Source: an uncultured Bacillota bacterium (lineage in GTDB: Bacteria; Sysuimicrobiota; Sysuimicrobiia; Sysuimicrobiales; Segetimicrobiaceae). From it: a DNA stretch of 64,000 nucleotides. Shown here one piece after another: positions 1 through 64,000 of the stretch (position 1 is the first letter of the stretch; each line of letters begins with the position of its first letter). The stretch covers positions 224,001 to 288,000 of the forward strand of contig CAWDRG010000015.1 in NCBI GenBank assembly GCA_963804645.1, in the 5' to 3' direction. The notes below the pieces were generated by a model. It worked only from the letters and a program-made list of their open reading frames with translations. It did no database searches and was not told where the DNA came from. The translations under genes were made by a program, and so were the position numbers.

Positions 1-183
1 GTCAATCACGGATTCGGGATCTACGATCCTAGTGGTCATTTGATGGCGCAAGTGCAGGCGATGCCCGGATATACGAACCACCTGGTGGTGCGCTTTTCAC
101 GGCCCGGTCAGTATCTGGTGCGGTGCCTGGAGTACTGCGGGAATCCCCATATCGCAATGATCGCCGTGCTCGACGTCCAATAG
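1..183 (+). CDS. Heme-copper oxidase subunit II, C-terminal CuA domain (partial, runs off window start)
   Basis: Frame 1 reads VNHGFGIYD...QAMPGYTN...CLEYCGNPHIAM..., a CuA motif (C-x-E-x-C-x3-H-x2-M). Stop TAG at 181-183. Confidence 0.93.
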   Translation, partial: VNHGFGIYDPSGHLMAQVQAMPGYTNHLVVRFSRPGQYLVRCLEYCGNPHIAMIAVLDVQ

Positions 184-197
184 GGCGGGCGACGGGG

Positions 198-1679
198 ATG
201 ACGGGAACACTGCTGAACGGGAAGAACGGCGCCGCACTCCGGGTCGCGCTCGTGTACCTGTATGTGGGATTGGTGTTGTTCCTGGTGATGGGCCTCTTCG
301 GTCTTGCGATGCAACTCGGCCACGCGCAGTTTCTCCAGGTCGATCCGGCCCACTACGACGAGTTCTTCACGTTGCACGGCGCGGGCATGGTCGCCGGCGT
401 GTTGCTTGGGGCGATGGGCGGCATCATTGCTGTGCTGAGCCCGCATGTGCGCCTCAACATCCGTCTTTTGTGGACCGCGTTCATTCTGTACATCCTCGGC
501 ATCGGCTACATTCCCATCGCCGTCCTGCTCGGAGGTTTTGCCGCTGGCTGGACGGTGCTGTACCCACTGCCGATCGCTTATCAGGCAGGATGGACGCCGT
601 GGGCCACGTTGGCGTTTCTGCTCGGCTACTTATTCGTCGCGCTGGGGTTCGGCGCGTGGTGCGTCGCAGTGGTGCTCGGGACCGCGCAGGCGTATGGGGG
701 GCTGCGACGCGCCCTGGCGTGGCCGCTTCTGTTCTCGCGGAGCGGAGGGAAGGACCCTGGTCCCGTACCATACCTCCAGGACATCGTCGCGACGGTGATC
801 GCCCTCTACGGAGCCTTCTCGGTCCTGGTCGGAGCGGTGTACCTGGTCCCGGTGTTTGGCCAGACTCTGAGCCTGACCGGTAACGTCGACGCGCTGCTCA
901 TGAAGAATCTTGTCTATCTGTTTGGCCACGACATGGCCAACCTCACGATTTACCTTGGGGCCGGGATCGTCTATGCGACCTTGCCGTTGTACGCCGGGCG
1001 GGCGTGGAAGACCACTCGGCTCAGTGCGTTTGCGATCAACCTGCTCCTTGTTTCCATCCTGCTTCCGTACTTCCACCATCTCTACGAAGATTTTGCCAAC
1101 AGCGTGCCGCTCCAGTTCATCGGAGAGGTTGGGTCGTACGGGGCGGCGCTGCCCGTCCTGTTGGTGACCGTGCTGGGCGCGCTCATGCTGGTCCACCGCT
1201 CCGGGCTGCGCCTTGCAGTCACGCCGATCCTGATGCTGATCGGACTCTGGGGATGGGTGTTGGGCGGGATCGGTGCCGTGATCGATGCGACGATTCCGGT
1301 CAACCAAGTGTATCACAACACGATGTGGGTACCGGCACACTTCCACACGTACTATCTGCTCGGGGTGGTCGCATTCGTCTGGGCGTTCCTCTACCATTTG
1401 GTGACCGACCTCAGCGGGAAGCCAGAGCCAAGACTGAGCCGCACCGCAGCATGGGTCTACGGCGGGGCCGGGGTGGGGTTCGTGATGACGTTCTTCATCT
1501 CCGGGGCGGCGGGGATGCCTCGACGTTATGCGGTCCCGGTGCCGAGTACTGGGGAGGAAACACTGGCTGCCATCGGCGCGGGTTTCACAACACTCTTGGG
1601 GCTTGCGCTGGTGTGGCTCACGTACGACCTTCTCGCCCGGTTAGGCCCCGCCTGGCAGCGCACGCGGGGAGCCGGTTGA
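198..1679 (+). CDS. Heme-copper oxidase superfamily subunit I, probably a B-family-derived nitric oxide reductase (sNOR-like)
   Basis: Multi-pass membrane protein with TLHG, FGHDMAN, FHHLY and AHFH His ligands and a GMPRRY motif. The His+4 residue is Asn, not Tyr. Confidence 0.88.
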   Translation: MTGTLLNGKNGAALRVALVYLYVGLVLFLVMGLFGLAMQLGHAQFLQVDPAHYDEFFTLHGAGMVAGVLLGAMGGIIAVLSPHVRLNIRLLWTAFILYILGIGYIPIAVLLGGFAAGWTVLYPLPIAYQAGWTPWATLAFLLGYLFVALGFGAWCVAVVLGTAQAYGGLRRALAWPLLFSRSGGKDPGPVPYLQDIVATVIALYGAFSVLVGAVYLVPVFGQTLSLTGNVDALLMKNLVYLFGHDMANLTIYLGAGIVYATLPLYAGRAWKTTRLSAFAINLLLVSILLPYFHHLYEDFANSVPLQFIGEVGSYGAALPVLLVTVLGALMLVHRSGLRLAVTPILMLIGLWGWVLGGIGAVIDATIPVNQVYHNTMWVPAHFHTYYLLGVVAFVWAFLYHLVTDLSGKPEPRLSRTAAWVYGGAGVGFVMTFFISGAAGMPRRYAVPVPSTGEETLAAIGAGFTTLLGLALVWLTYDLLARLGPAWQRTRGAG

Positions 1680-2605
1680 TGATGGAGAGTGCACGTCCGG
1701 CTACGGTCTGGACCGCGCTCAGCGTTCGGGCAGTCTACGGGCGCGTTGCGGTGGTCGCGGACTATCTGGCGCTGATGAAGCCGCGGATCATCCTGCTCTT
1801 GCTGATCACCACGGTCACGACGATGCTGATCGCGACGCCGCACCATGTTCCCGTGGGACTCCTCCTGCTGACTCTGCTGGGCGGAACGCTGGCCGCCGGG
1901 TCGGCGAATGCCTTCAACATGATCATCGATCGAGATACCGATGCGGTCATGCGCCGGACGCGCTCGCGTCCGGTGCCGGCGGGGCGCCTGCAAGTATCGC
2001 ACGTGCTCGCGTTCGGGACGGTCACGGGCCTGCTCTCTATCGTGATGCTGGGGGTCGGCGTGAACCTCGTGAGCGCGGGGCTCTCGACCGCGGGCCTCGT
2101 TTTCTATGTGGGCGTCTACACGCTCTGGTTGAAGCGGCGGACACCCAAGAATATCGTGATCGGCGGCGCGGCCGGCGCCGTGCCGCCGCTTGTGGGGTGG
2201 ACGGCCGTGACCGGGCACCTGGCAATGCCCGCGATGATCCTCTTCGGGATCGTCTTCCTGTGGACGCCGCCGCACTTCTGGGCGCTTGCTCTCGGGAAGG
2301 AGGACAAGTATCGTGCCGCGGCGGTCCCGATGCTTCCGGTCGTGCGCGGGGGGGCCGAGACCCGGCGACAGATCTTCGGGTACACGCTCGCGCTCGCCGC
2401 GATGACGCTCCTCCTGTACGCGCCTCTGCACGTGCTCGGGGTGACCTACCTGATCGCGGCCCTGGTCCTCGACGGTGTCTTCGTCGCGCTCGCGTGGGCG
2501 GTGCTGCGGGGCCGACCCCACATGGACGCGGCACTGTTCGCGTACTCGATTGTGTACCTGGCGCTTCTGTTCTCCGCCATGGCCATCGACCGCCTGGCGG
2601 GCTGA
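1679..2605 (+). CDS. ctaB: Protoheme IX farnesyltransferase (heme o synthase)
   Basis: Motifs LMKPRI, NMIIDRDTDAVMRRTRSRPVPAG, KRRTPKNIVIGGAAGAVPP and WTPPHFWAL. TGATG overlap with the upstream stop. Confidence 0.96.
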   Translation: MMESARPATVWTALSVRAVYGRVAVVADYLALMKPRIILLLLITTVTTMLIATPHHVPVGLLLLTLLGGTLAAGSANAFNMIIDRDTDAVMRRTRSRPVPAGRLQVSHVLAFGTVTGLLSIVMLGVGVNLVSAGLSTAGLVFYVGVYTLWLKRRTPKNIVIGGAAGAVPPLVGWTAVTGHLAMPAMILFGIVFLWTPPHFWALALGKEDKYRAAAVPMLPVVRGGAETRRQIFGYTLALAAMTLLLYAPLHVLGVTYLIAALVLDGVFVALAWAVLRGRPHMDAALFAYSIVYLALLFSAMAIDRLAG

Positions 2606-2650
2606 CGCCCCTTCGCTTTCATCACACTTCTGTGCGAGGGAGACCTGCGG

Positions 2651-3619
2651 GTGAGTTGGTCTGTCGTGCTCACAACCTGGCACTGGCGCTCCGACGTGCT
2701 CCCGGTGTTGGTGATCGTGGTGGGCGTGTATCTGCGCGGGTGGATGGCGCTCAGGGCCCGCGGTTACGAGCGGGCCGCTCCAGCGCGCCGCCTCGTCGCC
2801 TTCGTGGGTGGCTGGGCGGTGGTGGCGGTGGCGCTCTTAGGCCCGCTCGATGCTTTCCAGTCGGTACGCTTCTCGATCCACATGGGCGAGCACGAACTGC
2901 TGATGATCGTCGCCGCTCCGCTCGTGCTGCTGGGAAGGCCATTGGCTGTGGCCGTGTGGGGGCTTCCGCGGCCTCTGCGGATATGGATCGGACGATCTCT
3001 TCGTCCGGCGGCACCGCCACGCCGCCTGTTCGACCTGGTGACGCGTCCGGCCGCCGCGTGGGGTATCTCCACGGGACTCCTCTGGGCGTGGCATGCTCCT
3101 GCCGCATACAACGCGGTGGAGGTGAATGGATTTCTCCACAACCTTCAGCACCTGTCCTTTTTTGCGGCGGGCCTTCTGCTTTGGTGGCCCGTCATTGGGA
3201 CCCCGCCATCGGGGCATCCGATGAGCCTGGCGGGGCGCGTCGGCTACCTGGCCGCCGCCATGGCGCAGCGAACGCTACTCGGGGGCATCATCACCCTGTC
3301 CGACCGGGTGCTCTTCAGTTACTATCAGGATCTGCCCGGCGTCGGAGTGACCTCGGCGCTTCACGATCAGCGCGTGGCCGGTGCGATCATGTGGTTCGGA
3401 AGTGGGATCGCGCTCCTCGCCGGGACCCTACTGGTAATTTGGAACGTCCCGCTGGCCCCCGGGGAATCGGACGGACCGGCGGTCCGAAATCGGCCCTGCG
3501 AGCGGAAGAGTAGAGGCTCGATCAATGAAGCGGGTGTTCATCGGACACCGGACGCCGACGATCCGTATGACACAGAGGTCCGGCGGATCGTCGACGAATG
3601 CTACAGCCGGGCGCGATAG
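2651..3619 (+). CDS. ctaG: Cytochrome c oxidase assembly factor, caa3-type CtaG family (C-terminal tail runs into an FtsH-like remnant)
   Basis: Motifs FSIHMGEHELLMIVAAPL, WAWHAPAAY, LHNLQH and DQRVAGAIMW. Confidence 0.88.
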   Translation: MSWSVVLTTWHWRSDVLPVLVIVVGVYLRGWMALRARGYERAAPARRLVAFVGGWAVVAVALLGPLDAFQSVRFSIHMGEHELLMIVAAPLVLLGRPLAVAVWGLPRPLRIWIGRSLRPAAPPRRLFDLVTRPAAAWGISTGLLWAWHAPAAYNAVEVNGFLHNLQHLSFFAAGLLLWWPVIGTPPSGHPMSLAGRVGYLAAAMAQRTLLGGIITLSDRVLFSYYQDLPGVGVTSALHDQRVAGAIMWFGSGIALLAGTLLVIWNVPLAPGESDGPAVRNRPCERKSRGSINEAGVHRTPDADDPYDTEVRRIVDECYSRAR

Positions 3620-3720
3620 GTGCGGACGGAGCACAAGGCGCTGCTGGAGTGGATGGCCAGGGTGCTGCTGGAACGGGGATCGCTCAAGCACCACGAGCTC
3701 GACGCCCTCATCGCCGGACC
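3568..3720 (+). pseudogene. Remnant resembling the C-terminal helices of FtsH
   Basis: Reading through TAG at 3617-3619 gives DTEVRRIVDECYSRAR*VRTEHKALLEWMARVLLERGSLKHHELDAL, which resembles the end of the FtsH M41 domain. Confidence 0.6.
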
Positions 3721-3924
3721 TTCCATAACGGAGCATGGTCCACTGGGACTGCGCGCCATGAGGAACATCCGAGTGGACACCGCGGGACCATCCCATGAAC
3801 ATTCGGTGGCAACCGCCACGGGCGAGCCGCTCGTGTATCGGATAGCGGTCGGGCCAACGGTCGTGACGCCCCCGCCCACCGAACAGGATGACGCGGAGGT
3901 AGTAGTCGGGCTGCGGCGGGGTCG

Positions 3925-5064
3925 GTGGCGATAAGGCCGACCACGCCGCGGGAGGGGCGGGGCCGCGCCGAGTCGCGGGGAGGCCGGCTGGCCCTGATGG
4001 TGCTCAGCACCCTCGCGCTGTTCGGGGGGATGTGGGCGGGCCTTGAGCGCATGGGATGGCCGCTGCCGTCGTTTGCCCCGGCGTTGCCCGTTGCACACGG
4101 CCCGCTCATGGTGTCCGGGTTTTTCGGCACGCTCATCACCCTCGAGCGGGCGGTTGCCATCCAAGAGCCGTGGGCATATGCCGCGCCGTTGTTGAGCGGT
4201 CTCGGCGGCCTCGCGCTTCTCGGCGGTGTGCCGGCCCCGGTCGGACCGCTCTTGATCACACTCGGCAGCCTCGGTCTCGTTGGGATCTTCGGCCGCCTCA
4301 TGCAGCGTCAGCTCGCGTGGTTCGCGGTGATCATGGAAATGGGCGCGCTTATGTGGCTCATGGCGAACGTCGCGTGGCTTGCCGGCGTGGCCCTCCCGGT
4401 CGTCGTCTCGTGGCTCGCCGGCTTTCTCGTCCTCACCATCGTGGGCGAGCGGCTCGAGCTCAGCCGCCTGGCGGGGCGAGACCGCGGCCGTCAGACCGCC
4501 TTCGTCGCGATCACCGCGGTGTACGTGCTCGGGCTCGCGCTTTCGGGCACGACGGGGGCGCCAGGGCAGCGGCTTGCCGGACTCGCAATGGTTGGGCTGG
4601 CGGGATGGTTATGGCGGTACGACATCGCCCGATACACAGTCCGACGGCCGGGTCTCCCCCGCTTCATCGCGGTCGGCCTCTTGTCTGGCTACGTTTGGCT
4701 GGGCGTCGGCGGCGTGCTGTGGGTGGCGTTCGGGGGGGCCCTGACCGGACCACACTACGACGCGATGTTGCACGCAGTCTTCCTCGGGTTCGTGTTCTCG
4801 ATGGTGTTTGCGCACGCGCCGATCATCCTCCCGGCCGTCCTCGGCGGGGCTGTGCCGTATCGGGCGTGGTTCTATAGCCACATCGGGCTGCTCAACTTCT
4901 CACTCGTCGTGCGCCTTGCGGGAGATCTCGACGGCTGGGATTCGGTGCGGGCGTGGGGCGGGCTGTTCGGCGTGGCCGCCATTCTCCTCTTCCTGCTCAA
5001 CACGCTGTCCTCGGCGGCAACAGCTCGCCGGGCGCGACCTCATCCAGCGGAGCACCATCCATGA
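3925..5064 (+). CDS. Polytopic membrane protein, NnrS-like
   Basis: About 12 hydrophobic segments with HGPLMVSGFFGTLITLERAV and YDAMLHAVFLGFVFSMVFAHAP. Such proteins are recalled from NO-metabolism loci. Confidence 0.7.
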   Translation: MAIRPTTPREGRGRAESRGGRLALMVLSTLALFGGMWAGLERMGWPLPSFAPALPVAHGPLMVSGFFGTLITLERAVAIQEPWAYAAPLLSGLGGLALLGGVPAPVGPLLITLGSLGLVGIFGRLMQRQLAWFAVIMEMGALMWLMANVAWLAGVALPVVVSWLAGFLVLTIVGERLELSRLAGRDRGRQTAFVAITAVYVLGLALSGTTGAPGQRLAGLAMVGLAGWLWRYDIARYTVRRPGLPRFIAVGLLSGYVWLGVGGVLWVAFGGALTGPHYDAMLHAVFLGFVFSMVFAHAPIILPAVLGGAVPYRAWFYSHIGLLNFSLVVRLAGDLDGWDSVRAWGGLFGVAAILLFLLNTLSSAATARRARPHPAEHHP

Positions 5065-5565
5065 CATGGTACCTCATCGCGGTTTCACTCCACATCCTCG
5101 CGGCTTGCGTGTGGATCGGCGGCATGGTGTTCCTCGCCGCGGTGCTGCTCCCCGCGCTCCGTCAGCCGGACTATCGCGGCGTGGCGCTGCCGCTCATCCG
5201 TACGACCGCGATCCGGTTTCGATGGGTGGGGTGGGCCGCGCTGCTCACGCTGGTGATGACCGGCTGTGCGAACCTCGCGGTTCGAGGGTACGGGTGGCGA
5301 CAGGCGCGGGACGGCGAGTTGTGGCACGGATGGTTCGGGCACGTGCTGGGGTTGAAGCTCCTGTTCGTCGCGCTGGTGTTGTTGCTCAGCGCGTGGCACG
5401 ATCTTGCGGCCAGCGGGCAGATGACGAGAATGACGCGAGATAATGCCGGGCCGATCGAACTCCGGCGGTTCCGGCGGCGGGCCGCATGGGTCGGCCGGAT
5501 TGTGCTGTATCCTGTCGGTCGCGATCGTCGTCTTGGGCGTCACCCTCGCCCGTGGGGTTCCCTAG
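5061..5565 (+). CDS. CopD-like/DUF4149 membrane protein, 1-nt frameshift near 5508
   Basis: ATGA overlap at 5061 and an LHILAACVWIGGMVF motif. The last helix ILSVAIVVLGVTLARGVP* continues in another frame to TAG 5563-5565. Confidence 0.75.
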
Positions 5566-6055
5566 CTTTGATGGTCGTTGATCGTCGGAGGCGGTCTCAT
5601 CGGGACTGCGGCGATCAGAGCGTCACGTGTCCCGCGGTCGATTGCCCTGGGTGCCCTCGCAACGGACAAACATCCCGGCTCCACACCGGCGACGGCAGGT
5701 CACTTCTACCCCGGCGTTGACAAACAGCGCAGGCAGATCCGGATGAGTCTGCTCCCCGGACGGGGAGCGAACATCGAGCTCAAGGTCACGCTGCCACTCC
5801 ACAGTATTGTGGTAATCACAATTGAATTTGCCTAGGTACCGGGCGGACCAATGCGCCAACGGCTCTGCTCCAATTCGCGCATGGCATCTGATGGCAGGAG
5901 GTTTGATCAGGACCAGTAATAAGCGTTCGCCACCTTGTCTCGCTGGCATCGAGATGTTGCAGCTGTACCGAGGTGTTGTCGCAGGCGTGGACCGGTACGG
6001 GCACCCAAGGCATCCTTCCTCCCCCTGAGGTTCCGTCGAATAGGCGTGTAAATCT

Positions 6056-6443
6056 TCAGGCGGCGACCTCCTGACCGTTGGTCGTGACTTTCACGCCATT
6101 CACGAACTTCACGCCTAGGTAGACCTCAGTGGCACGCTCCGGGGCGGTGAGCCGTCGGAAGCGGCGCTCCGCGACCAGCAACAGCTTCCAGATGATCGCG
6201 CGCGCGTTGGCAACCTTCTTGAAGCGTTTCGCGGCATCCGTGCGCAACCGCAAGGCCGCAAAGGGTGACTCCACCGGGTTCGACGTCCGCAGATGTGACC
6301 AGTGCTCCCGGGGGAACTGGTAGAAGGTGACGAACCGGTCCCAGTCGCGATCCAGTACGCGCACGGCGTCCTCGTGCCCCCGGCCGGTGGCCCAGCGCTG
6401 GAAGGCGGCCTTCCGCCGCTCGGCCTCCTCCCGCGTCTCCGCG
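6056..6443 (-). pseudogene. IS256 transposase, C-terminal part
   Basis: Reads ETREEAERR...FYQFPREHWSHLRTSNPVESPFAALRLRT. It joins ...AIAYA from 11516+ in frame once the IS21 is removed. Confidence 0.92.
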
Positions 6444-6752
6444 TGCGTATTTCGCTCATCGTGAACAGTCATTTCGCTCCATCGTGAACACCGTGATCGG
6501 TGATCGTGAACGGAGCGCAAGCGACGATCCCGGAGCATCGCGACGCTGGGCCGGACGAGCGAACAGCGCCTCCCTTCTTCTCGTGGTCGATTGCCGAAGC
6601 TAGCCCTTTCGTTTCGATTACGGATGAGTAACTCCTCGGTGGCGGTCGTCCCCCGGAATGCCGTCCTGCACTGACGCACCGGCTAGACGTGGACAAAAGC
6701 AGCCCCTTGGAAAGCCCGTGGTGGCGTTTTGCACACTCGGGGAGGCATGGCG

Positions 6753-7145
6753 CTACCCCTCCTTCGCCGGCTTCTCGCGGACTTTCCGCATCGAGTCGCC
6801 CTTGAGTTCAATGCGATGAGCATGATGCAGGATACGATCACAGATGGCGTCGGCCAGGGTCGGGTGCGCCAAATAATCGTGCCAGAGCGCCGGAGCGAGT
6901 TGACTCGTGATCACGGTCGACCTGAGGTCGTAGCGATCCTCGAGGATTTCGAGCAGATCCTGGCGGTCTTGGTCTTGGACCGGCGCCAGCCCCCAATCGT
7001 CGAGCACGAGGACATCGACGCGCGCGAGGCGCGCCAAGAGGCGCGGATAGGTCCCGGCGGCCCGCGCCAGCGTAAGTTCGTGGAACAGCCGCGAGGTACG
7101 CCAATAGAGTGCGCGATAGCCCTGTCGGCAGGCTTGGTGCGCTAA
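6753..7145 (-). pseudogene. istB: IstB helper ATPase, C-terminal part
   Basis: Reads LAHQACRQGY...VDVLVLDDWG...TVITSQ...TLADAICDRILH...LKGDSMRK. Confidence 0.93.
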
Positions 7146-7250
7146 CCCGGATAATTCATGTCTTTGATGGCAAGACCCTCGTCTGGAACCGGAAACGCGT
7201 GTCGAATCGCGGCTTGAAGCACACCGGGAGCCGATGAGCGTCTGTACAAA

Positions 7251-7628
7251 TCACAACACCGTGTTCGTGGACTTGCGCGGTGCTCGCTTGGCTCGCTTCG
7301 GGTCGGCCAGCGCGCGTAAGAGGCGGTCGGTTTCCCGAAGCGACAGGGCCTCCATCCGACGGACGAGCACGCGCAGCTGCCGGTGGTTATGCAGCCATTC
7401 CTCACAGAGCCGCGCCTGAGCTTCATTCAAGCGCACGCTGACGGTCTTGCCCCGCACTTTGTAGCTCCACTGATAGTAGGGTCCGTGCAGTTGGGGCGGA
7501 TCGGCCATGCACCGGCACCCCGGATTACCACACGGCATGAAACGCCGCACCACGCTGCCCGGGCGGACGAACCCCAAGCTTCCGACCGCTTGTTTGAGCG
7601 CGTCATACTGTTGCTGACTCGCTGCCAT
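7251..7628 (-). CDS. Small Cys/His protein (DUF6788-like), IS1380 passenger
   Basis: Contains GSVVRRFMPCGNPGCRCMADPPQLHGPYYQW and has a GGAGGAG RBS. Clear paralog of 12552-12905. Confidence 0.85.
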   Translation of the reverse strand: MAASQQQYDALKQAVGSLGFVRPGSVVRRFMPCGNPGCRCMADPPQLHGPYYQWSYKVRGKTVSVRLNEAQARLCEEWLHNHRQLRVLVRRMEALSLRETDRLLRALADPKRAKRAPRKSTNTVL

Positions 7629-7688
7629 CGTCGCTCCTCCCACGTCCCCGACGTCTGCGGGGCGGCACGTGGACACGTGGATGGCCCC

Positions 7689-7721
7689 TTGACTTCTGGA
7701 AGTATATCAGTTATATTACTG
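7689..7721 (+). promoter_or_regulatory. Sigma70-type promoter facing the IS1380 transposase, with a short IR around the -10
   Basis: TTGACT-17 nt-TATATT, with the -10 flanked by CAGT and ACTG. Confidence 0.6.
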
Positions 7722-7798
7722 TAAGTCCACCGGGCCTGTCACCTCGCGCGCGCCATCGTCCGCGCGGTCCACCGCGTGCCCCTGGGGGGGATGGTCTC

Positions 7799-9159
7799 AT
7801 GCTGTTGCAGTTCGCCGGGCTCTTTCCGAAACCCGTCGTCGTGGCGTGCGATCAGTTACAGGGCAGTTCGGACGGGGGCGCCATCCTGCTCCGGGCCGCC
7901 GATCTGTGCCTGCGCTTCACCGCGCAACTGGCTCCGTGCCTGGATGATCCGCGCCAGCCCGGCAAGGTGGCGCACGACTCGCGGCCCTGCTGGCGCAGCG
8001 CGTGTACGGCATCGCGTGTGGCTACGCGGATGCCAATGACGCGGCGCACGTGGCGCACGATCCCATCCATAAGCTGCTGCTGGGGCGGGATCCGCTCGCG
8101 GGCGCGGCCTTGGCCTCGCAACCGACGCTCTCACGGTTCGAGAATGCCGTCGACTCCAAGGACGTGTACCGGATGGGCGAGAGGCTGGCGGACTGTGTGA
8201 TCGAGCGTCACCGGCGCCGGCTGCACGGGCGGACGAAGCGCATCACGATCGACCTGGACCCGACCGACGACCCGACGCACGGCGCGCAGCAATTAACCTT
8301 TTGGAATGGGCATTACGACACGTGGTGCTATCTGCCGCTCGTCGCCTTTCTGACCTTCAACAACGAGGCGGAGCAATATCTGGTCGCCGCGGTGTTGCGG
8401 CCGGGCAATGCGTCGGCGAAGGACGGGGCGATCGGGATATTGCGGCGCCTCCTGGCCCGGGTGCGGGCGGCGTTCCCCCTCGCCCGCATTCGGGTACGGT
8501 TGGACGGCGGGTTCGCCGGTCCGGAGGTGTTGACGTTCCTCGAGGCGCAGCCAGGGGTCGCGTATGTGGTGGCGATGGCCAAGAATGACGTGCTGCTCCG
8601 GCTCGCGGAGCGCGCGATGCGGCAGGCGCGGCAGCGGTCAAAGACGAGCGGGCAGACCGAGCATCTCTACGGCGAGGGCCGCTATGCCGCCAAGAGCTGG
8701 AAGGGGGCACTGCGGCGGGTGATTTTCAAAGCCGAGGTCGTCCGGCTCGCCGACCGCGCGCCCAAAGACAATCCGCGGTTCCTCATCACCAATCTCAAGC
8801 GGAGCCCACGGTGGATCTATGCGCACGTGTACTGCGAGCGTGGCGACATCGAGAACCGCATCAAAGAACTCCACGAGGGGATGGAGATCGATCGCACGAG
8901 CTGCTCCACGTTCCTCGCGAACCAGTTCCGCGTCCTGCTGACGGCCGCGGCGTACGTGTTACTGCAGGAGGTGCGGCTGCGGGCGGCGGGCACGGCGTGT
9001 GCGCGAGCCCAGATCGGGACCTTGCGCGAGCGGCTGCTGAAGCTCGGCGCGCGGGTGGACGTCTCCGTGCGCCGCGTGGTCATTCATTTCCCCGTCGCGT
9101 TCCCGTTCCGGAGCAGCTTCGACAAGATCGCCTTGGCCTTCGGCGGGCTGCTCAGATAG
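7799..9159 (+). CDS. IS1380 DDE transposase, 1-nt frameshift near 7978
   Basis: N-terminus SSDGGAILL, then ASQPTLSRFEN, IDLDPTDDPTHGAQQL, VRLDGGF and YCERGDIENRIKE. Confidence 0.93.
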
Positions 9160-9362
9160 CACATCCACGGTCTTCGGCCACATTCTGAAGGTCGTCTCCG
9201 CAGTACACCCCCCAAGAAATACCTGTCGTCCGACTCGGCCCAAATTGGCGGTGCGCCGCTGAACACCCGTTCGCATGAACCCGCTGAAGTATCACCAACA
9301 TCGTCAATGCACATATACTGCACTGAGATAGCCGTTTGCAGTCGCTTCATGAATAATCCGGG

Positions 9363-9723
9363 CTAAGGCGCAGGCGAGGAAGCTCTTGCCGGTGCCGCAG
9401 GCGCCGACAATGATCACGGCGTGATGTTCGGCGACCCACCGACAGGTCGCGAGTTGGCGCAGCTGGCTGCGCTCAAGGCCGCGTCGGGTCGCGTAGTCGA
9501 CGGCCTCGAGGCAGGCATGACTGGGGCGGAGCTTGGCCTCCTGCAAGGCGCGTGCGAGGCGCCGATTCTCGCGGGCGAGCCATTCCGCTTCGACCAGCAG
9601 CGCGAGCCGCTCATCGAAGGCGAGCGCCGTGACGTTGGGATCCTGCTGTTGCGCCTCCCACGCAGCGACCATGGCTTGCAGCCGGAGCGCACCGAGTTTC
9701 TCGACCGTCGGGTTCGTCAGCAT
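9363..9723 (-). pseudogene. istB: IstB helper ATPase, N-terminal part
   Basis: Reads MLTNPTVEKL...FDERLALLVEAE...GACGTGKSFLACALA (Walker A) and is cut by IS1380. Confidence 0.93.
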
Positions 9724-9741
9724 ACACTGCTCCTTTTGGCG

Positions 9742-11290
9742 TTATTGGTAATACTCACGTCCTCGCACGTGATCGTGCGAGATCGCCGGGCTGGGCTCGA
9801 GCGTGGTCTGCACCGGCAGCGGCACGCGATCGAGCCCGCGCTTGAGCATGGCATCGACCTGGCGGTACGAGCGCGCGCCCACCGCCAGTGCCCGCGCGCA
9901 CGCCGCCTCGAGCCGCGCGGTCCCGTACCGCTGTCCCAAGCGGAAGAGCCCCAAACAGGATCGATATCCTTGCTCCGGGTGGGGCCGATCTTTCAGGATC
10001 GCGTCGACGAGCGCATGCGTCTCTGGCCCGACCCGTTCGGCCCACTCGAGGATCCGAGAGGGCGTCCACTCGAGGTGCGCTTGATGGGCCTTCGGCATAT
10101 GGGCCGCGACGTGGTGTGGCCGCCCCGCACGAGACTCCGGCGGTGCGCGGCGACGCGCTGGCCGCGATGGAAGATCTCGACCGTCGTCGCCGTGAAGCGC
10201 ACGTCGACGGGCTCGTGGACGAGCGCAAAGGGCGTGGAATAATAGTGCCCGCAACACGTCCACGTGGTAATCGACATTGACCCGCGCGACCTTCCATTCG
10301 CCATAGACGAAAGGCATCGCCGGCAGCGGGCGGAGGACGGGCTGATCGAGGCGTTCGAAGAGCTCGCGCCGACTCGCCTGATACAGGCGCATCGTCCGGC
10401 GGTTCAACTCGTCGACGAGCTCGGCGATGCGGGCGTTGAGGGCCTCGAGGGAAAAGAAGGTCTCATGCCGCAACCGGGCGAGGATCCAGCGTTGGGCCAC
10501 CAAAATTCCCGCTTCGATTTTCGCTTTGTCCCGGGCGCGTGCGGGCGCGTGGGCAAGATCACGGCCCCGTAATGCTGGATGAGCTCCTCGTACGTCCGCT
10601 GCAGTCCCGGCTCATAGCGGCACGGCTCGACGACGCCGCTCTTCAAACAGTCGCACACGACGGCCTCGGGCACACCTCTCAAGAAGGCGAAGGCGCGCTG
10701 GTGGCTGGCGATCCAATCCGGGCCTTGCTGGGTGCGCGTCGCTTCCGCATAGGTGTAGTTGGACGCGCCCATGACGCCGACAAACAACTCGACGGGAATG
10801 ATCTCGCCGCTCACCGGATCGATGTACGAGAGCTTCTTGCCCGAGTAATCGACGAAGAATTTCTCGCCGGCGCGATGGCGTTGCCGCATCGTGAGCCGAT
10901 GCCGATCCAGCCAGCGAGTGTAGAACCCGCAAAATTGCGTGTAGCGATACCCGGTGGTGGGATGTTGTTGCAGATATTCCTCATGCAAGCAGCTGCAGCG
11001 TCACGCCCGGCTTGCGCAGCTCGGTGTGGAGATACACGCCGTCCGGGACGGGCCGGTCGCCGGTAGGGAGCGCTGCACGTCGGTAGAGCCGCGCGTCCAG
11101 GCCGTCATCGGGCAGGGCCTCGACTTGGAGCCAGTCCAGGCCCGCGCACGCGGGCCCGGGACACCGCCATCCCGACCGCGCCCACGCTGACCCCGAGGCT
11201 GCTGGCAATCTCCCGGTGACTGCGTCCCAGGACGAACTTCTGACGAAGAATCTCGCGTGTCTGCCGCATGGATAGCCGCTTCGTCGCCAT
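9742..11290 (-). pseudogene. istA: IstA DDE transposase, several frameshifts
   Basis: Consecutive fragments MATKRLSMRQTREILR, MRQRHRAGEKFFVDYSG...GASNYTYAEAT, QRWILARLR and HDHVRGREYYQ. Confidence 0.92.
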
Positions 11291-11515
11291 CGTCCCTCCT
11301 CGGGGCGATGACGTATCCGACTACCAGCGTCTGAAAAGTGTCGGTCCAGTCGCCCCCGGCTCCACAGATACCGAACCGTGACGGTAGATACGATCAGGCG
11401 TTCGGGGTGATCACGATGCTCCGAAACGTATGATGCCGAAACGCTGATCACGATGGACCGAAACAGGCGATCACGATGCTCCGAAATGGGCGATCACGAT
11501 GGGCCGAAACGCGCA

Positions 11516-12377
11516 TCCGCGTACGCGATCGCGGTCAGGAGGGGCTTGGCCTGCGGTTGCGCGCGCTTGGGGAGCGTGTCCAGCACGTTGACGATGCGGT
11601 GATTCCAACACCGCTGCTCCGCCGCCTCCGGATACACGTCGCGCAGCGCGCCCCAGATCCCCAGATGGCCATCCCCGATCACCAGCTTCGGCGCGCAGAG
11701 CCCCGCGCGCGCAGCGCCCGCAGGAACGTGCCCCAGGCCTCCGTGGATTCCCGGGGCCCGCTCGCGACGGCGAGGAGCACCTTGCGGCCATCACTCAAGC
11801 CCGCCAGCGCGACCAGGAGCGCGGCCTTGTCCTTCTCCAGACCGGCCTTGACATAGACCCCATCGACCCAGAGGTAGACCACTTCCAGCTCGTCCACCCG
11901 GCGCTGGTTCCACGCCTCGTACTCCCCCTGCCACTTCTCTGTGAGCCGGGCCACCGTGCTCGCGGACAGCGGCGCGGCCTCGCCCAGGAGCCCGCGCAGC
12001 GCCAGCGCCAAATCCCCCTGGGCCAGGCCATGCAGATACAACTCCGGCAGCAGGGCGTTCACTTCGCGCGTCCGGCGGACAAACAACGGCAAGAGCCGAC
12101 TCTCGAACCGGTCCTCCAGCCCGCGGGTGCGCGGACGTCGCACCGTAATCGTCCCGGCGCTCAGCGTCAGCCGCCGCGGCTTGCCATAGCCGTTGCGATA
12201 GCCCGCCGGCGCGTCCACGGCCGGTCGGCGTTGCGCCTTGCGGCGCCCGAGCAGCTCCGTGACTTCCGCCTCGAGGAGATCCTGGAACCACGTCTGGATC
12301 TGCATCCAAGCCCAGGCCTCCAACTTGTCCCAGCTGGGACTTGACGACGTGTCGTGATCCGTGTTCTGCTTGTCCAT
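11516..12377 (-). pseudogene. IS256 transposase, N-terminal part, frameshift near 11700
   Basis: Motifs GYRNGYGKPR, YLWVDGVYVKAG, IGDGHLGIWGAL and QRCWNHRIVNVL. Confidence 0.92.
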
Positions 12378-12551
12378 GGCGGTGTGTTTCCTCCCTGGGG
12401 CCTCTGACAAGGCCTGGTTGTTGGTCTCTCTCTCAGGAGGATACACCGCCTTCAGCATTTACACACCCTTTGAGGGTACCTCTTACACATCCGACATTCC
12501 GCAAGTCTGAGGGGCGGGTTTGCAGATTTTTGCTAGGGGGTTAGACCGCAC

Positions 12552-12905
12552 CTACTTCTCGTGAGGTTCCTTGGCGATCGCGCGTAGCAACCGATCCGTC
12601 TCCTTCCGCGACAGCGTTTCCATCTTGTGCACGATCCGCCGCAACCTGCGATGGTTTTGCAGCCACTGCCCGCAGCGCTGAGCTTGCGCGGCCGTGAGGC
12701 GCCTCGCGATCGACCGGCCGCGAATCTTATAGGTCCAATCGTAGTAAGGCCCGTGGAGCGTCGGTGGATCCGCCATGCAGTGGCAGCCGGGCTTGCCGCA
12801 TCGGGTGAATCGGCGCACGAGCGTGCCAGGCCGGACCCACCCGAGGCGTCCCACCGCGGCCTTGAGCGCCTCATACGTCCGTATCGCGTCTGTCGCGTCC
12901 GCCAT
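12552..12905 (-). CDS. Small Cys/His protein (DUF6788-like), IS1634 passenger
   Basis: Reads GTLVRRFTRCGKPGCHCMADPPTLHGPYYDW...WLQNHRRLRRIVHKMETLSRKETDRLLRA. Confidence 0.85.
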   Translation of the reverse strand: MADATDAIRTYEALKAAVGRLGWVRPGTLVRRFTRCGKPGCHCMADPPTLHGPYYDWTYKIRGRSIARRLTAAQAQRCGQWLQNHRRLRRIVHKMETLSRKETDRLLRAIAKEPHEK

Positions 12906-12927
12906 GTCCGCACACTCGAACAAATGC

Positions 12928-12964
12928 TTGACTTCGGAAATCTGTCTGTTATTATACAGACAGA
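12928..12964 (+). promoter_or_regulatory. Transposase promoter with an operator-like inverted repeat
   Basis: TTGACT followed by an extended -10 TGTTATTAT. A perfect 9-bp IR TCTGTCTGT/ACAGACAGA flanks TATTAT. ATG at 12969. Confidence 0.75.
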
Positions 12965-12968
12965 CACA

Positions 12969-14293
12969 ATGGAGTCGTCAAGATGCCGTGCGGTCCCCAG
13001 GCGGATGACGCTCCGGCCCCGCGCTGGCCGTCGTCCCCACAGCGCTCCTCCGGGCGCGGTGCACCGGATCCATCACCTCGGGCCGCATCCGATCATCGCG
13101 CACTTCCTCGAACGCCTCACCCTGGAGCCCATCATTCGCGGCTGCGTGGGCACGCGCGCCAGGGGGTCGTCGATCACGCGCGCACGCTCGCCGTGCTGGT
13201 GCACAACCTGCTCGTCTCCCCCGGCCCGCTGTATCGGATCGCCACGTGGCTCGCGCCGGTGGAGCCCGCGGTGCTGGCGCTGACCCCCTCGCAGTACGCG
13301 GCGATCAACGACGATCGGGTGGCGCGGGCCCTGGATGCGCTCACCTCCGAACGGGGGCGCAGCATATGGTTCCGCTTGGCCTTGCGCATCATCAAGCAGT
13401 TTGAACTTGCGACGGAGCGGTTCCACCACGACACGACCACGGTCACGTTCCAGGGCGCCTACGCGACTGCCCACGGCAAGCCCCACATCACCCATGGGCA
13501 CAACAAAGATCACCGCCCGGACCTCAAGCAGCTCGTCTTCGGCCTCACCGCCACTGCCGATGGCGCAATCCCCGTGTGGCACGACGTCCATAGCGGCAAC
13601 CGCAGCGACGATACGGTGCACCGGAGCACCGTGGACGCCTTGCGGACGCTCGTGGGCCGCGCGGAGTTCATCTACGTGGCCGATGCCAAGCTCTGCACCC
13701 AGGACAATCTGCGGCATATCGCGGCCTATGGCGGGCAATTTGTCACCGTGATGCCGCGGACCTGGAAAGAAGACCATCACTTCCGCGATCGGCTGCGGGA
13801 CCATGGCATTCGGTGGCACCCCATTCTCCGCATCGCCAACCACCGGCACAAGGATGGTCCGCCAGACATCTTCGCGAGCTGTGCGGGTACGTACACGACC
13901 ACGGCCGACGGATATCGGATGATCTGGATCCGGAGCTCGCAGAAAGCGGTCGAGGACGCGCAGGCGCGGGAGCGACGCCTCGCCCAGGCCCAGGCCACGC
14001 TGCGGGAGTTCCAAGACAAACTACCGCGGCAGCGGCGACGGGATCGGACCCACGGGGGAATCCAGCGTGCGGTCACCAAGATTCTCCGCGAGACCGGCAC
14101 CCGGCCATTTCTCCAGGTGACCGTGAAGCGCCACGTCGAGCAGCGTCGCCACTATCTACGGCGCGGCCGGCCCACCGCCGAGACGCCGGTGGAGGTCGAA
14201 CGACACACGACCTACACGCTGGACGTGCGCCGCGATGGGCAGGCCCTGGCCCGCGAGCGGCGCACCGATGGGGTCTTCCCGCTCGTGACGAAC
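12969..14293 (+). pseudogene. IS1634 transposase, N-terminal part, frameshift near 13160
   Basis: Motifs INDDRVARALDAL, HHDTTTVTF, GHNKDHRPDLKQL and YVADAKL. Ends DGVFPLVTN at the IS3 junction. Confidence 0.92.
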
Positions 14294-14484
14294 TGAGGTT
14301 GCCCCGGTTCCGTGGAGGGTCAATCGCTTGAGTATCAGCCCTTTACCACCACCTCTCGCATGGTTCTTGTTGTTCTCTGCTCGGCCGCCGCACGTCGTCG
14401 TCTCTCGGCGGGGGTATCTGGATGTCTTCCCCCTCTCATAGAATCGCTGTGAGCGCATCCTAGCCGCCTGCTTCGCTGAGCATT

Positions 14485-15300
14485 TCATCTCGACTGCGCT
14501 CCGCGGACGGCCGTTGGCGCTGTGACCCCCGCCGTTCGAATTCTGCGGGCGAGAGATATCCAGCGCAGAGTGACGCCGGTGGGAATTGTAGAAACCCTCG
14601 ATGTAATCGAAGAGCGCCAGCCGCGCTGCCTTCGCGTGGCGAACGTGTGCTGCTGTAAGAGCTCCGTCTTGAGCGACGCGAAGAAGGCTTCGGCGAGGGC
14701 ATTATCATACGCGTCGCCGACGGAGCCCATCGACGGCACGACGCCCGCGTCTTGGCAGCGCCGACTGAAGGTCAGGCTCGTGTACTGCGCGCCGCGATCG
14801 GAGTGATGCACGACGCCCGACCGCCGGCCGCCGGTTCCACACCGCCATGTTGAGCGCGTCCACGACCAGTTCGGTCCGCAGCGTGTCCGCCATCGCCCAG
14901 CCGACGATCCGGCGACTCCACGCATCCAGCACCGTCGCCAGATAGAGCCACCCTTCCGCGGTGGGCACGTACGTGATGTCTGCGACCCAGAGCTGATCGG
15001 GCGCGGAGGCCGTAAAATTCCCGCTTCACGAGGTCCGGCGCCGCGGCCGCCTCGCGATCCTGCCGCGTGGTGCCACGGTACCGTCGCCGCTGGGCGCCCG
15101 CCAGTCCGGCCGCGCGCATCAGACCGCGCGACCCGTTTCCGCCCACAGCTGGAGGCCTGCGCCTGGAGCTCGGCATGGATCCGCGGCGCCCCGTAGGTTC
15201 CCGGCTCTCCTCATGAATCGCTTGGATCTGCGCGAGCAGGCCTTGATCCGCCTGCGCCCGCGCCGAGGGTGGACGATCCACCACGCGTAGAACCCGCTGG
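14485..15300 (-). pseudogene. IS3 OrfB integrase core, 3' part, several frameshifts
   Basis: Motifs SGFYAW, PTAEGWLYLATVLDAWSRRIVGW, HHSDRGAQYTS and DNALAEAFFASLKTE. Confidence 0.9.
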
Positions 15301-15310
15301 GACAGTGGCT

Positions 15311-17370
15311 TCATACTACACCTCCGGCAGTAGCCTTTTGGAGTGACGGTTTGAGGTGCACGGGGGTGGCGGTCCTCTGGCGACACGCCTCTTCGACCGC
15401 CGGAGAAAAAGGAACACACAAGCGACCGCTCGTGTCGCGACGCGCTGCAAGCTTGCCTGCGTGGATCCAATCGTATACTGTCCATTTGCTGACCCCCAGT
15501 CGGCGGACAACCTCGCAGACCGTCAGCTCTCCTGGGCGAGGCTGAAAGGACGATGCAGGAATGTGGTAGGTGTGGCGGATCCAGCGGACAGATTTCACAT
15601 CAAATGGCCGCCCCCCTTTCCGGGTCATTCCCGCCGTGTTGAGTGCGGTGACGATCTCATCATCCTGCTGCATCGCCAGCGCCCGAATCAGATCGACGAC
15701 CGCACCCGGCGTCCGTTGAAGATCGCTGGCTGAGGCAGGGCGCTGGACGACGAGCTCCTCAGTCGCACCCGAGCGCCAGCGAATGCCGACGCCTACACGC
15801 GCACTGCCTGGAGCGGACCGTATCGTTACGTCCGCGACGAGCGCGCGAAGAATCCGCTTGCGGTCTGGGGCCGAGGTCGTAGGAGCAGCCCACAACGCGG
15901 GCACGTTGCGAGCGAGCGCCTCCAATTCTTGGCGCGATGGCAGCGGCGGCGCCTCCGCGCGCGCCCCCGCTAACGCGGTTTCCGCTTCCGCCAATGCGAC
16001 GAGCGCAGTTTCCCATCGTTGCTCCAGGCTCCGCGCCACAAGGCGGTTCTCCGGCTCACACTGATGGAACGCTCGCTCCGCCCGCGCCGCCTCATAGCGC
16101 GCCCGCTCCACCGGGAGTTCAGCGGCCCGGATGCGATTGGTCCGTCGTGCTGCGATCTCATCGGCGGCCTGGAGTGCCAGAGCAATCTGGTCTGTCGTGA
16201 CCACGTCTAACATCCGCCGGGCCACGGCATCATCGATCACATCCGCCCGAACCGTGCGACACTGCGGAGTCTGGAGGTGCTCGACACGGGAATAGGAACA
16301 ATCGTAGGCGGCCTTTCCGGAGGCATAGGAAGCATACCTCGGCGTCATCATCCGGCCACAGCCGCCGCACACGACGATCCCTTGCAGCAGCGCCTCGCCT
16401 TCCCGCGCAGGGCGTGCGCCTCCGCTCGTGTGGTTATGCGCCAACCGGTCCAGATTTGCAAGATAGGTCTCCCAGCTGATGTACGCGGGGTGATGGTGAG
16501 GGAGAACCACAAGCCATTCCTCCCGCGGAAGCTCTACTCGCTTCCGCCGAATTGAGCCATCCGGCTGTACGATGCGCCGGCATCGGTATCGTCCAAAGAC
16601 GTAGGTCCCAGCATAGACCGGGTTGGAAAGCATGCCAAGCACCCGGTAGTACGTGAGCCGGCCCCACCGGATCTCTCCCGTCCAGACGCCCCCGTGCACT
16701 CGCCGAGGAAACGGACGCCGGCGAAAGATGCCCGCCGCGCCATATGCTGATCCGCTGGCCTCGAACGCGGCGAAGACGTCTGTGACGGCCTGCCGGATCT
16801 CCTCGTCCAAGTCCATCACGGTACGGCCGTCCTGATCATACACGTAGCCGACTGGCAGCGGAACGCGTAATTCACCACGGGCCGCCGCGGCACGTTTCGA
16901 CTCCTGCAACCGCCCGGCGAGGATATGAAGTTCTGCTTCGGACATTGCGCCCTTCAAGCCCAACAGGAGCCTGTCGTTAAAATGTTGCAGATTGTACACG
17001 CCGTCGGCATCGATGATCAGCGTGTCCGTCAGGTTGCAGAATTCCAACAATCGTTGGAGGTCCGCGGAACTGCGGGCTAACCGCGAGACCTCCAACCCCA
17101 AGATGGCGCCGACCTCGCCCAGGCACACCCGACTGACGAGCTCCTGAAACCCCGCACGGGTGGTGCCGCTGCGACCGGACAGGCCCAGATCGGCATCGAT
17201 CACGAGGATCTTGGATGCTTCCCACCCCAATCGGGTGGCTTCCTCCGCCAGTGCATACTGCCGGGCGGTGGACTCGGTGTGTTCGCGCACCTGGGTCATC
17301 GTGGACTGTCGCACATACACGATTGCCAGACGCTCCGGTGAGTGGGCGTGATCGTCCTCGCGTCGCTCAT
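15311..17370 (-). CDS. Large serine recombinase (resolvase, recombinase and zinc-ribbon domains, C-terminal HTH)
   Basis: Motifs AIVYVRQST, DADLGLSG, EVSRLARS, NPVYAG and LLQGIVVCGGCG. The likely start ATG 17370 (MSDARTITPTH) needs one extra G near 17335. Confidence 0.93.
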
Positions 17371-17455
17371 GCGCGTTCCCCCCGGCGGCGAGCGCGGCCT
17401 CGAGCATGTTGGCCAGCGGCGCCACGAGTTCGCTCGTCGCGCCGCTGAACCCAAC

Positions 17456-17800
17456 TCAGGTCAGCTCCCCGCGGGTCAGCAGTTCCAGGTTGATCGCCGA
17501 GATCTCCGCCAGCGTCGCCTCGATGCGGGCGGTGAGCATGACCCGGCGGCGTACCGCCGCCGCCAGCGCCGCCGGAATATACAGGAGACGCCGTCCGTTC
17601 CCGCCGGACCGTCAGGAACACGTACGGACCGTGCAGCTCCCCCGCGCGCACCGGCAGCCCGGTTTCCCACACCGCCGGTGCTGGATTACCAGCGCCCCGT
17701 GCATGACCGCCTCGAGCGTCGGGAGGCTGCGTGCCCGTTGGGTCCGGCGCGCGCGTAATTGCCTCGCGCTGAGCTTGGCGAGTGGTATCTTTTGTATCAT
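17456..17800 (-). CDS. Third DUF6788-like Cys/His protein, two compensating 1-nt frameshifts
   Basis: Reads MIQKIPL...GALVIQHRRCGKPGCRCARG / ELHGPYVFLTV / RRLLYIP...EISAINLELL. Start and stop are in the same frame. Confidence 0.75.
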
Positions 17801-17838
17801 TGGTACCAAAGATATCACCTGCCGCGGGAAACGTCAAG
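17782..17838 (-). promoter_or_regulatory. Promoter of the DUF6788-recombinase unit with a long imperfect palindrome
   Basis: Minus strand TTGACG-17 nt-TATCTT. The palindrome GTGATATCTTTGGTACCAATGATACAAAAGATACCAC covers the -10 and the ATG. Confidence 0.65.
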
Positions 17839-17839
17839 G

Positions 17840-18112
17840 GGTGCGACAGCACCGCCACCACGCGGAGCACCTCCACCAGAATGGAGGCGGTGAGAGGGTG
17901 TGGCTCCGGAGGGGCGCCGCGATCGGTAAAAGCTTCTGGCAACGCAATACTGCCGGCTGGCCCGGCATCACAAATGTAGATACGTCCACGAGTGGCGTAG
18001 CGGCGTGTGACCAGTATGGGAAGTCGCTGGTCCCTCAGCGGATGAAACGGATGGGTGACAACGAGGGAATCCGAAAGACTACTGACTGCACTCGTAGTTT
18101 GCGTGGACCGTC
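17840..18112 (-). CDS. Y4bD/Y4pK (DUF5372)-like small protein lacking a start codon in the integrated state
   Basis: Reads VVTHPFHPL...SIALPEAFTD...LVEVLRVVAVL. No in-frame ATG/GTG/TTG between the element end and the THPFHP motif. The 3' end is uncertain. Confidence 0.7.
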
Positions 18113-18189
18113 GGGGGAAACACCCAACACCCGGGCGAGCGTGGCGACGTGATGCGCGGCCTTCTCCTGTTGCATGAACGTAAACCCCG

Positions 18190-18489
18190 CTACGGGGTCG
18201 AGTTCGTTTCCCTGGCAAAGAAGGCCGCGGCTTTTCGGAGGATCTCGCGCTCTTCCCGCAAGATCCGGACTTCACGACGCAAGCGCCGCACCTCAGCGTG
18301 TTCCTCGGTCGTCAATCCATCGGTGCGCTTCCCGCGGTCGAGCTCATCCTGTTTCAGCCACGTGTAGAGCGACTGCTCCGACACTCCCAGATCCTTCGCA
18401 ATGCGCGCACGCGACTTCCCGGATTCTCGAACCAACCGGACCGCTTCCTCTCGAAACTGCCGTGCATACGGCGGTCGACTCTTTGGCAC
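18190..18489 (-). CDS. IS3 OrfA
   Basis: Reads PPYARQFREEAVRLV...IAKDLGVS...LREEREILRKAAAFFARE. Confidence 0.95.
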   Translation of the reverse strand: MPKSRPPYARQFREEAVRLVRESGKSRARIAKDLGVSEQSLYTWLKQDELDRGKRTDGLTTEEHAEVRRLRREVRILREEREILRKAAAFFARETNSTP

Positions 18490-18556
18490 CGTGGACTCCC
18501 CTCTGGGGCTTCAGCCCCTCTAACCATAAAGTGTCCACGAAACCGGGGCAAGTCCA

Positions 18557-18973
18557 AACCTCGCCAAGACTCCGAAGCGCGAGGTCCTGTCCATGTACAA
18601 ATTCCAACCCTATGTCGAGAAACGCTTCTCGCTGTTGAAAACCGACCTGGAGATCGCGCCGGTGTACCTGAAGAAACCACGCCGGGCGGCGGGCCTGCTC
18701 CACGCCTACTTTATCGCCCTCGTCGTCGCGAGCCTCATCGAGCGGGAGGTGCGCACCAGCATGCGGCAGCGGAACCTCAAGACGCTGGCCCTCTTGCCGG
18801 AGCATCGTCCCACGCCGACCCCAACGTGGCCCAGGATTCTGGAGGCCTTTCAAGACGTGCGGTGGTACGAGGTCGAGCTCAACGGGGAGGTCACGGCGTT
18901 TCCGATCGAGCTGTCACAACTCCAACGTACGCTGCTCGAGCTCTTGGACATTCCGCCCGAGGTCTACCAATAG
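18557..18973 (+). pseudogene. IS1634 transposase, C-terminal part
   Basis: Reads NLAKTPKREVLSMYKFQPYVEKRFSLLKTDLEIAPVYLK, in frame with ...PLVTN once IS3 is removed. Confidence 0.92.
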
Positions 18974-19040
18974 GCCTCCCCAAGAGTCCCCGAGAAAATC
19001 GGGAGACTTCGCTTCGCGACTTGCGGAATGTCGGACACAT

Positions 19041-19880
19041 GTGTCCGGTACAACCTGTTTTACCTATGTGTGCAGCCCATAAAGCCATACACTCAGTCGG
19101 TGAGAGTCCGACCCGCGGAGTCGCCCAACTTGCCGCGGTAGTGTTGTCCGGCGTCTCGAAGGAGGTGACTCGCGAGACGGAAGCCCGGACGTACAAGTCT
19201 CGGCGGCCCGGCAGAGATATAAAGGCCGAGGTCGGTGGCCCAGGAGACGAGCGATGGATGGGGCCGCAACATGAAGTGAACACTGCAGCGTCGTTATTCA
19301 GGCCCACTCAGAGCTCCGGTAACGGAGTGCTCAGCGCCACAGTGGGAATGAGGGTGCCAAGTTTCTACATAGGGGACGAAGGCCAGTGTGGTTGCGGAAG
19401 AAGCTGGGCGTGTGCACGCAACCAGCCCTCCGGCGTAGGGGTGGCGGCAACATCCAAAGGGTGGATGGTCAAAGCGGGGAAGGGCTCTCACCCGTGAGGC
19501 CAGTGATATAACCGACTTCACTCGGGAAGTTCACTGGTGGGGGAGAGTCTGGCGCATGAGGCCGTAGGAGCGATGATCGCTCCGATAACAAGGAGCGGGA
19601 GCAAAGGGCCTCTGGGAGCAGGCCAGCGTTGGAGAAGGAGAGGGTGCGGGTGCTGATAACGCGCTCGGGCTACCGCCAAGATCCGGACCGACGCTGTAGG
19701 CTGCAGCAAACCAATCGCTCCCCAGGTACAGGCTGGGAAGGATCGGGAACGCTGCAACTGAGCGCGTGCTCTTCCAGCCGGATTGGGGAAAACCCGCTAT
19801 CCGGTTGATAGGGGGCGGGGTGGAACCGTGGTCAGGCTCCTTAACGGTAACCTGACCGGCGCGCCACCCTGCTACCCGAC
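19041..19880 (+). ncRNA. ORF-less group II intron
   Basis: DIII-like GAGGCCGTAGGAGCG...GGAGCAAAGGGCCTC, DV AGCCGGATTGGGGAAAACCCGCTATCCGGTT, and DVI ending CTACCCGAC. The 5' end GTGTCC is less certain. No RT ORF. Confidence 0.85.
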
Positions 19881-19984
19881 CTCAGGCCGCTCACCGAGAG
19901 GACTCGCTTGGTTAGCACTGAGCGAGTCCTCTAACTTTTGCTCGTTGACGTGCGAGACCGAGACGTGATATCGTACAATTGTAC

Positions 19985-20398
19985 ATGAGCGCAATAGCGG
20001 TGGAGTTCGTCGTCGACACGTCAGCCTTGCTCGCGGTGCTGCTTGATGAGCCGGAGCGTCCGTCACTTATTGCTCGCACGCAGGGTGCGGTGCTGTTGGC
20101 TCCGGGCTCCGTCCCGTGGGAGGTAGGGAACGTACTCATTGCAGGATTTCGCCGGAAGCGACTCAGTGCTCGGCAAGTTCGGGATGCGTGGGTGTCATTC
20201 GAGCGGATCCCGCTGCGTTTGCTGCCCATCGCTGTTGCCAAGGCGCTTGAGTTGGCTGAGCAACTGGGACTCTACGCCTACGATGCCTATATTCTAGAGG
20301 CGGTCCGAGCCCACCGAGCTCCTCTTTTGTCGACTGACAAGCGCCTGCGAGCCGCGGCGGTGAAACTGGGGCTTGAGGTCGGGGAGGCGATGCCATGA
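19985..20398 (+). CDS. PIN-domain (VapC-like) toxin
   Basis: Motifs VVDTSALLAVL, WEVGN, YAYDAY and LLSTDKRL. Palindrome GTACAATTGTAC (19973-19984) lies just upstream. Confidence 0.92.
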   Translation: MSAIAVEFVVDTSALLAVLLDEPERPSLIARTQGAVLLAPGSVPWEVGNVLIAGFRRKRLSARQVRDAWVSFERIPLRLLPIAVAKALELAEQLGLYAYDAYILEAVRAHRAPLLSTDKRLRAAAVKLGLEVGEAMP

Positions 20399-20670
20399 AG
20401 GTTTATACATATTCTGAAGCTCGTCAGCGGCTCGCAAGCGTGTTGGAACAGTCACGGCGGGAAGGGCAAGTTCAGATCCGCCGCCGCGATGGGCAGTTGT
20501 TTGTACTACAACCAGCCGGCAGGGTAGGTTCTCCCTTAGATGTCCCGGGGATTACGGCGGATCTCCGGCGCGGTGAGTTGGCGGCTATGCTGCAGGAGAG
20601 CCGTCGGAGCGGGCACCGGTTCTGGGGCAACGGTCGAAGGGTGCCAGCACGGCGACAAGCGAAGCGATGA
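20395..20670 (+). CDS. Phd/YefM-like antitoxin
   Basis: Reads MKVYTYSEARQRLASVLEQSRREGQVQIRRRDG, with an ATGA overlap on the toxin stop. Confidence 0.88.
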   Translation: MKVYTYSEARQRLASVLEQSRREGQVQIRRRDGQLFVLQPAGRVGSPLDVPGITADLRRGELAAMLQESRRSGHRFWGNGRRVPARRQAKR

Positions 20671-20692
20671 CGCCTCACCCCGGGGCCTGATC

Positions 20693-20732
20693 AACCCGAA
20701 GGTCGGAGGTTCAAATCCTCCCCCCGCTATCA
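20693..20732 (+). pseudogene. 3' half of an initiator-type tRNA-Met (att-site remnant)
   Basis: AACCCGAAGGTCGGAGGTTCAAATCCTCCCCCCGCTATCA supplies a T-arm and the acceptor 3' strand. No D-arm or intact anticodon upstream. Confidence 0.8.
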
Positions 20733-20751
20733 CATAGTCAAGGTCCGGAAT

Positions 20752-20796
20752 GCCCGAAACGCTCGGTACTCAATCGTTTCGGGCGTTCGGCTTTTC
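20752..20796 (+). terminator. Possible intrinsic terminator
   Basis: GCCCGAAACG...CGTTTCGGGC stem followed by GTTCGGCTTTT. Confidence 0.45.
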
Positions 20797-21567
20797 TGGG
20801 GTACTTGTTACCTGGGTACCCGTCAATACCCAGGAATACCGCTCAGAGGGGTCCGCACACAGGTCCGCACAAAACGGACCCGCCGGAGGGATCGTGATGG
20901 CCGGGTTGATCCGGGAAGGCGGCAACGGCAGCCGGCAGGTCAGGCGGCCAGACGGACACACCGAGTAGTACGCGCGATCGCCCCGCTGTCGTAGCCTGCG
21001 TAACTCACGTAATTCACAGAGATTTCAAGGGGTTCGAGGTGTACTGTTCGAACATATCGGGCCGCCGCTCAAGGGTATTCGGCTATTCCGACAATCCGGG
21101 CACGCATTTGAGCTTATAGTCAAAGTTTGCGACGATCAATGCATCCGTCGATTCGCTCCCAAGGCGGCGTGTTGATTCGGATCTCGTAGTCCCCGGCGAT
21201 CACTCATCAACGGCATCCCGGCTATGCTGGAGAGCCGTCGCTTCGAAATTGACCGGCCAATCTTCGTACGACCTCGCTGGGCTTCGTGGCGCGTCTGTGG
21301 CGTAGGCTGGAAGGGTGGAAGCGCACTCCACACGAGGCAAGGGCCAGGGTTTGGGCAGATGAGGTGCCATGCCGCGTTCGCTTCTCTATTCAGGCAAGCA
21401 TATACTGCAATTGCTTCTCCTTCCTTACGCCCACGGCCATGCCTCCGGCATTCGGTTGGTCCCGCGAAGGCACATAGACGGGCTGATGGAAGCGAAGCGC
21501 GTGGGCGCAGGTGCGTCATGGCCGGGGCTCGTCGCACGCCCAATCGTTCGTGGAACGGGGTGGAGAT

Positions 21568-21855
21568 ATGCCCTCCATGCTGGTTCGGCACCATGTGCAG
21601 GATTATGCGAAGTGGAGACTGGGATACGACGCGCACGGGCCTGCTCGTCTGGCCGCCGGGTGCACAGGGACCCAAGTGTTTCGCGACTCCAAGGATCCCA
21701 ATGACGTCGTATTACTCTTCAAATGGGACAGCTTGGTGAATGCTCGTACGTTCGCGCAGTCGCCAGAGCTCCGTGAGACGATGCAGCAACTTGGCGTTGA
21801 TGGACAGCCTGACATCTCCTACCTGGATGACGATGTCGGGCAACCCGCACCGTGA
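21568..21855 (+). CDS. Small dimeric alpha/beta-barrel (cyclase/ABM-like) protein
   Basis: Reads MLVRHHVQDYAKWRLGYD...VFRDSKDPNDVVLLFKWDS...SPELRETMQQLGV. Confidence 0.8.
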   Translation: MPSMLVRHHVQDYAKWRLGYDAHGPARLAAGCTGTQVFRDSKDPNDVVLLFKWDSLVNARTFAQSPELRETMQQLGVDGQPDISYLDDDVGQPAP

Positions 21856-22123
21856 TCTCCTGAACGTCTGAACTGTAACACGGAGGGGAGTGATTAGCGT
21901 GCTCCCCTCCGCCTAAATTGGACAGTCGGGCATTTCGGAAAACGTGCATCTTCACTGAGAACGACCTCGGTCCTTCTGACTATTGGAGTGACGTTAGAGA
22001 TAGGGGGATGAACGGGCGATGGATCAGGAACCGCAAGCCGCAGCAGTTGACCAGCCTCCGGTTCCACCGGTCGCACCAGTCCGGCGGGGCATTCACCCGG
22101 TGCCGAAGCCGGGCCAGAAGGAG

Positions 22124-22279
22124 GTGAGCCGGGTAAAGACCACAGGTAAGAAATTAGCCCACAGGAGGGCGGCTCCGAAGAAGGCAGCCCCCAAGGCCAC
22201 GGCGACCAAGCGCGTAGCTGGCGGGGGGTTGAAGCGTACACGCCTCCGGCGGAAGACGTCGCTGCGGGCGCGCAAGTGA
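22124..22279 (+). CDS. Short Lys/Ala-rich basic protein (histone H1-like composition)
   Basis: Reads KTTGKKLAHRRAAPKKAAPKATATKR after an AAGGAGGTG RBS-like motif. The start codon is ambiguous. Confidence 0.4.
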   Translation: MSRVKTTGKKLAHRRAAPKKAAPKATATKRVAGGGLKRTRLRRKTSLRARK

Positions 22280-22472
22280 TCGGGCGCGATTGTTGACGCG
22301 GCGACTTCGTGGAGGGTGTGCGGAGGCGGCGGGTTGCAGTTCTCGGAGTGTCTAACCGCACCGCGCGTCACGGGATGCAGTCTCCAAGGAGAGACAGCGC
22401 TCGGTATCATGAGGGAAGTCTACGCGATGGAGAGGTCGAGGAGTGCGTGGCAGAGAGGGGGGGATCCGCGAG

Positions 22473-24932
22473 ATGTTTGAACGATTCACGGAACGTGCCC
22501 GCCGTGTGATCATCCTCGCTCAAGAGGAGGCGAAGCGCCTCAACCACAGCGCGGTGGGCACCGAGCACCTCCTCCTCGGGATCATTCGCGAAGGCGAAGG
22601 GGCCGCCAGTAAGGTGCTGGAGTCCTTGAACATCAACCCCGAGCGCGTCCGGGCGGAGATCGAGAGCGCCGTCGGGCGCGGCGAGCGAACGCCGTACGAG
22701 GAAGTCCCGCTCACGCCCCGGGCCAAGAAGGTCCTCGAGCTCGCGCTGGACGAAGCCCGGCGTCTCGGGCACAACTACATCAGCACCGAACACCTCCTCC
22801 TCGGCCTGATCCGCGAGGGCGAGGGCGTCGCCGCGCGCGTGCTTGAAGCGGCGGGCGCCGATCTCGAGCGCGTCCGCTCGCAGGTCGTCTCCCTGCTCGG
22901 GGAAAAGGGCACCGCCTCCTCCCCCAAGCAGGCCGGCAAGACGCCGACCCTGGACGAGTTCGGCCGCGACCTGAGCAAGTTGGCCCGGGAGAACAAGCTG
23001 GACCCGGTGATCGGCCGTGAGCGGGAGATCGAGCGCGTCATCCAGGTCCTGTCCCGCCGCACGAAGAACAACCCGGCCCTGATCGGCGAGCCGGGGGTCG
23101 GGAAGACCGCGATCACCGAGGGCCTGGTCCAGCGGATCGTCCGCGGGGACATCCCCGAGGTCCTCCGGAATAAGCGGGTGGTGCAGCTCGACCTGGCGGC
23201 CCTCGTCGCCGGCACCAAGTACCGCGGCGAGTTCGAAGAGCGCATGAAGAAGGTGATGGCGGAGATCCGGAAGGCGCAGGGCGAGGTCATCCTCTTCGTG
23301 GACGAGCTGCACACGCTCGTCGGCGCCGGCGCGGCGGAGGGCGCGATCGACGCGAGCAATATCCTCAAGCCGTCGCTGTCCCGCGGCGAACTGCAGTGCA
23401 TCGGGGCGACCACGCTGGACGAGTACCGGAAGTACGTCGAGCGCGACGCCGCGCTCGAGCGCCGCTTCGCCCCGATCCTCGTGGCCGAGCCGACGGTGGA
23501 GCAGAGTATCGAGATCCTGCGCGGGCTGCGGGAGCGGTACGAGGCGCACCATGGCGTCAAGATCAGCGACGAGGCGCTCGTCGCCGCGGCGACGCTGGCC
23601 GACAAGTACATCGCGAACCGGTTCCTGCCGGACAAGGCGATCGACCTGATGGACGAGGCGTCGAGCAAGATCCGGCTGCAGGCGCGCTTCCTGCCGCAGG
23701 AGGTGCGCCAGGTGCTCGAAAAGGCCGACCGCGTCCGCCGTGAGAAAGCGGAGGCGATCAGGGGCCAGGACTTCGAGAAGGCGGCCAACCTCCGGGACAA
23801 GGAGGAGGTGCTGCGCCAGAAGCTCGAGGTACTGGAGAGTTCCTGGAAGACGGACAAGGGGCGCGACATCACGACCGTCACGGCCGACGACATCGCCGAC
23901 ATCGTGTCGAGCTGGACCGGCATTCCGGTGATGCGCCTCGTCGAGGAAGAGACCGAGAAGCTCCTCGGGATGGAAGATTCGCTCCACGGGCGGATCGTCG
24001 GGCAGGAGGAGGCCGTCCACGCGGTCGCGCGGGCGGTGCGGCGTGCGCGGGTCGGGCTGAAGGACGCCCGGCGGCCGATCGGCTCCTTCATCTTCCTCGG
24101 ACCGACCGGCGTCGGCAAGACCGATCTCACGCTGGCGCTGGCCGAGTTCCTGTTCGGCGACGAGGACGCGGTCATCCGGATCGACATGTCGGAGTACAGC
24201 GAGCGGCACACCGTGTCGCGGCTCGTCGGCGCGCCTCCGGGATATGTGGGATACGAGGAGGGCGGCCAGCTGACCGAGCAGATCCGGCGGCGGCCGTATT
24301 CCATTGTCCTCCTCGACGAGATCGAGAAGGCGCATCCGGAGATTTTCAGCGTGCTGCTGCAGATGCTGGAGGACGGCCGTCTGACCGACGCTCAGGGGCG
24401 CACGGTCGACTTCAAGCACTGCGTGATCATCATGACCAGCAACGTGGGCGCGCCGCAGATCCAGCGCGACACCGGGTTCGGGTTCCGAGGCCCCGAAAGC
24501 GAGGGGCTGGAGGCCGAGCGCACCTACGATCGGATGAAGACCCACGTGATGGAGGAACTGCGTCGGACGTTCCGACCGGAGTTCCTGAACCGCGTGGACG
24601 AGATCATCGTCTTCCGGCCGCTGATGCGCGAGCAGATCCGGGCGATCGTAGATATCCTCATGGAGCGCGTCAAGCGAGAGATCCGGGGCCAGGGCATGAC
24701 GTTGACGATGACCGATGCCGCGCGTGAACTCCTGTCCACCGAGGGGTACGACCCCCAGTACGGGGCGCGGCCGCTGCGGCGGGCGATCCGGCGCTTGGTA
24801 GAGAATCCGCTCTCGGACGATCTGCTCCGGGGCAAGTTCAGCCAGGGCGACGAGATCATCCTGGACGTTCGGGACGGCCAGGTCGTCTTCGAGAAGCAGC
24901 GCGAGCCCGTCTCCGCCGACAAGGGGTCGTAA
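22473..24932 (+). CDS. clpC: ATP-dependent Clp protease ATPase subunit ClpC
   Basis: [13 protein letters not shown]-domain, two AAA+ modules ([16 protein letters not shown]), UVR-like middle domain and a GFGF ClpP-docking loop. Confidence 0.97.
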
Positions 24933-25773
24933 GTAAGCACGTGGGTCCCGAGGAGCACCGCGGCGGCCCGGGGAGGGGCGTAATCGAATAGTTTCTGGAC
25001 TGCTTCCCAGACCAGCGCGAACCGGATGAACTGCCAGAGGTCGTGCATGCGGCTGCCTCCGCGCATTGAAGGTCCGGTGTCGCGTAGCAGACCGGGGTAC
25101 GAGATCGAAGGCCGAGGTCGGGTGCCACGCCCGGGGGGGCGTAGCGGCATGAGCAGGACCGCGAGGCTCGTCATGGCGGCAAGCTAGGACCACAGTCCCT
25201 GTGGAATCGGTTTAGACAGCTATAGGCGGTGTGTTATGCCGGGCGTTCGCGCAAAGGCAGGGTTACCGTGGCCGGTTAACGGTACCTACGTCTGCGACAA
25301 GTGCCACACGAAACTGATTGGCAGGGCCGGCATGATCGCGACGCGTTGCGCGGTTCTCCATAGCGACCATGGTCGGCCGTGCAACTGTGCCTATTTTGTT
25401 CTCGCCGAAGACCCTCGTCCCGTTGAAGGTTCGACCGGCTCATAGTCTCATGACGAGTCAGGATCCGTCCTTCTATCGCGTCCAGCTGGGCAGGCAGTCC
25501 GTCGTGGGCGCAGCAGAATTGAGGAGCACGGGTACGCCCGCAATATGCTGGCGCGCTGTTCAAGGTTATTGGGCGGAGTTTCTAACTCGGACGGACCGCG
25601 GGGCAGGAGCCCCGGGCTCGAAAGGGACGCCGGATGACGATTCGCCGTGGCCGCGTCGAAACCGGATGGAGTTTTCCAACGCAAGGTGCTCATGAGTGTA
25701 TACTGAAGGCGAGGCGAAAAGCCAAAACGGAAATTTCGGTTGACGGGACGCACTCCGGGCGGAGGCGAGAGGC

Positions 25774-26418
25774 GTGGTAGTAGCGTACAGGCCACCGACA
25801 GGACCCACATATCAGGAGATGGAGGATGTACAGCTCGTCGATTGCGCGAAGAGTGGAGATGAATTCGCTACCGAGTTCCTGATCAATAAGTACCGCAACC
25901 TCATCAGGTTCAAAGCGAAAGGGTACTTCCTCATCGGGGCCGATCGCGAAGATATCATTCAGGAAGGTATGATCGGCCTGTATAAGGCGATCCGGGACTT
26001 CCGCAGAGAGAAGCTTTCCTCGTTCCGGGCGTTCGCCGATCTATGCATCACCCGCCAGATCATCACCGCGATCAAGACCGCCACCAGGCAGAAGCACATT
26101 CCGCTCAACTCGTACATCTCGCTCAACAAGCCGATCTACGATGATGACTCCGACCGCACACTCCTCGATGTGATCAGCAGCATCAAGGTGTCCGACCCTG
26201 AGGAGTTGGTGATCAATCAGGAAACCTCCCAGACGATGCGGGAGCGTATCCGCAAAAACTTGAGCGACCTGGAGTGCGGGGTCCTCACCGGCTACCTGGA
26301 AGGGAAGTCGTACCAGGAGATGGCGACCGAGCTGCACCGGCACGCGAAATCGATCGACAACGCCCTGCAGCGGGTGAAGCGGAAGCTGGAGCGGAACCTG
26401 GAGGGCGAGGAGGAGTAG
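25774..26418 (+). CDS. sigH: RNA polymerase sigma factor SigH
   Basis: Motifs YFLIGADREDIIQEGMIGLYKAIRDF, TAIKTATRQKHIPLNSYISL and KSIDNALQRVKRKLE. Confidence 0.95.
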   Translation: MVVAYRPPTGPTYQEMEDVQLVDCAKSGDEFATEFLINKYRNLIRFKAKGYFLIGADREDIIQEGMIGLYKAIRDFRREKLSSFRAFADLCITRQIITAIKTATRQKHIPLNSYISLNKPIYDDDSDRTLLDVISSIKVSDPEELVINQETSQTMRERIRKNLSDLECGVLTGYLEGKSYQEMATELHRHAKSIDNALQRVKRKLERNLEGEEE

Positions 26419-27339
26419 CCGAGCTCGCGGCGTTCTCACAGCTGAGATAAACTGTGGCCGGCCACCCATCGGGTGGCCGGCCACGATGCTTCTGCTCCGT
26501 CTGGACGGCGCCGGACGCTCCCGGGGCTAGAGGATGATAACCGGGCCGACGCGGGTCCCGACCGGGCCGCCGCAGAGACCGTCCTTCAGCGCGTTACGCC
26601 CTCCCCCCGACGAGGTGGCCGATCGTTCGACGAACGCCGCCTCCGACAGCGCGCCGGCCCGTGCGAGCGCCCGAAGGCTTTCCGGCTCCTCGATGTCCTT
26701 GCTGTGAGCCTGACCATGTACGCCAGCAGCGTCAGGTACGCGTCCGACGCCACGTCGACGTACCAGATGCAGATTCGGTCGGTGGCCTCGTCAATCAGGT
26801 CGCGAAACTGGATCGGCACCAGACCGGCCTGCACGTTCACAATCGCGTCGGTGCCGCCGCCCCGGGAGGAACCGGGTCGCCCAGGTGGTCCGGCTCGTAC
26901 CGATAGGCGTGGGTGCCCTGACATCAGCAGGTTTGAAGAACACCCCCTAATTATCTACACAATCCCCCCGCAGGCGAGGACGTCGCTAATCTGTTTACGC
27001 ACACTCCGTGATCAACTTGCGTCCATCAGACCTGCAGGTTGAAGTCGTCTGGGCCGCCCTTAAGGACAGCGTAGGCGAATCCCTGAGCAAGCGCGCGGAT
27101 CGTATGGCAGGCGCCGACGGGCACACGGATGACAGTGGCGCACGGACTCGCTGTAACCTTTTTGGGTGCGTCGCGTCGGCCGTGCCGTGCGACGACTTCG
27201 ACCTCTGCGCCGTAAACGACGGTGTACTCATTCGCTTGGCGATGCCAATGCACCGGACAACCTTCGAAAGGTTGGGGCCTATGATGCTGTCGGTATGCCA
27301 AAGATATGGCACATATCTGAGAACGCTGCGCCTGTCAAG

Positions 27340-27726
27340 CCTCCCTTTCAACAGTCGGATACCATTGTCTGCGCCTGCCGGCATATTTAGGCATGCTTCC
27401 CCCGCGACGAGGCGGTCAAGGATCGCGAAGCGAGCCGAAGGCTTTGTCCTTGACGGCCGTGGGAGCGGGGGATAGGGATCCCCTGGGCCGGCAGGCGCCG
27501 GGTCCCACACACTCTCGCGAGCTCGTGATCTTCGTTTCTATACTCTGCAGCTCACCTCACTCATCCGGTATCGTGCTCCTTGGACTCTCCAGTTACCGCG
27601 TCCATTTGCCTCGGTCCCGATCGCGTCGGTGAGCCATATCTTCGCCCTGACGAGCTGCATGAGGGTATCCCGAAGGCGTGTCGCAATCACTCAAACGAGC
27701 CTCAAGGGCTCATGTGCCAACCGCGC
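27340..27726 (-). ncRNA. Putative bridge/seek RNA of the IS110 element
   Basis: Two segments (27686-27694, 27630-27642) match the left and right flanks of the insertion site in opposite orientations. Boundaries are approximate. Confidence 0.8.
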
Positions 27727-28785
27727 TTACGCCTTCGTGGACGCGTCGGTCTTGCGTTTGGGCTCCTGGTAAGGTTCCTCCTTGGTCAGCATCCAGTACG
27801 TCGCCTCCGCCAGATGCCGTGCGACGGCGCCGATGGCTCTGGCATGATCTTTGCGGTGGTGCACTCGCGCATAGAGGCCACTGACGTGGCGGTGTTTCCA
27901 TTGCGCTCGCTCTCGATGCCGGCAGCACACCTCGGCCGCTTCCGCGAACACCCATTTCAGGTAGTGGTTCACGTCGGACCGCGTCCGTCCAAACCGGGTC
28001 TTGCCCCCACTGGAGTGAACGCGCGGGGTCGTACCGGCGTACGCGGCGAGGTGCTCCGCGTCAGGAAAGCGGTGGACGTCCCCCACCTCCAGCAAGATCA
28101 CCATCCCGAGAATGAAGCCGACGCCGGGCAGGCTGCGCAACCGTTCAAGTGCCGGCGTCGTTGTGAAGACGTCTCGCATGCGGTTCTCGAGGTCCGCGAC
28201 TTGCTCATCCAACCGGTCAAGGTGCTCCAGCAACTGGTGCGTTGCGAAGCGGGTGTGCGGCGGAAGGTGGCCGATCGTGTCGGCCAGCAGCACGCGACCC
28301 TGCTTGCCAAACACGTCACTCACACCTGTGACCGCCAGTCCGTACTTGGCCAACGTAGCGTGGATCCGATTCTTCAGTCGGGTCTTCGTGCTCACCAACA
28401 CCATGCGCGTCCGCGGCAAGTCCCGCTGATCGCGGACCTCCGCGGGCGGGATCCAGACCGTCGGGAGCGTTCCGGTCCGTTGCAACCGGTTCAACCCTCG
28501 CACGTCCAGCTTGTCGGTCTTGTTGATCATGCCCGACATGAGCTTGGCCTTACGGGCGTGCACCAAGCGCGGGACCATACCCGCTTCTTCGATCTCGTCG
28601 ACCAACCAGTACCAGTTGCCCACCGTCTCCACGGCAACGGGGGAACCGGGCGTCCACTGTTCCAAGAAGTCCCGGATGGCTCCGCGATGGTGTGCGAGCC
28701 GCGTCTCTCGCAACACCTCCCCGGTTGGACGCTCCACCGATGCGACGGTATAATGCTTGTGAGCATCGAACGCGATGTACTCCAT
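27727..28785 (-). CDS. IS110 DEDD recombinase/transposase
   Basis: Motifs [37 protein letters not shown] and AVARHLA. Confidence 0.96.
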
Positions 28786-29256
28786 TTGCTGCGCCTCCTC
28801 TCGTACCCGGGATTGGCTGTCTCGGTACGAGGGTACCACCGTACCCCCGGAGGCGCAGCGTTCTCATACCATCACTCAATACCCGTTTGGGGCCATTTGT
28901 CCACTAAATCAACAGCTGCTGTCAACCCCACTGGGCCGTGCGAAAACTGACCAAAGAATTGACCCCCAGCTTCCACGGACCGCGGTGAGCCAGCCCGCCA
29001 ACGTGTTCGTCTGTTCTTAATGGCGGGGTGCCGCGGCAGGGCGCGAACATAACAAGTAGCGCGCAGTCTGATCATTAATTGCCCGCATCACCACCGTCCG
29101 TGGCTTTGGGCGGGCCGGCGCTGTCCGATAGACGGCGATCGCGTGTATAACTGATGTCAGTCGAGCACGGACGGCGGCATCCCGGCGGGGCGGTGGTGGC
29201 GAGGTTCGGTCCGGTGCGATGCGACGCTCTGCAGCAGTCGGGGTTGGGAGGCAATC

Positions 29257-30678
29257 ATGGCGAACGAGTATGACCTCATAGTGATCGGTAGCGGTCCGGC
29301 CGGCCAGCGGGCCGGGATCGCGGCGGCCAAGCTCGGCCGGCGGACCGCGATCGTCGAGCGCAACATGGACGTGGGGGGCGGTTGCCTTCACCACGGTACG
29401 ATTCCGAGCAAGACCCTCCGGGAGGCGGTCGCCTACCTGTCCGGGGTCCAGCAACGCCAGATATACGGGCACGCGTTCCGGGTAAAGGAGCGCATCGGGA
29501 TGCAGGACCTCACCGTGCGGACGCAGCACGTGATCGCCGCGGAGACCAATATCGTTCGCGATCAGCTCATCCGGAACGGCGTCGACATTTTCGCCGGCAC
29601 CGGTTCGTTTGCGGATCCTCATCACGTCGTCGTCTCGACCGAGAATGGATCACGCACGGTGACGGCCGACAAAGCCGTCATCGCGGTGGGCAGCCGGCCG
29701 TTGCGTCCCGAGGCGTTTGAGTTCGACGACCGCACGGTCATTGACAGCGACAGCCTGCTCACCCTGTCCGAGATTCCCCGCACGATGGCGGTCGTGGGCG
29801 CCGGGATCTCCGGGACGGAATACGCGACAATCTTCCAGACCGCGGGGGTCCAGGTGACGCTCATCGACGCCCGCGAGCGTCCGATGGAGGCCCTGGACGA
29901 CGAGATCGAGGACGCGCTCTACTACCATATGCGCGACACGGGCATCGCGCTGCGGTTCGGCGAGACCGTCTCCACCGTGCGCCGGACCCCAGAGGGCCGC
30001 GTGCACGTCGGGTTGGCGAGCGGGAAGGCGCTGCTCACGGACGCGCTGATGGTGGCCGCGGGCCGCACTGGGGCGTCGGCGGACCTCAAGCTGGATGCGG
30101 TGGGCATCGAGATGGACCAGAAAGGCCGCATCAAGGTGGATGACACGTACCGCACGAGCGTCCCGAACATTTATGCCGTCGGCGACATTATCGGGGGCTT
30201 CAGCCTGGCGTCGACGTCCATGGAGCAGGGGCGCCTCGCCGCGCTGCACGCGTGCGGCGTCGAGGCGCTCCCGATGTCCACGCGGTTGGCGTATGGCATT
30301 TACACGATCCCGGAAGTGGCGATGGTGGGCCCGACGGAGCAGCAGCTGACGCGCCTCGCGGTGCCGTACGAGGTCGGCGTGGTGCCATTTCGCGAGCTGT
30401 CGCGCGTGCAGATCAGCGGCGGCCGGGACGGCCTCCTGAAAGTGCTGTTCCACCGTGAGACGCTGAAGCTGCTGGCGGTGCACATCCTCGGGCAGAGTGC
30501 CACCGAATTGATCCACATCGGGCAGGCCGTCATCGACCACGGCGGCACGGTCAACTATTTGCGGGACGTGGTGTTCAACTACCCCACGCTCGCCGAGGGG
30601 TACAAGGCCGCGGCCCTGAACGGACTCAACAAGCTCGTGCCGAGCACCCCTGCGGATATAGCCGTGGGCGAGAGCTGA
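29257..30678 (+). CDS. sthA: Soluble pyridine nucleotide transhydrogenase
   Basis: GSGPAG, GGGCLHHGTIPSKTLRE (no redox Cys pair) and FNYPTLAEGYK. Confidence 0.92.
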   Translation: MANEYDLIVIGSGPAGQRAGIAAAKLGRRTAIVERNMDVGGGCLHHGTIPSKTLREAVAYLSGVQQRQIYGHAFRVKERIGMQDLTVRTQHVIAAETNIVRDQLIRNGVDIFAGTGSFADPHHVVVSTENGSRTVTADKAVIAVGSRPLRPEAFEFDDRTVIDSDSLLTLSEIPRTMAVVGAGISGTEYATIFQTAGVQVTLIDARERPMEALDDEIEDALYYHMRDTGIALRFGETVSTVRRTPEGRVHVGLASGKALLTDALMVAAGRTGASADLKLDAVGIEMDQKGRIKVDDTYRTSVPNIYAVGDIIGGFSLASTSMEQGRLAALHACGVEALPMSTRLAYGIYTIPEVAMVGPTEQQLTRLAVPYEVGVVPFRELSRVQISGGRDGLLKVLFHRETLKLLAVHILGQSATELIHIGQAVIDHGGTVNYLRDVVFNYPTLAEGYKAAALNGLNKLVPSTPADIAVGES

Positions 30679-31209
30679 CCGTCCCTTCAGGACTTCGAGC
30701 GGCCGTCCCGGCGGCAACCGCCAGCGGCGCGGCGCGTTGACGTCGACGTATTCCGTGGGGGAAAGCGCAACTTCCCGCTACCCCGTGATCGCAAATTGCC
30801 CAGAATATCAACCGACGGTTGGCGGCGTCCGCACTCGTACTGGTCAGTCACGAGTTCAAATCCGGGCGCCGGCTCTACTGTTAAAGGCGTTTCCACGATC
30901 CGGGGCCTCTCGCAAACGTCCCGTTGGGACACGGGTCCCTCCGTGCCGCTGCGACCAATTTGCAGACTGTCTTCTTTGCCGAAGCATCGGTTCCGCTGAA
31001 TCGGGCGCAACTCCCCTGGGAGGATGAAGGTGAGCCCGGGCAGTCTCAAGGCGAGTTCGCACAATATTGATGCGCACGATGCCGTGCCCGCTCTTGCCAG
31101 CGGGCTCGCAAAAATACAACGTGCGCCCGATTGCGGCACCGGCGATAACTAGTCTATTTTGTGCAGTATAAACGTCCTAGGGTTAGCTATCCCCAAAGGA
31201 GCAGCCGCC

Positions 31210-31926
31210 ATGTCTCAAGGCGGTCATACCGGTCGACCAGCGGGACCCGACGGCTCCGACGAGCCGGGTGAGCGTGGGTCCGTTGGGGTGCAGCAGGCAC
31301 TGCGGCTGTTTGGCAACACGACCGACGGGGTGATGGCCGTGGACCGGGACGGTCGCGTCGTCCTGTGGACCCATGCAGCGGAGCGCCTCCTAGGGTACGT
31401 GGCGTCGGAGGTGGTGGGCCGGCGCTGTTACGAGATCCTGCGGGGAAGCGACGAGCACGGAAACGTGCTCTGTCATCTGCACTGTCACGTTCTTACGATG
31501 GCCAAGCGGCGCCGACCGGCGCACGCCCACGACGTTTGGACCCGCCGCAAGGATGGGGCGGAGCGCTGGCTGAATGTCAGCACGGTGCTGGTGCCCGACG
31601 GCGAAGGGACCATCGTGGTGCACCTCATGCGGGACGTCACCGGCAGCCGAACGCCTCAGCGCGCGGTCGAGATCTTGTTGCGCCGGTTCCAAGCGGGCGC
31701 CGCGCCTCCGCTGCGGACGAACGGAGATCTCCCGGCAGCCCTGACGGCGCGAGAGCGCGAGATTCTGGCATTCTTGGCGTCGGGCGAGAGCACCCGCATC
31801 ATCGCCCGGCGACTGTTCATCAGTACCGCAACGGTGCGTAACCACACGCAGAGCATCCTGGTGAAGCTCGGGGTGCACAGCCGCCTCGCGGCCGTGGCGC
31901 TAGCGTTGCGATCCGGGTCGGGGTAG
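31210..31926 (+). CDS. PAS-domain LuxR-family regulator
   Basis: PAS region (DGVMAVDRDGRVVLW...VVGRRC) plus an LTAREREIL...TVRNHTQSILVKLGVHSR HTH. Confidence 0.92.
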   Translation: MSQGGHTGRPAGPDGSDEPGERGSVGVQQALRLFGNTTDGVMAVDRDGRVVLWTHAAERLLGYVASEVVGRRCYEILRGSDEHGNVLCHLHCHVLTMAKRRRPAHAHDVWTRRKDGAERWLNVSTVLVPDGEGTIVVHLMRDVTGSRTPQRAVEILLRRFQAGAAPPLRTNGDLPAALTAREREILAFLASGESTRIIARRLFISTATVRNHTQSILVKLGVHSRLAAVALALRSGSG

Positions 31927-32281
31927 TCGTTCCGCCCGTGTCGCCTCGTGAGTGTCCGGTTCCCGGCAGAGTGGGACGCCGGTGTTGTACGGCGACGTGT
32001 TCTGGCCGGCCACTCGGAGACCGGGAGTGAGGAGCACGTTCTACCGTCTTTGAGCCACGCCACAACCACCGAGGCCACATGACACGATTGGCGACACGAT
32101 TGGCGAATTGCAGGCTGGCGTTCGAACGACGTGTCGTACAGCCGACCAAGCGGTCGGGCAGCGCGGTATGTTTCCCTCAACCCGCGCGAAGGGCTGGCCG
32201 ATGGGCAACTCATCATGGCCGAGCTGTCTGTCAGATGGAAAGATCGGCGCGTCCGGGTGATCCCGGATCGGTGGTCTGGAC

Positions 32282-33241
32282 ATGCGCGACGCTGACTTAA
32301 CGATTCGCCGGATCACCCTGCCGGTGCCGTTCCCCCTCAAGACGGCAAACGTGTATCTTGTCGGCACCCCCGGCGGGACGATTCTGGTCGATACCGCCTT
32401 CTACACGCCCGACGCATGGGAGCGCCTGCGGACCGAGGTGATCACGTTCACGGCCGATTGTGGCCCACTGCGCGCGATCGTCCTGACCCACCATCATCCA
32501 GACCATGTCGGCATGGCCGGCCGCCTTCAGGAGTACTATGAAATTCCCGTGCTGGCGTCTCCGGGGGAGGCCAAGCTGATCGCACAAGTGTGGGGTCCGT
32601 GCGCGGGCCGTCACGACACGGAGTTCTACCGGTTGCACGGGATGCCTGCGATCGTCCTCGACACCGTCACGAGAGAGCATGAGGGGTTGCTCTTGGCTCT
32701 TGCACCGTTGCCACGTGTCGAGGTCATCATCGCTGGCCGGCCGCTCGCGTTCGGAGGGCTCGAGTTCGCTCCCGTGATTACCCCGGGGCACTCGCCGGCG
32801 CATCTCTGCCTCTGGCATGCCGCCTCGGGTAGCCTGCTCGTCGGTGACCATCTGCTCCCGCGCATTACTCCGAACATCGGTTGGGACCCGTATTCGGGCT
32901 CCGATCCGCTCGACGACTTCCTTGCCGCTCTGGGCGAAGTCGAGCGCCTGTTCGTGCAGAAGGCGTATCCGGGGCACGGCTTGCCGATCGACGACGTCAG
33001 CGCACGGATCACCGAGTTACGAGTGCACCACGCCGAGCGCCTCCATGCGACTCGCGCACTGCTGGATGGGGACGCGCTCACGGGGTACCAGGTCGCCGAG
33101 CGGCTGTTCGGCGCCGATCTATCGCCGCAGGAGGTACGGTTCGCGGTAGTCGAGACGCTCGCCCACCTCGAATACCTGCGGCGTCGTGGCGACATCGCGA
33201 CCGAGCGGCGGGGTCGTCACGTAGTCTACCGCGTGCGATGA
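32282..33241 (+). CDS. MBL-fold metallohydrolase with C-terminal winged helix
   Basis: Motifs LTHHHPDHVG, TPGHSPAH, GDHLLPRITPN and PGHG. Confidence 0.93.
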   Translation: MRDADLTIRRITLPVPFPLKTANVYLVGTPGGTILVDTAFYTPDAWERLRTEVITFTADCGPLRAIVLTHHHPDHVGMAGRLQEYYEIPVLASPGEAKLIAQVWGPCAGRHDTEFYRLHGMPAIVLDTVTREHEGLLLALAPLPRVEVIIAGRPLAFGGLEFAPVITPGHSPAHLCLWHAASGSLLVGDHLLPRITPNIGWDPYSGSDPLDDFLAALGEVERLFVQKAYPGHGLPIDDVSARITELRVHHAERLHATRALLDGDALTGYQVAERLFGADLSPQEVRFAVVETLAHLEYLRRRGDIATERRGRHVVYRVR

Positions 33242-33463
33242 CGTTGGATCCACCTGCTGCGGAAACGCTTTGGCGCTTGTTCGAAAGAAGTGATGTTGTC
33301 GGGTACTATCCCTGCCGCGGGACTGTGGAATCGGGTTGATGTCACGTCGCCGCTGTGGGGCAGCGACCGGAGCCATTCAACGAACCGCTCAGCGGCCCCG
33401 ACGATGCGAAGTTCGCCACCGATCTCTCGCGGCGTTCCGGTGCGGTGCGCGCGGCAGTGGGCG

Positions 33464-34090
33464 TCAGCTGGCCTTCGACCCCCTCGACGCCACATCGCCG
33501 CGTTGACCGGGGACCGCGGCCAACGCGCCCGTGCGCAACATCGCGACGGCGTAATCGCCGAACTGGATGGCGATCTCAACAGCCGGGTGCTCCCCGTCGG
33601 GCCGGCACCAGCGCGCGACCCAGCTGAGCATGCCGAGCAGCGCAAACCCGGCAAGCCGCACATCGGCGGGCGCAAACTCGCCGGTGCGGATGCCGTCGCT
33701 GATGATGCGACGGCATCAGGCGCTCGTACCGATCAGGTCCGCCGATGACGGCGTCGCGGAACTCTGGGGCCAACAACCGTCCTTCCTCGATGGAGCACTC
33801 CACGTTGTCACGGTCGTGCGCGAGAATCAGGACGTGAAGCCGCACCGCCTGGCGCAACCGTTCGGCGGCCGGGAGCGGCACGGTCGCGATCTGCTCGAGG
33901 CTCGGGAGCGCCCGGTCAACCGTGTGCTGGATGATTTCATCGGGCAGCGCCTGTTTGCTGCGGATGTGATGATACAATGACGCTTTCGTTAGCCCGACGG
34001 CCTCGGCGATCTCGCGCATCGTAGTGCGATCGAAGCGGCGCTGGCGGAACAGCCCCGCTGCGGCGCGCAAGATCCGGACGCGGCTGCCGC
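33464..34090 (-). pseudogene. TetR-family (KstR2-like) regulator, frameshifted near 33715
   Basis: Reads RILRAAAGLF...TTMREIAEAVGLTKASLYHH. The C-terminus GIRTGEF...LGMLSWVARW is in another frame. The start is unclear. Confidence 0.8.
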
Positions 34091-34497
34091 ATCGACCAGC
34101 TCGCCCGGGTGGGCGCCGACCGATTTGCTGGCCGCGTCGCGTTCCGGGAGCTCCGACTCGTCGCCCATCTCCGTGCGCTCCTTCACCCGCCTCATGCCGC
34201 GTCAAGGCCTGTGTCGCGTCTTGCATGCCCGATCCTCGCCTACACGCGGAGCCTATCCCGTCTGACCGCATGAGGCGTTTGGATCATCTCCGGCGGGTCG
34301 ACAGACCCCCGCAGCGCCGTTCGTTGTGGCAATCCCGGAACTGTGGCGATCCCGGCAAGATGATGCAAACGCTTCATTGTCAGGTCGCCGTTGATGCGGC
34401 ATTCTGAGGATATACATGCCAACCGGCCGGTTGGGGAGATCCGGTGATGCGGGCGCAGTCGACCCCCTCGCCGACGGGCGGCCGGCCTGGGGGAGGA

Positions 34498-35673
34498 ATG
34501 CCTGTGACCGCGGACCAGGCACTGGCGGGGATTTTTGACGACAGCCGTGCCCTGGTAGAGGATCCCACGTATCCTGCCGTCCGCCGCTGGCGAGAGGCGA
34601 ACCCCGGGGGGCACGTGTTGGGGCACTTTCAAGTGTACTTCCCCGAGGAGATCGCCCACGCCGCCGGGATGCTGCCAGTCAAGGTCCTCGGCGGCGGGAG
34701 TGCGGTCCAGATCCGCAAGGCCGACGCTCGGATCGCCGCATTCGTATGCTCGATCCTGCGCAGTTCCCTTGAGCTCGCCCTCAGCGGTCAGTTGGACTTT
34801 CTCTCGCTGTATGTCGTGCCGACGATCTGCGACGCCTCCCGGCACGCCTGCGGCGTGTGGGCGCGGAACGTGCCGGCGCTCCCGTGTCAGGTACTCTATT
34901 TTCCACAGAACGCCGGCTCTCCGCACGCGGTCCGCTATCTGGCCGAAGAGTACCGACGCGTCGCGAATCTGATCGGCGAGGTCACAGGGCGTCCGGTCAC
35001 GGACGATCACGTGTGCCGCAGCATCGCCGTGTTCAACGAGAACCGGCGCTTGTTGAGAGAATTGTACCGCATGAAGCGGGACGCTCCCTGGCTCCTGACG
35101 GCCGTTGAAGCGTACGTCCTGACGCGCGCCGCCGGCCTGATGCCGCGTGAGGAGCACAACTGCGTGCTGCGCCGGGTATTCGAGTTACTGCCGCAGCGAT
35201 CGGCGAAGCGGCAGGACAAGATCCGCGTCGTCTTCGAGGGCGGATTCTGCGAGCAGCCTCCCATTGACATGCTCGCGGTCATCCAGGACGCGTGCTATAT
35301 CGTGGATGATGATCTGCTGATCGGTCTCCGCTGGCTCACTGACGACGTCTCGCCCGACGGCGACCCTTTCACGAACCTGGCTGCGGCGTACCTGCACGGC
35401 GCTCGCTACAGCCCCGTGCAACGCGATCCCGGCAAGCCCGTTTCGGAGATGCTACTGCGCCGACTCCGCGACGCCGGGGCCGATGCCGCGATTGTGGCGG
35501 CCGCCAAGATGTGCGAGCCGGGGCTCGAGGAGCAGGTTCGCCACATCCGGGCGCTCGACGAGGCCGGGATCCCGCACCTGGTGCTGGAGTTTGAAGAGAA
35601 GATGACCGTGTTCGAGCAGGTCCGGATGGAGATCGAGACCTTCGCCGAGTCGTTGCTGTTCGATTTCGCGTAG
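34498..35673 (+). CDS. bcrC: Benzoyl-CoA reductase subunit C-like (HgdB/BcrC family)
   Basis: Motifs YFPEEIAHAAG, VCSILRS, PTICD, GGFCEQPP and KMCEPGL. Confidence 0.82.
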   Translation: MPVTADQALAGIFDDSRALVEDPTYPAVRRWREANPGGHVLGHFQVYFPEEIAHAAGMLPVKVLGGGSAVQIRKADARIAAFVCSILRSSLELALSGQLDFLSLYVVPTICDASRHACGVWARNVPALPCQVLYFPQNAGSPHAVRYLAEEYRRVANLIGEVTGRPVTDDHVCRSIAVFNENRRLLRELYRMKRDAPWLLTAVEAYVLTRAAGLMPREEHNCVLRRVFELLPQRSAKRQDKIRVVFEGGFCEQPPIDMLAVIQDACYIVDDDLLIGLRWLTDDVSPDGDPFTNLAAAYLHGARYSPVQRDPGKPVSEMLLRRLRDAGADAAIVAAAKMCEPGLEEQVRHIRALDEAGIPHLVLEFEEKMTVFEQVRMEIETFAESLLFDFA

Positions 35674-35686
35674 CGGAGGGCTGCTG

Positions 35687-36997
35687 GTGACGACGGTGAC
35701 GCAGGCGCCGAGCGAGGACAGGGCGGCGGACCTCGAGGGCGCGATCCGGCGGGAAGGCCGCCGGCTCATGGATCTGTGGTGGCAGGCGATGCGCGACGCG
35801 GACGCCGCGGGGCGCCCGACCGCCTACGTGTTCGTCATGGGATCCCTCAACGAGATTCTGCGGTGCTTCGATCTGACGATTAACTGTCCGGAGATCACCG
35901 CGTTGCAGACCGCGGTCCGCGGGCAGTCGCTGAGGTATCTGCAGACCGCCGAGGACTACGGCTACTCGCCGGACATCTGCGGGTACGTGAAGACAGACGT
36001 TGGCTTGCACCTGACGGGGCGTGCCCACCCGCACGGGACGATTCCAAAGCCCGGCTTGGTGGTCGCGACAAACATGTGTAACACGTACATCAAGTGGGCG
36101 GAGATCTGGGAGCAGATGTACCACTGCCCGGTCTTCGTGCTCGACCTGCCGGCGTGGCGGGGGACCGAACCGGGTGGCGCGAGCGGCGGTATTTCCGAGC
36201 ACGATCGCCGCTACGTGGAGGCGCAGCTGCGCGACTTGATCGCGCTCTGCGAACGCGTCACCGGGAGGCGCTTTGACATCGACCGGTTACGCGAGACCCT
36301 GGCCGAGGTGAACCGGCTGGCCGTACGTTACCACGATGTGCTGGCACTCAATCAGCGCCGGCCGGCGCCGTTTAGCGCGCTGCGCGAGGGCATCGTGTTC
36401 CAGGGCATCTCCAACCTCTATCGCGGCGCGCCCGAGGGGACGGGCTTCTTCAAGGTCGCCCAAGCGGAGCTCGAGGCGCGGACGCGGCGCGGTGCGGGCG
36501 CGCTGCTCCAGGAACGGTTCCGCCTGCTCCTCTGCGGCACGACGTGCTACGCGTCGTTCAAGCGGTTCGCCGAGCTGTTCGAGGAATGGGGGGCGGTGTT
36601 CGTCCACAGCACCTACCTGGTGTTCGCGGGCGGCGGGTTTCCGCCCGGGTTCGCCTACGATCTCGCCCGGCCCATCGAAAGCCTGGCCGAACAGTTGCTG
36701 GCGTCGGCGTGGCAAGGATTCAGCGTCCCGATGTTCTACGCGCAGGGCTGGCTGGCGCAGACGGCGGCGGCGTGGGCGGTGGACGGCATCTGCTTCCACG
36801 GCGTCAAGTCGTGCCGTACCACGTCGACCGGCCTGCCCGATGTGCGCGAGTGGCTCAGGACCCACTGCGATATCCCGGGGCTGTTTATTCAATCCGACCT
36901 CGTCGATCCGCGGCTGTGGTCGGACGCGCAGCTCAAGAACCGCGTCGACGCGTTTCTGGAATCGCTGGCAGCCCGTCAGGACTCCGTACGGGGGTGA
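35687..36997 (+). CDS. bcrB: Benzoyl-CoA reductase subunit B-like
   Basis: Motifs [40 protein letters not shown] and SDLVDPR. Confidence 0.82.
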
Positions 36998-37002
36998 CAC
37001 GC

Positions 37003-37815
37003 ATGATCGTCGCCGGGGTCGATGTCGGTTCGACGCAGACGAAGGCCGTCGTCATGGACGACACCCAACGCATCCTCGGGCAGGCCCTCCTGGACACGGG
37101 AGCCCGGCTGACCGAGGTCGCCACCGCCGCGTTCCGGCTCGCGCTGGAGGCGGGCGGGTGCGCCGAGGGAGACGTAGCGTACGTCATCGGCACCGGCTAC
37201 GGCCGGTTTCGCGTCGAGTTCGGACACGCTCAGGTAACCGAGATCTCCTGCCACGCCCGCGGCGCCGTGTATCTCTTCCCGAGGACCCGTAGCGTGTTGG
37301 ATATCGGCGGCCAAGACACCAAGGCGATCCGCGTGAGCGAGACCGGACAGGTGTTGGATTTCTGCATGAACGACAAATGCTCTGCGGGAACTGGCCGCTT
37401 CCTGGGGGCCGCCTCGCACGCATTGGAGCTGCCCCTCGGCGATCTCGGGCCGCTCGCGCTGACGGCGAGGACGCCCGTGACCATGACCACCACGTGTACC
37501 GTGTTTGCGGAGTCGGAGATTCTCGGCTGGCTCGCCCGCGGCCGCAAGACCGAGGACGTGCTGATGGGCGTGCACGTCGCGATCGCGTCGCGCAGCCTGT
37601 CCCTGTTGCGTCGCGTCGGGATCGAACCCGAGATCACGTTCACCGGCGGTGTCGCCCGGAACGTCGCGATGGCGAAGCTGCTCGGAGAGTTCACCGGTGC
37701 TCCCGTCAACGTCAGCGAGGCATCGCACTACTGCGGCGCGATCGGCGCCGCGCTGCACGCGCTCGATCGCGCCAGGGCCGGAGCGGCAGCCGTGGCCGGA
37801 GCGTCCCGGGCATGA
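37003..37815 (+). CDS. BadF/BadG/BcrA/BcrD ASKHA ATPase activator subunit
   Basis: Motifs [36 protein letters not shown] and CTVFAESE. Confidence 0.93.
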
Positions 37816-38621
37816 GCCTCACCGTCGGTATCGATCTGGGGTCCACGTACACCAAGGCGGTCGCGGCCGCTCCTGACGGAGCGATTCTCGGTAAGGTCGG
37901 GTTCCCGAGTGGGTATCACTTCGGCCGTGCAGCCGAGCGTGCGCTTGAGGCGGTGCTCGACGCCGGGGGCATTCCACGGGACCGGGTCGACTACGTCGCG
38001 GTGACGGGCTACGGGCGCTACATGGTGTCCTTTCGGGACCTCGCGATCACAGAGCTCACCTGCCACGCCTGGGCACTTTCTCGACTGTTCCCGGGGGTGC
38101 GGACGGTGCTGGACATTGGGGGCCAGACGGTGAAAGCGATCCGCCTGGACGCCCGGGGTCGCATCAAAGCGTTCCGTCTCAACGACAAGTGTGCCGCGGG
38201 CAGCGGCGCCTTCCTCGAGAAGACGGTGCGGTACCTGGGCTATCAGACGGCGGATATCGCCGGGCTCGCGGCCGCGGCCATGAGCCCGGCCACGATCTCC
38301 AGCACGTGCGCCGTGTTTGCCGAGTCCGAGGTGATCAACCACCTCACCGCCGGCCGTAGCGCCGAGGACGTGTGCGCCGGCGCTCTCATCGCGCTAGCCG
38401 AACGCGCCGGCCAGGTCTTCAAGCGGGTCAAGCCTGAAGCGGAGTATGCCCTGAGCGGAGGGCTGACCCGGATTCCGCAGATGCGCAAGGCACTGGAGGC
38501 CGCCGTCGGCGGCACTTTCCACGTGGCCCCGGACGATCTGGGCGTCTATGCGGGCGCGATCGGAGCCGCCACACTTGCCCAGGAGCGGATCCGCAAGTTG
38601 GCTGTCCAAGCAACCCGGTAA
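37812..38621 (+). CDS. Second BadF/BadG/BcrA/BcrD ATPase activator subunit
   Basis: Motifs [31 protein letters not shown] and [12 protein letters not shown] overlap. Confidence 0.93.
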
Positions 38622-38632
38622 GGAGGACTCGC

Positions 38633-40216
38633 ATGGAGCGGACGATGATTCCCATTGTCGAGGTTCCCGAGGCGTTCAACGTCTCCACCGCCTTCTTGGA
38701 CCGGCATTTGGAAGACGGAAAGGGCGACCGGATCGCGATCTACGCGGGGGACGACCAGATCACATACCGTACCCTCCTCGAGCAGGTGAGTCGGGCTGGC
38801 AACGCGCTCAAAGCCCTCGGGGTCAGGCCCGACGAGCGCGTCTTCCTGCTACTTCCGGACACCCCGGAGCTCGCCTATCTATTCTGGGGCGCGATCCGCA
38901 TCGGCGCCGTCGCGGTCCCCACGAACACGGGACTGCGCGCCCAAGACTACGCCCGCATGCTCCGGGACAGCCAGGCGACCACGCTGGTGGTCAGCGACGC
39001 CCTGCTCCCGGTGGTGGAGGGTGTCCTGGCCGAGGCCCCACGTCTCCGGCACATGGTGGTCGCCGGTGAGCGCGGGGCCGGCCCCCTGATTCTTCACGAC
39101 CTGCTGGCGGCCGCCGACCCGATCCTCGCGCCCGCGGCGACCCACAAGGACCAGGCCGCGTTCTGGCTGTGGAGTAGCGGTAGCACGGGCGCGCCCAAGG
39201 GCGCGGTCCACCTGCACCACGACATGGTGGTCGCAGCCGAGCTGTATGCGCGGCAGATCCTCGGCATCGATGAGCACGACGTCTGCTTTTCAATCGCGAA
39301 GCTGTTTTTCGCCTATGGGCTCGGCAACGGCCTGTACTTTCCGATGCGCGTGGGCGCCGCCACCGTGCTCGACCCCGGCCGATTCGATCCGCGTGCGTCC
39401 TTCGAGTTGATCCGTCGCTACCGGCCGACGCTGTTCTTCGGGGTGCCCACCGCGTACGCCGCGATGCTGGAATCGGATGGGCCAGCAGATCTCGACGGGG
39501 TGCGGCTCTGTGTGTCGGCTGGCGAGCCACTGCCGCCGGCCCTCTGGAAGCGCTGGGTCGCTCGGTTCGGGGTTGAGATCCTGGACGGGATCGGCTCCAC
39601 CGAGGCCCTGCACATCTATGTCAGTAACCGCCCCGGGCGGGTCCGGCCAGGGAGCACCGGCGAGATCGTTCCCGGCTACGCCGTCCGGGTAATCGACGAG
39701 GACGGACGTGATGTCGAGGCCGGCACGATCGGCGACCTCCTCGTTCGGGGGGACAGCATCGCGGCGTTCTACTGGAATCAGCACGAGCGGACGAAGCAGG
39801 TGTTCCTCGGCGAGTGGTTCCGCACTGGGGACAAGTACTATCACGATGATGATGGATACTACTGGTACTGCGGCCGATCGGACGACATGCTCAAAGTCGG
39901 CGGGCAGTGGGTTTCTCCCGCCGAGGTGGAGGCGGCGCTGGTCGAGCACTCCGCCGTGCTCGAGGCAGCGGTGGTCGGCAGCGCCGACCGGGACGAGCTG
40001 ATCAAGCCCCGCGCATTCGTCGTCCTGCGGGCGGGGTATGCGCCATCACCCGATCTCGCCCGTGCGCTCCAGCACTCCGTCCGCGACAAGCTTGCCCCGT
40101 TCAAGTACCCGAGGTGGATCGAGTTCCTCCCGGAGCTTCCCAAGACCACGACGGGAAAGATCCAGCGCTTCCGGCTGCGCGAACGCCTCGCGGGAACCCC
40201 GTCGCTCGTCTCCTGA
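38633..40216 (+). CDS. Benzoate-CoA ligase family protein
   Basis: Motifs WLWSSGSTGAPKG, KLFFAYGLGN, SAGEPLP, DGIGSTE and KYPRWIEF. Confidence 0.93.
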   Translation: MERTMIPIVEVPEAFNVSTAFLDRHLEDGKGDRIAIYAGDDQITYRTLLEQVSRAGNALKALGVRPDERVFLLLPDTPELAYLFWGAIRIGAVAVPTNTGLRAQDYARMLRDSQATTLVVSDALLPVVEGVLAEAPRLRHMVVAGERGAGPLILHDLLAAADPILAPAATHKDQAAFWLWSSGSTGAPKGAVHLHHDMVVAAELYARQILGIDEHDVCFSIAKLFFAYGLGNGLYFPMRVGAATVLDPGRFDPRASFELIRRYRPTLFFGVPTAYAAMLESDGPADLDGVRLCVSAGEPLPPALWKRWVARFGVEILDGIGSTEALHIYVSNRPGRVRPGSTGEIVPGYAVRVIDEDGRDVEAGTIGDLLVRGDSIAAFYWNQHERTKQVFLGEWFRTGDKYYHDDDGYYWYCGRSDDMLKVGGQWVSPAEVEAALVEHSAVLEAAVVGSADRDELIKPRAFVVLRAGYAPSPDLARALQHSVRDKLAPFKYPRWIEFLPELPKTTTGKIQRFRLRERLAGTPSLVS

Positions 40217-40328
40217 AGCGCCGTCTTGCGCGCGGGCGGGCGCCGGACGACCATGGGTTGATGTCTCGTGGTGCCTGTCCGCGTCGGGTCCGTAGCGGAG
40301 GCGTAGATCATGCCGGCCCGCAGCGCCG

Positions 40329-41090
40329 TCAGGGTGTCTCCGCCGCCTCCGCCGCGACGCCTAGCCCTTCCAGCGCCAGCCCGTAGCCGAGGAGGTCGTG
40401 CATCAGACGCTTCACCTGCTGCACCAGGAGGATGCGGCTGTACCGTCGCACGAGCCGCGGGCGCGACGCCAGTTGTTCCGCGAGGGCCCACGCCCGCGGC
40501 AGCAGTTCATGCCGCGGCAGCACTTCGTTGACGAGCCCGACGTCGCGGGCCTCCGCGGCGGTCAACGTTTGTCCTGTAAGGAGGAAGTACCGTGCGCGGT
40601 TGAGTCCCAGCAGCAGGGGGTAGACCACGTGCAGCCCGTCCCCCGGGACCATGGAGTTCGAAAAATGAGCGGAGTCCTGGAAGGTCGTGTGCTCGGCAGC
40701 CAGCACAATGTCGCACAGCAAGGGGATTTCCGAATGGCGCGGTGCCGGGCCATTGATGGCGCTGATCATCGGCACCTCGATATCCAAGAGGTTCATCAGC
40801 ATCCGCTTGCCCTCGAACGAGGTCCGATCCCACTCGGCCGGGGTACGCCGCGGCCGAACCGCGGGCGTGGCCGGGGGACCGGAGAATGCATCGCCCGCCC
40901 CGGTCAAAATGATGACCTCGTTCTCGGGATCGCGTCCGATCTGGTGGAATGCGTCGATCAGCTCATGGTGGGGCACCTGGCCCCACTGGAGCGTGTTCCC
41001 ATTCGTGTGGAGGGTGACCTGCAGGATGCCGTTCCGTCGCTCCAGGCGGATCATGGTATACTTGCCGGTATAGTCGTCGAAGCATGCCAT
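40329..41090 (-). CDS. Crotonase-family protein (6-oxocamphor hydrolase-like)
   Basis: Motifs VIILTGAG, PMISAINGP, FQDSAHF, VPGDG and RARYFLLTGQ. Confidence 0.88.
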   Translation of the reverse strand: MACFDDYTGKYTMIRLERRNGILQVTLHTNGNTLQWGQVPHHELIDAFHQIGRDPENEVIILTGAGDAFSGPPATPAVRPRRTPAEWDRTSFEGKRMLMNLLDIEVPMISAINGPAPRHSEIPLLCDIVLAAEHTTFQDSAHFSNSMVPGDGLHVVYPLLLGLNRARYFLLTGQTLTAAEARDVGLVNEVLPRHELLPRAWALAEQLASRPRLVRRYSRILLVQQVKRLMHDLLGYGLALEGLGVAAEAAETP

Positions 41091-41162
41091 CTGCGCCCTC
41101 CCCTTCAGCGGGCCTCATCCGCGATGATCGACGATCACGCGCGGTCGAGCCTTCAGTCGCGA

Positions 41163-41885
41163 TTACGTTGCGAGGCGTTCCACCCACGCCAAGTGGCGCC
41201 GGATGGTGTCCGAGAACCGCTCAGGGGTCTCGAGCTGGAGCATGTGTGGGCCCTCGACGAACTCCAGCCGGCTGTTCGGCAGACGTCGCTGGATCTCGCG
41301 TAGACCCTCGGCGGGGGAAGCGGCGTCGTGGGTGCCAACCACCACCGTCACTAGAGCGGTGATTCGTGACAACTCGTCGAGCGTGTTATGCTCCGCCATG
41401 GCACGCCACGTGCGTGCGAACGCCTCGGGGTCGTCGGACAGCAGCCGCTGGCGCGCGTACGCGACGCCCGGATGGGCCGGCTGCGCCAGCGCCGATGACG
41501 TAAACCACCGCTGCAGCGTCGAGTCCAGCACCGACGCCATCCCGCCGTCCAATACGGCTTGCGCGCGCTCCAGCAGCCGGTCCCGGTGCGCCACCGCAGA
41601 CGTGCACGCAAGCACGACCGACCGTACCTTCGACGGGTGCCGCAGCGCGATGTGCTGCGCGATCAACCCTCCCATTGACACGCCCACGAGGTCCAGCGGG
41701 GGCGCGAACGACGCCGCCACCTCGTCGGCGCCGGCGGTGAGGGACCACGTGCCGCGCTCGGTAATGCGGCGGCCGTGTCCGAGCATCTCCGGCTTTCCGG
41801 CGTGCGCTAGGTCCGGATCCAGGAACTGCCAGCAGTCCGCGTCGAGTCCCACTGGATGCAGCAGCACGAGCGTCACCCGAATCAC
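41163..41885 (-). CDS. Alpha/beta hydrolase (PcaD-like)
   Basis: Motifs LLHPVG, GVSMGG nucleophile elbow, GTHD and GPHM. The start is approximate. Confidence 0.88.
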   Translation of the reverse strand: MIRVTLVLLHPVGLDADCWQFLDPDLAHAGKPEMLGHGRRITERGTWSLTAGADEVAASFAPPLDLVGVSMGGLIAQHIALRHPSKVRSVVLACTSAVAHRDRLLERAQAVLDGGMASVLDSTLQRWFTSSALAQPAHPGVAYARQRLLSDDPEAFARTWRAMAEHNTLDELSRITALVTVVVGTHDAASPAEGLREIQRRLPNSRLEFVEGPHMLQLETPERFSDTIRRHLAWVERLAT

Positions 41886-42095
41886 CCCCGCGGGTTGCCG
41901 CGATCGGCGCCAGCCTGATCGTGCGGGCGGCGATCCCCCGGGACCCGCCGCCGCAGGCCGATGCGGCGTCTTTGCCGTCTCGATCAAAAATGGGACGGTC
42001 TGCTATTATTAGCGCAATTCGTTGCGGGCGTCGCACACGCCTTTCCGCGCCGGAGACGCGACCGCCGGCCTGTCGGACCGAGGAGGTACATCGTC

Positions 42096-43025
42096 TTGAC
42101 GAAGCGTGCTCGGCAGGAAACCTCACCGCCGCAGACCGTCCGTCAGCGCAAGACCACCATCAGCCGCGTGTTCCGCATTCTTGAGTGTCTCGTGCACTCC
42201 GGCACCGGCATGAGCATCCGCGATCTCGCGTCTGCCGTCGGCGCGCCGTCGAGCACCGTGCACCGGCTCTGCAAGGGGATGGCGGCGGAAGGCGTCCTGG
42301 TCTGGCAGTCGGACGCGCGCCGGTACGATTGGGGGCCTTCGTGGTTTCGCCTCACGGGCTCGATGAGCCGATCCGACGAGATGCGCCGCTTGGCCCTGCC
42401 TATCATGGAAAAGGTGACCCAGCTCTGCAACGAGACAACGCTGCTCGTTCGGTACGATCGAACGAGCCGGAAGGTAACGCTCACCGACCAGGTGGAATGC
42501 GCGCAGCCACTCCGCTACCATCCCGTGCTCGGTGTCCCCCTGCCGGCGCACGCTGGCGCCAGCGGCAAGGCGGTGCTGGCGTTTCTGCCTGGCGGAGAGA
42601 TCGAGCGGATCCTCGCCGCCGGACTGGAAACCGTGACTGCGCGTACAATCACCGATCCGGCGCGGCTCCGGCGGGACCTTGCCGAGATCCGGAAGCGGGG
42701 CTACTGCGTGTCTCACGGCGAACGCACACTGGGTGCCGTCGGCCTCGCGTGCCCCATCTTCGACGGGAAGTCGAATGTGGTGGGTGCGCTCATGGTCACG
42801 ATCCCGGAATACCGGTTCAACCGGCACCTCGAACGGCGCGTCGTTTCGCGTCTGCGAGAGGAGGCGGAGCGGCTTTCGAGGCTCTTGGGCATGTCCCAGG
42901 ATCTGGACTATCCGCTACAGTCCCGTCACGACCGGCTGCTCACGGGCCTGGGGGGACCACACGCGTTCCGTCCGGTGAACGTCCGGGCGGCATGGCGGCG
43001 CCGACCCACAACTGTCCCGACGTGA
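42096..43025 (+). CDS. IclR-family regulator
   Basis: AGGAGG RBS with a TTG start. HTH STVHRL, HAGASGKAVLA and RKRGYCVSHGE. Confidence 0.93.
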   Translation: MTKRARQETSPPQTVRQRKTTISRVFRILECLVHSGTGMSIRDLASAVGAPSSTVHRLCKGMAAEGVLVWQSDARRYDWGPSWFRLTGSMSRSDEMRRLALPIMEKVTQLCNETTLLVRYDRTSRKVTLTDQVECAQPLRYHPVLGVPLPAHAGASGKAVLAFLPGGEIERILAAGLETVTARTITDPARLRRDLAEIRKRGYCVSHGERTLGAVGLACPIFDGKSNVVGALMVTIPEYRFNRHLERRVVSRLREEAERLSRLLGMSQDLDYPLQSRHDRLLTGLGGPHAFRPVNVRAAWRRRPTTVPT

Positions 43026-43245
43026 CGGCCGGATCTAGGCGGCCCGTGCGCCGCGCAGGCGAGCCGTGCCTTGCGGGCGGGCGGAGGGAGGGGGATTCGC
43101 GCGGGCGCCGAAAAACGGTCCCTAAGAAACGATACGCTGTCCCATTTTTGGAATCGAGGGCCTGGGCCAACCGAGCCCCGGCACGCGTCGTCGCCGATCG
43201 CGGCGTCCGGGACGGGCCCCGGGCGGGAGGAGGGCGGAGAGGGGC

Positions 43246-44301
43246 ATGCGCGACACGCACGGGACTCTGATCACGGGGACGCTCGAATATCTGCGCCGGC
43301 CGCTTGCGGCCAACGTCACGCGGGGTGCCAAGGTACTGGTGCTGACCGACACGGCGCACGACCCGCGCGTCTGGCAGGCGGTCATGACCATCCTCGCCGA
43401 TCTAGGCGCCGAGGCGACTCTGGCGATGTTCGAGCCGCGTCCCGCGGACTATTTCGATCCGCCACGGGCGGTGTGCCAGGCGATGAAAGAGGTCGACTTC
43501 AACGTGCTGCTGGCGTCCACGGGGATGCTCCACTGCCACGCCAACTTCGACGCGATGGCCGCTGGCGTCCCAGCCATCTGTATGGACGGCGGGATGACGC
43601 TGGAGATGTTCCAGTCGGGTGCCGTGACGGAGAACGTCGCCGAGATGTCTAACATCCGCCATTACGTGGCGCAGAATGTGTTTGGCGAGGCGGCGCGCAT
43701 CTGCCGCGTCACGTCGCGGTACGGGACCGACTTCACGTTCGACTGCACCGGCCGCGTATTCATTCCCCCGCTCAAGCCAGCAAACTTCGACCACTACAAA
43801 GTGCTCGACGAAGCTAAGGTGGAGAAGCGCAAGGGCGCCAACCTCCTGTACTATCTGTTCCCGACAGGGGAGTTCAACGTCCCGCCGATCGAGGGGAGTG
43901 CGAACGGCAAGCTGGTCATCGACCTAACGATGCACAACCTTGGGCGCCTGACCGATCCGATCGAACTGACGCTCGTCGGCGGCCGCATCACCACCATCGA
44001 AGGCGGCGCCGAAGCCCGGACCCTGCGGGACTACCTCGATATGTACGGGGACGAGAACGCCTACATGTGCCCCGCCGAGGCGTCGGTGGGGATCAACCGA
44101 CGCGCCCTGATCCGGGGTGTCCAGCGGGAGGACAAGAACATCTTTGGCTGCATGCACTTCGGCCTTGGCACCAACATCGACGTGGGCGGCACGGTGCGGA
44201 GCGCCATCCACATGGACGGGGTGGTGCTGGAGCCGACCCTCTACGTCGACGGCGCGATGCGGATCAAGGATGGGAAGTTCCTGGTGCCGGTCGGCCCTTA
44301 G
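43246..44301 (+). CDS. Aminopeptidase T/M29-fold (NicX-like) metalloprotein, paralog 1
   Basis: Motifs PTGE, EGSANG, EDKN, HFGLGTNIDVGG and HMDGV. Confidence 0.8.
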   Translation: MRDTHGTLITGTLEYLRRPLAANVTRGAKVLVLTDTAHDPRVWQAVMTILADLGAEATLAMFEPRPADYFDPPRAVCQAMKEVDFNVLLASTGMLHCHANFDAMAAGVPAICMDGGMTLEMFQSGAVTENVAEMSNIRHYVAQNVFGEAARICRVTSRYGTDFTFDCTGRVFIPPLKPANFDHYKVLDEAKVEKRKGANLLYYLFPTGEFNVPPIEGSANGKLVIDLTMHNLGRLTDPIELTLVGGRITTIEGGAEARTLRDYLDMYGDENAYMCPAEASVGINRRALIRGVQREDKNIFGCMHFGLGTNIDVGGTVRSAIHMDGVVLEPTLYVDGAMRIKDGKFLVPVGP

Positions 44302-44522
44302 GCGCCTGGCGGCGGAGGCGCCCGCTCGTCGATCGGCGACCGCGCTCGCCTTGACGCGCCGAGAACACGAATGCTATCGTTGCGTCCGATAACAGAACAC
44401 CGTTCCATTCTTGACGGTGGCACCAGCGGGTCGCTCCGGCCGGGTCGAGCCTGCGGGTGGAGGCTTTCGGGAGTTGGACCGCTCTTGTTGATTGAGCCGG
44501 ACTCGACACTCGGAGGACGACG

Positions 44523-45554
44523 GTGATCACCGGGACGCTCGAGTACCTCCGCAAGCCCTTCGCGGCGAACGTCAGGCGCGGCGACCGCGTCCTGATCCTC
44601 ACCGATACCGCGCACGACACCAGGGTCTGGCAAGCCGCGATGACCATCGTGGCCGATCTCGGCGCGGAGCCGGTGCTTGCGTTGTTCGAGCCGCGGCCGG
44701 CCGACTACTACGATCCGCCGTCGGCCGTGTGCGCCGCGATGCTGCAATCCGACGTTAACGTCCTGCTGGCGTCAACCGGGATGCTCCACAGCCCAGCGTC
44801 CATGAAGGCCATGGCAGCGGGCATCCCGACGATCTGCCTCGACGGCGGGCTGCGGCTGGAGGACTTTCAGCAGGGGGCCGTGACAGCCGACTACGTCGAG
44901 ATCATGCGGATCAAGCACTTTGTCGCGAAGAACGTCTTCGGGGCCGGCGCCCGGCACGTGAAGGTGACCTCCAGGTTGGGCAGCGACCTCACCTATTCGG
45001 TGGAAGGCCGGATCTTTATCCCGCCCCTTCGGCCCGAGGGCTGGGATCCGTTCAAGGCGTACCGCCGGACGGAGGAGGGGCGCAAGGGCAGCCCCATGAT
45101 CGCCTGCTTGTTCCCGACGGGCGAGTTCAACGTCCCGCCGGTCGAGGGGAGTGCGAACGGCAAGGCGGTGATCGATCTCACGATGCACCACCTGGGCCGC
45201 CTGACGTCGCCGATCGAGCTGACCGTCGCGGACGGCCGGATCACGCGGATCGACGGCGGTGCCGATGCGAGAACGCTGCGGGACTACCTCGCAGAGTACG
45301 GGGACGAGAACGCATATCTATTCCCGACGGAGGCGTCCATCGGCATCAATCGGAAGGCGCGGATCGTCGGGGTCCAGCGCGAAGACAAGAATATCTTCGG
45401 GTCGATTCACTTCGGCCTGGGCACGAACATCGACGTGGGCGGCACGATTCAAAGCAACATCCACATGGACGGGGTGGTCCTGGAGCCGACCGTGGCTGTG
45501 GACGGCCAAGTGCGCATCCGGGAGGGAGTGTTCGAGGCGTCGCTGACGTCCTGA
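44523..45554 (+). CDS. Aminopeptidase T/M29-fold (NicX-like) metalloprotein, paralog 2
   Basis: Same motifs as paralog 1 and collinear with it. GGAGG RBS. Confidence 0.8.
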   Translation: MITGTLEYLRKPFAANVRRGDRVLILTDTAHDTRVWQAAMTIVADLGAEPVLALFEPRPADYYDPPSAVCAAMLQSDVNVLLASTGMLHSPASMKAMAAGIPTICLDGGLRLEDFQQGAVTADYVEIMRIKHFVAKNVFGAGARHVKVTSRLGSDLTYSVEGRIFIPPLRPEGWDPFKAYRRTEEGRKGSPMIACLFPTGEFNVPPVEGSANGKAVIDLTMHHLGRLTSPIELTVADGRITRIDGGADARTLRDYLAEYGDENAYLFPTEASIGINRKARIVGVQREDKNIFGSIHFGLGTNIDVGGTIQSNIHMDGVVLEPTVAVDGQVRIREGVFEASLTS

Positions 45555-45699
45555 CGGGTTCGCCGTCCGGCCGGCCGGAGCCACGTGGGAGGGCCTGACA
45601 GCGGTTCGACGGCATCGGGACATGCGCGCAGCGGGAGGGCAACCACGGACTGTTAGGCGTGTGTGCAGTCGGGGGGAGTAGCGTCAACTGCGAATCCGG

Positions 45700-46788
45700 A
45701 TGCGCGGAGAGGGAGTTGCGACGATGATCGCGGAGCCCGCGAGGCAGAGAGGACGTACGGCGAGCCGGCGTGCACTGACGGCGATCTGTTTGGGTGTGCT
45801 CCTCCTGGCGGCCGTGAGCGGGAGTCCCGGGGGGCGAGCGGCCGGAGCCGGTCTCACGAACCTGACCGTTGGCATCGCCGGGGCCGGCGATGCGCTGACC
45901 GCGCCGGAGCTCGGCTTGGCGCTGGTGCAGGGGGAGTTCCAGAAGCAGGGCCTGAACGTTAACGTCATCTCGCTGCAGCCGCAGGCAAGCCTGCTGACCG
46001 CAGCGCTGATGACGAACCAGGTGCAGATCATTTGGTCGGGCATCGGGCCCTATTTCCTCGCGCGCTCGAAGGGCGTCGCCCTCTCCTACTTCTACATGGA
46101 CGAGAAGTTCGGCTCGTCCGGCGCGCTGTTCGGCGGGAGCAAGGCGCAAAACCTGGACATGCTCAAGGGCCTGACCGGCCTGCGCTGCGGGTCTGGATCG
46201 CCCGGCACGACGTCGTATGCCACCACGCAGTTTTACGAAAAGGTCTTCGGCTTCCAGTGCGGGAGCTACGTCACCGTCACGGGCGAGTCGACGGCCCTCG
46301 GATCGCTGAAGGCGGGGTCGCTCGACGTGGTAGTGAACCAGGTGTCGTGGGCGCAGGATGCGGTGAAAAACGGCGACGGTTACATGCTCGCGAACCCCGC
46401 GGATCCGGCGACGTACGCGAAGGTGTTCGGCGGCCAACCGATCATCTACACCGGGTTTGTGGCCATGAAGACCTGGCTTGACGCAAACGACGCGACGGTC
46501 AAGGCGTTCGTCAGTGCGATCAGCACGGGCGAAGCCTACTTTCAATCGCAGAGCCAAGACCAGGTCGTCCAGCAGCTGAGCAAGATTCCCAACCTGGCGG
46601 AGACGGGCCCCGAGATTCAGACCCTGGTCGTCACGACGCGGCCGTTCGCGCTATTCAGCCGGGGTGCGGTGTCGCGCCCGACCTGGGACGCCGCGCTGAA
46701 GTTCTACAGCAACTTCTTCTCGATGGATTTTTCGACGCCCACATACGCGTACGGCGAATTCTGGGTCCCCACGTTCACGACCAAGTGA
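45700..46788 (+). CDS. ABC transporter substrate-binding protein (SsuA/TauA/NMT1-like)
   Basis: Signal-peptide-like segment, GEFQKQGLNV and ALGSLKAGSLD. Lies next to the ATPase and permease. Confidence 0.82.
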   Translation: MRGEGVATMIAEPARQRGRTASRRALTAICLGVLLLAAVSGSPGGRAAGAGLTNLTVGIAGAGDALTAPELGLALVQGEFQKQGLNVNVISLQPQASLLTAALMTNQVQIIWSGIGPYFLARSKGVALSYFYMDEKFGSSGALFGGSKAQNLDMLKGLTGLRCGSGSPGTTSYATTQFYEKVFGFQCGSYVTVTGESTALGSLKAGSLDVVVNQVSWAQDAVKNGDGYMLANPADPATYAKVFGGQPIIYTGFVAMKTWLDANDATVKAFVSAISTGEAYFQSQSQDQVVQQLSKIPNLAETGPEIQTLVVTTRPFALFSRGAVSRPTWDAALKFYSNFFSMDFSTPTYAYGEFWVPTFTTK

Positions 46789-47129
46789 GCTCCGTCGTGG
46801 TTCGGACCACACACGCGGCCCGACGTCACGCTCGGCTCCGCACAGCATGACACGCGTGGCCGGCGCCCCGATGCTGAGGGACCGATATCCGCGTGCGACG
46901 CGGCTCCAACGGGAGCGCGGTGCGTGAACTCGCCGAGGGAGCTTACGTGGTGTTGTTGGCTCGCCCCGAGCCTCCCGCAGTCGTTGGCCGCACAGGATAA
47001 CCGCGCCACCGCGCACGGCGTCCCCTGTGGCGAGCCCCGCGGCGCGCGCGTCGTCCGGGATGATGAGAGTGCCGCGCCGCCATGGGGTGACGCCGGGGAC
47101 TTGGGGACCGCGGATTGGAAGGTAGAGGG

Positions 47130-48014
47130 ATGGACCCCTGGCGTTCGGACAACGACGACGGCTCCGTTGTCGTGAGTGTGAGGCAGCGCAGCGCCGGTGC
47201 CGCGGTGATTGTGTCGGGCCTGTCGAAGTGTTACGAGGGCCCGAGCGGCACATTGATCCACGCCGTCGAGGACGTGAGCATGGAGGTTCAGGAGGGCCAG
47301 TTCGCCGGGATTGTCGGGCCCAGCGGCAGCGGCAAGACCACGGTGCTCGGGATGATCGCCGGCCTGATCCGTCCGGACGGGGGCGAGGTGAGGGTTCGGC
47401 TGCCCGACATCAACGGAGACGAGTCCATCGCGTTAAAGCGGAGCCTGCTGTTCCAGAAGGACACCACCCTGCCGTGGCTCTCGGTCCGGAAGAACCTGGA
47501 GGTGTGCCTCATCGCGGCCCGCAGCGGCAAGGAGCCAGCCGCACGCCGCCGGGATCGCGCCGACGAGAGCCGGCGGGTGGACCTGATGCTCGAACTCAGC
47601 GGCCTCTCCCAGTTTGCCCACGCATATCCGCATCAGCTGTCGGGCGGCATGCTCCGGCGGTTGGCGCTCTTCCAAAGCCTCATTACCGAACCGGATCTCC
47701 TCATGCTCGACGAGCCCTTCAGCGCGCTCGACGAACCGACTCGCATCGAGCTGCACGCCCTGCTCCTCGAGCTGCCCGCTCCGCGCATGACCATTTTGAT
47801 CACACACGACATCGCCGAGGCGATTTCACTCTGCGATGTCATCTTCGTCATGACCCGCCGGCCCGGTCGGATTCGCGCCGTCTACCAGATCGATATCGAG
47901 CGGCCGCGGGACGTCTACACAGTTCGGGAGACCGCCCGGTTCGGGGAGTTGTACCGGGCGATCTGGCGGGAAATCCGGGAGGAGATCGTCGGCCAGCGGG
48001 CTGGCCGGGTGTAG
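47130..48014 (+). CDS. ABC transporter ATP-binding protein (TauB/SsuB-like)
   Basis: Motifs GPSGSGKT, LSGGM, LDEPFSALD and ITHD. Confidence 0.95.
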   Translation: MDPWRSDNDDGSVVVSVRQRSAGAAVIVSGLSKCYEGPSGTLIHAVEDVSMEVQEGQFAGIVGPSGSGKTTVLGMIAGLIRPDGGEVRVRLPDINGDESIALKRSLLFQKDTTLPWLSVRKNLEVCLIAARSGKEPAARRRDRADESRRVDLMLELSGLSQFAHAYPHQLSGGMLRRLALFQSLITEPDLLMLDEPFSALDEPTRIELHALLLELPAPRMTILITHDIAEAISLCDVIFVMTRRPGRIRAVYQIDIERPRDVYTVRETARFGELYRAIWREIREEIVGQRAGRV

Positions 48015-48071
48015 CGGAGGGCGGATGGCGCGCGTCACGGGGCGGTCGAAGCGTCGCGAGGGACGCATCGC

Positions 48072-48920
48072 GTGGAGCCGTTGACCACGCCCGGCGCCGT
48101 CGGGTCCCGTGCGCCGATCGTCCGGCGCGGCCGGGACCACCGCGAGGCCGTGATGATCAACGTCGCGAGGATCGCGGTGCTGGCGGTCATCCTTCTGCTG
48201 TGGGAGTACCTCCCGCAGGCGCTGGCGAGCAAGAAGCTGATCATCCTCAACCCGCTGTTCATCAGCAGTCCGTCGCGTATCGCGCACGATCTGCAGGATA
48301 TTGCGGCCACCGGGCTGATTTTCGGCGCGTTGTGGTCAACGGTCTCCGCCAGCCTCATCGGGCTGGCCGTCGGTGTCGCGGCCGGATACATCGTGGCGCT
48401 GGCGCTCGGCGAGTCACGGCGAGCCGCCGCGGTCATGATGGTCTACATCGACGCCGTCAATGCCGTGCCGCGGGTCGCGTTGTTCCCGTTGATCGTCATT
48501 CTTGTCGGGTTCGGCCCGGTGTCGAAGATCATCGGTGCCGTGATCGTCGTCTTCTTCATCATCTTCTACAACGCCTATCAGGGGACGCGCAGCGTGCCGG
48601 CGCAGACCGTCAGTGCCTACGAGCTGCTGGGAGCGCGGCGCTGGTTCTTGATCCGCTACATCAAGGCCTATGTCGCCCTCGGGTGGGCGTTCGCGCAATT
48701 CCCCACAGCCGTCGCCTTCTCCCTGGTGGCCGTGATCACGACGGAGATCCTGGTCTCCAACTCGGGGCTGGGCTACCTGCTCATCTCGGCGATCGATCTG
48801 CTGAATTCAACGCGCGCGTTCTCCATCATGATCGCGGCCGCGGCGGTCGGCGTGTTGTTGTCCGGAGGCGCGCGGTTCTTCGTCCGCAAGCTGTTCCCCT
48901 GGATCGATTCGGTCGCGTGA
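48072..48920 (+). CDS. ABC transporter permease (TauC/SsuC-like)
   Basis: Motifs SSPSRI, VPRVALFPL and GLGYL, with about six TM segments. Confidence 0.92.
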   Translation: MEPLTTPGAVGSRAPIVRRGRDHREAVMINVARIAVLAVILLLWEYLPQALASKKLIILNPLFISSPSRIAHDLQDIAATGLIFGALWSTVSASLIGLAVGVAAGYIVALALGESRRAAAVMMVYIDAVNAVPRVALFPLIVILVGFGPVSKIIGAVIVVFFIIFYNAYQGTRSVPAQTVSAYELLGARRWFLIRYIKAYVALGWAFAQFPTAVAFSLVAVITTEILVSNSGLGYLLISAIDLLNSTRAFSIMIAAAAVGVLLSGGARFFVRKLFPWIDSVA

Positions 48921-48944
48921 CCTGACACGAAGGAGGCTGACGGC

Positions 48945-49892
48945 ATGACAGCGGCACGACTGGGCTACATCTGCAGGTGCATGACCACGTTCACGGCCAC
49001 TGGCCAGTTCGACCCGGACGCCTACCGTCTCTACCTACAGCGCTTCCTAGAGCCGCAGATCGGCATCTACGTCGCCAGTTCGGGCACCGGCGTGGGGCAG
49101 GCGCTCAGTTGGGAAGAGCTCGGGAGTCTGTACCGCACCGCAGTCCAGGCCTGTCGGGGACGGATCGTCGTCGGCGCGAACATCCCGGAGCAGTACACAG
49201 CGAAAGCGTCCATCGAGCATGCCGCGCTCGCCGTCGAGTGCGGCGTGGACGTCGTCAACATCTACGGACCCGACGGCCGTCACAGCTTCCGCCCGACCGA
49301 CGCGGAGTATGCGGCGTTCTTCGACACGGTGCTACCCACGGTGAAGCGCGACGTTTCGCTGTGCCCCAATCCGACGATCGGGTATGTCCCAAGTCCGCGA
49401 CTGCTCGCAAGCATCGCCGATCGGCACTCGAACGTCACCACCATCGTACTGACCGGTCACGCTGTCGACGATTATTTCATCGCCCTCCGCGACGCGCTGA
49501 AGCGGGACAACATCCCGATCTTCGTCGCGGAACCCGGGTCGCTCAACGCACTCTCTCTCGGCGCGGCGGGTCTTGCCGGGAATCTCGCCGGCGTCATCCC
49601 CAAGACGTATCGCCGGTACATGAACGCGTTTCAGGAGGGTCGGCTGGCGGAGGCGGGACAGGAGTACGCGCGGATCCGCCGGCTGATGGCCTTCACGGAG
49701 GCGTGGAAGGGTGGCGTGCCGAGGTGGGTTATGATGTATCTTCGGGAATTTAGGCAGCCGGGGGGCACAGGGCGGCTGCCGGACCCGTACGTGCACTGGC
49801 CTGAGACCGAGTACGATCGGTTTCGGCGGGGCATCCTCGCGCTCGATATTCCTGAGATCATGGAGACCGCAAAGCACGCCGGCGTGCTGTGA
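48945..49892 (+). CDS. Divergent DapA/NAL-family TIM-barrel protein
   Basis: Motifs SSGTG...LSWEE, VVGAN, GVDVVNIY and LSLGAAG. AGGAGG RBS. Confidence 0.8.
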   Translation: MTAARLGYICRCMTTFTATGQFDPDAYRLYLQRFLEPQIGIYVASSGTGVGQALSWEELGSLYRTAVQACRGRIVVGANIPEQYTAKASIEHAALAVECGVDVVNIYGPDGRHSFRPTDAEYAAFFDTVLPTVKRDVSLCPNPTIGYVPSPRLLASIADRHSNVTTIVLTGHAVDDYFIALRDALKRDNIPIFVAEPGSLNALSLGAAGLAGNLAGVIPKTYRRYMNAFQEGRLAEAGQEYARIRRLMAFTEAWKGGVPRWVMMYLREFRQPGGTGRLPDPYVHWPETEYDRFRRGILALDIPEIMETAKHAGVL

Positions 49893-50268
49893 CGCTGCGG
49901 GGCCGCGCGGATGGCCCCGGCCGTCTACTGGATCTGTTCGCTTCAACCAAGAGCGCGAGGGCGAGGGACGCAAGTGCAGTTCGAGTGCAGCCCCGAAGCC
50001 CTCCGGAAGACAAGCTTGCCGATCGACTCGACCCACCGGCGGATCACGGACTCCATCAGTTGCCCGCACGTCTCGAGCATAGAAGCCGGTCCACTCTGTT
50101 CACTCGAGTGCTACGCTAAAGTCGCCGCCGAGCGACGTCGAGACTGTCATGATGAGCGAACCGGCAACGGGCTGTCCGCGTCAGATGGGGAAGGGAGCAG
50201 CCGTGCATCCGCCCCGCAGTTCCCTCTCCGTGTAAGTTGAAGCACTCTCGGCGCGGTACGGAACGCCA

Positions 50269-50799
50269 TTGACTCGGGTCGTGCGACTGGGCGCGAACCA
50301 CTCGCTCGCCCACGCGGCCGCGACGCGGAGCGCAGAGGTCTGTATGGTCATGCGCGTCGGCACGGAGGGTGTCCTTACCATGACGAAGGCGTTTTATCCC
50401 GCTGATGTGTACCGGCTCCCGACAGGCGGCATCGACGCAGGGGAATCCGTACTCTGTGCGCTACTTCGCGAAGTGCGTGAGGAAACCGGCCAGCGTGCCG
50501 TCGTGCTCGCCTTCCTTGCGATTATCGGTTATCAGACCAGCACAGTCGTCTCGGAATTCCCCACTTTCGCGTTTCTTCTGGACTGCGCTCGCACTCCGAA
50601 GCCCCTCGACGTCGAGGAGCAGATCACAGACTTTCGCGTGGTGGCGCGGGATCAATTGCCAATGATCGCGGATCAACTCGAGCGTTTGCCTGACGCCGTG
50701 ACGCCGCATTCTGGCCGGTCGTGGGCGGATTGGGGGCGGTTCCGCAGCCCCGCCCACCGGGTCGTCTGGGAGGCCCTCATCGCATCCGCCCACGGGTGA
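50269..50799 (+). CDS. NUDIX hydrolase
   Basis: Nudix box PTGGIDAGES...LLREVREETG. An in-frame TAA at 50233 may truncate the N-terminus. Confidence 0.85.
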   Translation: MTRVVRLGANHSLAHAAATRSAEVCMVMRVGTEGVLTMTKAFYPADVYRLPTGGIDAGESVLCALLREVREETGQRAVVLAFLAIIGYQTSTVVSEFPTFAFLLDCARTPKPLDVEEQITDFRVVARDQLPMIADQLERLPDAVTPHSGRSWADWGRFRSPAHRVVWEALIASAHG

Positions 50800-50911
50800 C
50801 TCGAGAGTTCCTTACCGACACCCATGGCTCCGGATCCCGGCGTCGGCGGGCGTGTCGCGCTGAACCATGCAGGTGCCGCGCGGCATCCGACCGGCTCGAG
50901 TGTCTGCTGAG

Positions 50912-52000
50912 TCAGACGGCAGCCTCGCCCGACGGAAGATCAAGGATTTCGACCCAATGGGGGGCCCGGCCCATCGGGTACCGCTGGTGCAAGGCAAGCG
51001 CTCCTGTGGTCTCACCGATTGTATACAGGCTCATGCTGTTCGACTTCTGGCCAACCGCGAGCAGGAACCGGCCGCGCGGATCGATATTGAAGCCCCGCGG
51101 CTGCTGTTCGGTCGGAAAATGATCGATAGGTGCCAGGTTTCCGTCCTGTTCATCTACCTGAAAGGCGCTGATCGTATGGGACGCGCGCTCAGTGGCGTAC
51201 AGATACCGGCCATTCGGCGTGACATGGACGTCCGCCGCTGCGAATGGGCCGGTCGCGCGAAAGTCGGGTGGCAGAAGGGTCTCAGTGCCAATCAGGGCCA
51301 GGGAACCCATTGTAGCATCGTACCGGTAGCCGGTGACAGAGGCATCCAACTCGTTCGTACAATATGCGAACCGCTGACTGGGGTGGAAGGTAAAGTGACG
51401 CGGACCGGCCCCCGCGCGGGCCGCAGTAGAGCCCGGCACGTTGGGCGTCGCGCGTCCGGTCGCGGGGTCGAAGCGGAATTGGAGAATGACGTCGCCGCCA
51501 AGACTCGGGACGAACAGATGGCGATTGGTCGGATCGGTCAGGATCGCGTGCGGGCGCGGCGGTGTCGGTGTGACCTGAACCGGTCGGGCGTCGACCAACC
51601 CGTGGGCATCGATCGGGTTGATCGAGATTTGATTCCCGCTGTACGATGCGCTCAACAGGAACCGTCCCGTCCGGTCGACGGAGATGTACGCCATGTTGTC
51701 GGGGAGCGGCACCGTCGACAGGAGGCGCAATCTCCCGTTTACCGGGTCAATCGCGAGGCTCACCGCCCGGAACGGCTGCGAGCGGATCGCGGCGTACAGG
51801 AACCGTCGGCTCGGACTGATCGCGAGCGGTCCCGCCGCGCCCGTGACCGGGACTTGTTGCTCCAGCGTCGCCGCACCGGTGACCCCGTCGAGGCGCATGA
51901 CGTAGATCTCGGCGCTGTCCGCGTTGGAGACGTAGACGACCATAGGCGCTCGGGTCCCGAGATCGTGCGCCGCGGGATCATTCGGTGACTGCGACAGCAT
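50912..52000 (-). CDS. pgl: 6-phosphogluconolactonase-like beta-propeller
   Basis: Motifs VYVSNADS, GPRHFTFHP, AADVHVTPNGRYLY and QPRGFNIDP. Confidence 0.88.
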   Translation of the reverse strand: MLSQSPNDPAAHDLGTRAPMVVYVSNADSAEIYVMRLDGVTGAATLEQQVPVTGAAGPLAISPSRRFLYAAIRSQPFRAVSLAIDPVNGRLRLLSTVPLPDNMAYISVDRTGRFLLSASYSGNQISINPIDAHGLVDARPVQVTPTPPRPHAILTDPTNRHLFVPSLGGDVILQFRFDPATGRATPNVPGSTAARAGAGPRHFTFHPSQRFAYCTNELDASVTGYRYDATMGSLALIGTETLLPPDFRATGPFAAADVHVTPNGRYLYATERASHTISAFQVDEQDGNLAPIDHFPTEQQPRGFNIDPRGRFLLAVGQKSNSMSLYTIGETTGALALHQRYPMGRAPHWVEILDLPSGEAAV

Positions 52001-53344
52001 TCGCGAAGCCTCCGCCCCACAATATCGTGCGATCAGGGTTGTAGTACAATATTCTGACCCGTGGGTTCGCCGCCTGCCGAGAGACCGGATCGTCACGCGT
52101 TGCCAGAGGTAGGGACCTGAGAGGGGAGCGCATGAGCCCACGTCCGTCGAACGATCCACCCAAGCGTCAGCCGACCGCACCCACACCGTCGAATCGACAA
52201 CTGCTCCAGACGATTGCCCGACGGGTCATGGTCGCGCGCGGGTTTCTGCCGGATTTCGAGGCGGCCGTACTCACAGAGCTGGGAGCGATTCCCGGGCCGG
52301 CCGCCGCGGACAGCCCATCCGTCCGAGATCTGCGCGGCTTGCTCTGGGCGTCCATCGACAACGACGACTCGCTCGACCTCGATCAGATCTCGGTGGCCGA
52401 GTCCCTCTCCGACGGCACGGTGAAAGTCCTCGTCGCGATCGCCGATGTCGACGCGATCGTCGGCGCAACCTCGGCGATCAACGCGCACGCGCAGCACAAT
52501 ACGACATCTGTCTACACCGCCGCGCAGATCTTTCCCATGCTCCCGGAGCGACTCTCCACGGATCTGACCTCGCTCAGGCAGGACCAGGAACGGCTGGCCA
52601 TCGTCATCGAAATGGTGACCGATTCAGACGGCGCCCTGGTGGCGTCGGACGTGTATCGGGCCAGCGTCGTCAACCGCGCCAAGCTCGCGTACAATGCCGT
52701 GGCGGCGTGGCTTACGGAGCAGGGACCAATGCCGCCTCGGGTGGCGGCCGTGCCCGGCCTGGCGGACCTGCTTCGCGTGCAGGATCGGGTCGCGCAGGCG
52801 CTGAGAGCGCGGCGATTCCACAACGGCGCGCTGACGCTCGAAACGCTCGAGTCGCAGGCCGTCTTCGACGGCGATACGCTGACCGGTCTTCGGCCGGTGC
52901 AGCAGAATCGGGCCGAAGCGCTGATCGAGGACCTGATGGTCGCGGCGAACGGGGTGACCGCGCGCTATCTCGAGGCCAAAGGTGTGCCGGCGTTTCGCCG
53001 CGTCGTGCGGGTTCCTGAGCGCTGGGACCGGATCGTCGAACTGGCCGCGGGCGTGGGAGAGCGCCTGCCCGCCGCCCCCGATGCGGTCGCCCTCGAAACA
53101 TTCCTCGCCAAGCGGGCGCAGGCCGATTCGCTGCGATTCCCGGACCTGTCGCTGAGCGTCGTCAAGCTGCTGGGGCCGGGCGAGTACGCCGTCGACGTTC
53201 CCGGTCATTCGATGGAGGGGCACTTCGCGCTGGCCGTGAGCGCGTACACACACTCGACCGCCCCAAACCGGCGCTTCCCGGACCTGGTGACGCTGCGCCT
53301 CCTCAAGGGCACTCTGCTCGGCGGTCCCGCCGCCTACGGCCTAG

Positions 53345-54671
53345 CAGGCCGCGGAAAAAACGTGTTTATGACGAATCATCGTGCCTGGTTCGAGAGTGAT
53401 CATGCCACCTGAAGCTCCGCGGAGCTGCTTGCGCGAGTTCCGCGCGCTCCGTGCGACCTCGCCATCGCACCGAGGGGTGGCATCCTCATGCGAGGGCCTG
53501 TTGGAGATTGCGGATCCGCACCAGGTTGTAGATCGCACACGCAAACACGAACATCCAGTCCACCCGGTCGGTGCTGCGATGGTGCAGCTTGCGCATCAGC
53601 CCGATGGTCTTCAGCCAACCAAAGATTTCTTCCACCCGCTTGCGGATGCGTTGGCTGATCTCATAGCCGGGGTGCCGGGTGGTCCGCAGATCGACGGCAC
53701 TGCGCCGCTTGCTGGTGTTTTGGGCAATGTGCGGTGTGACGTCCAAGTCGCGCAGCGCTTGGACGAATTCCGGCGTGTCGAAGCCTTTGTCCGCGCCGAC
53801 CGTCACGCGGCGCTCGCCGGCCACCTGCTCGAGCAGCTCTTCCGCCGTGTCCCGTTCCGCCGTGCCCGTCGCCGCGGTCGCTTGGGCCCGCACCACCAAG
53901 CCATTGCGGTTCTCCATCAGCACATGGCCCATATAGTACAGCTTCGCTTCCCGGCCGTGGCCTTTGCGCTGCAAGCGCGCCTCGGGATCCGTCGTCGATT
54001 GATGCGTGGCATTGCTGCGGTGTTGGCCATGAAAGTTGACGGTTGGGTTCCCCGGATCATCCGGCGGCGGCTGGTCGGTCGGGTCCTCGTCCTTGGGACG
54101 AAAGCTCTTCAGGCCCGCCCAGGCTTCAATCAGCGTCCCGTCGACGGTGAAGTGTTCCATCGACAAGAGGTCCCGCTCCCGCGCTTGGGCCAGCACGCGC
54201 GTGAAGAAGGCTTGCGCGATATCGCCATCCAGCAGGCGCTGCCGGTTCTTCGTGAACGTCGTCGGGTCCCAGACCGGCTCGTCCATGTTCAACCCGACGA
54301 ACCAGCGGAACAGCAAGTTGTAATCCAGTTGCTCCATCAACTGCCGCTCACTGCGCACCGTGAAGAGCACCTGCAGCAGCAAGGCCCGCAGCAGTTTCTC
54401 CGGCGGGATCGAGGGGCGGCCAATCTGCGAATAGAGTTTGGCGAACGTGGGCGACAACTCATGCAGCACCGCGTCCACCATGCTCCGGATCACGCGCAAC
54501 GGATGGTCCTGCGGGACGCGCGCTTCCGGGGAGAGGTAGCTAAACATGCCTTCCTGCTGCCGATCGTCTCCGCGCATCGTGGTACCTCCGAGGGAGGAGT
54601 ACGAATGAGGGTGCAACGCGACAGAGTATCATTCTATATGAACATCCAAATACCTGCTTTTTATCATCCTG
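53345..54671 (-). mobile_element. IS5-family element
   Basis: CTAG duplicated at 53341-53344 and 54672-54675. Ends CAGGCCGCGGAAAAA and TTTTTATCATCCTG. Confidence 0.93.
53486..54577 (-). CDS. IS5-family transposase (intact)
   Basis: Motifs GRPSIPPEKLLRALLLQ, FTVDGTLIEAWA, GADKGFD and RKRVEEIFGWLK. Confidence 0.96.
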   Translation of the reverse strand: MRGDDRQQEGMFSYLSPEARVPQDHPLRVIRSMVDAVLHELSPTFAKLYSQIGRPSIPPEKLLRALLLQVLFTVRSERQLMEQLDYNLLFRWFVGLNMDEPVWDPTTFTKNRQRLLDGDIAQAFFTRVLAQARERDLLSMEHFTVDGTLIEAWAGLKSFRPKDEDPTDQPPPDDPGNPTVNFHGQHRSNATHQSTTDPEARLQRKGHGREAKLYYMGHVLMENRNGLVVRAQATAATGTAERDTAEELLEQVAGERRVTVGADKGFDTPEFVQALRDLDVTPHIAQNTSKRRSAVDLRTTRHPGYEISQRIRKRVEEIFGWLKTIGLMRKLHHRSTDRVDWMFVFACAIYNLVRIRNLQQALA

Positions 54672-55010
54672 CTAGACGAGCTGCAGGCACTCGCGCAGCA
54701 GTGCACCGTGCAGGAAAACAACGCCAAAAAGGTGGAGCGGCAGGTGCAGAAATCCGCCGCCGCGCTGCTCCTCCGGCGCCGGGTCGGCGAGCGCTTTGAC
54801 GGGCTGGTGACCGGCGCCTCCCCCAAGGGCACCTGGGTGCGCATCATCAGCCCTCCCGTCGAGGGCAAGGTGGTGCGTGGATTTCAGGGTCTCGATGTGG
54901 GCGACCGGGTCAGCGTGGAGCTGATAGGCACGAACGTGGACCAGGGCTTCATCGACTTCGCTAGGATGGACGGATCTGCGGTCAGACCAGGCGCCGTGCG
55001 CTGAGGACCG

Positions 55011-55670
55011 GTGAGCGGGAGGGATCCACGGATGAGACGTCCGCAGCGGCTCAAACACTTTCACGCCGCTTCGGTGTTCGGGTGGTCGCAGTCGCGCCCG
55101 GGAGACGAGGTGTACGAGGCGGCTCGTGCGGTGGGGCGTCTGTTGGCGAAGCACGGCGTCACCGTCGTCTCCGGCGGCTTTGGCGGTGAAATGGAGGCGG
55201 CGGTCAGGGGGGCAAAGGAGGCGGGCGGGAAGACGATCGGCGTGACCTTCTACCCGATGTTGGCCACGAACTTCGAAGCCGGCACCGAGGCGTCCCGCTA
55301 TCTCGATAAGGAGATCAAGACGCGGACCTACCTCGAGCGCACGCTGAAGTTGATCGCGCTCGGGGATGCATTCTTCTGCTTCAACGGCGGCACGGGCACG
55401 ATCTCGGAGTGGGGCATGGCGTGGGGTCTGGCGCGCATCTACTACGCCCACCACAAGCCGTTGATCATGTACGGATCCTTCTGGAAGACGATCGTCGGCG
55501 CCATCGAGCGCACCATGCATATCCGCCCCGAGGAAAAGAAAGTGTACCGCATCGTTGATTCTCCCGGCAACGCGTTGAGAACACTGCGGGCCTTCGACCG
55601 GACGTGCAAGGGCCTTCATCCTGACTACGCGCACCTGATGCCCGAACGCGATTTCGTCCTGCGGGATTGA
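55011..55670 (+). CDS. LOG/lysine decarboxylase-like Rossmann-fold protein
   Basis: Motifs SGGFGGEMEAAVRGAKEAGG and GGTGTISE. Confidence 0.88.
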   Translation: MSGRDPRMRRPQRLKHFHAASVFGWSQSRPGDEVYEAARAVGRLLAKHGVTVVSGGFGGEMEAAVRGAKEAGGKTIGVTFYPMLATNFEAGTEASRYLDKEIKTRTYLERTLKLIALGDAFFCFNGGTGTISEWGMAWGLARIYYAHHKPLIMYGSFWKTIVGAIERTMHIRPEEKKVYRIVDSPGNALRTLRAFDRTCKGLHPDYAHLMPERDFVLRD

Positions 55671-55778
55671 CGCACGACAGGTGGACGCGGTGACCGGCGC
55701 ATGGTCGTCGGAAGGGACCTTCGGCTGTTGACGACCAACGCCGATTCGTCGAGCCTCTAGGCCGCTCGGCGCCGCCCC

Positions 55779-55824
55779 TTGACGTCATGGCTGGAGCGCC
55801 ATATACTTCAACCATATGGTTGAA
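55779..55824 (+). promoter_or_regulatory. Promoter and operator of the ArsR gene
   Basis: TTGACG-17 nt-TATACT. A perfect 18-bp palindrome TTCAACCATATGGTTGAA (55807-55824) spans the ATG. Confidence 0.85.
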
Positions 55825-56208
55825 TATTCTTCGTCCACGCTGGACCAGATCTTTGCGGCGGTGGCGGACCCGACGCGGCGCACGATTCTCGATGTCCTCG
55901 CGCGCGGGCCCGCGAAGGTCACCGAGATCGCGCGGCCATTTCCCGTCTCCCTGAATGCGATCTCGAAGCACATCAAGACCTTGGAGCGCGCTGGGCTGAT
56001 CCGCCGTGAGGTGGTGGGCCGCGAGCACTACTGCCATCTCGAACCGCGGGCCCTGCATCCGGCCACCTCCTGGCTCGAGCACCACCGCGAGTTCTGGGAG
56101 ACACGCTTGGACGCGCTCGAACGGCACCTCGCGGCCAAGCGGAAGCGTGAGCACGGTGACGGCCGGCCATCCGGGCGGCACGCACACACCCCTGCGTGGA
56201 GGCCTTGA
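55816..56208 (+). CDS. ArsR/SmtB-family regulator
   Basis: Motifs FAAVADPTRRTIL and ISKHIKTLERAGLI. Confidence 0.93.
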   Translation: MVEYSSSTLDQIFAAVADPTRRTILDVLARGPAKVTEIARPFPVSLNAISKHIKTLERAGLIRREVVGREHYCHLEPRALHPATSWLEHHREFWETRLDALERHLAAKRKREHGDGRPSGRHAHTPAWRP

Positions 56209-56681
56209 TGCCGACTCGTGAGGAACGCGAAGACATGCTGGTCGTGCGGCGCGTGATTCGTGCGTCTCGGGAAGAGGTGTTTGCGGCCTGGATCGACCCC
56301 GAGAGCATGCGAGACTGGATGTGCCCCGGGGACATTGTGATCGCCGAGGCGCGGCTGGATCCTCGGGTGGGCGGTGCGTTCCGGATCGTGATGAAGAGCC
56401 CGACCTACGAAGTCGACCACACGGGGGAATACCTGGTGGTCGACCCCCCCTCGAAGCTCGTGTTTACGTGGACATCGGCACGGACGGAGCATCAACCGAC
56501 GCTCGTGACGGTCGAACTCTTCGAGCGCGGCGACGGGTGCGAGCTGGTGCTGACGCACGAGCGCTTTCCGAATACCGACGCGGTGCGCAGCCACCGCGCC
56601 GGGTGGGGGAAGATCATCGAACGGCTGGCGGGCCGCTTGCCGCGGGGTGCGGACTCCGGCGAGTCGAGCCGCCGGGCCTGA
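56208..56681 (+). CDS. SRPBCC/AHSA1 domain protein
   Basis: Motifs EEVFAAWIDPE, DPRVGGAFRIVM, LVFTW and HRAGW. Confidence 0.92.
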   Translation: MPTREEREDMLVVRRVIRASREEVFAAWIDPESMRDWMCPGDIVIAEARLDPRVGGAFRIVMKSPTYEVDHTGEYLVVDPPSKLVFTWTSARTEHQPTLVTVELFERGDGCELVLTHERFPNTDAVRSHRAGWGKIIERLAGRLPRGADSGESSRRA

Positions 56682-56737
56682 CGGCACGGCGGGGGCCCGC
56701 GGGCTCCGCCGGCACATCGCACCCGAACCACCGCGAT

Positions 56738-57106
56738 GTGACGATGGTGGCGATCTCCCGGGCCCCGTACGAGAAGCTGGCGGCCTATACGCAGCGGATG
56801 GGGTGGACGGTCACGTGGGTCTCGTCGTCGGGGACCGACTTCAATTTCGACGATCACGTGTCGTTTACGCCGGAAGAGATGGCGAAGGGCGTGAGCGTGT
56901 TTTGCATGGACGCCGACGGTGCCGTGTTTCACACGTACGCGGCCTACGCGCGCGGACTTGATATGCTGAACGTCGCCTATCACTACCTTGACCTGGTGCC
57001 GCGCGGCCGTGATGAAGCGGGACGCGGCCAGTTCTGGGTACGCCGCCACGACGCATACGGTCGCGATCGGCTGGTGGATCCGAGGTCGATTCGGAAACGG
57101 GGATAG
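56738..57106 (+). pseudogene. DUF899 (thioredoxin-like) C-terminal fragment
   Basis: Motifs ISRAPYEKL, RMGW, DFNFD, FHTY and [10 protein letters not shown]. The N-terminal half is absent. Confidence 0.75.
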
Positions 57107-57203
57107 CGGGGAATTAGCGGGAATATATTATGAGGATCGACACCACGCGGCCCGAGCGAGCCGCGTGCGGGCGCCGGCGGGCCCCGGAAAGGAGTATGGT
57201 TCG

Positions 57204-58319
57204 ATGAGTGGAGTGCGGGTGCTGGTTGGGACACGCAAGGGCGCATTTGTTCTGACGTCGGACGGCAAGCGCGCGCAGTGGGATGTCAGCGGTCCCCACT
57301 TTGCCGGGTGGGAAATCTACCACCTGAAGGGATCGCCCGCGGACCCGAATCGGCTGTACGCGTCGCAGTCGAGCGGCTGGTTCGGACAGTTGATCCAGCG
57401 CTCCAACGACGGCGGAAAGACGTGGGAGCCGGTGGGCAAGGAGTTCGTCTACGACGGCGTCCCGGGCACACACCAATGGTACGACGGCACGCCGCATCCG
57501 TGGGAGTTCGCGCGCGTCTGGCACCTCGAGCCGTCGCTCACCGATCCCGACACCGTGTACGCCGGCATCCAAGACGCCGCCCTGTTCCGCTCGAGCGACG
57601 CCGGGCAGACGTGGCATGAACTCTCGGGCCTGCGCCGCCACACCACCGGGCCCGCCTGGCAGCCCGGTGCCGGCGGGTTGTGCCTGCACACGATCGTGCT
57701 CGATCCAAGCAATGCCGCGCGGATCTACGTCGCCATCTCGGCCGCGGGGGCGTTCCGGAGCGACGACGCCGGCACGACGTGGCGGCCGGTGAACCGCGGG
57801 CTGCGGTCGGAACAGATCCCCAACCCGACGGCGGAGGTCGGTCACTGCGTGCACCGCATTGCGATGCATCCCTCGCGTCCCGGCGTGCTGTTCATGCAGA
57901 AGCATTGGGACGTGATGCGCAGCGACGACGCCGGCGAGTCGTGGCACGAGATCAGCGGGAACCTGCCGAGCGATTTCGGCTTCCCGATCGACGTGCACGC
58001 ACACGAGCCGAACACCGTGTACGTCGTCCCGATCAAGAGCGACTCGGAACACTATCCTCCCGAGGGCAAGCTGCGCGTGTACCGCAGCCGGACCGGCGGC
58101 AACGAATGGGAGGCGCTCACGAACGGGCTGCCGCAGCGCGACTGCTACGTGAACGTGCTGCGGGACGCGATGGCCGTCGACTCGCTGGATGCGTGCGGCG
58201 TGTACTTCGGCACGAGCGGCGGGCAGGTCTACGCGTCCGCCGACGCCGGGGACAGCTGGGCGCCCATCGTGCGAGATCTGCCGGCCGTGCTGTCGGTCGA
58301 GGTGCAGACGCTGCCGTGA
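57204..58319 (+). CDS. BNR/Asp-box repeat beta-propeller (sialidase-like)
   Basis: VLVGTRKG start and repeated SxDxGxTW boxes. Confidence 0.9.
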
Positions 58320-58612
58320 TCCGAGTGGTGCTTCCCCAGCATCTGCGGACGCTCGCGCGCGTCCACGGCGAAGTGACGCTCGCCGTCGACGGCCCGGTGA
58401 CGCAGCGGTCGGTGCTCGATGCGCTCGAAGTGCGCTATCCGGTGCTGCGGGGAACGATTCGCGATCAGGTCACGCTGCAGCGCCGCCCGTTCGTGAGGTT
58501 CTTTGCCTGTGAGCGCGACCTGTCCCATGAGCTCCCGGACAGTCCACTCCCGGATGCGGTCGCGACGGGAGCGGAACCCTTCCAGATCGTGGGCGCGATG
58601 GCCGGCGGGTAG
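58316..58612 (+). CDS. MoaD/ThiS ubiquitin-like protein
   Basis: 98 aa ending in AMAGG. GTGA overlap with the upstream gene. Confidence 0.9.
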
Positions 58613-58626
58613 GTCCGCGGGAGACC

Positions 58627-59292
58627 TTAGGAGAGCCTCAGGAGGCGAATCGCGACGACCTCCATCCAGAGACTGGGCAGCGCAAACGCGACGCGCTCGA
58701 ACAGTCCAAGCCACGGATGTGACGCGGGCCACCAGCCGATCCATGCCAGCAAGAGGGCCACAGCGCACACGCACGTCGCCAGCCCGATCAGCGTGCTGAA
58801 TCGCGCGTAGCCGCGCCAGGCGCTATTGGGGGCCATTTCCTGGGCCGCCGCCAGGCAGCTCGCCGGCAGCAGGATTGCCATGGCGCCGACGACCCCGAGG
58901 TGAATCTCTCCGTGGATGGTCCAGATCCCACCCGTGCGGTCGGTGGGGAACACGGCGAGCGCCACCAGCGCGAGCCCCGGGGAGATGGCCAGGACGTTGA
59001 CGGGACGCCAGGCGCTGCCGGGGGCGACGGCGCGCAGCAGGCCGGCCTGAAACGCGAGAATCAGCAGCCCGAATCCGATGAAGCTCGCCGTTTGCACCCA
59101 ACCGTAGGGGCCTAAGGCCAGCAGGCTGATCTCTGCGCGGGCCGCGCTGTAGGCGGGCTGCGCTCGACCGAGGAGGATCAGGACGCACCAAAACACCGCC
59201 GGCCCGACGATGCCGGCGAGCGCACCGGTGCGGATGGAGATGATGCCGCCGGACGGCCGGGCGTGGGCGGAGCGTACGTGGGTGGGGGCCAT
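58627..59292 (-). CDS. DUF998-like membrane protein
   Basis: Motifs ISLLALGPYGW, VFPTD and GLFER. Confidence 0.8.
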   Translation of the reverse strand: MAPTHVRSAHARPSGGIISIRTGALAGIVGPAVFWCVLILLGRAQPAYSAARAEISLLALGPYGWVQTASFIGFGLLILAFQAGLLRAVAPGSAWRPVNVLAISPGLALVALAVFPTDRTGGIWTIHGEIHLGVVGAMAILLPASCLAAAQEMAPNSAWRGYARFSTLIGLATCVCAVALLLAWIGWWPASHPWLGLFERVAFALPSLWMEVVAIRLLRLS

Positions 59293-59429
59293 CGGTACCC
59301 TCGAGACAGACCACCGCGATGTTCGAACGCATGATCACCGCGGATGCCCATCAGTAGTGGAAGTCGTCCAATCAATGGTATCATGAGGTCAGCGGGCCGT
59401 CTGGCATCGGACGCGCGGAGCGTGACATC

Positions 59430-59870
59430 GTGCCCAGCAAGGTGTCCAAACGAAGCAGCGCACGTCCCGTGCGCGCCAACGAACTGGTGCTGTTGCTCGA
59501 TGAAGTGCTCGGGACACGCAGCCGATTCGCGTGGTACGAGACGCTGGGCAACCTCACCCTCCTGACGCACGTCCCTCCGGCGCTGGCCGCGGACTGGGCG
59601 GAGCTGAGGGCCTTGGACAGAGCGCGCAGTTTGTGTGCCGCGCTGGACGGATGCCGGCTTGCGCTGCGGGACGCTCCCGGCACGCGGTACTACGCCGCGC
59701 TCGCCGATCCGGCGCCCACCACGTACGGGGAGTTGGCGCGGATGCTTCACGAGGTCATCGACAGCCTGACGGCGGCGCGGGAGACTCGGACGCCGCAGCC
59801 GCCCGCGCGCGCGAAGCCGCGAAAGCGCCGCGCCGCGTCCACGCCGCCGGCGACGAAAAAATCCTCGTAG
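59430..59870 (+). CDS. Hypothetical protein
   Basis: 146-aa ORF filling an intergenic gap. No family recognised. Confidence 0.4.
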   Translation: MPSKVSKRSSARPVRANELVLLLDEVLGTRSRFAWYETLGNLTLLTHVPPALAADWAELRALDRARSLCAALDGCRLALRDAPGTRYYAALADPAPTTYGELARMLHEVIDSLTAARETRTPQPPARAKPRKRRAASTPPATKKSS

Positions 59871-60153
59871 CGCACCGTCCAGGCGGCGCGCACGGAGGTC
59901 GAGACGCGTGACGAGCCCCGCATCCTCAGCCGTCCCGCGGCGCACGCCCGCACCCATTGTCCGGGCTCCCTGATGATGCGACTCCGCTCCCCCGAGCCAT
60001 TTCTCGAGAGTCTGCGCGACTGCCGCCGCGTGATCTACCGGGGGCAGGGTGTGCCCGAGACCCAGAAGCTAACGGTCCTCATGGACGACGACCTCGACCC
60101 GCTGAAGCGGGCGGCCGCGCGCGCCGCCGGCGCCGCGGGGTCGGGCTGACGCG

Positions 60154-60930
60154 ATGGGGCGGATGCCTGCGTTGTTTTCGCTCGCCGATCGCGTCGCGGT
60201 CGTGACCGGCGGATCCCGCGGCCTCGGCCTCGCGATCGCGCGCGGATTGGGGGACGCGGGCGCGCGGATCGTGATCGCGGCGCGCCGCGCCGAGTGGTTG
60301 GACCCCGCGTCGGCGGAGCTCGCCGCCGCCGGCATCGAGGTGCGCGCGCACGCGTGCGATCTCACCGATGCGGAGCAGGTCGGGCGCCTGATCGGCGAGA
60401 CCGTCTCGGCGTTCGGGCGGGTGGATATTCTCGTGAACAACGCCGGCGTGAGTTGGGCGGCCTCAATCGAGGAGATGCCGGTGGAGCGCTGGCGGCAGGT
60501 CCTCGAGACGAACGTTGGGGGCGCGTTTCTCGCGACGCGCGCCGCGCTGCCGGTGATGAAGGCCCGCGGCTACGGGAAGATCATCAACATCGCCTCGGTG
60601 ATGGGGATGGTGGGGATGCCGCCGGAGATCCTGGACGCGCCGGGATACAGCGCGAGCAAGGGGGCGTTGATCGCGCTGACGCGGGACCTCGCCGTGAAGT
60701 GCGCGCGGTTTGGGGTGCGCGTGAATGCGATCGCGCCGGGGTTTTTTCGCACTCGGCTGACGGACGGCGTGCTGGCGCGGTCCAGCGAGGCGATCGCTAA
60801 GGCGACGCCGCTCGGGCGGGTCGGCGAGCCCGGCGATCTCATAGGCACCGCCGTGTTCCTCGCCGCCCCGGCGTCGGACTTCATCACCGGGCAGGTGCTC
60901 GCCGTCGACGGCGGGTACACGGCGGTGTGA
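60154..60930 (+). CDS. Short-chain dehydrogenase/reductase
   Basis: Motifs TGGSRGLG, NNAG, YSASK, VNAIAPG and DGG. Confidence 0.95.
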   Translation: MGRMPALFSLADRVAVVTGGSRGLGLAIARGLGDAGARIVIAARRAEWLDPASAELAAAGIEVRAHACDLTDAEQVGRLIGETVSAFGRVDILVNNAGVSWAASIEEMPVERWRQVLETNVGGAFLATRAALPVMKARGYGKIINIASVMGMVGMPPEILDAPGYSASKGALIALTRDLAVKCARFGVRVNAIAPGFFRTRLTDGVLARSSEAIAKATPLGRVGEPGDLIGTAVFLAAPASDFITGQVLAVDGGYTAV

Positions 60931-60989
60931 ACGCGGCCTTGTCGGACCGGCCCCGAGGGGGGCCGGGCGGGACCATAGGGGGTGCACCG

Positions 60990-62612
<1,623 letters not shown>

Positions 62613-62660
62613 CACCCGGGTGATCGAGCCACACACGCCAGGCGGCCCACGGGGGAGCGA

Positions 62661-64000
62661 ATGGACACATCGACGGCACGGCAGCCTACGCGCGGCGGCG
62701 GATTTCTCGTCGATCCTGACTCGGCGGACGCGTTCACGCCCGAGGACCTGAGCGAGGAGCAGCGCATGGCGCGGCGGGCCGCGGCCGAGTTCGTCGCCCG
62801 CGAGGTCGTGCCGCGGCTCGAGGAGATCGAACACCAGAACTGGGATGTGCACCGCGCGCTGCTCCGCACGCTCGGCGGCCTCGGCTATCTCGCGCCGGAC
62901 CTCGCCGAGGCGTACGGCGGCGGCGGGGCGGACAGCCTCACGTCGCTGGTGGTGACCGAGGCGCTGTCGCTCGGCTCGTTTTCGGTGACGTACACCGCCC
63001 ACGTGGGGATCGGGATGCTGCCGATCGCGTTTTTCGGGACCGAGGCGCAGCGGCAGCGCTATCTCCCGCCGATGGCCCGCGGCGAGCTCGTCGGCGCGTA
63101 CGCCCTGACCGAGCCGACGGCCGGGTCCGATGCGCTCTCGATCCGCACCCGGGCCGACTTGAGCGACGACGGCGCCAGCTACCTCCTGAGCGGCCAGAAG
63201 CAGTTCATCACCAATTCGGCCATCGCCGACGTGTTCATCGTCTTCGCGAAGGTGCACGGCGACGCGTTCACCGCGTTCATTGTCGACCGCGACACCGACG
63301 GATTCGAGATCGGCGGCGAAGAGCAGAAGATGGGCATCAAAGGGTCGTCCACACGCAGCCTGTTCCTCGACCACGCCAAGGTGCCGGCCGATCATGTGCT
63401 CGGGGAGATCGGCAAAGGGCACCGCGTGGCCTTCAACATCCTCAACCTCGGCCGGTTCAAGCTCGGCGCGTGCTGTGTCGGCGCGGCCAAGCAGGCGCTG
63501 CGTGATGCGACCGGGTACGCGCTCGAACGGAAGCAGTTTGGCCGGGCGATCGCCGAGTTCGGCCTGATCCGCCAGAAGCTGGCGCAGATGGCCGCGCGCC
63601 TGTACGCGGCGGAGAGCATGGTCTACCGGACCGGCGGCCTCGTCGAGTCGGCGGTCGGGGCGATTCGCGGGAGCGACAGCGTGGTGGGCGCGCTTGAAGA
63701 GTACGCGATCGAGTCCTCGATCAACAAAGTGTTCGCCTCGGAGATGCTCGACCGCACGGTCGATCAGATGGTTCAGATCTTCGGCGGCAACGGCTACCTC
63801 GAGCACTATCCGGCGGCACGCGCCTATCGCGACGCGCGGATCAACCGGATTTGGGAGGGCACCAGCGAGATCAACCGCCTCCTGATCGTCGACATGCTCG
63901 CCAAGCGCGATGCGCGCGGGCGGCTGGACGTCACGGCGGCGGTGGAGCGTGTACGCGCCGGGCTCGGCCGCGCCGGGCTGGGGGCGACCGCGGACGGCCC
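62661..64000 (+). CDS. Acyl-CoA dehydrogenase (partial, runs off window end)
   Basis: Reads MDTS..., AYALTEPTAGSDA, GQKQFITN, KMGIKGSST, QIFGGNGY and RIWEGTSEINR. Confidence 0.95.
   Translation, partial: MDTSTARQPTRGGGFLVDPDSADAFTPEDLSEEQRMARRAAAEFVAREVVPRLEEIEHQNWDVHRALLRTLGGLGYLAPDLAEAYGGGGADSLTSLVVTEALSLGSFSVTYTAHVGIGMLPIAFFGTEAQRQRYLPPMARGELVGAYALTEPTAGSDALSIRTRADLSDDGASYLLSGQKQFITNSAIADVFIVFAKVHGDAFTAFIVDRDTDGFEIGGEEQKMGIKGSSTRSLFLDHAKVPADHVLGEIGKGHRVAFNILNLGRFKLGACCVGAAKQALRDATGYALERKQFGRAIAEFGLIRQKLAQMAARLYAAESMVYRTGGLVESAVGAIRGSDSVVGALEEYAIESSINKVFASEMLDRTVDQMVQIFGGNGYLEHYPAARAYRDARINRIWEGTSEINRLLIVDMLAKRDARGRLDVTAAVERVRAGLGRAGLGATADG

Follow-up and report, generated by a model that had tools for sequence, protein, structure and literature searches.

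A serine-recombinase element carries its attP site within the first codons of its own DUF5372 gene, a candidate cofactor gene gated by excision

The window, a stretch of 64,000 nucleotides from an uncultured Bacillota bacterium, contains an LSR (large serine recombinase) element of ca. 2.8 kb, which spans positions 15301-18112 plus a 2-bp CC crossover core. At one end of this element there is a DUF5372 gene that has no start codon; at the other end, behind the LSR gene, there is a ribosome-binding site and a start codon that join the DUF5372 frame when the two ends are brought together. The same start-less layout recurs in 44 sequence clusters from several phyla. As the explanation of the whole we favor, as probable, an IS-like element moved by its LSR, in which the split DUF5372 gene would encode a cofactor gated by the state of the element.

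All features of the element lie on the minus strand, in the order DUF5372, DUF6788 and LSR, and the host gene of the window copy is IS3 orfB. The orfA gene (recognized by Pfam HTH_Tnp_1) and the portion of orfB that lies 5′ of the insertion point occupy positions 18115-18489, while the 3′ part of orfB, which from the sequence and its open reading frames is itself frameshifted, occupies positions 14400-15298. The second copy in this genome (G000:C11:12985-15805) is located inside an IS110 transposase gene, and since its flanks are unlike those of the window copy, the comparison fixes the ends of the element. The two copies differ by 6 substitutions and 4 single-base gaps across 2.8 kb. The product of the LSR gene (15311-17370) matches PF00239 (Resolvase, 3.9e-19), PF07508 (Recombinase, 1.7e-11) and PF13408 (Zn_ribbon_recom, 1.6e-10), HTH_17 was also matched in the Pfam search, and the LSR of the related locus L013 has the same domain set. 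The element therefore combines the resolvase catalytic, recombinase and zinc beta-ribbon domains of an LSR with a 2-bp core and imperfect inverted half-sites.

The core dinucleotide at the right end (attR, 15299-15300) reads CC on the minus strand, is common to both copies and agrees with the empty-site contig described below; that at the left end (attL, 18113-18114) is supported by the two copies, the empty site and the cores of homologues. Each half-site is 19 nt long. The right one (15301-15319) contains an ATG codon and matches the family right-arm consensus at 17/19 positions; the left one (18094-18112), which follows the family consensus for its arm and forms an inverted repeat with the right one, also encodes the first leader residues, RRSTQT. 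The original prediction of an attP-like imperfect inverted repeat around a CC core was borne out, with 12 of 20 positions matching in the window.

It had also been proposed that excision would join translation signals overlapping the recombinase stop to a start-less ORF at the other end of the element. Reading of the sequence confirmed the signals: the Shine-Dalgarno stretch GGAGGT (15325-15320) lies 5 nt upstream of an ATG (15314-15312), which overlaps the LSR stop codon TGA (15313-15311) as ATGA. Joined across the junction, GGAGGT and this ATG are in frame with the start-less DUF5372 ORF. The position of the circle junction is fixed by an empty IS3 site in short-read contigs and by the frames of both target genes. 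The empty site, with five G, is present in two short-read contigs of run X3, in which IS3 is uninterrupted; these contigs show that empty sites exist, and do not imply excision of the window copy itself. Both target ORFs, IS3 orfB and the IS110 transposase, regain their frames after excision in silico, the IS3 frame VSPSGFYAW requiring five C and the IS110 frame QLDTI-PGVNQ at the second copy requiring three C. The empty IS3 site, the IS3 frame and the IS110 frame are three independent routes, each of which gives three C in the attP run, and the junction is thus in frame. A change in the lengths of the G runs at 15299-15301 and 18113-18117 had been named as something that could overturn this reading. 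Short-read contigs show no gaps over positions 15294-15767 and four gaps over positions 17102-18142, every one of them a C insertion (behind 17334, 17594, 17599 and 17638). Since these gaps fall elsewhere, both G runs stand.

The four missing bases affect the neighboring genes of the window copy. The LSR gene lacks the C behind 17334, as a result of which ORF calling gives 15311-17425 in a shifted frame; the frameshift is missing from the C11 copy and from the short-read contigs. The DUF6788 gene (17456-17800, PF20586) lacks the other three, behind 17594, 17599 and 17638, and when all four bases are restored in silico it becomes a single ORF that ends in GELT followed by the stop codon. A consensus scan retrieved 2 promoter-like sites, with 0.5 expected; the only one noted, TTGACG-17-TATCTT (17809-17837), is internal to the element and adjoins the DUF6788 ATG on its upstream side, and an inverted repeat straddles this start codon. 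By eye, the layouts of −35 and −10 elements, inverted repeat and ATG look alike in several lineages; an automated promoter scan between DUF5372 and DUF6788 was positive in just 3 of 43 cases.

The DUF5372 body occupies positions 17826-18113, with codons 1-19 forming an N-terminal leader that is followed by a THPFHP motif and a domain predicted to consist of a barrel plus a helix. The window sequence matches PF17342 with 37.8 bits (cut-off 25), profile position 1 corresponding to residue 19 of the element-internal ORF. The frame is open from 18113 downwards and contains no ATG, GTG or TTG ahead of THPFHP, so that the description of the split gene as DUF5372-like and start-less holds. The usual stop codon is absent in both copies of this genome, and in the window the frame stays open to 17367, ca. 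230 codons beyond the motif.

One may ask whether DUF5372 is simply a start-less gene in decay, and whether the window copy, with its stop missing too, is dead. The missing stop in both copies and the four frameshifts in genes next to the window copy would fit such decay. Across the family, a stop follows the motif at a distance of 72-95 codons in 40 of 44 clusters, the start-less layout itself recurs in all 44, and both DUF6788 and LSR are intact in the C11 copy and in short-read contigs. In addition, dN/dS is 0.20 in the domain and 0.05 over the four codons preceding the motif, and THPFHP is invariant in 45 aligned sequences, all of which points to purifying selection on the DUF5372 domain and makes decay very improbable. 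For the leader, dN/dS is 0.91 at codons 1-7 and 1.62 at codons 8-15, with low dS; judging from these values, protein-level constraint on the leader codons is not evident, and the ATG and the open frame therefore lie in DNA that is also constrained as attP.

The family set comprised 80 loci, of which 66, in 38 sequence clusters, allowed both ends to be analyzed; starts and stops were analyzed in 44 clusters. As the clusters are related, the counts given here overstate independence. Three ways of locating the junction were dropped: the longest common substring of both ends was too noisy; inverted-repeat scoring with 12-nt arms chose a shifted register for many loci, placing 21 in frame, another 21 at +1 and 7 at +2; and with 20-nt arms some loci, including L002, L016, L018 and L043, were still mis-registered. 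In the final placement, each arm was anchored to a consensus. Crossover dinucleotides anchored independently at each end were identical in 62/66 loci and fell into six types (CC 44, GA 7, GC 5, CG 2, TC 2 and GG 2).

Joining the ends of homologues in silico gave an NTG start at the recombinase end in frame with THPFHP in 38/38 clusters (ATG in 30, TTG in 8), and the random frame that would have spoken against the original prediction was not seen. A Shine-Dalgarno-like stretch precedes this start in 37 of the 38. Left arm and motif are 56, 59 or 62 nt apart, and each of these spacings equals 2 mod 3. Between the core and the motif, none of the 44 clusters has a stop in the DUF5372 frame, and the other two frames contain stops in 6 and 24 clusters. 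A lineage of the window's own phylum with a GG core, L215, has a junction that is likewise in frame. At the distant locus L214, whose target is an IS21 gene, the LSR stop is followed by a Shine-Dalgarno stretch and an ATG, and the junction, as sequenced, is one base out of frame; its host frame is also off by one base and is not restored. The other distant DUF5372 loci were on short contigs with the right end missing (L205-L207) or contained no motif (L216). A cruder GC3-phase test of host frames, which makes no use of the arms, placed 35/46 loci in frame, against a chance expectation of one third; the window, in which IS3 is frameshifted, is among the 11 misses, and some rows are invalid in either direction, a wrong ATG having been picked (e.g., in actinomycete-clade loci).

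Two parts of the original prediction call for qualification. An internal start codon in homologues had been named as something that would speak against it: between the core and the motif, 12/44 clusters, among them that of the window, contain no ATG, GTG or TTG, and the remaining 32 have a candidate internal start, an in-frame TTG or GTG that precedes the motif by 1-6 codons. The prediction further stated that translation is coupled to that of the LSR; the ATGA overlap is common and is not universal, since in one actinomycete clade the Shine-Dalgarno stretch and ATG are found 98-146 nt or more past the end of the LSR gene. Because both signals persist at such distances, the LSR coding sequence does not account for them.

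Could the GGAGG-ATG and the open frame be mere side effects of an attP half-site and of indel-free descent, with DUF5372 translated from integrated copies by way of an internal TTG or GTG close to the motif, a start codon in the target gene or read-through from it? The two arms are symmetric at positions 1-6 and 11-19, and the ATG mirrors a CAT of the left arm. If symmetry were the reason, both arms should be conserved alike; however, the left-arm mirror of the triplet is incompatible with a start in 8/44 clusters and the right arm, always ATG or TTG, in 0/38, and conservation of GGAGG is confined to the right arm and persists where more than 100 nt separate it from the LSR stop. Since the conservation of triplet and GGAGG thus differs between the arms, attP symmetry does not account for the ATG and the Shine-Dalgarno stretch. 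The leader values (dN/dS of about 1 or more, with low dS) and the TTG or GTG codons at −6 to −1 in 32/44 clusters speak for translation from integrated copies, gene callers begin homologues at such codons or at ATGs in the flank, and some reverse-transcriptase flanks accidentally provide an in-frame ATG. On the other hand, the element offers no canonical start in the 12 clusters mentioned above, with the window's among them, an in-frame stop lies directly outside the boundary in many loci, and the host frame relative to DUF5372 varies with the target, some GG-core lineages even being antisense to it. Taken together, we regard this by-product reading as unlikely.

The targets themselves are parts of other mobile elements. 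A test of 24 target ORFs identified 18 reverse transcriptases, 3 ISL3 transposases and 1 tyrosine integrase, and the targets of relatives are mostly reverse transcriptases of group II introns. Several genomes contain multiple copies of the element. The antisense orientation in GG-core lineages was seen in 17/120 among the matches listed.

The circular attP form was not seen in Logan contigs, the genome, the collected loci or metagenome contigs, and as assemblies drop rare forms, this is a weak absence. Specifically, no "go back" joint was present in Logan contigs of four runs (X1, X2, X3 and X7), 0/66 computed junctions were found in the genome or the collected loci, and a junction motif search of metagenome contigs gave 0 matches. 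Among the runs listed as carrying the element, none was of RNA. At least 120 right arms were retrieved from metagenome contigs, a few of them likely chance matches, and none of those listed was then followed by a left arm. That the junction DNA was found in neither the genome, the collected loci nor the metagenome contigs would also be consistent with translation from integrated copies. Expression of DUF5372 from the circle alone is what we infer from the anatomy of the element.

DUF5372 is predicted to be a small SH3-like barrel with a C-terminal helix. A Foldseek search of the PDB with DUF5372 produced no match at E ≤ 0.001; VIA-align gave Z values of 5-6 to SH3, KOW, PsaE and NdhS barrels, indicating a generic fold. 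A model of the complex of LSR and DUF5372 scored 0.65, and the best of three controls scored 0.00; a score of 0.65 is reached by 116/157 solved complexes and by 2/215 mismatched pairs, counts that apply only roughly here, since the alignments for the model were self-supplied. The runs share at least 71% of contacts, with a partner pLDDT of at least 67. In the model, THPFHP and the C-terminal helix contact LSR residues 324-329, 351, 353, 377-390 and 463-527, the zinc ribbon of the LSR being residues 318-374. DUF5372 is thereby predicted to sit at the zinc-ribbon/coiled-coil junction, the LSR surface used by directionality factors. In the accessible part of the source, phiC31 gp3, Bxb1 gp47 and SPbeta SprB are described as small, structurally diverse proteins that bind the junction of DBD2 (zinc ribbon) and coiled coil of the LSR and set direction (PMC12286644). 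The modeled place of DUF5372 is, as far as that description goes, the same, and the idea that DUF5372 is a directionality switch gains support from the model. We know of no sequence or fold relation between DUF5372 and these three factors. Expression of phage directionality factors is set by phage programs, whereas that of DUF5372 would be set by the topology of the element, and the direction of its effect may be the opposite.

The following mechanism would unite these observations. The 2.8-kb IS-like element would be moved by its LSR into short target sites inside the genes of other mobile elements. Its attP falls among codons 1-6 of its own DUF5372 gene, the right side carrying the Shine-Dalgarno stretch, the start codon and four further codons and the left half-site the next codons of a disordered leader, which runs into the conserved THPFHP domain. 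Integration thus leaves the translation signals at the opposite end of the element, behind the LSR gene, and a complete DUF5372 gene exists on the excised circle only; in the window, the ATGA overlap would couple its translation to that of the LSR. DUF5372 would then be a cofactor gated by the element state that reports "I am excised" to the recombinase; most likely, it would bias the LSR to integration or block the reverse reaction, and upon insertion the gene would be split again and the signal would decay. A more specific version, which we put forward tentatively, makes DUF5372 a "reverse" directionality factor whose synthesis depends on DNA topology: the LSR would excise the element, either by itself or together with DUF6788, only the circle would make DUF5372, the protein would clamp on the zinc-ribbon/coiled-coil junction and switch the LSR to integration mode, and insertion would reset the switch.

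The same split-gene anatomy would also accommodate a conventional factor that promotes excision, keeping the circle out of the vacated site for a while or acting in trans on other copies to produce a burst of excision. The predicted binding site is that of known excision factors, and the multiple copies found in several genomes are possible targets in trans. Yet blocking attP x attB recombination from every circle would bar re-insertion of a circle that has no replication gene (an argument from logic and not from data), and at the first excision there would be nothing to supply the factor. We therefore consider an excision-promoting role improbable, and the integration-biasing cofactor remains the reading that we prefer.

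Splitting of an element gene by integration has precedents. In SSV-type (fusellovirus, archaeal element) tyrosine integrases, according to the part of the source available, attP lies in a gene of the element, which is split by integration and intact on the circle only (PMC7253208). To that extent the two systems are alike; the split SSV-type gene, however, is the archaeal tyrosine integrase itself, cut in mid-gene, whereas here the LSR stays whole, its ORF ending before the core (stop at 15313-15311), and the accessory DUF5372 gene is cut between codons 5 and 6. In the integration-dependent immunity of mycobacteriophage BPs and its relatives, as set out in the available portion of the report, attP lies in a regulatory gene, whose integrated and free products differ (PMC4557955). 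There too, on that account, an attP within a gene lets the element sense its own state, but a tyrosine recombinase removes the 3′ end of a repressor gene, and a degradation tag with it, and both forms are translated; here the 5′ end is removed and an on/off response is expected. Unlike the BPs repressor as portrayed there, DUF5372 is predicted to bind the recombinase and not DNA operators. The attP at codons 5-6 of the DUF5372 gene lies in a non-repressor gene and is served by a serine recombinase. For the LSR (TnpX) transposons Tn4451 and Tn4453, Lyras and Rood are said to have reported in 2000 that a new expression signal arises at the circle joint, where −35 and −10 elements meet to form a promoter for the recombinase; IS circles likewise have junction promoters. 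The Tn4451-type joint assembles a recombinase promoter, while the one described here assembles the coding sequence of a putative cofactor.

Our literature searches returned no paper on DUF5372 or on DUF6788, and searches on genes reconstituted by circularization and on LSR elements in group II introns, at the level of titles and abstract openings, returned nothing on DUF5372 elements. The split start of DUF5372 is a variant of "attP inside a gene" for which we found no published description.

Serine integrases are prized for running in one direction, and to our knowledge it is not settled by what means small non-phage LSR elements can both excise and re-insert. A cofactor gene that is complete on the circle only would be a simple physical sensor by which the element perceives its own state, and, if confirmed, a useful part for engineering, namely a protein produced only once recombination has taken place. 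The uncharacterized DUF5372 and DUF6788 gain a testable role, and a widespread family of elements aimed at conserved motifs of other mobile elements is described. If the "reverse" factor proves true, these elements would carry a self-contained two-state device, widespread in soil bacteria, on elements that parasitize group II introns and insertion sequences.

The element (15301-18112 plus a 2-bp CC crossover core) lies inside orfB of an IS3 insertion sequence, and the minus strand is the coding strand for every element gene. On this strand, IS3 orfA and the first part of orfB (18489-18115) are followed by the left CC core (18114-18113) and the 19-nt left half-site (18112-18094), which doubles as the first codons of an ORF that has no start codon and matches Pfam DUF5372 from codon 19 (37.8 bits against a cut-off of 25). 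Next come a DUF6788 gene (17800-17456) and the gene of a large serine recombinase, LSR (17370-15311), with Resolvase, Recombinase, Zn_ribbon_recom and HTH_17 domains. At the right end, GGAGGT (15325-15320) precedes an ATG (15314-15312), which forms an ATGA overlap with the LSR stop and belongs to the 19-nt right half-site (15319-15301). Beyond this half-site come the second CC core (15300-15299) and the remainder of orfB. The frame of this host orfB (14400-15298) shifts soon after SGFYAWW and once more downstream, reflecting either a defective host IS or further single-base assembly errors.

A second copy of the element, at 12985-15805 of contig C11 of the source genome, has other flanks, which fixes the element ends. 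It splits QLDTI from PGVNQ in a transposase of the IS110 family. Compared with this C11 copy, the window copy has six substitutions and four single-C gaps, in which a C is missing from a C run (15867, 16040, 16931, 17270, 17334, 17453, 17594, 17599, 17638 and 17767 in total). At 10/10 of these places, short-read contigs from four public runs side with the C11 copy. The missing bases frameshift DUF6788 and LSR of the window copy; with the four restored, the frames of DUF6788 and of the LSR N-terminus are uninterrupted. Since the short reads back the C11 copy, an intact element is present in the genome, and the window copy has either been polished poorly or decayed slightly. A third, degraded relative (81% identical; contig C9, 1097319-1101868) has lost DUF5372 by deletion; part of its LSR and DUF6788 are joined straight to an IS110 fragment, and a long low-complexity stretch adjoins. 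A tblastn search of the genome revealed no DUF5372 copy beyond the two. A relative of the host IS3 on contig C19 (221071-223762; 72-74% identical) carries about 1.5 kb extra between the parts that flank the window insertion point, perhaps a separate insertion at this position. At least five copies of a repeat about 200 bp long, 97-99% identical, were also noted (window about 19035-19228; C11:12285-12496 and 129194-129403; C19:15280-15490 and 55909-56119); on C11 it adjoins the IS110 gene on its 3′ side and might represent the non-coding terminus of this IS.

The reading frame across the circle junction is set by the number of C in the run at attP, the circle-junction site, and three routes give three C. 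In two contigs of one short-read run, the empty IS3 site has five G, and the ends of the inserted copy have 3 and 5, leaving 3 for attP. The IS3 frame (VSPSGFYAW) requires five C. Finally, the C11 copy has 3 at each end, and restoring the IS110 frame takes three. The G-run lengths on which the original prediction depended were borne out, as short-read contigs span both ends without gaps. With this run length, the reading frame from the right-end ATG passes through four more codons into the left-end ORF without a shift, as had been proposed. The attP site sits inside codons 5-6 of the element's own accessory gene. Inside the window element, no ATG, GTG or TTG is found between the core and THPFHP, the invariant motif that opens the DUF5372 domain, and we infer that the gene is expressed from the circle only. 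No junction DNA was detected in the short-read contigs of four runs, the genome, the homologous loci or the metagenome contigs searched.

A protein search retrieved four DUF5372 homologues of 93-110 aa with a common leader motif (RRS.HT) and unlike N-termini. With an E-value limit of 0.001, a profile search gave 705 family members, whose gene-caller N-termini are scattered over internal TTG or GTG codons and flank ATGs, or truncated. A genome scan with one genome per species yielded 225 confirmed relatives. In every one of the best 80 of these 225 loci, the DUF5372 frame is open to about 19-21 codons upstream of THPFHP; beyond this boundary the sequence varies among copies of one genome, and in many loci an in-frame stop lies immediately outside. 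The right end is conserved as a purine-rich Shine-Dalgarno, 5-8 nt, ATG, 11 nt and the boundary. When each half-site was anchored to the consensus, both arms were found in 66 loci, and their core dinucleotides were identical in 62 (CC 44, GA 7, GC 5, CG 2, TC 2, GG 2) and disagreed in L007, L018, L050 and L057. The agreement of six core types at both ends validates the crossover assignment.

Clustering of the core-to-motif stretch at 90% identity produced 44 clusters, 38 of them with both ends. Joining the ends of homologues in silico, the test called for by the original prediction, gave an in-frame junction ORF in 38/38, with ATG as start codon in 30 and TTG in the other 8 (directly followed by ATG in five of the eight); a Shine-Dalgarno-like stretch is present in 37. 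L215, a locus from the phylum of the window with a GG core and outside the first set, is also in frame. Independently of half-sites, the target-gene codon phase on both flanks gives the in-frame value in 35/46 loci, against one third expected. In L214, a distant four-gene relative in an IS21 gene, a Shine-Dalgarno and ATG directly follow the LSR stop; as sequenced, its inferred junction is one base out of frame, and the same ends are also one base off the host frame. The DUF5372 ORF stops 72-95 codons past the motif in 40/44 clusters. In the window element this stop is missing, and the ORF runs about 230 codons beyond the motif, across DUF6788 and the LSR start in a different frame (17367-17826); the C11 copy and one homologous locus, L068, likewise lack the usual stop and run over the next genes.

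Among 24 right-flank target ORFs, 18 match RVT_1, mostly together with GIIM, and are entered at profile positions 17-19; three match DDE_Tnp_ISL3, one Phage_integrase and two nothing. GG-core lineages, 17/120 of the metagenome right ends among the matches listed, use the same reverse-transcriptase site in the opposite orientation. The core dinucleotide seems to set insertion orientation. Core types also pair with target families, GA with ISL3 transposases. DUF5372 is present in 7/94 genomes of the window's phylum, in 0/22 other genomes of its family and in 0/14 control genomes.

Could the right-end ATG be merely conserved attP DNA, the mirror of a left-arm CAT (His codon)? At the protein level, the leader shows no sign of constraint (dN/dS 0.91 over codons 1-7, 1.62 over codons 8-15, at low dS), the clusters are related to one another, and 32/44 have a TTG or GTG 1-6 codons upstream of the motif, all of which suit this explanation. 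However, the mirrored left-arm triplet varies (CAT 34, CAA 2, other 8 of 44), whereas the right arm has only ATG (30) or TTG (8) in 38 clusters, and GGAGG is kept on the right arm while its mirror positions on the left are variable. Shine-Dalgarno, ATG and arm persist in an actinomycete clade even though the LSR stop there is 98-146 nt or more further upstream, so the LSR coding sequence does not account for their retention; the GG-core lineages, antisense in the reverse-transcriptase gene, keep the same start, which is therefore not for expressing the target. The left arm-to-motif distance, too, takes the values 56, 59 and 62 nt, all equal to 2 modulo 3, and stops between core and motif occur in 0/44 clusters in frame versus 6/44 and 24/44 in the other two frames. 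The four codons before the motif (dN/dS 0.05) and the DUF5372 domain (0.20) are clearly coding.

An AlphaFold model of DUF5372 (mean pLDDT 83) combines a five-stranded SH3-like barrel with a C-terminal helix, preceded by a disordered leader; fold searches with it returned generic barrels only. The LSR of homologous locus L013 (alignment of 29 sequences) was modelled with its DUF5372 (40 sequences). The complex scored 0.65, against 0.00 for the best of three controls; this mark is reached by 116/157 solved complexes and 2/215 mismatched pairs, counts that are only rough here because the alignments were custom-supplied. Runs share at least 71% of contacts, with partner pLDDT of at least 67. THPFHP and the helix are predicted to contact LSR residues 324-329, 351 and 353 of the zinc ribbon (318-374), as well as 377-390 and 463-527, which flank a presumed coiled coil. 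As a prediction, the model supports binding of DUF5372 to the zinc-ribbon/coiled-coil region of LSR. This is the DBD2-CC junction, to which known directionality factors are reported to bind (PMC12286644).

Name searches of the literature for DUF5372 and DUF6788 found no papers. In Tn4451, a new signal reportedly arises at the circle joint. Element genes split by an attP inside them are known from SSV-type integrases (PMC7253208) and from integration-dependent immunity (PMC4557955). In the window element, by contrast, attP interrupts the gene of a putative recombinase cofactor in a serine-recombinase element, parting the translation start from the gene body.

Directly ahead of the DUF6788 gene the element has a promoter-like site and an inverted repeat. 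At 17785-17837 in the window, and in many loci just behind the DUF5372 stop, a conserved arrangement is found of -35-like and -10-like hexamers and an inverted repeat with the DUF6788 start codon in its loop, with no Shine-Dalgarno. This layout, present in several lineages and absent from those in which the end of DUF5372 and the following start codon overlap, suggests a leaderless transcript with an operator or hairpin controlling DUF6788 and LSR. A second full-length DUF6788 gene (12552-12923, minus strand; PF20586, 8e-30) stands head to head with a 437-aa transposase-like ORF (12983-14296, plus strand) that weakly matches DUF4277, so DUF6788 also travels with another type of mobile element.

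If the site upstream of DUF6788 is the element promoter, the integrated form would have DUF5372 ahead of that promoter, and DUF5372 would come after DUF6788 and LSR on the circle alone, where, in the window element, it would be the last cistron, coupled to LSR. An integration-blocking factor made from every circle would trap a non-replicating circle, which favours a factor of the opposite kind; our guess is that DUF5372 promotes integration or prevents re-excision.

Follow-up and report, generated by a model that had tools for sequence, protein, structure and literature searches.

An IS1111-group insertion sequence of an uncultured Bacillota bacterium and a four-guide map of its predicted bridge (seek) RNA

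The window, the 64,000-nucleotide stretch of DNA analyzed here, comes from an uncultured Bacillota bacterium and contains an insertion sequence on its minus strand. The element has a recombinase gene, a long non-coding tail downstream of it, and inverted repeats close to both ends.

28873..28879, minus strand: left target half, TTGAG (28879-28875) followed by the left TG core copy (28874-28873), placed from the alleles and the match to the left guide
28872..27312, minus strand: insertion sequence of 1561 bp, starting ATGGTATGAG... and ending ...CAGATA followed by one copy of the TG core (27313-27312)
28851..28866, minus strand: left subterminal inverted repeat TGAGAACGCTGCGCCT, a perfect 16-bp inverted match to 27333-27318
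27727..28785, minus strand: recombinase gene (352 amino acids), an open reading frame with both family domains
27318..27338, minus strand: TTGACA (27338-27333) running into the right subterminal inverted repeat (27333-27318), read from the sequence
27301..27311, minus strand: right target half TGCCATATCTT, of which the guide reads TGCCA only
Target-site sequence: TTGAGTGTGCCA

The recombinase reading frame (28785-27727) is open, as an earlier note on this DNA had stated, and encodes the Pfam domains DEDD_Tnp_IS110 (PF01548, 7e-12) and Transposase_20 (PF02371, 5.9e-23). The protein and the IS621 transposase (8wt6) are related (E 1.5e-12), and in their alignment an 11-residue segment with the motif G--P----S/TG falls on the IS621 serine loop. 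The 16-bp repeats and their terminal extensions (ATGGTA and GATA) agree with the 7–17 bp repeats and short extensions of the IS1111 group, and the TTGAC ahead of the right repeat is also seen in relatives. Also as in this group, the non-coding DNA is longer between the stop codon and the right end (415 nt) than upstream of the start codon (87 nt). The family domains, repeats, and long tail, together with the guide covariation described below, bear out the proposal of the earlier note that this is an IS1111-type IS110 element with a guide RNA in its 3′ non-coding region. We conclude that the element is very probably an intact IS1111-group member of the IS110 family whose insertion site is chosen through a bridge (seek) RNA encoded directly 3′ of the recombinase gene. 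It is an ordinary member of the already known RNA-guided IS110/IS1111 family. The genome has no full copy besides the window element, and thus no second intact copy as a sign of current activity.

The extent of the element was defined from empty and occupied alleles. A locus that is empty in this genome (G000 C9) is occupied in metagenome contig L092 by a 1561-bp element 99.9% identical to that of the window, and subtracting the empty allele from the occupied one leaves exactly the 1561-bp block listed above. The empty locus reads GGGTATTGAG-TG-TGCCATACC, giving the site as TTGAG-TG-TGCCATA. The window element sits in a dispersed host repeat; in two units of one repeat family, the C15 and C9 insertions occupy one and the same position and are independent events. 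The alleles and the two repeat units both reveal that insertion occurs at a short core common to donor and target and does not duplicate the target. The loose ends seen in runs X3 and X5 of DNA reads are consistent with site-specific insertion; neither a joint skipping the element at the C15 locus nor a circle junction was found among the DNA contigs.

The targets of relatives were also considered. The relative in G061 (53% identical) targets the terminal repeats of another mobile element, a motif that occurs as inverted pairs with a spacing of 133 bp or 1.24 kb. For some other relatives, whose left flanks end in GGTTCGAATCCCGT-TG and whose right flanks begin with GGGCCACCA, tRNA genes were tried as targets and rejected. 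ARAGORN found no complete tRNA on their rejoined flanks with either core, and such targets are therefore called tRNA-3′-end-like only.

The RNA begins within the last codons of the recombinase gene, and its consensus fold was obtained by comparison of relatives.

27617..27736, minus strand: core of the bridge/seek RNA, from the RNAalifold consensus
27736-27730 with 27678-27672, minus strand: helix P0
27725-27722 with 27685-27682, minus strand: helix P1
27712..27719, minus strand: right target guide UGGCA-CA-U, on the 5′ strand of the target loop just past the stop codon
27711-27707 with 27701-27697, minus strand: helix P2
27686..27694, minus strand: left target guide UUGAG-UG-AU, on the 3′ strand of the target loop
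27659..27668, minus strand: probable right donor guide AUACCCU-CA-U, 8/9 complementary to TG-ATGGTAT (core plus left end)
27658-27643 (approximate), minus strand: donor-loop hairpin
27635..27641, minus strand: predicted left donor guide AGAUA-UG, with the sequence of the final right-end bases followed by the core, located inside 27642-27630
27629-27617, minus strand: hairpin

The RNAalifold consensus of 103 relatives has 19 base pairs, 15 of which show compensatory changes. Within it, 27719-27712 and 27694-27686 form the two strands of a single internal loop between P1 and P2. The donor-loop hairpin is less well kept in this lineage, with two of the four family pairs. A single-sequence fold of the whole tail was no more stable than those of shuffled sequences (z = -0.39), and such a fold is therefore unusable alone. 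A search of 27000-29200 against Rfam 15 (E up to 1) returned no relevant family, only a chance match to Tombus_IRE within the gene (E 0.23), and the assignment of the RNA class therefore rests on our own comparison. A hint of expression comes from a metatranscriptome: the sole contig at this place from RNA library run X12 (270 nt, 27479-27747, 0 differences) is confined to the region of the non-coding RNA, but it carries no strand or end information and may derive from DNA carry-over; parts of the element without RNA contigs in X12 carry no meaning. A consensus scan for an internal minus-strand promoter ahead of the RNA found none.

The left target guide is the segment TTGAGTGAT at 27694-27686, which matches the left junction (28879-28871) at 9/9 positions, as compared to a simple-count chance expectation of ~0.006 nine-mer matches in the 387-nt tail. 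The earlier note had taken this match to cover the left flank plus core. The match itself stands, but its final AT belongs to the element, whose own first bases extend it, such that the integrated junction overstates the match to the target. The left guide has the highest mutual information in the data set and fits its own flank at 3.79/5 positions versus 1.24 for foreign flanks. Among 70 non-redundant guide/flank pairs these values were 3.97/6 and 1.68, although this and the other permutation excesses reported here overstate the independence of the pairs because the relatives share descent. The right target guide, 27719-27712, is the complement of the right-junction sequence A-TG-TGCCA and shows antiparallel mutual information with right-flank positions (own flank 3.89/7, foreign 1.94). 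Across 80 right guide/flank pairs, the longest complementary run averaged 6.86 for own and 4.20 for foreign flanks. In copy B both target guides, the right as well as the left, differ from those of the window copy, and each change fits the flanks of B itself; for example, its left guide AGCCC-UG-AU goes with the flank GCAGCCC-TG, the site of B being GCAGCCC-TG-GCAGCC. In the data set as a whole, the left guide, right guide, and left donor guide rank top in mutual information, each in the expected parallel or antiparallel register. The match to the top strand lies 5′ of that to the bottom strand. This is the order of IS1111 seekRNAs according to the part of PMC11187229 drawn on here, not the IS110/IS621 left/right layout that the earlier note had assigned.

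The second unit of the RNA matches the element's own ends. From sequence covariation, we firmly assign AGAUA-UG as the predicted left donor guide: it fits its own right end at 4.89/5 positions versus 3.83 for foreign ends, has mutual information with the right-end extension, and tracks five right-end variants (AGATATG, AGAGATG, ATACATG, AAATATG, and AGATTTG). The right donor guide is assigned tentatively, with a presumptive extent, and is the weakest of the four. Left-end positions 11 and 12 share mutual information with RNA positions 65 and 64, which is the register predicted, and relative L127 has a 9/9 match; the excess over foreign ends is modest (4.57/7 versus 3.81), and among the 70 relatives mismatches occur at one position in 46 and at another in 58. 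TCATGC was rejected as a right donor guide, being invariant while the left end varies.

These guides and the core differ from those first proposed. The earlier note had read the empty target as TTGAGTG-ATG-TGCCATATCTT, with ATG as the core, in which case the element would begin at GTATGAG. ATG is indeed present at both junctions of the integrated copy, and both target guides reach into it. However, the empty allele lacks ATG; the element thus begins with this triplet, leaving TG as the common core. In G061, with eight copies of the relative mentioned above, the site pattern with ATG had 0 matches, whereas the pattern without it had 117 versus 11 for the control. Furthermore, the third base of the left junction varies among relatives (ATG, ATA, ATT) while the right junction is constantly ATG, and RNA segment 27668-27659 tracks the left-junction variant (e.g., in L127, AUAAUAUCA versus TGATATTAT). 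An ATG core is thus highly improbable. The same holds for a layout in which 27694-27686 is paired with a long right target guide at 27642-27630, which would give a specificity of ~20 bp. The latter segment, AAGATATGGCTCA, is 12/13 complementary to the right flank in the window copy, as had been noted, with an estimated chance expectation of ~0.0007 in the tail, but a role as target guide does not follow. Copy B retains the segment (AAGATATGACTCA) despite an unrelated right flank, and in the same register the 70 relatives pair at 2.90/13 positions with their own flank and 3.10/13 with foreign ones, the best after the window copy reaching 6. The entire region past the left guide scores 4.61 with own and 4.61 with foreign flanks (83 pairs). 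The left guide covaries with the left flanks of other copies, ~70 relatives in all, and the proposed right guide does not covary with the right flanks. Nor do the two segments face each other in one loop, since the left guide instead faces 27719-27712 in the P1-P2 loop. Being conserved whatever the right flank and tracking the right end of the element, 27642-27630 is better understood as containing the left donor guide; that it guides target choice is very improbable. With TG as core and 27719-27712 as right target guide, the specificity is about 12 bp (TTGAG-TG-TGCCA).

The tail contains one further structured feature.

27364..27505, minus strand: palindromic structured module of ~140 nt, found with covariance model R1 (147.9 bits)

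Of 23 genomes of the family, 6 contain the module; it stands in the tails of IS110 elements, in the leaders of ISL3 elements, and in plain intergenic DNA. We set it aside as a part of the family's guide RNA, as it is absent from most relatives and is present in ISL3 leaders and intergenic DNA, and regard it as a passenger in the tail. It might instead belong to a long bridge RNA and have a lineage-specific function, for example in 3′ end formation or stability, or as an additional binding loop. Its location on the sense strand within the tail, its retention in A and B and in the relatives from G015 and G006, its covarying stems and variable internal loops, and the extension of the X12 contig to its 5′ stem would fit such a role. 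We nevertheless consider this unlikely: most relatives, with tails of 140–300 nt, lack the module, the same module stands in the 5′ leaders of ISL3 elements, 9 of the 16 loci examined have no transposase among the tested ORFs, and the G-U and A-C counts in the stems (33 versus 22) give no strand signal. A portable structured RNA acquired independently by two unrelated types of transposon (in IS1111 tails and ISL3 leaders) and by some host intergenic regions is a similarly doubtful reading. If true, the module would serve a shared function (transcript end formation, stability, or insulation) rather than being an inert MITE.

In the mechanism we propose for the element, apart from this passenger, the RNA would begin in the last codons of the gene and present its target loop between P1 and P2. 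There, UGGCA-CA-U (27719-27712) on the 5′ strand would pair with the top strand of the right target half and UUGAG-UG-AU (27694-27686) on the 3′ strand with the bottom strand of the left target half, both overlapping on the TG core. A second unit of the same design would read the left end through AUACCCU-CA-U (27668-27659) and the right end through AGAUA-UG (27641-27635). On the model of IS621 and ISEc11, the element would leave as a circle. Its junction, joined here from the end sequences, would read ...CAGATA-TG-ATGGTA... and would have TTGACA, 17 nt, and TATGAT as a putative promoter, from which the recombinase and RNA may be transcribed. The circle would then recombine at TG into TTGAG-TG-TGCCA without duplication. 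Binding of the RNA by the protein, the circle and its promoter, and the chemistry of strand exchange are thus what we infer from these better known systems.

The closest parallels are ISEc11, ISKpn4, ISPa11, and ISPst6, as described in the part of Siddiquee et al. 2024 (PMC11187229) considered here. They share with the window element a DEDD recombinase carrying the G--P----S/TG motif, subterminal inverted repeats, a long stretch of non-coding DNA after the gene, a short RNA with its top-strand match 5′ of its bottom-strand match and with matches overlapping in the target, and site-specific, duplication-free insertion into repeated or folded sequences. Unlike them, the window element is known from sequence alone, has an uncultured host, another target, and a TG core, and has an RNA starting inside the gene's last codons and a 140-nt palindromic passenger in its tail. 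The portions of the IS621 reports compared here describe two loops, target and donor, with one strand per half (left half plus core, right half) and a 2-nt core (Durrant et al. 2024, PMC11208160), and 5′-strand guides continuing one base past the core complement in the handshake guides (Hiraizumi et al. 2024, PMC11208158), all as in the window element. In contrast to IS621 in these portions (PMC11208160, PMC11208158, and Hiraizumi et al. 2026, PMC13626964), the RNA lies at the right rather than the left end, the loop strand order is reversed, and the element has long subterminal repeats; its donor unit also has no clear closing outer helix in the consensus fold (compared with PMC11208160, PMC11208158).

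The mechanism has been known since 2024, and the element itself is no surprise. The 12/13 match to the right flank, seen in the window copy only among 70 relatives, is a caution for sequence-only readings, as such a match to a flank can be a donor guide. What is useful is the map of all four guides, now corrected, for an IS1111 subfamily with a TG core. The more than 100 natural relatives, with different target guides on one conserved scaffold, constitute a natural reprogramming series for the engineering of IS1111-type recombinases.

The window holds one IS1111-type element of the IS110 family, whose recombinase ORF encodes 352 amino acids and is intact, as the earlier note had read it. The protein carries both IS110-family recombinase domains (Pfam DEDD_Tnp_IS110, 7e-12; Transposase_20, 5.9e-23) and has among its relatives the IS621 transposase of solved structure (8wt6, E 1.5e-12); an 11-residue stretch aligns with the IS621 serine loop. 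Downstream of the gene the element has a long non-coding part of 415 nt. Subterminal repeats and a long non-coding region after the gene are features of the IS1111 group (PMC11187229, PMC11208160). The genome has this single full copy, on contig C15, plus a 78%-identical copy on C10 (191291–194842; loci L002, L003 and L215), here called copy B, which carries its own matching guides. The recombinase gene of copy B is split near codon 15 by a ~2-kb element encoding a 555-amino acid DDE_Tnp_1 transposase.

Features of the element and its site (window positions unless a contig is named)
28866–28851, minus: left subterminal inverted repeat TGAGAACGCTGCGCCT, a perfect 16-bp match to the complement at 27333–27318, just inside each end
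28785–27727, minus: recombinase ORF
27719–27712: right target guide
27694–27686: left target guide
27668–27659: probable right donor guide
27641–27635: left donor guide
28873–28926 and 27292–27311: interrupted host-repeat unit
C9:211908–212110: two tandem host-repeat units
C10:190673–190723: one host-repeat unit

The left flank belongs to a host repeat of ~110 nt, with a unit at the C15 site, a tandem pair on C9 and a single unit on C10. The repeat reads GTTGACAGCAGCTGTTGA...TGCCATA(C/T)CTTTGGCA and holds a TTGACA box and a TGCCA-N6-TGGCA palindrome. One C9 unit is uninterrupted (GGGTATTGAGTGTGCCATACC), and metagenome contig L092 is the same locus in occupied form, with unique sequence on both sides identical to that of C9. 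In L092 a 99.9%-identical 1561-bp element stands between GAGTG and TGCC, and the inserted block is ATGGTATGAG...CAGATATG; element and target therefore share TG as the core, and the element begins with ATG. Genome G061 has eight copies of a 53%-identical relative, and its consensus junction gave 0 matches with ATG and 117 without it, against 11 for a control pattern. Many of these 117 are paired in inverted orientation 133 bp or 1.24 kb apart, as terminal repeats of another mobile element (MITE or IS). From the L092 and C9 alleles and the G061 counts, the element therefore spans 28872–27312. An ATG core was rejected, being absent from the empty C9 allele and from the G061 sites; the empty site is TTGAG-TG-TGCCATA instead of the TTGAGTG-ATG-TGCCATATCTT proposed earlier.

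L092 further records an independent second insertion of this element, at the identical position of a different repeat unit, which is the comparison between copies that the earlier note asked for. This second junction is also seen at loose ends of contigs from two DNA runs (X3 and X5). Another metagenome contig, L093, has the element with a C9-type left flank and a C15-type right flank; this reflects either chimeric assembly across the repeat or recombination between two copies. Relatives at L047–L055 and in G061, and at L059, L063, L076 and L085, have other targets; in several MAGs labelled Rokubacteria the target resembles a tRNA 3' end, GGTTCGAATCCCGT-TG-GGGCCACCA, in which ARAGORN called no complete tRNA.

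Relatives were gathered from 61 related genomes, a species-genome collection (63 loci) and metagenomes (80 loci). They share a scaffold that starts directly after the stop codon: GCGCG leads into a variable stretch with CAT at its end, and a hairpin and a second variable stretch, with TGAT at its end, come next; TGCGACAC, ...TCAT, a hairpin and AAGAxATG complete it. Copy B already settles the main point of guide assignment. Its left guide, AGCCCUGAU, adjoins its own left flank, GCAGCCCTG; the stretch after its stop codon is GGUUGCCAU and its right flank GCAGCC; and the segment earlier named as the right target guide (27642–27630) is nearly unchanged (AAGATATGACTCA).

Guides were compared with their own and with foreign flanks; kinship among the relatives inflates the independence of the excesses, the direction of each signal remaining clear. 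The six variable bases of the left target guide have 3.97 matches to their own left flank against 1.68 to foreign ones (70 non-redundant pairs), and in fixed registers 3.79 of 5 against 1.24 (70 aligned sequences), which upholds this guide as originally placed. In the stretch between stop codon and first hairpin, the longest run complementary to the right flank averages 6.86 nt for own and 4.20 nt for foreign flanks (80 pairs), and the right target guide matches 3.89 of 7 against 1.94 in fixed registers. Three sets of pairs lead a mutual-information scan of RNA columns against junction columns (70 sequences): positions in the left flank are linked in parallel to the left guide, those in the right flank in antiparallel to 27719–27712, and base three of the right-end extension to 27642–27630. 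Together the target guides read TTGAG, TG and TGCCA, about 12 bp rather than the ~20 bp first estimated; this 12-mer occurs unoccupied in three exact copies genome-wide (chance expectation 0.63).

Downstream of the left guide, the region that contains 27642–27630 shows no such excess (4.61 own, 4.61 foreign; 83 pairs). In the register first proposed, 27642–27630 pairs on average at 2.90 of 13 positions with own and 3.10 with foreign flanks, with 12 in the window copy and 6 in the next best, so this segment fails as a right target guide. It copies the right end plus core (AGATATG) because it is the left donor guide. The right half of this particular target contains CCATATCT, the reverse complement of AGATATGG and thus a mirror of the right end, which creates a near-perfect palindrome at the right junction, AGATATG-TGC-CATATCT (27301–27320, minus), and explains the 12/13 match. 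The same mirror relation was looked for in other relatives and none was found. We treat it as a coincidence of this target; it may have a biological reason.

The left donor guide matches 4.89 of 5 against 3.83 foreign and tracks the right end through five variants (AGATATG, AGAGATG, ATACATG, AAATATG and AGATTTG). Given the TG core, AUACCCU-CA-U (27668–27659) is complementary at 8 of 9 positions to TG-ATGGTAT, the core plus the element's first bases; it is a reasonably probable right donor guide. The register scores 4.57 of 7 against 3.81, two positions being mostly mismatched across the family, and within it mutual information links positions 11 and 12 of the left end to positions 65 and 64 of the RNA. 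Relative L127, whose left end starts with ATA instead of ATG, carries AUAAUAUCA, a 9/9 match to TGATATTAT. Both 5'-strand guides extend through the core complement (CA) and one further base (U). As an analogy, this resembles the arrangement of IS621, whose right guides take up pairing with the incoming core and handshake bases once strands have been exchanged (PMC11208158).

RNAalifold on 103 sequences gave 19 pairs, 15 with compensatory changes.

Stems of the RNA
P0: last gene codons GAAGGCG (27736–27730) with CGCCUUC (27678–27672); individual pairs CG 56, GC 31, UA 9, AU 4
P1: CGCG with UGCG; invariant
P2: GAGCC with GGCUC; covarying
Donor-unit hairpin: about 27658–27643; this lineage keeps only 2 of the 4 pairs

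In the consensus fold, the right and left target guides form opposite strands of one internal loop, which lies between P1 and P2. The left guide thus faces a partner in one loop, as anticipated, the partner being 27719–27712 and not 27642–27630. The RNA has the top-strand match 5' of the bottom-strand match, the order given for IS1111 seekRNAs in PMC11187229 and the opposite of the IS110 type.

The single RNA library among four runs (X12) yielded one 270-nt contig, identical to 27479–27747, that represents the non-coding RNA region and leaves the gene uncovered. As one run with a contig lacking ends and strand, in a library where DNA can occur, it gives only a hint of expression. A consensus scan upstream of the RNA on its strand found no sigma-70-like site of its own, which fits co-transcription with the gene. 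Joined ends would place TTGACA (27338–27333) 17 nt before TATGAT, to which the right end contributes TA, the core TG and the left end AT. Read from sequence, this would be a junction promoter of the kind described for the IS1111 family in PMC11187229.

The tails of most relatives are 140–300 nt; the extra length of this tail comes from a palindromic structured module of about 140 nt (27364–27505, minus). The module has a three-way junction and an outer stem of 12 bp, and it matches nothing in Rfam. Just after the module, 26 nt before the right subterminal repeat, ATGGTAT (27359–27365, minus) repeats the element's first seven bases. The module also occurs in copy B, on C18 downstream of an IS110-family gene of 27% identity, and in the 5' leader of an ISL3-family element with zinc ribbon, HTH and DDE domains. 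That element has four identical copies (C22:~130230–128800, C9, C8 and C2); its left end starts GGCTCTTCGGG, and the module lies between its inverted repeat and start codon. A covariance model placed the module in 6 of the 23 genomes of the family, with nine sites in this one (the window, C10, C18, C19, two on C22, C2, C8 and C9). Its settings are IS110-family tails, ISL3 leaders and plain intergenic regions: three of 16 loci have IS110-family genes, three have ISL3 genes, and at nine the ORFs tested include no transposase. Pfam covered 35 of the 63 candidate ORFs around these loci, and the C19 locus was read by eye. The stems covary and show no strand preference (G-U 33, A-C 22). Given the shorter tails of most relatives and its presence in ISL3 leaders and at loci with no transposase among the ORFs tested, we do not count the module as part of the guide RNA; in our reading it is a dispersed palindromic repeat that has come to lie in this tail.

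The original observation is thus confirmed in part and its interpretation supported in part: the left guide stands, and the right guide and ATG core do not. The element is real, intact and well behaved, and the mechanism of its family was published in 2024.
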